A stretch of 63,839 bases of DNA, counting the filler, from Polymyxa betae A26-41 (Eukaryota; Protista; Endomyxa: Phytomyxea), in the NCBI GenBank assembly GCA_003693705.1. It is 4 parts of 4 records of this genome, joined end to end, with 100 filler letters (N's around TTAATTAATTAA, not from the genome) between each part and the next. Parts side by side here need not be neighbours in the genome. Positions count along the whole stretch, not along the records: positions 59,622 to 63,839 come from RBZT01000569.1; 3 more parts are not named here. The stretch is one strand, 5' to 3'. Positions 1 through 63,839 of this stretch are shown one piece after another. A model generated the notes under the pieces. The model saw nothing but the letters and a program-made list of their open reading frames with translations, did not search any database and had not been told where the DNA came from. Position numbers and translations under genes: made by a program. The stretch's first letter is position 1. The number at the start of each line of letters is the position of its first letter.

Positions 1-159
1 GTAACAAGGTTGATGAAAGGGACGGGACCGGCCATCGTCGATGTAATATATTATGCCGTCAACGACTTGATGCACATTGCTCAGTTGTGATCGGCCTCGG
101 AATGCATTTATCGGAACATGGAGCCAAACAAACCCTAACCCTAACCCTTAAAAATAATC

Positions 160-623
160 TTAACAGGTACACAAGCCCGTCCAACTCTCCATTTTAGGCC
201 TAAGATCTTTGCCAGCCAATGTTCGTGTCCCGTCCATACGAGAATAGATTATATAGCCGATTAAAAGAATGCCTGAGATCTGGTTTACCATATATAGAAC
301 AAACACAGCATTTGCAGTATAGAAAACTGGCGATAGGTCAAACATGATTTGAATCTTTTTACTCCTTTCAGATACTTTCGAATGAGCAGCCAAAGCAAAC
401 AAGAAAAGTAAAACCCGCCATACACCAAGGCCCAAATCAACATCACACGATATCGATAGCGCATGGTAGAACGGGCATCCTCGATCCTCTCGATTTCATG
501 CTCTAAGCGCGCGATTCTTTCGTCACGATCGTTGCGATTATAGAGATCGTTGGCGCCCCTGACACCCTCTCCACCCAGAAATGAGACCAGAACTATCACA
601 GCAATTATCGAGATCAGCTTCAT
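160..623 (-). CDS. Putative membrane protein (signal peptide + charged helix + hydrophobic segments), possibly frameshifted
   Basis: ORF 285-623 begins MKLISIIAVIVLVSFLGG (signal-like), followed by a charged helix ERIARLEHEIERIE and a hydrophobic segment. Overlapping ORF 160-435 supplies further hydrophobic segments in another frame. Confidence 0.4.
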
Positions 624-959
624 TGGCTCAATGCCCTAAACAGGATCAATGAAAACTTGGTCCCTGGTGACTTGGGGTGTGGGGGCGAGCATGTCCAACC
701 CCAACGTTAATTCTCTGCTGATGACGTTCCGGCGTGTGTTCAGTCCGGCGGATTAATCGCTGCTGATGATGTGGAAATTGCTGCTGCTGTTTGAAATTGG
801 CGAAGTCGTTTGTCAACCTGTCTCACGAAATGCTACGTGTTGATGCTGAACGGGTTTGAACAACAGATTTCGGGTCGTAGATATTGGGGGAGGGTTAGGG
901 TTTGCGATTCTGTGTCATAGGCCTTAAACCTGCTAACAACTCAGAATCATGAGCTACAT

Positions 960-1530
960 GAAAGACCTTCGAGTTCATCCAAATTTTGATGGGAAACCTG
1001 TAATAGCAGAGGTAAGCTCTGTCTCGGAAAACTTTATGAGCAAATTTCCAGGACAGAGACAGAATACTGAATACAGTAGCTGATAGAATATTGAGAGAAT
1101 GATTGATGAATTATTGCCACAAGTAGAGATTGTATTGAGAGTGGCATTAACGTAGAGATTGCCATGATACCCCTTAATAACGACAACTAAGCAAATATTG
1201 AGAGCGGCAACAAATTCTGCACCGATTCGGTACTGGAAATTTAACTTTTTCGATTTCGACATTAACTATTGCATTCTCAATATAATCAGCCTCTTCAAAG
1301 CCAGATTACTCTATTGGCCTTAGTGGTATTGTTGTGGCCATAAAAAGCATTGAAAGTTGAAGATCTTTCTTTTAGAGATTGGTCAAACAGCATGATGAGC
1401 GATCTGACGTAACGACAAGTTTCTTGAATTGAGCAATACCTTATCCCGGGAATAGCTCTTATCGAAGGATCGTGGCTGAAAGAAACGATAGATCTTGTAA
1501 GGAACATGTCCCCTTCTGCAATCCATAACT
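960..1530 (+). pseudogene. Possible decayed gypsy integrase/chromodomain remnant
   Basis: Fragments HPNFDG, DELLPQVEIV and EQYLIPG...EGSWLKE resemble integrase C-terminal and chromodomain motifs. Many stops. Confidence 0.25.
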
Positions 1531-1721
1531 CTCATTTCCCCATATCATCTATAGATCTCGCAGAGAGAAGCAAGCAGGAATCCGCAAATTATCGAAGCAC
1601 GAGAGAAACATCGAAGGTCCGAATTTGCTGCCAGAGCTATCCGAGTGAGAATAGCCAGGAAAAACTTCAGATTTAGCTTGAGATCGCAGTTTTAATCTGC
1701 GCAGTGCAGATGCTGGTCATT

Positions 1722-1850
1722 GACAGTGATTTTTGTGATATTTTTTTTGAGGAAATTGCAGTGATTTTATTGATATTTTTCGGAATATTGCTACAGTGAT
1801 TTTATGATATTTTTTAAAACATTGCGACAGTGATTTATGTGATTTTTTCT
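1722..1850. repeat. Degenerate minisatellite, about 4 x 33 bp (CAGTGATTT..TGATATTTTTT)
   Basis: Four visible copies of cagtgattt...tgat(a)ttttt. Confidence 0.7.
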
Positions 1851-2226
1851 TTGATACACTCAAGTGGATCTCGAATTTGATTTTCTTGCTTTTAAATATT
1901 CGCAGTTCGCTTCTGTAACTAAATCAAACCAGATACTGTACTCTTGTAAGTCTGGTTTCAGTTTGGATACAAAAAATGCATGAATCATAAACAGCAATGC
2001 ACCGAAAAAAATAGAGACCAGTGTGGGATTTTCTCGTTTTGTACCTATACGATAAAAAGTTTGCGATCGCAGCTTTTAGGTTTATCACTTTAAACAGCTG
2101 TTCGGGTCGTAAAACATACTTTTTGCGTACGCAAATTAATGTTAGGCGTTTGAAAGGATTGTCCCCATCATGTCCTTCGCAGATCGATTCGTTGGCGGTT
2201 CGTATCCGTGAGGGTACCCTGGCTTC

Positions 2227-2980
2227 ATGTTCTTTCTCGTGAGCGTTGTGTTGTGCAAAAAGTAGCCTGTCGCCTAATCGGACATAGATTGAGCGCGATG
2301 ATGACCTTGCCATCCCGCCCAAGTATTTCGGCCGTGATCTCAGCAACAAAATCTTATCAGAATTACGACGTAAGGTCGAAGGATCGTGTTCAGGAACGTT
2401 TGGATACACCATTTTGGTGACCCATTTGAAGAGCTATGGAAAGGGTGTCCTAAATGTTGATACCGGCTGGGCTCACTTCCCGGTTAAATATCTCGCCTTA
2501 GTTTTTCGTCCATTCAGAAATGAAGTTCTGCCTGCTGAAGTGTTTGCTGTTAATCAGGTCAGGTTCTTGATTGATATTTTGGCATTTTCTTTCATTATTT
2601 GTTCTTGTTTCTCTTCACTTCATGAGCTCATTGTTTATCATTCAATCTTCCGTCCTCTCTTCTTTACATTTTTCATTTTCGTGTGTAAATGTACATCTGC
2701 TCTGATCATTAGCATTGACATAAATGTATTTTCGCTATAGTCGGGTGTATTCGCTCGTGCTGGACCGCTAGAGATATTTGTCAGCCAGCTTTGTATGCCG
2801 CCTGATATGCAATTCGATTCTGGCAGCGAGTCGCCTGCTTTTGTCTCTGCAGATCAGGAATTGAGAATCGTGAAAGGTTCGCTGATTATAGTGAAGATCG
2901 TTGGTATCCGGCCAGCTGCCAATGAGATATCTGTAGTAGGCAGCATTAATGAGGACTATCTCGGTCCAGTTGAAGATTGA
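2227..2980 (+). CDS. RPB7: RNA polymerase II subunit RPB7 (3 exons: 2227-2238, 2288-2557, 2741-2980; 173 aa)
   Basis: Spliced product MFFL-IERDDDLAIPPKYFG...KVEGSCSGTFGY...LVFRPFRNEV...AGPLEIFVS...VGSINEDYLGPV. GT-AG introns 2239-2287 and 2558-2740 keep the frame. Confidence 0.95.
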
Positions 2981-3239
2981 TTTCTATTAAATACCTTTCT
3001 TCAATCATCTCAAAGGCTTTAATTCTCTGTAGAGGCAGAATACTATTCTAAAGCGTCTTCATCTAGTTTGGCTCATCATTCAGCTGACAACTTAAGCATG
3101 CTTTGAAATGATTTCTATTAAATACCTTTCTTCAATCATCTCAAAGGCTTTAATTCTCTGTAGAGGCAGAATACTATTCTAAAGCGTCTTCATCTAGTTT
3201 GGCTCATCATTCAGCTGACAACTAAAGCATGCTTTGAAA
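2978..3239. repeat. 131-bp direct tandem duplication (2978-3108 / 3109-3239), one mismatch
   Basis: tgatttctattaaatacc...gcatgctttgaaa appears twice; acttaagc vs actaaagc. Confidence 0.95.
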
Positions 3240-3396
3240 GGATGCGTCAGTACGTTGTTGATTTAAACAAGTATTGTAGAATTTTTCCATGATCCATTTC
3301 GATAGCAACTAATGCTTTGAAGAAAGACGAGATGTTTGGAAATCTATGTGGTAAATCACAACAGAGCAAGCTTGAGTCGCTAATATCCTTTTACAA

Positions 3397-5812
3397 TTAT
3401 ATAGACAGTTGTGGCTGAAGAAGATATTCGAGAGATTCGATTCCAGCTCTACGAGGTGCCACTTGAGATGCCCAGACCCTCAACTCAGCCTGTATTTGAT
3501 CGCTTGGATTCCACGATTTTGATTGTAGCAACCGATCCAGTTCTGTACGTTCTGGAGATAAAATAGCTTTGACAAATGGAGACAAAAGTGCTTTGTAAGA
3601 CTCAAGATCGGGATCCAGATTGTGATCGGCAAACGATTCGAAAACCGATAAGGCAGGCTTCGTCTTGTTTCCCAATGCATACACAAACAGCAGCGAATTA
3701 AGGGTTTTGTTCACGACGGGTAAGTCGTACCTAAAAGGGATGTATGAGCAGAGCAAACAGATAAAGATTGAATTCAGCGTGAATAACGAAACGAAAAGCT
3801 AAAGATAAAAGAACCTCAGCAAATGCTAGAATGTTCCGAAACAGATCTGTAAGAGCAAAGAATGCAGATAAAGGTGTCACGTTTAGCATGAATATAGAAG
3901 CGTAGAATAAAGTTATACTTAAAAAAACTAATTTCAGATTTGAGTTTGAACAACCTTTAAGAGCAAAGAAAAAGAAAAGATTCAACTTTACTGTGAGTAA
4001 AGGAAAAGTTTAGCAAAACTTATACATGAAGCACCTAATTCGAGAGCCTATAGCAGCAAAGAGAAAAATGTAGGCGATTATAGATAAGCGGGAAACTTAC
4101 TTTGTTTGCATCAGCTGGAAAGTCTCCTCAGCTAATCGGCATCTGTCATCAACAGAAAGCAGCTTGCCGTACGGTGACGACTTCTGCAGCAGGTATGGCT
4201 CGGGATGTTCCCTGTTCGATATAGACAAACAGGTCATGAATTGGCAAAAAAGATCCTGGACATTGACGTCAGAAACAGAAAAGGCAACATCGATTCGTGA
4301 CAGTACATGTAAGGTTTGCGAATCAAGATCCATTGACTGCAAGTGTTGTAAAGCGTTCAAAGCGACATCAACATCGCCGCCTTTAGCGCAAGCGACCATG
4401 ACAATCGTGAGAGAACGAGCGTCAGGTTTGCAGCTGTTATCTTGAAGCAAGCGTTCGAATAAGGGGGCCACAAAATGACGATTGGGAGCGGAAAGAGAAG
4501 CCGCATGCATGATCGAGTTATACTGGACCAATGAAGGTTTATAGCCCTATAAGAAAAGTCTCATCACTGTTTGGCAAGTTTGAATGTGATTGCATTACCA
4601 CTTCGATTAGCTCTTCAAAAAGAAGCACAGCGTCGGCCGTTCGATGCAGCTTGCCAGTTACCTGGACCATACGAGTATAGAGATGTAATGAAGGGATCCC
4701 AACCAGATGCCGAAATTCGGTAAAAGTCTCCCATCCCAAATGAAACTGATGATTCCTTGTACAGGCTCGGACAGCGCGTTCTAAAGCAACCTATTCAAAG
4801 AATTAACACCGATCACTATCGAAAATATAAAATAGTATTACGCTGGAAACATCAATCTCGCGTTTTTCCATATGAACAAGAAGCTCTCTAGCTCGTACTG
4901 AATCGCCATAGGCAGCGCACACCTTCAGAATCGCTGAATAGACGAACGAGGACTTTGATGCAGCCGGCAATTGCATAGCTTCGTCCCAAATTCGGTAAGC
5001 TGTCTCATACCAAGGCTCTGGCAAAGGTAGGCTCAGTAAACCCCAAACGTCGGCTATAAATACCAGAACATAGAGGGAATTTTTATGAAAAAGAAGCAGA
5101 AAATTGTGCAAATTCGAAATATGGCGACTGACTTTGCTGTTGCCTGTCTTGTGAAGTCATAGACATAGAAAAGTGTGTTGGAATGCAAAGAGCAGATAAT
5201 ATGGCCGAGTATGTTCCTATGGTAAAATTAGAGTTTGAAACCTTCGAAAATGATACCGCTTTACGAGCATTGGGAACTCGGCCGTCCAATTTCATGGCCT
5301 CGAATGTTTTGACACAGCTGTCGATAAGACCATGGTGATGCTGAAGCCGAATAAGACGTGTGTAGTGGTAGACATTCTTAGACACTCCATCTTGGGCGAA
5401 GTACTCGCTTAAGGTAAGAGGTTCAGGAGATGTTCGTAACTCGGTAGCTACCATACGAGACTAATTGTCAAAATCAGCAAAACCGAGAAGCTCCAAAACA
5501 GAAAACGATAGCAAGGAAAAGAAAAGTTGAGATACACGTTCGATAAGAGAGTATTGCCTTGAAATCTCATGCTTTAATGGCTCTTGCTGTTTCTGCTTTT
5601 CATTCTTGACGAATTTCACGGCTGATCTTCGATTCGAAACTCCAGATGGACCTATCTCATGAATTCAGCCTTGAGTTCGTCCAGGCGCTGGAGAGTTTAC
5701 GTCGCGGGGCGCTCAATGGAAGCTGGCCGGCATCAAAATCGTACGATCGAGGTGCTATTTTTGGGGTGAATCGCGACAGGAAGCGGCAGCGGACGCCGAC
5801 TCGGGCAATCAT
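3397..5812 (-). CDS. Multi-exon pentatricopeptide-repeat (PPR) protein, probably mitochondrial
   Basis: Exons carry PPR-like motifs (NVYHYTRLIR...FEAMKLDGRVPN, FVYSAILKVCA...LLVHMEKREI, VQYNSIMHA...CKPDARSLTIVMVACAKGG, TLNSLLFVYA...LDPDLESYKALL). The Arg-rich N-terminus MIARVGVRCRFLSRF looks like a transit peptide. Ends are approximate. Confidence 0.8.
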
Positions 5813-6052
5813 TGCCTTCGGAGCAGCCGACCGTCGAGGTATGAAGTGTTTAAGACGAGCCCAAACCCGACATGAACGCAATTTCCAGCGCTATTTCACA
5901 ACACATTTCGTTTGGGAAGATTGAAGTTAGAAAGTCGTAATTGGACCATAATGCTACTCGGTAAGCAAACAGAATTCCATATACTTCGTTCACACAAAAT
6001 TGTATACAACCAAGGACAATGATTTTCAGCATTCGCGGCAAGAATGGGCCTT

Positions 6053-8091
6053 TCATTGGCAATTTGCAGCACAATCGCGTTTAGCTTGATAGAACAGTTC
6101 CATCCAGACTTGGAGCTGGGTCGTCCTCGCCTTGAACGCTCGTTGTGACACCTTGTATATGGCGCGGGTCCATAGCAATGATCCTCGAGTCTGGACCGCA
6201 TTCGAGAGAGGAATCAGATGCTGGAGACCCAAATACCATGTCAGAAACTACAAACGAAAGTCAGTGCTTGATCAGAAAGAAAACAGGCGCTAATTGACCG
6301 ACATCGTGTTCATTCTCAATGCAAAGATCCACAGTGCGGTTTTCGCAGACCAGAGATAAGCACATCCATGGTTTGGAATTCTCCCAATCAAAGCGAAGAA
6401 ATCGAATTGTGTTGGGCCCGAAAACAATCCCACGAACGGTGGCTAAGTTAACTATTCCAAAATAAGACCAGAGAACAGCAACGACCTTAGAATATCGAAC
6501 TAATTGAAAAAAAATTATGAAGCTAATTACAAAGCGTCGAACAAAATTAGAAATAGAAAGTTGCACAACAAAATGAAGATAAAGATGGATGAAGTGAGTC
6601 AAAAGAATGTTCAACCACGAGTGAATACACTTGTCAAAAGATGAAAAAAAATAGGAGAAAGTGTACAGACATCGCCTCGAGCGGGTTCGAGTAAGGCCAG
6701 TTTTGACCCAGATCAGTTCGGTACCATCTGATGAGACCTTCACGAATCTCGAATCGGGTTTACCTTTGGAGTTGTACTTGAGCATAACGGTGCCAGCTAG
6801 CATGGATTCCATACACCGAGCTTTCTCAGTCTCAAGCGATAGCGTGTGCTGTTTTTGCAGTTCAAAAAACTCTGGCAAGGGGCGTTTCAAAATGCTTCGA
6901 GTAAGCCTGTTGGCTCGTATATCCACCACACTGACAGGGATGTCAGCGTTGATGACGAATAAGTCAGCATATGAGCGAAATCGAACATGGCGAAGAAAAA
7001 GATCGAGAGGGTCGCCAGCTTCACTTTTACCACTTGAGGAACGTGACTTTGCTGGATCATCAATCGCCTTGGAAAATGGGATTTGGATATCTTGACAAAG
7101 AGGTGGTTTTACAACCATTTCAGAGCGAAGAATAGCTGTGAATAATTAAGTTAATAATACGCTTTGAACGTCTTGCAAGAAGCGTTTGGCCAAATGCATT
7201 GTGTATTGACTCATGCTGGAAGAATTAATCCACGAGTGACAGTGGAATTCATGGAATCGCAAGAAACAGCACAGGCCTACAGAAATAGAAGCCATTCAAA
7301 GAACAATACAATACATCGGTGAATAATAATTTCTGCTTGAAGTCAGGCGGTTATAATATCCGGCACTGATCGCCATGCAGCGAATTGAACTTTTGGCACT
7401 GCTTGCAGCGCCACGAAGTAGCTCCTGCTGGAAGAGGATATGTATGATTGCAAAATTGGCAAGTGGCTACTTGATGTTCGAATGAAGGTTGCTGGGCAGC
7501 GGGCGCTATATAGGGCGATGAATATTGCTGTGCATTTAATCAGCTAAATCGCTAGAACGAAAAGCCTAAAACACTGAACCTGTTGATAAGCACCACTTGG
7601 TTGAGCATAAGGCGATTGCTGTTGAGGAGACTGTTGCTGTGATGGAAACGGGTAAGGCGCTGGCTGAGACGAGACTTCATTTGAATCCTAAATAATGCAA
7701 CGAGCGACACAGATAAGACAGTGAAGTAAGAACGCTATAAACAGAATTACAGGAAGCTGAGCATAACCATTGCGATTCACATTCTAATCAAATTGTAAGA
7801 AGCTGCAGGGAAATGAAACGAGATTCCAAACCGAGGATTGTGCAACATATCCGGAAGGCTGAGAAGCATATGGGGACTATCATTCGCGTTAAAGCCAATT
7901 AATCGGTAAAACAAGCTTAGACCTGATTCTGATTCAGAGATGGATAGAAAGCGTCATTGCTATTCTTGGCGAAGATCAGATCGGATTGCAACTATTTCAA
8001 CCAAACTTACAGTCGGTGGCTGGTAGGAAGGCGCCGAACCTTCCGCTTGAGGCCGATTCGATCCGTATGGCGACACTTTATTATCAGACAT
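6053..8091 (-). CDS. Multi-exon protein with C-terminal PH domain (PLC/Mcp5-type)
   Basis: MLAGTVMLKYNSKGKPDSRFVKVSSDGTELIW...VNLATVRGIVFGPNT...CLSLVCENRTVDL...FLTWYLGLQHLI is a PH-domain pattern. ATG at 8091, stop at 6053; the internal exon structure is only partly resolved. Confidence 0.7.
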
Positions 8092-8719
8092 GACGATTCA
8101 ACCAGTCTGAAAGTAATGAGTGACTCGGTCAATCTCAATCTGTCCAAAAAAAGAGCGCAACCCCCAACAAATTCGCAGTATAATCCAGATTCCAGGCCTT
8201 GTTAATTAATAAAAAATCAGCTAAGTTTGACATTCTTTCAGACTTATTTTGCTAAATTTTGGCATTTTCCCTAAATGTCCGTGTTAACAGCTGCTTTTAC
8301 AAAAGCTTCTGGAGCTCATCAAACTGTTTTGACTGCAAGATAACCTCTAAAGGTCTGTCAATGTCCCCGGTTCTCGTTCTTCTCCCTTCGGGAAACTGTA
8401 AAAAAAGCTCTTACGAAGACTGAAGCGTAGGAAAGCTTCCCTTTATACAACACCCCAATGCCGCTCGAATACTGGAGGGTTCATCACAACTGTCAACAAA
8501 TTCGAAACGCAAAATCATTTTGATAGGCCTTATGGCAGGGTCAATATGCGTCACTTTTAGATCATATTTAGAGTTCGTGTGCATATTGGAAGGGCGTAGT
8601 TCTCATGTGGCACAAAGAACAGAAGCAATGGCGACGAACAATAACGACAGCCGCGGCGAGAAGATATTTACAACAATGATCACGACGGAGATGAAAGCTA
8701 CTACGACGACGACAAAACA

Positions 8720-8947
8720 TGTATCGGTTTGGGAACCAACTAAGCAATCTGAATTAAACGTTTTATTGTGAGAGATTTGGTTCGGAAGCGATGGTTTCCG
8801 TCCCATCGTATCCGGCCTCTTGCTCAAGTCGTTGATCCCATGCTGTACCATTCGGATAGCATTCTTTGATTGCCCAATTAGTCCAGTGCTGAGTCAGATA
8901 TGTCGCATATCGATTTAGATTGCTTAGTTGGTTCCCAAACCGATACA
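8720..8947. repeat. Perfect 31-bp inverted repeat (8720-8750 / 8917-8947) with 166-bp spacer
   Basis: tgtatcggtttgggaaccaactaagcaatct and its exact reverse complement. No TSD seen. Confidence 0.9.
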
Positions 8948-10175
8948 GTGGGAGTCTCGAAGATCCGGTTGATGCAGCCGTTCACACAGGCTTTGGAAGA
9001 TAGTATTGAATTCGTCATACGAAATCGGTCTCAAATGTTCATGTAGCGCTCCACCTCCTTCTCACGGGAGGGAACGCAGTACCGGGGCTCGATGTTGAGC
9101 GACACCAAGGCAACCACGAAGAAGGAGACCGACTGGGCCAGTTCTCCTCGTCCGCACAAGACCGCGGATCTGGAGAAAGTGATGAGGGCAGGAGTTCTCC
9201 GCTCACTCTTCACGACCTCCAGGCTGTAGCGCCAGTCCCCCATTAGAAGCTCTGAGGAACAGAGATGGTGCGGTGGGCGCCCTTCTGCAGCATGCGCAGA
9301 TAGCGACTCACAAATTTCGCCCAAATAACTGGTGCGTTAAGGTCCAGAATAGAGCGAAGGACTTCAGCTCCTTTCAGCGAACATAACGGAGACCAGATGT
9401 TACAGTTCTCCGACCAGACATAAGATGAAATACACCAAACCAAACTGAGAGACTGATTCAGAGGCGATAGCCATTCCTCACCCAGCCTCTTCGTCTCTTA
9501 GGGACAGTCAACAGAACTGCAGGTATAATGCCACGGCATCCGCAAAATTGCAATTTCATCTTAATTTTGCCACTTCACAAACCTTGATTCTGTCAATTTT
9601 GGCCTTATTTATAAATTGCCAAAGTTAACAAGGCCTGGTATATTCGTTTATTGTGATGATTTGGAAAGGAAAGGTAAATATAGGCTCAAAGCTTGCATCA
9701 GCATCATCCTCAATACCTGTTAGTAATTTCATGGTTACAATTCTCGTTAATGGCCTGCCTGGCTTGGAGCTAGATTTCACTGCAAGTTCCTGGTTTCGTC
9801 AACATTAATAAAAAATCTGGACCTTCTACATTAATCACGACCATTTATCTCTCCAACAACGATGTTTCATATCGAATTCATAAGGGCAAGGACTCTTCGG
9901 GTTGAATTACATGCTAAGGGATTCAAATGACACCCAATTTATCAATCTCGCAACTCTGATATAAATATATCGTCGATATAAATACATCGTTGATCTTCCA
10001 TAGTTTTCCATAACGCTCTTTCTGGAATATAGAGCGACTAGTGAAGTAGAACGATGGGATCCGCATTAGACCAGACTGCTGCAGGTCCCATTCGTCACAC
10101 TCAATATCTCTTAGTGAACCCTGGCGCACCCATCGTCCTGTTTCATGAGTGCCTTAGCGCCTTAGCATCACATTC

Positions 10176-12419
10176 ATGAACCATCAGGGATCGCAGGACG
10201 CCCAGCATTGGGCCAATTTGAGGCCCTCGGCACCGGCTGGCGGTCAGAATGATCAGCGTCGACGTAGTCGCTTAAAGAATCTTTACAACCCGATCGTTCA
10301 AGCGCTGATTCGGTTTACTGTTAATGATCTTCTGATGGGGGCTCGTGATAAGAACCCCGGTCTGATCACCATCAGAACGGATGACACGCTTGAGGACTGT
10401 CTTAAAACGATGAACGAGAACAATATCCTCTGCCTTCCTTGTCTCGATAATCACGAACTTATTGTTGGGAGCATCGACGTTCTGGATATAATGGCATTTT
10501 GTAAGCGAGCCAACTGCTTCCCTTTTATTAACTGCTCTTCATTTCTTCACTTTTTATTTTTGTAACAACTTTCCTTGCTAACTTTTTGGCTCGTAGATGC
10601 AGATATCTTCAGAAAGTTCCGACCCAATAAAATCCCTGATCCAGCGTTTAGATTGGTCGAGAGAAGGTTCAGATCCAAAGAAATTCGATTCCCTGGCGAA
10701 GATTGCGTTCGAGAGTATGGTGAGTCGCTTCGGCCAATACCAGAGTATAATCGTTCGCCTTGCTTCGCTCTGCTCACTCCTAACAGCGCTCTCAGAGATA
10801 TATGGATGGATGTCTTTGTAGAACGAGTTATGGGGTATTTCAAACAGAATCGGTGTGATTTTATCACGCTGGATTGTTCCGTCGGGGAGGTGGCACAAAC
10901 GTTAACGACAGAGAAGAAGCACAGGTCTCTGGTACTGCGAAGTGAAGGATTGCAACCACCGTACCATTATGATGATGTCACAACGGTTATAAGGTATCAA
11001 TTCCTTTAACTCGTTTGCTAATGCGCTTTGTATTAATAGTATTTTTTTAGTCAGCACGACATTGCCGTATTCGTTCGCCAGATTTTCTATTGGTCTTTGG
11101 GAAGTCAGGATTATATTGTCGGCAGGTATCATCAAGATCTTTTCAACAAGAAGATACAGGATTTGAAACGTGATATTGCTGAAGTTATGCATACTAAGAT
11201 CAGAGATCTTGGAGTCGGAACAGAATATGGTTTGTAAACAAAACAATCCACTTTTTTATATCACTCATTGGTGCTATCAGAGAAACCGATTATTTCAATT
11301 TCTGTTCAAGCGCCTGTAATAGAGGTAATAGAGAAGTTGTTAGATTTCTCTCTTACAACTCTGACAAAATATAGGCTATTAAATATCTTGTTCAGAATTC
11401 TGTTAGCGTAGTCGCTGCTACTGGTTACGGAGGGAAACTTGTGAATTGTTTTTCAGGTGCTGATTTACGTCATATCACACCTGCAAATTGGGATGCTCTT
11501 GTCAAGGAGCAGTCTGAAGTAACAAGTCATTCTGTCACTTTGAAAATACATTTTAAGGTTTGAATAGTTCTTCAGAGATGCAGGCGAGCTAAAGCCTCCA
11601 TGCATTGTAATCGACAAGGATTATAGCTTGCTTCGAGCAATCGATCAGTTCACCGCTCCCAATGCCGAAATCGTCCATCATATCTGGATATGCGACGAAA
11701 TCGGGCATGCCGTTGGAGTGCTGTCTCTAACAGATCTTATGAGAATTGCTGCAACATACCATCTCCCCGGAACTACAACAAAGAAAAAGAGCAATCGGAT
11801 AGGTAGCAAATCTCATTTTGACAAAGATTTCTCCTGATTATCATTCCGCAGGTTCACTACAGGTCACAATTATGCTTGCTGAGAATCTGCCACCATCTAA
11901 GAGCCGGTTCCGTGTTGGTCGAGATGTCTATGCCAAAGTCGAGTATCCTCACGCGGTCAGTGAATCTGTATGGTCGCTTCTTACCTCAATACGGTTCAGA
12001 AATCGGTCCAAACTCCCGTGACTTCTGGGCAGCTATCCCCATCCTTTCGTAATGCTTCCTTTCAGTTTACTGCTACAACTAGAGATATCGGTCGGTCTGG
12101 ACTTCGTAGTCTGTTAATGTCCTAAACGATGCTATTAGGAAAGGAGATTGTGATCAGTATCATGGATAAGAAGCGTGCATGGAGAATGGCTGATAAGCTT
12201 CTTGGGCAAGTCAAGTTTGATATTGCGGTGGGACCTACGAAGTTCTGTTAGACAACCGTTTCACTCGTGATTTTTCAGTGGATAGTTAACTCGTATGGAA
12301 AAGATAACGTCAACGATAAGCATCGAGATATCATAAGAACGCGAATGAAGAAGAATGGAAAAGAGACTGATCACGGTATCGTTATCGTCAAACTCAATTA
12401 TACTGCAGATGCCGAGTGA
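10176..12419 (+). CDS. Multi-exon CBS-domain protein (AMPK-gamma/Sds23-like) with C-terminal C2 domain
   Basis: CBS motifs LITIRTDDTLEDCLKTMNENNILCLPC...VGSIDVLDI, GKLVNCFSGADLR and VHHIWICDEIGHAVGVLSLTDLMR. Spliced C-terminus GSLQVTIMLAENLP...DVYAKV...IVISIMDK...DKLLGQVKFDI...GIVIVKLNY is a C2 fold. Confidence 0.85.
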
Positions 12420-12506
12420 TTTATATCAGCGCGATCATACACATTATTTATTTCTATTTGAGTGTGCTTACTAAGCGAATCTCAAGCTATACTGGAACAA
12501 TTCGGT

Positions 12507-49898: not shown

Positions 49899-50420
49899 AA
49901 TGGAATTTCACCAATGGCCATGTCCTGCAAATTTATCCCAACAGTCAAAGATATCCCGGAAAGATTTAGCGAACGAAACATCCAACCTTTTAAAAGCACC
50001 GAATCAGGCGACAATCTCGAACATTGTCATTCGAAAACGTGCGGCTGATTCCGGAATACCAGCCAGGGATCTGGACCTGAAGCGCAGGCGTGTTGTCAAA
50101 AACCGCATCTCAGCTCATATTGAGCTTGACGTGATCTCACGGTACGAACCCCGTGACGTTTTCAATAGGGATGAGGCCGGCAATTTTTACTGCGTGGTCC
50201 CTGATCGGACAATTGCCTCACTTCAGCTTGAAGGCATGAAGAATGTCCACAAGAGAATGGCAGTTGCGTTTTGCCTCAACGCTGATGGGACCGAAAAAAT
50301 AGAGTTGTTCTTTATCGGCCATTATCTAATGGCAAGATGATTAAAAAGGCTTCCTGACAGCAACTTGGGTTCTATTATGTTATGCAGTTCCTGGAACTGA
50401 CAATCAGACAACGGGAAACT
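49899..50420 (+). mobile_element. Second pogo/CENP-B-like transposase remnant
   Basis: PNQATISNI helix-turn-helix, then YEPRDVFNRDEAGNFY...PDRT...KRMAVAFCLNADGTEK. Confidence 0.8.
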
Positions 50421-50881
50421 ATTAATGTATAGTTCGTATTCTAATCGATTGGACGTGTGTGTCTTCTTTCGTCTAGGTTGTTCGGACTCCGAAAAGATTA
50501 AGAGTCCCATACTCAATTAACGAGATGGGCAAACAAGATGAGCTTGTAGACAGGTTTGATTGCAAAAACTTCAATTGCTGTTCGCGCAGGATGGCCAAGA
50601 CCTGGGTGAAGTCGTTGAAATTGATCCGACAACTCTGGCGTTGAACACAGATCCCCCACTGCAAACGGCTACGACGTCTGAACGCGAAGCTAGCCGCATC
50701 ACAGCACGAGCAGACCTCAAGCCCCTCGCCAAGATAGAGATTAAATGTTTGTCATCACCTGATTCAGCATCTGGAACCGAGATCGACCCCAAAAATGCTG
50801 AAACGCGCGTCAGTGACAGCCTACTTGCAATAACCCAGTCGGGTGATTCTGCTCACACGTGACGCTTTCATCAACATTCCA

Positions 50882-50981
50882 NNNNNNNNNNNNNNNNNNN
50901 NNNNNNNNNNNNNNNNNNNNNNNNNTTAATTAATTAANNNNNNNNNNNNNNNNNNNNNNNNNNNNNNNNNNNNNNNNNNNN
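50882..50981. other. Artificial contig linker
   Basis: N44-TTAATTAATTAA-N44. Confidence 0.95.
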
Positions 50982-52574
50982 CGCGATCGTACCACGGCCC
51001 CTTCTTCTATCACTCCTAATGCGAACATAAATCAGACCTTATTCCGTCCGCAAACGTCGTGTCACCTACAGAGCCGTAGAACACGTAGTCCTGCGCTTGA
51101 AGAAGCGCCGTATACGCTTTATATTAATTGCCAGAAACGGACACGGAGTTCGCGTCACAGGCTCGGATAACTTGCGCTGACCGCAGGAAATTCCGTCAAC
51201 AGGTCCATCGAGAATCACGTCTTTATTATTTTTAGCCGATCCTTCATATATTGACAGTGAAGGACGCCACCCGTTGGCCCAATCCTACAGGGAGTTGAAC
51301 CTTGTACCTTCAAGAGGCTGTCTTTATCCCCTGCTGGTATCGCAGCTTTCTCGAACATCGCGGCTATATATCACAGCCATTCTTCGCAGCTTTTCGTAGC
51401 AGTTTTGCCGTAATTTTGCTATGTTTCCATAATGCGTCGTTGAAATTGAGTTTGCGGACTGGCTGTATTGGCTTCGGAATTTGCCTAGTTTCTGTTGTAG
51501 TTTATGGCAGTGGATTACTAGGTGCTCAAGCGTTTCGCTCTCAGTTGAACAATGTCATGCCCAAGACCCATCAATCAAGGCCAATCCGGCGCGGCCTCCG
51601 ATCCGACAGTCGCGTGCCTGGACACGCACCCGGACTTTAATCCTGTTGTTGTTTCTAACTCTCATTTTCATTCATTCTCAATACAAAGCTCTGGTTCAAC
51701 CCTCCAGAATTTCGTCTCTCATCTCGTACTTTCTTAGCTCTGTGCTTGACAAACAAAAAAGGACATGCGTCATCAGATTCAATTCCAATATTTTTCAGAT
51801 GTGATTTGCATCGAGTATGTCCTGTACGGCCTCGATTCAGGAGCGGTCTGTTGTGTTTTGTTAGGATGGGTCTGGTTTGCAGCACTATTATACCGCATTG
51901 GAATGGATTGCGCTCCGGATATCCATCAAACTGACTCGGTTTGATATCTGTGACTAAGTAGCGCTGCATCCTTTTTCATGCATATTTTCTGAGGTGTAAT
52001 CGATAGGAGCTGAGTACTGGATCATGCTGTGTCAATATTCCATCGGTTATGGCTGTTTTCGCTAATCATGACATTACTTCCTGGAATTGGTGGATACTGT
52101 ATTATTGCGAGCTAATTTGGCGAGAGTTTTTGCACAATCCTTTACAACTGCATTGACATATTGCTGTTTATAAGGGAGAGTAGCAAGTTGCTGTAGATAT
52201 GACAAGAAATCTGAAAATATATGAATTGTTGATTCTTCGGACGCAGTATCTTGTATTCATTAGCTATATACCGTATTGCAGCGCGATGATTTCCATACTG
52301 GATTGAGCCAGGAACAGATCGAAGGGGAACAAAAGTGCTCAAGACCGTTTCGGGCGCATACACGACAAACGCAACGAAACAGGTCCTGGCCGCAAATCAA
52401 GCCTATCAGAACCCTAACCGACCAAAACCCTAGACCATTGGGGTGACCGTCATTTGGAAATCCAACACTTCGAACGTTGGAGCGCTCTACGGCGAACGTA
52501 CTTTATAGAAATACAGAATTATGTGGAATTATCCCGTACTGGCCCTGTGACCCAGCCCAGGGTTGAATACAATA

Positions 52575-53736
52575 CTAAATTCGGATGGCCCAGAATGCCA
52601 TTCGGAATTCATCATCATCATCGAATCGCTCGAGCATATTGCGCCACATAAACTGGATCCAGCTATAGATGGGATCGAGAAGGTTGCTGGGGCGGTCGGT
52701 CGCGTCCACCACTTCGACGTTGATGGTCGCGGCAGCGCCTTGATAGCCACGATCAGCAGCTTCTCGCATTAGTCGTGATAGAAGTTGAGTGGCTAGCAGT
52801 GTGCTCTGTGTGTTGGCGTGAAGTACGACGGTGTTGTCGTTACGTTCGCTTCAATAGTGACGAATAAGAGTACGTTTAGGGTTTAGGGTTCTGTCGCGCT
52901 TACAGTTTCTCTGCGAACGCCACTCCAAGCAATTTGCCTTCCTGATTGATTGAAACAATCCACGGTATCGATAAATCATCCATTCGTTCTCTGATTTCTT
53001 CTGGCGATGCCGTCCACATCAGGTTACTAATCGCTTCGATATCATCTTCACAAGCTTGTCGTAACGGTATCCCGTCGTCTATTGATCCAAGCACAACATC
53101 CTCTGAAACAGATGGAAAACGGTCAGCCTGATCCGAGAGAGATTTCGCCCAAAGTTGTGCCTGAGCCGAAGCGCCGCCTTGGTAGCCCACACGGACCAGT
53201 ACGACGCCCTGGAACCCCATGCGTTCCAATAGCTGGGCATGATCGGAATCATTTGGGTCGATTATAACAACAATCTTCGTATAACCCTCCTTCTGTAGCC
53301 GATTGATAGCTTCAATATAGAGATGCTCTGAAGTAGACACTGATATAGGATCGCTTAACTTTAAGCGAATCGTAGTGCAGTTCGAGTCCGCATAGAGTCG
53401 TTCAGCTGTTATAGAAGCGTCACAATCACAATAGACAAATATAGCGTTGCTGCATGGCTCAGTTACATGGCCAACGTCTTCCTTGCAGCTTTCTGGTCGG
53501 GTACGACGCCATAGCAAAGAATGCTGGGAATGCTGTAAGAGAAGAGGCCCGCAGTAATGAGCCGCTCCGGGCCGATTTGTAAGGCGTGGGGAGAATCGCG
53601 TACCTGCAAGCCATGAGCGCGAATACAGGCTTGATCTTGGAACAGGACAAGGCAATATAGGATTTGTGATGGTGATGGCCACCGTGACGATGACGGCGAA
53701 TAAGGCGCCAGCCAATGCCACCGTGGTGCTCATCAT
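52575..53736 (-). CDS. Secreted tandem GNAT (PAT-like) protein, paralogue A (exons 53736-52904, 52848-52575; about 368 aa)
   Basis: Hydrophobic N-terminus; LQKEGYTKIVVII...LLERMGF; LRQACEDDIEAI...PWIVSINQEGKLLGVAFA. A 55-nt GT-AG intron joins ORF 52900-53736 in frame to ORF 52575-52769. Confidence 0.8.
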
Positions 53737-55658
53737 AGACGAATAATGAGAGTCCGAAATTACTGAAGGGGGGTTCGTTATACAGGATCGGAGTGGGCTG
53801 CGGCCTTTCTTGTCTACATTTAGGATTGGGTTTGGATTCGTCTTCTGTACTGAAGTTCGCTGATCTTGAGCAACAGACGTCGGTGTGCCCTAAATGCATT
53901 CGCTTAGCGTACTCAGGAGTATAGCCGTAATATCTTTCAGTCTCTCACTTCCGATTTCTTAACAGTTCATTATTCTCCCATCCTGCATAGGTAGTGTCGC
54001 CGATTCTAAGCGAGGACGAACACCCGTGTTTAAGAAATTCCAATTCGTCAAGGATCTGATTGATCGTAACATAATCACATTTTTAATACGTCTCTACTGA
54101 AAGTCATGTTGCCCATCTATTGACAAAAGTTTTCAAGTTCAAGAGTCTTATTTCCGGCGTTAGTCTTCAGGAAGGCTGTTAAGATAAGGTGCGTTGGTGT
54201 CCTGCACGCCGTTATGCAAGTGGTTATCGATTAAGTCCCATACAGATAATGTCCTATGGAAACCGCAAAGTAATTAAAATATAGAATCTTTATCGATTTA
54301 TCACCCTATCCGGTGTGTGAGTGTCTCTTGTCCAAGAATCGCTGCCCCTTCCCCGGTTTTTCAGTTTATTTCTTCAGTAAAGGCATTGGAAGTTTATTTT
54401 CGCTTTTTGCTTTGTATCTCTTTGTTAGTGGCCACGGAGTTGGGAAATGATCGTTCCAGTCACGGACTCGACGCGGATTTGGCTACATGTGCTCGATTCA
54501 AATGGAAAGTTTTTCATATTCATGATCATCCCCTTTCTCATCTTAGGGGTTTAAGCTAGGGCTTAGGGTTTCAGTCGATGCTTGATCTCCAGCCCGTCTA
54601 TGGAGCATACTCGTCTTGGGGCTCCTGTTGCAGGCTCCCTCCGCTGGCCGTTTATAGAAATTCAATTTAACCACCTGCTACGGGTGGAGGTGCTCTTACT
54701 CGAGGAATTTTGCCAGATATGAAACGATTGTTGACATGCAATAAACTCATTCAATTTTTCGAACGCAAAACTTTTGAAACCGTTTTTTTTTCATTTTGTT
54801 TTTGAAATTGTGTCAGTGACAAAGGTAATGAGCCATTCTTAAAACATTATTCGAGATTTACAATTTTTCCCGTTTAAAAGCGACAGAAGAAGAACTGAGC
54901 AGATGATCGCATTAGTCTGTAGCAGGAGATGATTGAAATCGGCGATAGGCGACAGCAAGCTGCTTTCGATATTGTCTGTTCGGGCGTATATAGCATTCAC
55001 ACCAATTTTAGATACTCTCCAACCAAAGAGCCACAGCTTGGATATGATTATCTAAGAGAGCACCAGATCAGGATAAAGCGTTTCTGGCAGATTGAACTTC
55101 GAAGACATTGGTTTTGTTTGAATGAAGCAAGCTGTCAGAAGCCCGAATGCGGCGAAGGCAGTGAAGCGGTTTGTAGGAAACCAGTAATGTTACGTCATTC
55201 ATGGACTTGTTATGTTACCCCATTCCGGGGCCGTGGCGACCTTCGAATGCTGAGGACAAGAAGGCGGCTGAATGGGTTAGGCGGCAGCAGACGATCGTGC
55301 CAGGAGGTCTATTTCCGGTTACTGTCTGTTACTGGATAATAACATGATCTCATACCGCTCCAAGTGGCAGAATACTGCTGCGCTCTCATTTTGCGAACCT
55401 GAAGATGTGAGGAAGAGGGGAGTTGAGACAAACGCCTCACGCACAATGCCTGACAGCTGTGTCATACAATAATAATACGTAACAGCTTTTTCATTTTTAT
55501 CCAAGAGACTTTGTGCTATGAGCTCAGATCTTTGTCCCTCTTGTTCCAATTCAGTTTGATACAAATTTCCTACTGAGGCTGACCTAATGTTTAATACGAA
55601 AGAATATTATACACAAAGAGTAATTGTGTTTATTGGTAAACTGCAACGTAGCCAATGT

Positions 55659-56300
55659 TCAGCAATATCGATGCAGATAGAGCATCCAGACTTCACCATC
55701 ACTGGCTTGTTTCGGCAACTTAAAATCGCCGGGTGCAGGCTCTTTCTTGAATCGCAGATATCCAAGAGCCTGACGCAGCTCATTGGCATGGTCGTCGTGC
55801 TGGTCCACGACGACAATGGCCACCTGGTACTTGGTATCGGTCAAGATCTTCATCATCTTGCCGATCAGGCGCTGGATGATCTGGCGGCGCTCGACCTCTT
55901 CAACCAGCACTTCGGGGACGAGCTGGACCAGTTCATAAGTGTGCACGATCGCTTTGATGAGGCCGTACTGGACCGTCTCTTCGTCATTGTTCAAGACGAC
56001 GTACGCGGGCAGCGGATCCTTGCGCTTCGACGGGCATCGCAATTTCGTAGGAGCGGCGACGACGGCGTCGGCGTCGGCGTTGTGCTGGACCCGTTGATGG
56101 GCGACCCGACCGGGAATGTTCTTGAGCACGGCCCGAGGAAGCGACAGACGACGGAACGATGGCGCGAATACGGGAGACGAAGTGGATGGGGCGGCCTGGG
56201 GTCGGATTGGGGTCGACGTCATCAAAGGCAGGGTGAGGTCGGCGGCCGAGGCCAGACCCAGCAGGGCCAGCACGACGCCTAGCGACGATAATGACGACAT
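55659..56300 (-). CDS. Secreted single degenerate GNAT-like protein, paralogue B (213 aa)
   Basis: Clear signal peptide MSSLSSLGVVLALLGLASA; Pro/Ser linker; RLIGKMMKILTDTKYQVAIVVVD...ALGYLRF...WMLYL aligns with the GNAT C-terminal half of A and C. Confidence 0.7.
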   Translation of the reverse strand: MSSLSSLGVVLALLGLASAADLTLPLMTSTPIRPQAAPSTSSPVFAPSFRRLSLPRAVLKNIPGRVAHQRVQHNADADAVVAAPTKLRCPSKRKDPLPAYVVLNNDEETVQYGLIKAIVHTYELVQLVPEVLVEEVERRQIIQRLIGKMMKILTDTKYQVAIVVVDQHDDHANELRQALGYLRFKKEPAPGDFKLPKQASDGEVWMLYLHRYC

Positions 56301-56689
56301 TGGAATGGAGAGATTCAGGGGGGGGGGGGTGTTGGCGATTCAGCGTGGGACTTGATGGATATGATTGGGGAAATAATGACGGAAATATCCACGGACTCCG
56401 CGAACAATCTGCGTGAACGGATCGATATTCTTGAAGGCCCCCTTTCCGACATTGATACTTATAATCAACATTGACAATCATCGGACCTTAGCAGGTAGTT
56501 CATTTGCCCCCTTCAGTGATATAACGTTCAAATTCATATCTTTTATCATATTCTGATAAAGATCTAGAATAAAGTCTTCGAGCCCTTCATTATCTGAAGC
56601 ATTATGAAAATTCTCGTCATTTTATTTGATTGTTATAGCGGAGTAGCCGAGTAGGCATCGTGCGCTATGGTATTCTGTCCGAACAATGT

Positions 56690-57931
56690 TTATTGCGTTA
56701 GACGACGACGTTCCGAGCTCCAATTCCTGGGTTGTGGAAGTTTGAGCCGATCACAGTAATAGTTCATGAGATCAAACTGCATGAACTGTAACGAACTCCA
56801 GTGATCAGATCCAGTATCAATATCATCAATAACTCCGGATCTTTTGAACCCAATCTCTTCGTACATTCGAATATCATCGTCGTGGGCCAGCTCGACCTGG
56901 ACCACGGCGGTCGCATATCCCAGCTGACTCAATGACCGCAATAGGACCTTGTAGATACGGGGTAACGCCCATTTGGAATCCACATGACGTGAAACGTGAA
57001 CGTTACAGAGAGCAGCCCATTTGTAACCCCAGAAACGTGTGGCGAACGCACACCCGACTGTATCGTTATGCTCATCACAGGCCAGTATCCACGGTAACGA
57101 TAGATCGCCCATCTGGCGCTTAATCGTCTGTGTGTAGGGGCAAGTACGGGCCGTAACCGAGTCCGGATTGATGCGAGGCTGGTAGATGTAACGAATAGTG
57201 GAGGCATCACAGTCGGCAGCAGATCGAAAGAATAGTTCGGGTTTACGTTGCGGGAAGAGATCGCTGTGAGCCGAACGGGTAACGTGATCATCTGAGCCGT
57301 GATCGTCACGTAAACGTAACGAGAAGATCTGTGCGTCTTTCCAGGCCCCTTTGACATAGTCCACATAGCGTAACATAGCACCTTGTACAAAGCCGAGCTG
57401 CTGTAACAGAATCACTTCCAGAATGTTGAAAGGATCCGTAGCGATAACAACGGTAGTGTAACGTTCACGGCGTAGAGCGTCGATAGCGTCAACTAGAAGA
57501 TCTTCGCAGTTCGGGTAGGAATCGTAAAAACTATCACAGACGAAACCCAGCCTGACTGCATCGTTACATGGAGCAGGACTGGTCGTAACGTGTTCAGCAG
57601 TAATGGTAACTTCGGCATTTTTGACGATTATAACGGGAGTTGTAGCTGTGGAAACTGTACTGCGAAGATCTCGGGTCGGCGTTTGAACCGCGACTTTCTC
57701 CTCGGCTCGGAATCGGTCTGGAAGGGATTGGGCGCGGACCAGGAGCCCGCCCGGGAGCGGTCGATGACGTCTAGGGCGAAGGTGGTGGCAGATGGCGGCG
57801 CCGGCCGGGGCGGTGAAGGAGCGGTCTAAGGTCGGGACACTGCCTGACAAGGGTCTGGAAGCGGTCAGCGATGGCTGGGCCTTAACCGAGACGACAATGG
57901 TGATGATTAGTAGGAGAGATGATAGAGACAT
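56690..57931 (-). CDS. Secreted tandem GNAT (PAT-like) protein, paralogue C (413 aa from ATG 57931)
   Basis: Signal MSLSSLLLIITIVVSVKA. Domain 1 ends LGFVQGAMLRYVDYVKGAWKD. Domain 2 reads FRSAADCDASTIRYIY...PWILA...VGCAFA...YKWAALCNVHVS...IYKVLLRSLSQLGY...MYEEIGFKRSG...W...QF. Confidence 0.85.
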   Translation of the reverse strand: MSLSSLLLIITIVVSVKAQPSLTASRPLSGSVPTLDRSFTAPAGAAICHHLRPRRHRPLPGGLLVRAQSLPDRFRAEEKVAVQTPTRDLRSTVSTATTPVIIVKNAEVTITAEHVTTSPAPCNDAVRLGFVCDSFYDSYPNCEDLLVDAIDALRRERYTTVVIATDPFNILEVILLQQLGFVQGAMLRYVDYVKGAWKDAQIFSLRLRDDHGSDDHVTRSAHSDLFPQRKPELFFRSAADCDASTIRYIYQPRINPDSVTARTCPYTQTIKRQMGDLSLPWILACDEHNDTVGCAFATRFWGYKWAALCNVHVSRHVDSKWALPRIYKVLLRSLSQLGYATAVVQVELAHDDDIRMYEEIGFKRSGVIDDIDTGSDHWSSLQFMQFDLMNYYCDRLKLPQPRNWSSERRRLTQ

Positions 57932-59521
57932 AGTGTGTGATGACGTGATGGAGGCGACCTCTTTGACAAGAATAGTCTCAGACGTGTCAATGAGCAATCA
58001 TGAGAGAGCGAAACACTGCGCGCAGTTTCTTCAGGACCCACCTGCGTCACGCAGATTCCGGAAAAACTCCTGAAAAAGAACCCAACAAGGAGGTTTTTAG
58101 TGATTACATTGCTTAAACAACACACACGACTTAAATTTTTGCTAAAAATATTTTGTGTTCTGAAGCTTAGTAGCTACCAATGATGAAGGTCGCAGAAGGG
58201 TGGCAAGAGGCGTCGTGCTGGCTCCTAATCTGCAGCAGAAGTACAGATCTAGGTATTTGGTAGCAATCTTATATTGGAAAGAAACACAACGATGAGAAGA
58301 TTCTGCTATCACATACCGTCATACGACCCGATTACTGTATATAGTGAATGCGAGGAATCTCAGGCTCTGTGCTTAACCAGCGATTAGATGCGGAAAGTAT
58401 GAAGCTTTGTCAAAACGCTCCAAACATCTCCAGCTACTATACCTAACTGTTCAGCACTGAAAGCAGGCTTGTCTCATTGTGATCAATCAATAAAGATAAT
58501 CGCTAGGTAACGGCATGTGAATCATCAACCGGTGCCAGGAAATGTTTACATGAGCTTATGGTGATTGAATACGGAATATTGCACAGGGGAGAATTATGAA
58601 TCTGCCAATTGATGGCTTCTCACGGGACCAGTAGTCCAGTACGGCCCAGCAATACACTCAAGATCAAAGCGAACAGATATTGAGAATTGAATCGGCAGCC
58701 TGGGCAGGTCACAGACCCAGCATCGTCAATAGCTGAGAGCATCTCACATACCAGAGTCACATACAGCCACTTCCAATGGAGCCGTACAACCGATCCACCA
58801 TCGGTCCGGTACGACCTGCGTGACCTGGGATGTCGATACCATCTTGATAAAGTTTCTGGTTAGGACAGGATCCGCTTGAGGACTGAAAGTAGACGTAAGC
58901 CAGCATCGTTACGTATGGAATTCATATGGATGATTTATTGCTCAACCGATAGTTAGGGCTGTTCAGAATGGGTCGCATCGAATCTTTAGAAAACGACGAT
59001 CCCTCTATGAAGATATCAGGTCGCAATTCAGATCCTTATCAAGGGAAATGTTCCAAACAACAAAACATCTCTATAATCAGCCTGTAATTTTCAATATAAA
59101 TTGTTTAATGAAAGTTGCCCTGACAAAGTTGCGGCGGGATGGGATTCATTCGGCCTATCAGCGGAAGGCTTCTCAATACCCAACGATATGAGATTCTGAA
59201 CAGAGCAAGAATGACAATTTTCGAACAGTCATGACAGCCTGCTTTCCCATTAAAATCTCCAGCATGCGATGACGACCAATCCCGATCTTAATCTGGCACA
59301 CAAAGGTCATTGGGCGGGGCCTCCCTGTGTTCGAGGATCGACACTGACGTCGCCAAGACTGACTCTGGCGTCGTTGAGGCTGGCTCCGATTGAGTCACAC
59401 TGATTGGGCATGCGACTGAGGGCTCGTCGTCGATGCCATCATTGCTGTCGATCGAATAAACCTCACTCCTTAAAACACTCTGAATCGACTAACACAACTA
59501 GATTAAGAGTCCCAGCTCTCT

Positions 59522-59621
59522 NNNNNNNNNNNNNNNNNNNNNNNNNNNNNNNNNNNNNNNNNNNNTTAATTAATTAANNNNNNNNNNNNNNNNNNNNNNN
59601 NNNNNNNNNNNNNNNNNNNNN
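59522..59621. other. Artificial contig linker
   Basis: N44-TTAATTAATTAA-N44. Confidence 0.95.
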
Positions 59622-60176
59622 ATTGGCATCATCTTGAAGATGCCGTTCGAATTCATTACGACAATGCTCGTTCCAGATTAGAAACTCTCGATCCGGACGT
59701 CCACTGCAAGTTCCTTGTTATGAACATACCAGAATTAATAACAAGCAAGTCGACGATAATTTTCGTCTTAGAACGCCATAAGTACGATCTGGGGTCGTTC
59801 AGGATGTACAAAATAACGAAAAGCCAACATCAACGCCATAATACTCGAAGTCCCTGACGGTTGGTTGCAGTTTCCAGCTTCCAGTTTCCTTCACACATCT
59901 CGTGCAGGTGGCGAGAGGCTGCTGATGTTGTGATGCACGACGTCACACTCACACCAACAGCTACTCTTGATTTTAGTGAGATCGCCGAATATTGAGCTCT
60001 GATCGTTAATGTTATACCGGAAATAGAGTTAAGCTTTCAACCTCGACGTGTCCATAGTGAGAGAGACTAAAAATATGTCTAAACAAATACGTCAGTCTTT
60101 CAAAACCCAACTACTTAAGAAACGAATCTCCAAACTTCTGCCCGAATGGCCAAAAAAGAACAGTTTACAGATCGAC

Positions 60177-61259
60177 ATGCTATCGCTTACCTCAATATTG
60201 GTCGTAATGTTAATATCAGGAATGAAATTTCCTTATAACGCTCTGTTGGATTCGTCCGGCCGCGACAACCCATTGGCTCAGAAATATCGCTCCATCTATG
60301 CTGAACAGATGTCGCTGCCCATATCAGAGCGCCGATATCTTGTATTCGATCTGGAAAGCCAAGGACTCGGCTGGGGGAACCGCCTGGAAGGGACTGCAGG
60401 CGCCTTCTTCGTCGCCCTCAACACATCGCGAATCTTTGTGATCCGAAACCATCCCTTATGGGAGACTGTCTTTGATACCGATCCGTCTGCTTCGAATCGC
60501 TGGCAGTTCCACAAAGACGATATCGAGCGCGCATCGCAGCAGTCCCAGCTCCGTCTCGATAACGATAGATTCGGGACGTTCATCCATACGGAGCCTTCCA
60601 GGTGGGAATCGCAGATTCTTCGCAACGCTTCGGTCGTGTTCGCGACGACGGCGCTGACCAGACCCATGGTCTATTCCACCGAGCTATTCCATGATGAGAA
60701 GGGGTTCTACACACAAATGGGACTGGTCCTCTCGTACCTGACTGCCTATCCATCCGACAAATTGCAGGACGGGCTTCAGCGTGCTCAGCAGCGTTTCAAT
60801 ATGTCAAGACGGGCCGAGACATTGGTCGCCGTTCAGATGCGGACCATGTTCGACGATGGTGATAACTACCAGAGGGCCATGCAGGCCCCGAAGCAGGCCG
60901 CCTTCTGGGCCTGCGTCACGACCGCCTTATCGGGCGTTGAGCCTGACAGCACTGAGATTATCTTCACCACCGATGAGCCGGCTCTGAACCAGCTCGCCAT
61001 CGACATCATGGGCCAGTACGGGCGCGTCCTGGTCAGCAACGGACCGGTCGTCCATACGGCCGATGCGAAGAACGACGAGTTTCCAGACCCGATTGCGGAC
61101 TGGTGGCTGATGGGCCAGGCCGACCGCCTGCTCTGTACCGGGACGAGTTTCTGTCATACAGCTGTCTGGAGATCCCGAAGTCATGCAGTGCCACATTTCT
61201 GGATCTTATTCAACCTGTACTCGACCTGGAAACCAGTTTGTCGCCTGATCGATGCATGA
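60177..61259 (+). CDS. Fucosyltransferase-like protein (GT37/GT23-NodZ clan), apparently intronless
   Basis: N-terminal hydrophobic anchor; GLGWGNRL, VAVQMRT, IIFTTDE and DWWLMGQADRLLCTGTSF correspond to alpha-1,2/1,6-FucT motifs. Confidence 0.75.
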   Translation: MLSLTSILVVMLISGMKFPYNALLDSSGRDNPLAQKYRSIYAEQMSLPISERRYLVFDLESQGLGWGNRLEGTAGAFFVALNTSRIFVIRNHPLWETVFDTDPSASNRWQFHKDDIERASQQSQLRLDNDRFGTFIHTEPSRWESQILRNASVVFATTALTRPMVYSTELFHDEKGFYTQMGLVLSYLTAYPSDKLQDGLQRAQQRFNMSRRAETLVAVQMRTMFDDGDNYQRAMQAPKQAAFWACVTTALSGVEPDSTEIIFTTDEPALNQLAIDIMGQYGRVLVSNGPVVHTADAKNDEFPDPIADWWLMGQADRLLCTGTSFCHTAVWRSRSHAVPHFWILFNLYSTWKPVCRLIDA

Positions 61260-62265
61260 CATCGTAATGTCTATCAGAACAATGACGTATGTTGATAAAT
61301 ACCAATCGATACTGAAAGCCAAGAAGTAACAGGCTAATCCACACCACCAGAGTAGAAAGAAGAGGATCTGGGATTGCACTCAGTTTTCAACTTGTTATCA
61401 TTCATCTCGCCAGACACAATCAGTTCAGCTGGCTCAACGCTGCAGCTTTATCCGCTTAATTCCATATCAGCATGCAGTATCAAAATTTGACCTGATCGAA
61501 GTCGTTTAATTGAGCTGTCTGACCGACTTGTGCTTCGGTGATGTAATGGGGGGAGGAGGGTTCGAATTCGAAGCCTCGAACCATATGATAATGTGGACAG
61601 TTAAATGAAAGATCAGTACAGATTAGTAAGGTTTCCATAACAAAACAATGAATTATTACAGTACACTTAGCTTGTGGATGATACCGACCTGCGTACTAGA
61701 TGGCATTTTCTCTAGGTCCACCCATCGTCTTTCGAAATCGGAATTTCATTGAAGCGGCCGTCTGTGGGTCCACTACAGCATCACAATCGACCCTTCATTT
61801 CACTTCAACTTCTATCCTCGTAGAGGAAAGAGAAGGGATTTTTGTGCCCATGTTAATATACTTCGCAACACTCCTCTTGTCCCATTACGATTACTGTGAA
61901 TTTAGTCCACCTAAACAATATCGTAAAGCGTCGCGAGCTCGGCATTTCTCCCTCCATGCGAAGGTGTCCGATGTAAAACAGCTGACATTGCCTACTTCTA
62001 CCCTGACAGGTCAAGTCGTGCTCGGCGATGATGATTCCAGCGATATCCACACGGACACCAATTGACAAGGCCTTCCACTCTGCAATTACGTTCCCTCGCT
62101 GTTGCTCTCACTAAAATATGGAACCACACAAACCCCTTTGACTTAATGCATACTCGCGGTCGATGATTCTGATGAAGTAACGGCAGATCACAGGTATTTT
62201 ATTCCTAACTATGTTTGCTTTATGTGATCGAAACGGAGCAGCTAAGCGCGAGAATCAGAAACTTG

Positions 62266-63653
62266 TTATTGTTCGGAAGGAAGTGATCGTGCGATAACAG
62301 CATTTGCATAGTCCATATTGCCGCATGTAAGAACGTCTGAATCATTCATGTCCAGCCTAGAAACATTGTTGATTTGTGACCATAGGATGGTTTCTATGTT
62401 GATAGCCCAGTTTTGACAGTTGCGTGCTTCAGATTGTGGCTTATTGTGTGTATTAAAGCCAACTTGGAACGTTAGGGCATCTGGGTATTGCTCTTTCATT
62501 TCGTCGATCCTTCGCCGAAGAATATTGTCAAATGAATCCCCGCGTATATTAAAGAACCATGATCCGGGGGAAAATACGTCTCGTGAAATAATTGCCACTG
62601 GGAATTGTCGGATCGCGTTGGAGAAGAACCAGGGTCCCGTTCGCTCATAAAATTTTGCTTTTTGTTCAAAATAAAGATCTGCATACAGCAACTGCAAGTT
62701 TCGCAGAATATGTTCCATGGCAGGATGACACTTGGAAACACCGAAAACTCCATTCATGAAGAGGTTGATGCCGTCGTCAGATCGGACTTCGTCGTTATGA
62801 CCAACAGCGAACATCCCAAAAGGTTTCGCCAAATCGAGGAGGTGGTCGAAAGATTTCTGGAGCCAAATGGAGTCGGCATCAATATAGATTCCTCCTTCTC
62901 TCCAAAGGACTTCATATCTCAAAATATCAGCTTTGGCTTCAACGAAGGGTTCCCGGTCATATTGCCTTCCAAGGACCATTGGGCCATACTTCTTCTCATA
63001 CAACTCTCTATTCCAGAGTTTATAGGTCCATGATGGATTCTTGTCGATAAAGTCAATTCGGAAAGAATCCATCCACTTGCAATATGCGTTTTCAAATGAG
63101 TTACCAACCCAGACTTGGTGAATAATCTTGGGGATCGAAGGATAGTTCTTGATACTCATCCATCGCCTCATAATATCGTACTCATAAACAATACTATAGG
63201 ACAGAGGAGGACTCTTGGCATGCATATCGTCTGGATTAGGACCAGCCCAACAGTCTTTGACAATAACAGCTTCTTCAACCACAGGAGCAACTGTGGGCGG
63301 AGCCGTAGTCGACTGAACGAAACGATATTCTAAGGTCCCTGATATATTCTTTGTGACGTTGACCGTTGGAGACATTGCCGCAGCTAGGATGTCGACAATT
63401 CTTTCTGCTGCATGCCCGTCTCCATAAACGCTGCTGTCCGATATTGACGTTGTGTTCATGGATGATATGACCGAATCGATGCAGGTGATGATAGCACCTT
63501 CATTAGAGCCAACTAGGAAGGCGATCCCGCTTCTGACGCCTTCAGGCCGTTCCGTGTTATCACGCAAGACGATTGTGGGCTTTGCGAGACTAACGGCCTC
63601 CTCCTGGATACCTCCTGAGTCCGTGATGACAAAGTCACATGCAGAGAGCAGAA
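62266..63653 (-). CDS. 5'-truncated fusion: non-hydrolysing UDP-GlcNAc 2-epimerase (WecB-like) C-terminus + Thr/Pro linker + GT32 (DXD) glycosyltransferase
   Basis: One open frame: FVITDSGGIQEEAVSLAKPTIVLRDNTERPEGV...YGDGHAAERIVDIL, then IPKIIHQVWVG...KADILRYEVLWREGGIYIDAD...TGPWFF. Confidence 0.85.
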
Positions 63654-63839
63654 GTTAGTCTCGCAAAGCCCACAATCGTCTTGCGTGATAACACGGAACG
63701 GCCTGAAGGCGTCAGAAGCGGGATCGCCTTCCTAGTTGGCTCTAATGAAGGTGCTATCATCACCTGCATCGATTCGGTTATATCATCCATGAACACAACG
63801 TCAATATCGGACAGCAGCGTTTATGGAGACGGGCATGCA
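63409..63839. repeat. Perfect inverted duplication (63409-63594 / 63654-63839, runs to window end), 59-nt spacer
   Basis: The last 186 nt are the exact reverse complement of 63409-63594. Confidence 0.95.

Follow-up and report, generated by a model that had tools for sequence, protein, structure and literature searches.

Three neighbouring genes of Polymyxa betae A26-41, here called A, B and C, probably encode secreted, non-catalytic GNAT pseudoenzymes, a lineage-specific set of candidate effectors that would act by binding. We put the probability of this reading, which draws on sequence comparison and structural modelling, at roughly 0.55. The genes lie in the window, the whole stretch of 63,839 nucleotides that was analyzed. 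On this reading A, B and C are lineage-specific paralogues in a small tandem array, and their ancestor was an amino-acid N-acetyltransferase of the PAT/YncA type. Each would encode an ER-targeting signal, a linker, and GNAT modules in that order. In A and C a truncated module would precede a full one, giving a pseudo-dimer layout like that of tandem GNATs, and B would have one truncated module. The pyrophosphate-binding loop has disappeared from every module, and the second domain of C (C-d2; other domains are labeled likewise) has also lost its general base, oxyanion His, and positioning Ser. A ligand or protein may be bound via the former substrate cleft or the dimer face. It is this combination of export and binding that would make A, B and C candidate effectors of a host-associated microbe.

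Few eukaryotic pathogen effectors are secreted GNAT-fold proteins, and the literature searched describes no PAT/YncA-derived secreted effector, nor one whose cofactor motifs have all been erased. If host-directed, the cluster would show clearly how an enzyme can turn into a pseudoenzyme effector, and the evolutionary intermediates would still be visible: Plasmodiophora has an intact PAT with a single domain, and Spongospora a tandem PAT that is half degenerate. If not host-directed, it would be a tidy example of neofunctionalized or decaying GNAT duplicates. A, B and C are small, soluble-looking, and expressed, and so should lend themselves readily to studies of binding and structure.

Gene models, transcription, and N-termini

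Three co-oriented genes had been predicted from the DNA, and minus-strand ORFs for A, B and C, with intact reading frames of 213-413 codons, are indeed present in the window and are supported by assembled RNA-like contigs (Table 1). Gene A was analyzed exon by exon. When the piece of the window that bears the cluster was searched by tBLASTn with A, B and C, no fourth paralogue was detected. ORFs in the flanks had no Pfam matches, and the piece had no Rfam matches. A 21-nt inverted repeat in the same piece (51004/52764) was attributed to chance.

Table 1. Coordinates of the cluster, its transcripts, and the encoded segments
Feature	Position	Strand	Evidence
Gene cluster A, B, C	52575-57931	minus, co-oriented	ORFs and sequence
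Gene A	52575..53736	minus	ORFs, sequence, and spliced contigs X3, X7
Gene A exon 1	53736-52904	minus	
Gene A intron, GT..AG, 55 nt	52903-52849	minus	
Gene A exon 2	52848-52578; stop 52577-52575	minus	
A residues 1-24, apolar N-terminus, signal peptide or signal anchor	53665..53736	minus	rule-based
A domain 1, N-terminally truncated PAT-like GNAT module	53119..53469	minus	hhalign, HMM, PDB
A domain 2, intron-split	52623..53064	minus	PAT-only HMM, alignment with C-d2
Gene B CDS, 213 aa	56300-55662; stop 55661-55659	minus	ORF
Gene B mRNA as assembled	55607..56311	minus	X3 contig 55607-56311, T10 loose end
B predicted signal peptide, residues 1-19 (ASA/AD)	56244..56300	minus	rule-based only
B GNAT-like module, residues ~96-211	55668..56015	minus	PAT-only HMM, AF2 and structure matches
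Gene C CDS, 413 aa	57931-56693; stop 56692-56690	minus	ORF
Gene C mRNA as assembled	56602..58051	minus	X3 and X7 contigs
C predicted signal peptide, residues 1-18 (VKA/QP)	57878..57931	minus	rule-based only
C domain 1, GNAT fold without beta1-alpha1-alpha2	57269..57652	minus	hhalign, HMM, model
C domain 2, full-length PAT/YncA-type fold	56699..57241	minus	phmmer, AF2, Foldseek

All three genes are transcribed, being present in public RNA-like assemblies from two studies (runs X3 and X7). Gene A is spliced, as contigs from both runs omit exactly positions 52849-52903, a segment with CT..AC ends on the plus strand. B and C are polyadenylated, as judged by contigs that stop in tracts of T10 before 55607 (B) and T12 before 56602 (C), corresponding to the poly(A) tails of minus-strand mRNAs. 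The X7 contig for B spans 55638-56309. For C the X3 contig covers 56602-57958 with the T12 tract as a loose end, and X7 contigs extend to 58051.

The N-termini of B and C fit classic predicted signal peptides, that of B comprising a short n-region, an h-region of 13 residues, and an Ala-x-Ala site. Protein A begins with an uncharged run of 24 residues (best 19-residue Kyte-Doolittle window 2.48) with only weak -3/-1 sites, and this segment may be a membrane anchor as plausibly as a cleaved signal. Rule-based analysis identified no hydrophobic segments beyond the N-terminus in A, B or C. Between the N-terminal signal and the GNAT modules each protein has a Pro/Ser/Arg/Ala-rich linker of ~70 residues that is probably disordered. 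The originally proposed plan of a signal, a Pro/Ser/Arg-rich linker, and PAT-like GNAT modules is supported, with the signal as a predicted one and the start of A ambiguous.

The anchor-like N-terminus of A would suit proteins that serve the secretory pathway or surface of the organism itself (in the wall of cells or spores, in vesicles or, for A, anchored in a membrane) and not a host. A host-translocation motif was not identified in A, B or C, and nothing links the three genes, which have similar modest coverage in both RNA-like sets, to infection. However, effector families typically comprise orphan paralogues that diverge fast, lie in clusters, and bear signals. In addition, the RNA-like sets carry organism labels other than those of the genome's DNA runs; this difference would fit mixed host-microbe samples, but the labels are coded. 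A role in the organism's own biology is, on balance, unlikely.

PAT-derived folds of the five modules

C-d2 had been proposed to follow the PAT/Bar-YncA/MddA pattern, and comparisons with PAT structures bore this out. Residues 225-389 of C matched PAT structures in a phmmer search of the PDB (5jtf, E 2.4e-10; 5t7d, E 3e-9). The AF2 model of C-d2 had a pLDDT above 90, and Foldseek matched it to ArsN and BAR at TMt 0.81-0.86. As judged by alignment and model, C-d2 is a complete PAT fold that can be aligned over the whole domain.

A profile trained on 40 PAT/YncA-type enzymes alone (the PAT-only HMM), with 1000 shuffles per piece as the control, matched all five modules of A, B and C far above the shuffles, showing PAT homology at the sequence level. 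The score was 93.7 bits for C-d2 (best shuffle 8.9), 28.5 for A-d1 (4.3), 23.5 for C-d1 (8.0), 16.0 for the exon-1 part of A-d2 (4.1), 10.6 for A exon 2 (5.1), and 15.3 for B (7.4). Pfam scores for C were 17.4 bits with Acetyltransf_4 (gathering threshold 24.3) and 14.5 bits with Acetyltransf_1 (20.7), and there were no Pfam GNAT matches for A or B.

The first domains of A and C span beta2 to beta7 only. C-d1 was recognized by hhalign (probability 89.6%, E 1.9e-6), and residues 94-221 of C in the ESM Atlas's own model matched GNAT/YncA clusters at TM 0.68-0.75. Residues 136-206 of A aligned with the PAT profile in hhalign with a probability of 93% (E 3e-7), and the first PDB match of the d1 profile was the PAT structure 2jlm (E 3.5e-4). 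The exon-1 and exon-2 parts of A-d2 fall in consecutive register on the PAT-only HMM and align with C-d2. A-d2 is the most eroded module, the alpha4 'H..LGF' stretch of ~12 residues being missing.

B is the weakest of the cases, and its assignment as GNAT-like is of moderate strength. The hhalign probability was just 16%. An AF2 model with a pLDDT of 71.5 matched GNATs at Foldseek TMq 0.55-0.68, VIA Z 12-13, and atlas TM ~0.7, and the ESM Atlas's own model matched GNATs at TM 0.42-0.49. The assignment of B leans partly on an MSA-guided model. The GNAT fold thus emerges from structure searches with both domains of C and, moderately, with B. The proposed division into two modules in A and C, the first without its N-terminal part, and one in B is also supported.

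A and C are paralogues, with a BLASTP E value of 5e-17 at 28% identity. Every motif pair quoted for them was located (ITAE in both, MDDLSIPWIV/MGDLSLPWIL, GVAFA/GCAFA, WIQFM/SLQFM), as was the quoted motif HVDSKWALPRIY. Pairwise matches of B to A and C were weak (E 0.01-0.05). Structural core motifs, comprising an LGF/LGY turn and Y/F-rich strands, are kept in four of the five modules at ~28% identity.

In relation to the PAT family (BAR, PAT, ArsN, YncA/MddA; Acetyltransf_4 type), C-d2 aligns end to end and has the same modelled fold, and the profile is matched in register by the remaining modules as well. Unlike these enzymes, the cluster proteins carry a predicted signal peptide and a linker, their layout is tandem or truncated, their modules are without the Q/RxxGxG loop, and their Pfam scores fall below the thresholds.

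Loss of cofactor and catalytic residues

The acetyl-CoA pyrophosphate loop, Q/R-x-x-G-x-G/A, is missing in all five modules. The original prediction described erosion of (R/Q)xxGxG in every domain, and a residue table substantiates this, with no Gly in any of the loops (0/5). C-d2 has D-S-K-W-A-L at the cofactor-loop position. Beyond that prediction, C-d2 is also without equivalents of the catalytic residues Glu88, His137, and Ser133 (BAR numbering), which are replaced by Leu, Tyr, and Asp, respectively. Further substitutions are Y92 to His, F36 to Ala, and G101 to Trp, and there is a 3-residue deletion at K78-R80. BAR Tyr107 and Tyr83 are retained. In BAR, Glu88 is the general base and His137 the oxyanion residue, positioned by Ser133; Phe36 has a role in substrate binding (bioRxiv 10.1101/122184). 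Mutants of E88 and S133 lose activity, S133A being dead, and E88 mutants are still active on tryptophan (bioRxiv 10.1101/122184).

The loss of the loop from all modules and of the catalytic residues from C-d2 indicates that the putatively exported proteins are most likely non-catalytic. CoA binding by GNATs relies largely on backbone amides, and so loss of consensus residues is not proof of lost acetyl-CoA binding. It is nevertheless distinctly unlikely that A, B and C are still active secreted acyltransferases whose cofactor site is non-canonical and whose substrate is new. The complete, confidently modelled fold of C-d2 with its two retained Tyr residues would be compatible with activity, as would the usual location of the active lobe of tandem GNATs at the C terminus (PMC10936415), the residual activity of BAR E88 mutants, and an Asp possibly near the general-base column of A-d2, in a part of the alignment that is not confident. 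However, both Gly residues are gone from all five loops and a Trp occupies the conserved Gly position in C-d2, His137 and the indispensable Ser133 are replaced, C-d2 has lost Phe36, a substrate-binding residue, together with the Lys78/Arg80 stretch, and the best Pfam GNAT score is sub-threshold (17.4 versus 24.3 bits).

Two GNAT lobes per chain with a degenerate N-terminal lobe, as in A and C, are found in the Legionella effector VipF and in MshD. Both are tandem GNATs with one non-catalytic lobe, in which the C-terminal lobe is active and both lobes bind acetyl-CoA, and VipF is a delivered effector (PMC10936415). In contrast, lobe 1 of A and C is truncated, both lobes are loop-less, and lobe 2 is without the catalytic residues. 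Cyst nematodes, which are eukaryotic parasites, have a secreted GNAT among their candidate effectors, Hg-GLAND1, in which a signal peptide precedes the GNAT domain, as is predicted for the cluster proteins (PMC4828791). Hg-GLAND1 differs in belonging to another GNAT family, 'FAM7', in having a single domain seen by Pfam/InterPro, and in its well supported bacterial origin.

Relatives and origin of the cluster

Word-based searches of billions of database proteins returned no full-length relative of C or B, and a profile of C and its Spongospora relative retrieved nothing besides the Spongospora protein itself. An exhaustive representative search gave PAT matches to domain 2 only. Its top match was P0001, a bacterial surface protein of 1982 aa that is rich in repeats, and homology was rejected because an unrelated ~60-residue unit resembles C 158-222 by chance, summed 11 times. 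Scans of metagenome contigs with the C protein and an exact 30-mer gave no match, nor did exact-product look-ups of B and C. The literature searched likewise describes no such family, in keeping with the view that A, B and C are a candidate for an undescribed effector family.

The nearest eukaryotic relatives are cytosolic PAT homologues of the plasmodiophorids Spongospora and Plasmodiophora. The protein of Spongospora subterranea (CRZ08934.1, 435 aa) has two PAT modules in tandem, as in C, with which it is collinear (E 1e-7; C-d2 versus its d1, E 3e-13). The PAT homologue of Plasmodiophora brassicae (PBRA_000150, 184 aa) has a single domain. Both share an 'MG.L..PW' stretch with C, and their identity to C is just 25-32%. 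Unlike the cluster proteins, they have no signal peptide and retain the QRQGLG loop, and PBRA_000150 retains the catalytic Glu, Ser, and His that C-d2 does not.

In two trees C-d2 was placed on an unsupported end branch that exceeds 4 changes per site, a length that prevented the trees from resolving, so that neither a bacterial nor a eukaryotic donor could be named. C-d2 was not grouped with the plasmodiophorid PATs in the free tree, and an AU test did not reject a clade joining them (p 0.36). The bacterial derivation suggested originally is not supported in that form: given the AU result and the cytosolic PATs of plasmodiophorids, descent from a PAT gene that the lineage already had is at least as likely.

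The nearest language-model neighbours of B were ornithine decarboxylase antizyme clusters (score 0.91, ~200/256 features, 23/30 matches). Antizyme itself works by binding and not by catalysis, and its fold is related to that of GNATs. B as a true antizyme was ruled out by the lack of a PF02100 match even at E 10, of a +1 frameshift (one ORF on one mRNA contig), and of antizyme among its structural matches; unlike antizyme, B also has a predicted signal peptide. A tentative extension of the pseudoenzyme reading is that the protist's own cytosolic PAT detoxifying enzyme gave rise to a new family of secreted effectors that bind or sequester in the manner of antizyme. The PAT gene would have been duplicated in tandem and truncated at its N-terminus, would have acquired a signal peptide, and would have lost cofactor binding completely. 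Targets would be a host enzyme or an amino-acid-like metabolite, and B would be the minimal single-module form.

Extreme divergence on the C-d2 branch, progressive erosion as in alpha4 of A-d2, and the failure of these database searches to find orthologues of A, B or C might suggest decaying PAT duplicates transcribed without function, but this is very improbable in view of the three intact frames, the precise splicing of A, the polyadenylated mRNAs, the persistence of core motifs, and the absence of coding differences (0) in both independent RNA-like sets.

Transcription and gene models

The piece of the window at 50982-59521 has a G+C content of ∼47% and carries genes A, B, and C, all on the minus strand. 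Contigs from X3 and X7, two public runs from different studies, behave as transcript assemblies; their coverage is mostly limited to the three genes, and their coding sequence does not differ from that of the window. Each run has one contig that exactly skips 52849-52903, a stretch with the ends CT..AC on the plus strand, i.e. GT..AG on the strand of gene A. The gene B contig spans 55607-56311 with a T10 overhang before 55607. The gene C contig spans 56602-57958 with a T12 overhang before 56602, and X7 contigs extend it to 58051. The overhangs are the poly(A) tails of minus-strand mRNAs. Genes A, B, and C are thus all transcribed, with splicing of A as modeled and polyadenylation of B and C. 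Gene A was analyzed exon by exon, with exons 1 and 2 as separate sequences.

Models of genes A, B, and C, from sequence and ORFs
Gene	Coordinates	Strand	Structure
A	ATG 53736; GT donor 52903/52902; resumes 52848; stop 52577-52575	-	55-nt intron
B	56300-55662	-	single ORF, 213 aa
C	57931-56693	-	single ORF, 413 aa from first ATG

Upstream of gene A, 53840-54188 has contigs in both runs (X3, 53991-54176; X7, 53840-54188) at a depth of ∼8-9. No ORF in this region matches Pfam, and its lower edge lacks a splice donor. It may belong to A as a long 5′ UTR interrupted by a gap in coverage, or it may be a short transcript of its own. Isolated 151-nt X3 contigs between A and B (54554-54704 and 55111-55261, depth 2.2-2.6) are likely stray or unspliced reads and not a gene. 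The intron of A holds two tandem copies of CCCTAAA at 52874-52888; its complement, TTTAGGG, is a unit of telomere or "telo-box" type. TTAGGG-like fragments also lie just downstream of the gene (∼52400-52440). Within these 5 kb, third-position G+C is much higher in B (0.72) than in C (0.53) or A (0.47-0.57). A 231-aa ORF antisense to B (55587-56282, plus strand) probably arises from this bias.

N termini and relationship to PAT enzymes

Proteins B and C begin with a short polar n-region and an h-region of 13-14 residues, followed by an Ala-x-Ala-type site (after residue 19 for B and 18 for C). The N terminus of A is a 24-residue uncharged run of transmembrane-like hydropathy (2.48), possibly a signal anchor. 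No later hydrophobic segments were found in A, B, or C. Each signal is followed by ∼70 residues that are 46-56% Pro/Ser/Thr/Arg/Ala. These regions of the three proteins align loosely with each other, hinting that signal and linker were gained once. We infer from these features that the proteins are secreted.

Exon 1 of A aligns with C over ∼210 residues (28% identity, E = 5e-17), and all motif pairs cited for their paralogy in the original prediction were found. The likeness of the second domain of C (C-d2) to phosphinothricin acetyltransferase-type GNATs (PATs) also held: residues 225-389 match the solved PATs ArsN (5jtf, E = 2.4e-10) and BAR (5t7d, E = 3e-9). Scanned exhaustively with HMMER, 1.84 billion representatives gave 125 matches, essentially all PAT/YncA-type and aligned to this region. 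The top of the representative search was P0001, a repeat-rich bacterial surface-type protein of 1982 aa, which we rejected as a homologue. It ranks first only because an unrelated ∼60-residue repeat resembling C 158-222 is counted 11 times, illustrating that summed repeat scores can exceed those of true homologues.

To avoid circularity when testing the weaker modules, an HMM was built from 40 PATs of the 125-match set with no window sequence, and each module was scored against 1000 shuffles of itself. Scores (best shuffle in parentheses) were 93.7 bits (8.9) for C-d2, 23.5 (8.0) for the first module of C (C-d1), 28.5 (4.3) for A-d1, 16.0 (4.1) for the exon 1 part of A-d2, 10.6 (5.1) for A exon 2, and 15.3 (7.4) for B. 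With hhalign, A-d1 and C-d1 matched the C-terminal half of PAT at probabilities of 93 and 90%, and a two-sequence profile of both ranked PAT structures first among 177,635 PDB sequences (2jlm, E = 3.5e-4). B alone was weak (hhalign probability 16%; BLASTP E = 0.01-0.05). Against Pfam GNAT models, C scored under threshold and A and B had no match at all.

The AlphaFold2 model of C-d2, made with an alignment of the PAT hits, had pLDDT >90, and Foldseek placed it on ArsN, BAR, and YncA at target-normalized TM 0.8-0.86. C-d1 was poorly modeled in that run. An entry letter-identical to C is in the ESM Atlas, which modeled it without an alignment; residues 94-221 of that model match GNAT/YncA clusters at TM 0.68-0.75 over 112-126 residues. 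Domain 1, as modeled, thus consists of a GNAT core without the N-terminal β1-α1-α2 arm, in agreement with the truncation originally proposed. An alignment-guided model of B (residues 60-213, PAT-containing alignment) had pLDDT 71.5 and a GNAT-type strand-helix order, and it matched GNATs (Foldseek TMq 0.55-0.68; VIA-align Z 12-13; Atlas TM ∼0.7). The Atlas's own model of B, which is poor, still finds GNATs at TM 0.42-0.49. B is predicted to be GNAT-like, with less certainty than the other modules.

Active site changes and predicted role

In BAR, Glu88 is the general base, His137 and Tyr107 make up the oxyanion hole, His137 is positioned by Ser133 (the mutation S133A abolishes activity), and Phe36, Lys78, Arg80, Tyr83, and Tyr92 bind the substrate (bioRxiv 10.1101/122184). 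Read through alignments to BAR, C-d2 has Leu for Glu88, Tyr for His137, Asp for Ser133, His for Tyr92, Ala for Phe36, Trp for the ∼90% conserved loop Gly101, and a 3-residue deletion at Lys78-Arg80; Tyr83 and Tyr107 are kept. The acetyl-CoA motif had been described as eroded throughout, and neither glycine of the Q/RxxGxG loop is kept in any of the five modules. A-d2 lacks ∼12 residues around α4, including the "H..LGF" turn kept in the other four. The residue losses and Pfam scores support, short of proof, a non-catalytic state.

The language-model neighbors of B are ornithine decarboxylase antizymes, non-catalytic binders with a GNAT-related fold. Without a PF02100 match, a frameshift, or a structural antizyme match, B is not counted among them; the likeness is a parallel that illustrates how a module of this type can function.

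The best-supported reading, at a probability of roughly 0.55, is that A, B, and C are GNAT-fold pseudoenzymes destined for export. Lobe 1 (truncated) and lobe 2 (full) of A and C would probably pack like the PAT homodimer, which has its active sites at the dimer interface (bioRxiv 10.1101/122184). Such packing would keep the cleft, now for binding instead of acetylation. Tandem GNATs with one non-catalytic lobe are known (VipF, MshD; PMC10936415), and Hg-GLAND1 is a secreted GNAT candidate effector (PMC4828791). The three proteins would be a variant of these known kinds, GNAT-derived pseudoenzymes or secreted GNAT candidates. A structure-guided secretome survey of Spongospora, Plasmodiophora, and Polymyxa (text and 12 supplements) mentions no GNAT or acetyltransferase cluster, and no secreted family derived from PATs turned up elsewhere in the literature searched.

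The three proteins might instead have secretory or surface roles within the organism itself, which we consider unlikely. Residual or novel acyltransferase activity, set beside the two retained tyrosines and the lost base and loop glycines, is rather improbable. Functionless decay of these transcribed genes is very doubtful.

Relatives and origin

A collection of 5.8 billion clusters contained no protein resembling C or B at comparable length, and JGI metagenome contigs contained no relative. The two eukaryotic members among the matches of C are both from plasmodiophorid plant pathogens. Plasmodiophora brassicae PBRA_000150 (184 aa) keeps every catalytic and cofactor residue. Spongospora subterranea CRZ08934.1 (435 aa) has a pair of PAT modules and lacks a signal peptide; C aligns collinearly with it (E = 1e-7), and C-d2 matches its first module (E = 3e-13). 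This cytosolic tandem, encoded at 66-1373 of Logan contig SRR24080059_4756 (L001), keeps the QRQGLG loop, Ser, and His in module 1, with Cys at the general-base position; module 2 is degenerate. Such features look intermediate between those of the intact Plasmodiophora PAT and those of proteins A, B, and C.

In trees, the C-d2 branch exceeds 4 changes per site and has no supported neighbor, and the Spongospora and Plasmodiophora sequences cluster with support of 97/87. Forcing C-d2 into a clade with the plasmodiophorid PATs cost 5.95 log-likelihood units and was not rejected (AU p = 0.36). The bacterial derivation raised as a possibility in the original prediction is thus not demonstrated, and an origin in the lineage's own PAT gene is no less plausible. 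In composition and codon use, the window genes are compatible with Spongospora.

Follow-up and report, generated by a model that had tools for sequence, protein, structure and literature searches.

The window analysed here is a stretch of 63,839 nucleotides from Polymyxa betae A26-41, and the piece that we examined is its last part, positions 59622-63839 (RBZT01000569.1). The gene of interest lies on the minus strand, where a single open frame of 462 codons runs from 63654 to 62266 and ends with a TAA stop codon at 62268-62266. This frame encodes, in order, the C-terminal quarter of a wecB-class epimerase (63385-63654, residues 1-90 of the visible frame), a linker rich in Ser, Thr, Pro and Val with two N-x-S/T sequons (63259-63384, residues 91-132), and a GT32-family GT-A glycosyltransferase domain (62269-63258, residues 133-462). 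The epimerase part carries the motifs DSGGIQEE (residues 12-19, 63598-63621), found with the same letters in the relatives P0011, P0219 and P0243, RDNTERPE (residues 31-38, with TERPE, recognised from the sequence and its relatives, at 63541-63555) and YGDGHAAERI (residues 77-86). The linker contains QSTTAPPTVAP (residues 113-123) and the transferase domain a DXD motif, D259-A-D261 (62872-62880). The original prediction had named these motifs and placed them in one frame; all are present in frame as described, and only its start coordinate, 63653, has to move to the codon boundary at 63654. Its central observation, an intron-free, in-frame junction between a wecB-class epimerase and a GT32 domain with a DXD motif, is borne out in four independent assemblies.

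Downstream of the stop codon lies a probable 3' untranslated region (62173-62265, minus strand), with a canonical AATAAA at 62203-62198, 63 nt past the stop. Two contigs end near this 3' side of the gene: one from run X4 at 62173, which is 25 nt beyond the signal, and one from run X8 at 62206.

Convergent with the fusion gene is an ORF of 403 residues (60048-61259, plus strand), which is far GC-richer (GC3 0.65); its product has a GxGN-type motif and, close to the N-terminus, a hydrophobic segment. Its only resemblance, to eukaryotic clusters of FUT8/O-FucT-like type, is one of language-model features (0.96), and Pfam, NCBIfam and a word search gave no homologue. Rfam and tRNA scans of the piece returned nothing.

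The contig end and the domain junction

The end of the window (63655-63839) is a fold-back misassembly and not genome sequence at this place, as 63654-63839 repeats 63409-63594 in reverse complement over 186 nt (99% complementary, with one mismatch at 63469). We compared the piece with contigs of four runs from four studies (X1, X3, X4 and X8). No contig of these runs follows the turn at 63654; all four diverge from the window at this position, and do so with identical alternative letters. Hence the turn arose in the assembly of the window, and it is misassembly, not the genome, that cuts the epimerase short. Genomic DNA continues upstream of 63654 into more epimerase sequence. The X4 contig (2597 nt) covers 62173-63654 and extends 1115 nt past the window end, and the X8 contig covers 62206-63654 plus 221 nt further. 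The 30 visible letters of the loose end beyond 63654, read on the minus strand and in frame, encode TDPLSYTDMT directly before LLLSACDFVITDSGG, which fits the DPL.Y.D segment ahead of the same motif in P0011, P0219 and P0243. Approximately 270 epimerase residues, including the N-terminal catalytic half and any anchor, lie beyond the window. The original prediction had been made subject to the epimerase being more than a catalytically incomplete fragment; such a fragment is what the misassembled window contains, but apparently not what the underlying DNA encodes.

Is the junction between the two domains itself real? The fold-back artefact does sit at the same contig end, and this is what could be said for an assembly chimera or a bacterial contaminant. 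Against this, in X3, X4 and X8, which come from separate studies, one contig each runs through the linker (63259-63384), so that sequence data span the domain junction, as the original prediction had asked, and a chimera becomes very unlikely. The GT32 half, in addition, has eukaryote-type relatives. On the spanning contigs and these relatives together we have rejected both a chimera and a bacterial contaminant, and regard them as extremely improbable. A single X3 contig spans 60188-63654, and coverage of the junction region in X1 is interrupted only at a SNP (63302). Two coding polymorphisms were seen: A118V, in the linker, and the conservative I16V within DSGGIQEE, which comes from run X3.

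Some further variation was observed across the piece. In run X3, 9 nt are inserted after 62019, between the genes, and other small strain differences occur at 61854, 63302 and 63609. At the left end, in the region 59622-60217, the contig graphs of all runs branch at 59697/59699 and at 60217, and in X1 the depth falls from about 372 on the left of 60217 to 211 on its right, with 59622-59699 higher still. The pattern points to either a second allele or a repeated copy, diverging at 60217.

The epimerase and GT32 halves

The epimerase half is matched by Pfam Epimerase_2 over residues 2-90 (E 5.1e-27, 95.1 bits against a gathering threshold of 30.6), at profile positions 256-346 of 347 only. Among the NCBIfam profiles, only wecB (TIGR00236) matches (E 6e-25, positions 272-363 of 366), with a score of 88 bits from the 92 positions present, to be read against an equivalog cut-off of 210 that applies to the whole domain. 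The NeuC (NeuC_NnaA) and ROK kinase profiles of Pfam and NCBIfam have no match in the visible frame. The assignment of the TERPE class to WecB-type enzymes and not to GNE/NeuC, made originally from the motif, agrees with the profile result. The best solved relatives are the bacterial non-hydrolysing epimerases 5dld, 3beo and 1f6d (E 7e-19 to 2e-14). The C-terminal DSGG(I/V)QEE and TERPE motifs are both present in the visible part, and DSGGIQEE is a conserved epimerase signature with a role in UDP binding. In a tree of the 97-column epimerase C-terminus, the query falls in no supported set and is unplaced. In an AU test, a single clade of the window's epimerase and the protist fusions described below was not rejected (p-AU 0.73), and the constrained tree scored higher. 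Either a common origin with these fusions or a separate transfer from bacteria, of the kind that the original prediction considered, may therefore lie behind the window's epimerase.

The second half is matched by Pfam Gly_transf_sug (PF04488) over residues 190-272 (E 2.5e-9, 38.1 bits against a cut-off of 23), and similarity to stand-alone GT32 relatives begins at residue 133. Its closest relatives form the P0001 cluster (54-56% identity, E 1e-114); they stand alone, are 344-369 residues long and carry an anchor at the N-terminus. The DXD residues D259-A-D261 are invariant across nine sequences (alignment A1) and nearly invariant in a second alignment (A2). A structure model of the GT32 half, built with 27 relatives, has a pLDDT of 85 and a pTM of 0.85, and a Foldseek search with it found the retaining GT-A enzymes YeGT, PaTox and SetA and the fungal Och1 (E 8e-9 to 2e-7, TM 0.35-0.4). 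Several cysteines of this half are kept in the anchored relatives, which fits a protein of the secretory pathway. The visible protein itself has no hydrophobic anchor, with a maximum 19-residue hydropathy of 1.34 compared with 1.6-3.0 in 8 of 11 close relatives.

These observations bear on whether the epimerase is translated at all. Conceivably, translation from an internal start (M94, for example) or splicing yields the GT32 part alone, and the epimerase is a decaying remnant or an untranslated leader. The close GT32 relatives are all stand-alone, a methionine directly follows the epimerase end, and the upstream part of the gene lies outside the window. However, the epimerase motifs are intact, the sole polymorphism among them is conservative (I16V), the upstream frame goes on with conserved residues, and a product started at M94 would be without the anchor that its relatives carry. 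We consider a GT32-only product very unlikely, and take the frame to encode a fusion protein.

Distribution, genomic setting and protist relatives

A HMMER search that read all 1.84 billion representative proteins found no other protein with both the epimerase and the GT32 domain: long GT32-containing matches carry GT25, GT2, LicD, PIG-L or a second GT32, but never Epimerase_2. The window's fusion protein is itself absent from both protein collections searched, an exact 24-mer of the epimerase loop has no match in JGI metagenome contigs, and a protein-guided scan of the JGI metagenomes found only two loci, both with a stand-alone gene like that of P0001. Within the limits of these data, the epimerase-GT32 fusion is confined to the source organism and its near kin. 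Since it was found nowhere else, conservation cannot vouch for its function. We found no description in the literature of this fusion or of the protist epimerase/GT-A fusion family introduced below, and the Mastigamoeba genome paper makes no mention of such a fusion. The original statement, that no description of this fusion in such an organism was known, thus stands, in the literature as among the 1.84 billion representatives.

Members of the two families were also seen near each other in other genomes. In IMG/VR contigs, an Epimerase_2 gene lies about 1 kb downstream of a GT32-like gene, with both on one strand, in loci L011, L013, L014, L018, L020, L021 and L026, and the same layout occurs in L030, L042, L045, L046, L050 and L075. 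An operon in L018 (3998-7970) encodes a short GT32-like protein (204 aa), a GT2, an Epimerase_2 protein (333 aa), an unknown ORF and a hexapeptide acyltransferase; L018 also has a UvsW-type helicase and so looks T4-like, and L050 has the same ORF layout. Such T4-like phage operons show that the GT32-like and epimerase families occur together elsewhere, which is less than a proven pairing. A different arrangement is seen in L088 (P0264; GCA_037975565.1, JBBCBH010003500.1), where an epimerase C-terminus is followed by an Anp1/GT2-like part; this fusion stands in a row of GT2 and GT1 genes, and its epimerase is called as two overlapping pieces.

The original prediction allowed for the contig being bacterial or viral contamination. 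We find that the setting of the fusion gene is eukaryotic, on the basis of GT..AG joints, the AATAAA signal and relatives that lie beside eukaryote-only genes. The joints are two in number and come from X4, in which 60079-60190 (112 nt) and 60684-60737 (54 nt) are skipped. Both have strong splice sites on the minus strand (gag|GTAAGC...TTTAG| and cag|GTACGA...ATAG|). They lie on the strand opposite to the 403-residue ORF, and joining both does not create a long minus-strand ORF in the ORF listing; they represent either an antisense transcript or the read-through or leader RNA of a minus-strand gene. X8 has a depth of 12.7 over the fusion gene and essentially zero over the adjoining 1.4 kb, and given this gap X4 and X8 behave like RNA-derived assemblies. 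Hence the fusion gene is apparently transcribed, a conclusion based on the coverage gaps, joints and contig ends of runs none of which is recorded as RNA. As for the neighbours of relatives, P0123, the closest GT32 relative (P0001-type), adjoins Yippee/Mis18 and ThiF-rhodanese genes in a compact contig. Runs from eight studies, with four or five organism labels between them, also contain the sequence.

Could the piece nevertheless belong to a giant virus, or to a giant-virus insertion in a eukaryotic genome, and not carry an ordinary host gene? Giant viruses and phages have many GT32-like genes, 459 of which were confirmed in IMG/VR, and GC content is uneven across the piece (GC3 0.65 in gene 1, the 403-residue ORF, and 0.45-0.54 in the fusion). 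A relative of the GT32 half with 44% identity, P0005, adjoins Peptidase_S74 and deoxynucleoside kinase (dNK) genes, and because of these virus-like neighbours a viral or virus-derived origin keeps a small probability. Set against it are the spliceosomal-type joints and AATAAA signal, the eukaryotic contexts around the best relatives, and the occurrence of the sequence under several organism labels and in many studies. Identity to the GT32 relatives from IMG/VR is 30-35% across the domain and does not exceed about 43% in short segments, compared with 54-56% for P0001. We therefore hold to an ordinary eukaryotic gene, and judge a viral piece improbable. In the P0005 locus itself (L089, an ENA metagenome contig), the Peptidase_S74 neighbour is a protein of 1634 residues and the other neighbour is the deoxynucleoside kinase; this context looks viral, so that this GT32 subfamily would be common to small eukaryotes and viruses.

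Among the epimerase matches, P0011 ranks first (56-58% identity); it is a fragment cut short by its contig and has 326 residues more. An analogue of full length comes from Mastigamoeba balamuthi (EP00727_P000133, here P0219; 869 aa). At its N-terminus stands a hydrophobic anchor, followed by a full wecB-class domain, a linker of poly-Q and a C-terminal domain in which DDD and EDFW motifs are invariant. It scores 374 bits against wecB, and another member, P0288, scores 356 bits (cut-off 210). A search with the P0219 epimerase domain, accepting only proteins of 478-1520 residues at E<=1e-10, gave 1247 matches from ENA, JGI, Logan, TARA, MMETSP and EukProt, most of them unnamed environmental sequences. 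Among the 119 best-scoring of these 1247 (P0219 and P0280-P0398 label the family members; alignment A3), a GT-A-like C-terminal domain is common to 110, a hydrophobic segment precedes the epimerase in 84 of the 108 that are full-length, and GT32 occurs in none. The C-terminal domain of the family (approximately 280 residues) has no sequence match in Pfam or PDB, and bears no similarity to the window's GT32 part; its model (pLDDT 85) is GT-A-like, with weak fold matches to PmHS2, KfiA, EXTL2 and GalNAc-transferases. The members that we sampled come from EukProt Mastigamoeba, MMETSP or TARA, or stand in eukaryotic contexts: one lies beside genes for coatomer beta, XPB and an M16 peptidase, and another beside a nucleotide-sugar transporter gene (L004, L005).

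From these sequences, wecB-type epimerases appear to be widespread in protists, where they are typically anchored and fused to a transferase-like domain. This corrects the original premise that non-hydrolysing epimerases are not standard eukaryotic enzymes, as more than 1000 long proteins have a full wecB-class domain and the sampled ones are eukaryotic. It also means that "bacterial-type" epimerases in eukaryotic assemblies need not indicate contamination. Both domains of the window's protein are of known kinds, and it is their combination that is new, within a broader theme of epimerase fusions.

Proposed function and known systems

We propose that a eukaryotic gene, of which the piece contains the 3' two thirds, joins an epimerase, through a Ser/Thr/Pro-rich linker, to a GT32 domain with an intact DXD motif, and that its product is a bifunctional enzyme of glycan building; we think this reading probable, with moderate confidence. 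By analogy with the 84 anchored proteins among the 108 full-length protist members, the complete fusion protein would be a type II membrane protein with an N-terminal anchor, and such an anchor would place both domains in the lumen of the ER or Golgi. There, the epimerase could convert imported UDP-GlcNAc to UDP-ManNAc on the spot, and the tethered GT32 could transfer ManNAc, or a sugar that depends on its supply, to a glycoprotein, glycolipid or wall polymer. The product would presumably be alpha-linked, as the GT32 enzymes characterised so far are retaining. In this arrangement, the epimerase would replace the anchor and stem of the stand-alone GT32 relatives. The lumenal model draws on those relatives being anchored and having conserved cysteines while the visible part of the fusion is without an anchor, and also on the layout of P0219, the design shared by 110 of the 119 best-scoring proteins, and the one member beside a nucleotide-sugar transporter gene.

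An alternative is that the fusion is real but its domains are not a donor-maker and a donor-user. The GT32 would then move mannose, galactose, glucose or GlcNAc, and the epimerase would make UDP-ManNAc for another enzyme or balance the lumenal pools of UDP-GlcNAc and UDP-ManNAc. The donors of the fold relatives YeGT, SetA and Och1 are UDP-Glc, UDP-GlcNAc or GDP-Man, a second transferase-like gene is found at a distance of 1 kb, and the T4-like phage operons pair the epimerase with several transferases, among which GT32 is not exclusive. We know of no GT32 enzyme that uses UDP-ManNAc. On the other hand, consecutive steps are the usual meaning of a covalent fusion, and the parallel protist family also couples the epimerase to a transferase-like domain. 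We regard this alternative as unlikely but of appreciable weight, and continue with the paired donor-making and donor-using enzyme.

More tentatively, there may be a hitherto undescribed secretory route to ManNAc-containing glycans in many protists, consisting of anchored wecB-class epimerases with interchangeable GT-A transferases, of which the window's gene would be a domain-swapped member; we see this as possible but would not yet call it likely. If true, the epimerase, with GT32 as its partner here and a GT-A domain of no known class in over 1000 other proteins, is a module portable between transferases. In eukaryotes, ManNAc is mainly a cytosolic precursor of sialic acid and not a building block for Golgi transferases. 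A lumenal epimerase-transferase fusion would thus point to uncharted surface or wall glycans of protists, with donor supply that needs no dedicated transporter, and through the GT32 version the idea of lumenal supply can be tested on a second, independent fusion partner.

How does the protein compare with known systems? Compared with the bacterial WecB/RffE and MnaA enzymes (1f6d, 3beo, 5dld), the C-terminal quarter aligns end to end, with DSGGIQEE, TERPE and YGDG intact, and its identity to many bacterial enzymes is 49-57%. The bacterial enzymes, however, are free-standing cytosolic proteins of approximately 370 residues, whereas here a glycosyltransferase is attached to the C-terminus, in a eukaryote. 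GNE, too, is a eukaryotic protein in which an Epimerase_2 domain is fused to another domain, but it is hydrolysing, cytosolic and joined to a ROK kinase, while the fragment described here matches wecB only and has a transferase attached. With GT32 enzymes (Och1, Sur1/Csh1 and A4GALT-type), the second half shares the Pfam family, the DXD motif and, in its GT-A model, a fold match to Och1 (9n3s) and to toxin-type GT-A enzymes. It belongs with P0001-P0005 and P0136-P0141, an uncharacterised subfamily, and differs in that its own anchor and stem are absent, with the epimerase in their place.

In plants, Golgi-lumenal interconverting enzymes make a sugar donor inside the lumen, so that no dedicated transporter is needed. 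These enzymes (type II UDP-GlcA 4-epimerases and UDP-Xyl synthases) follow the same logic as that proposed here, but have unrelated folds and no transferase fusion, and we infer the topology of the window's protein. A further comparison is with the protist anchor-epimerase-GT-A family represented by P0219. The order of epimerase, linker and transferase-like domain with DXD or DDD is the same, and the epimerase C-termini are 54-58% identical to that of the window, while the C-terminal domain is of a family other than GT32. This family gives a natural frame for the window's gene, which has the same design with GT32 as its partner.
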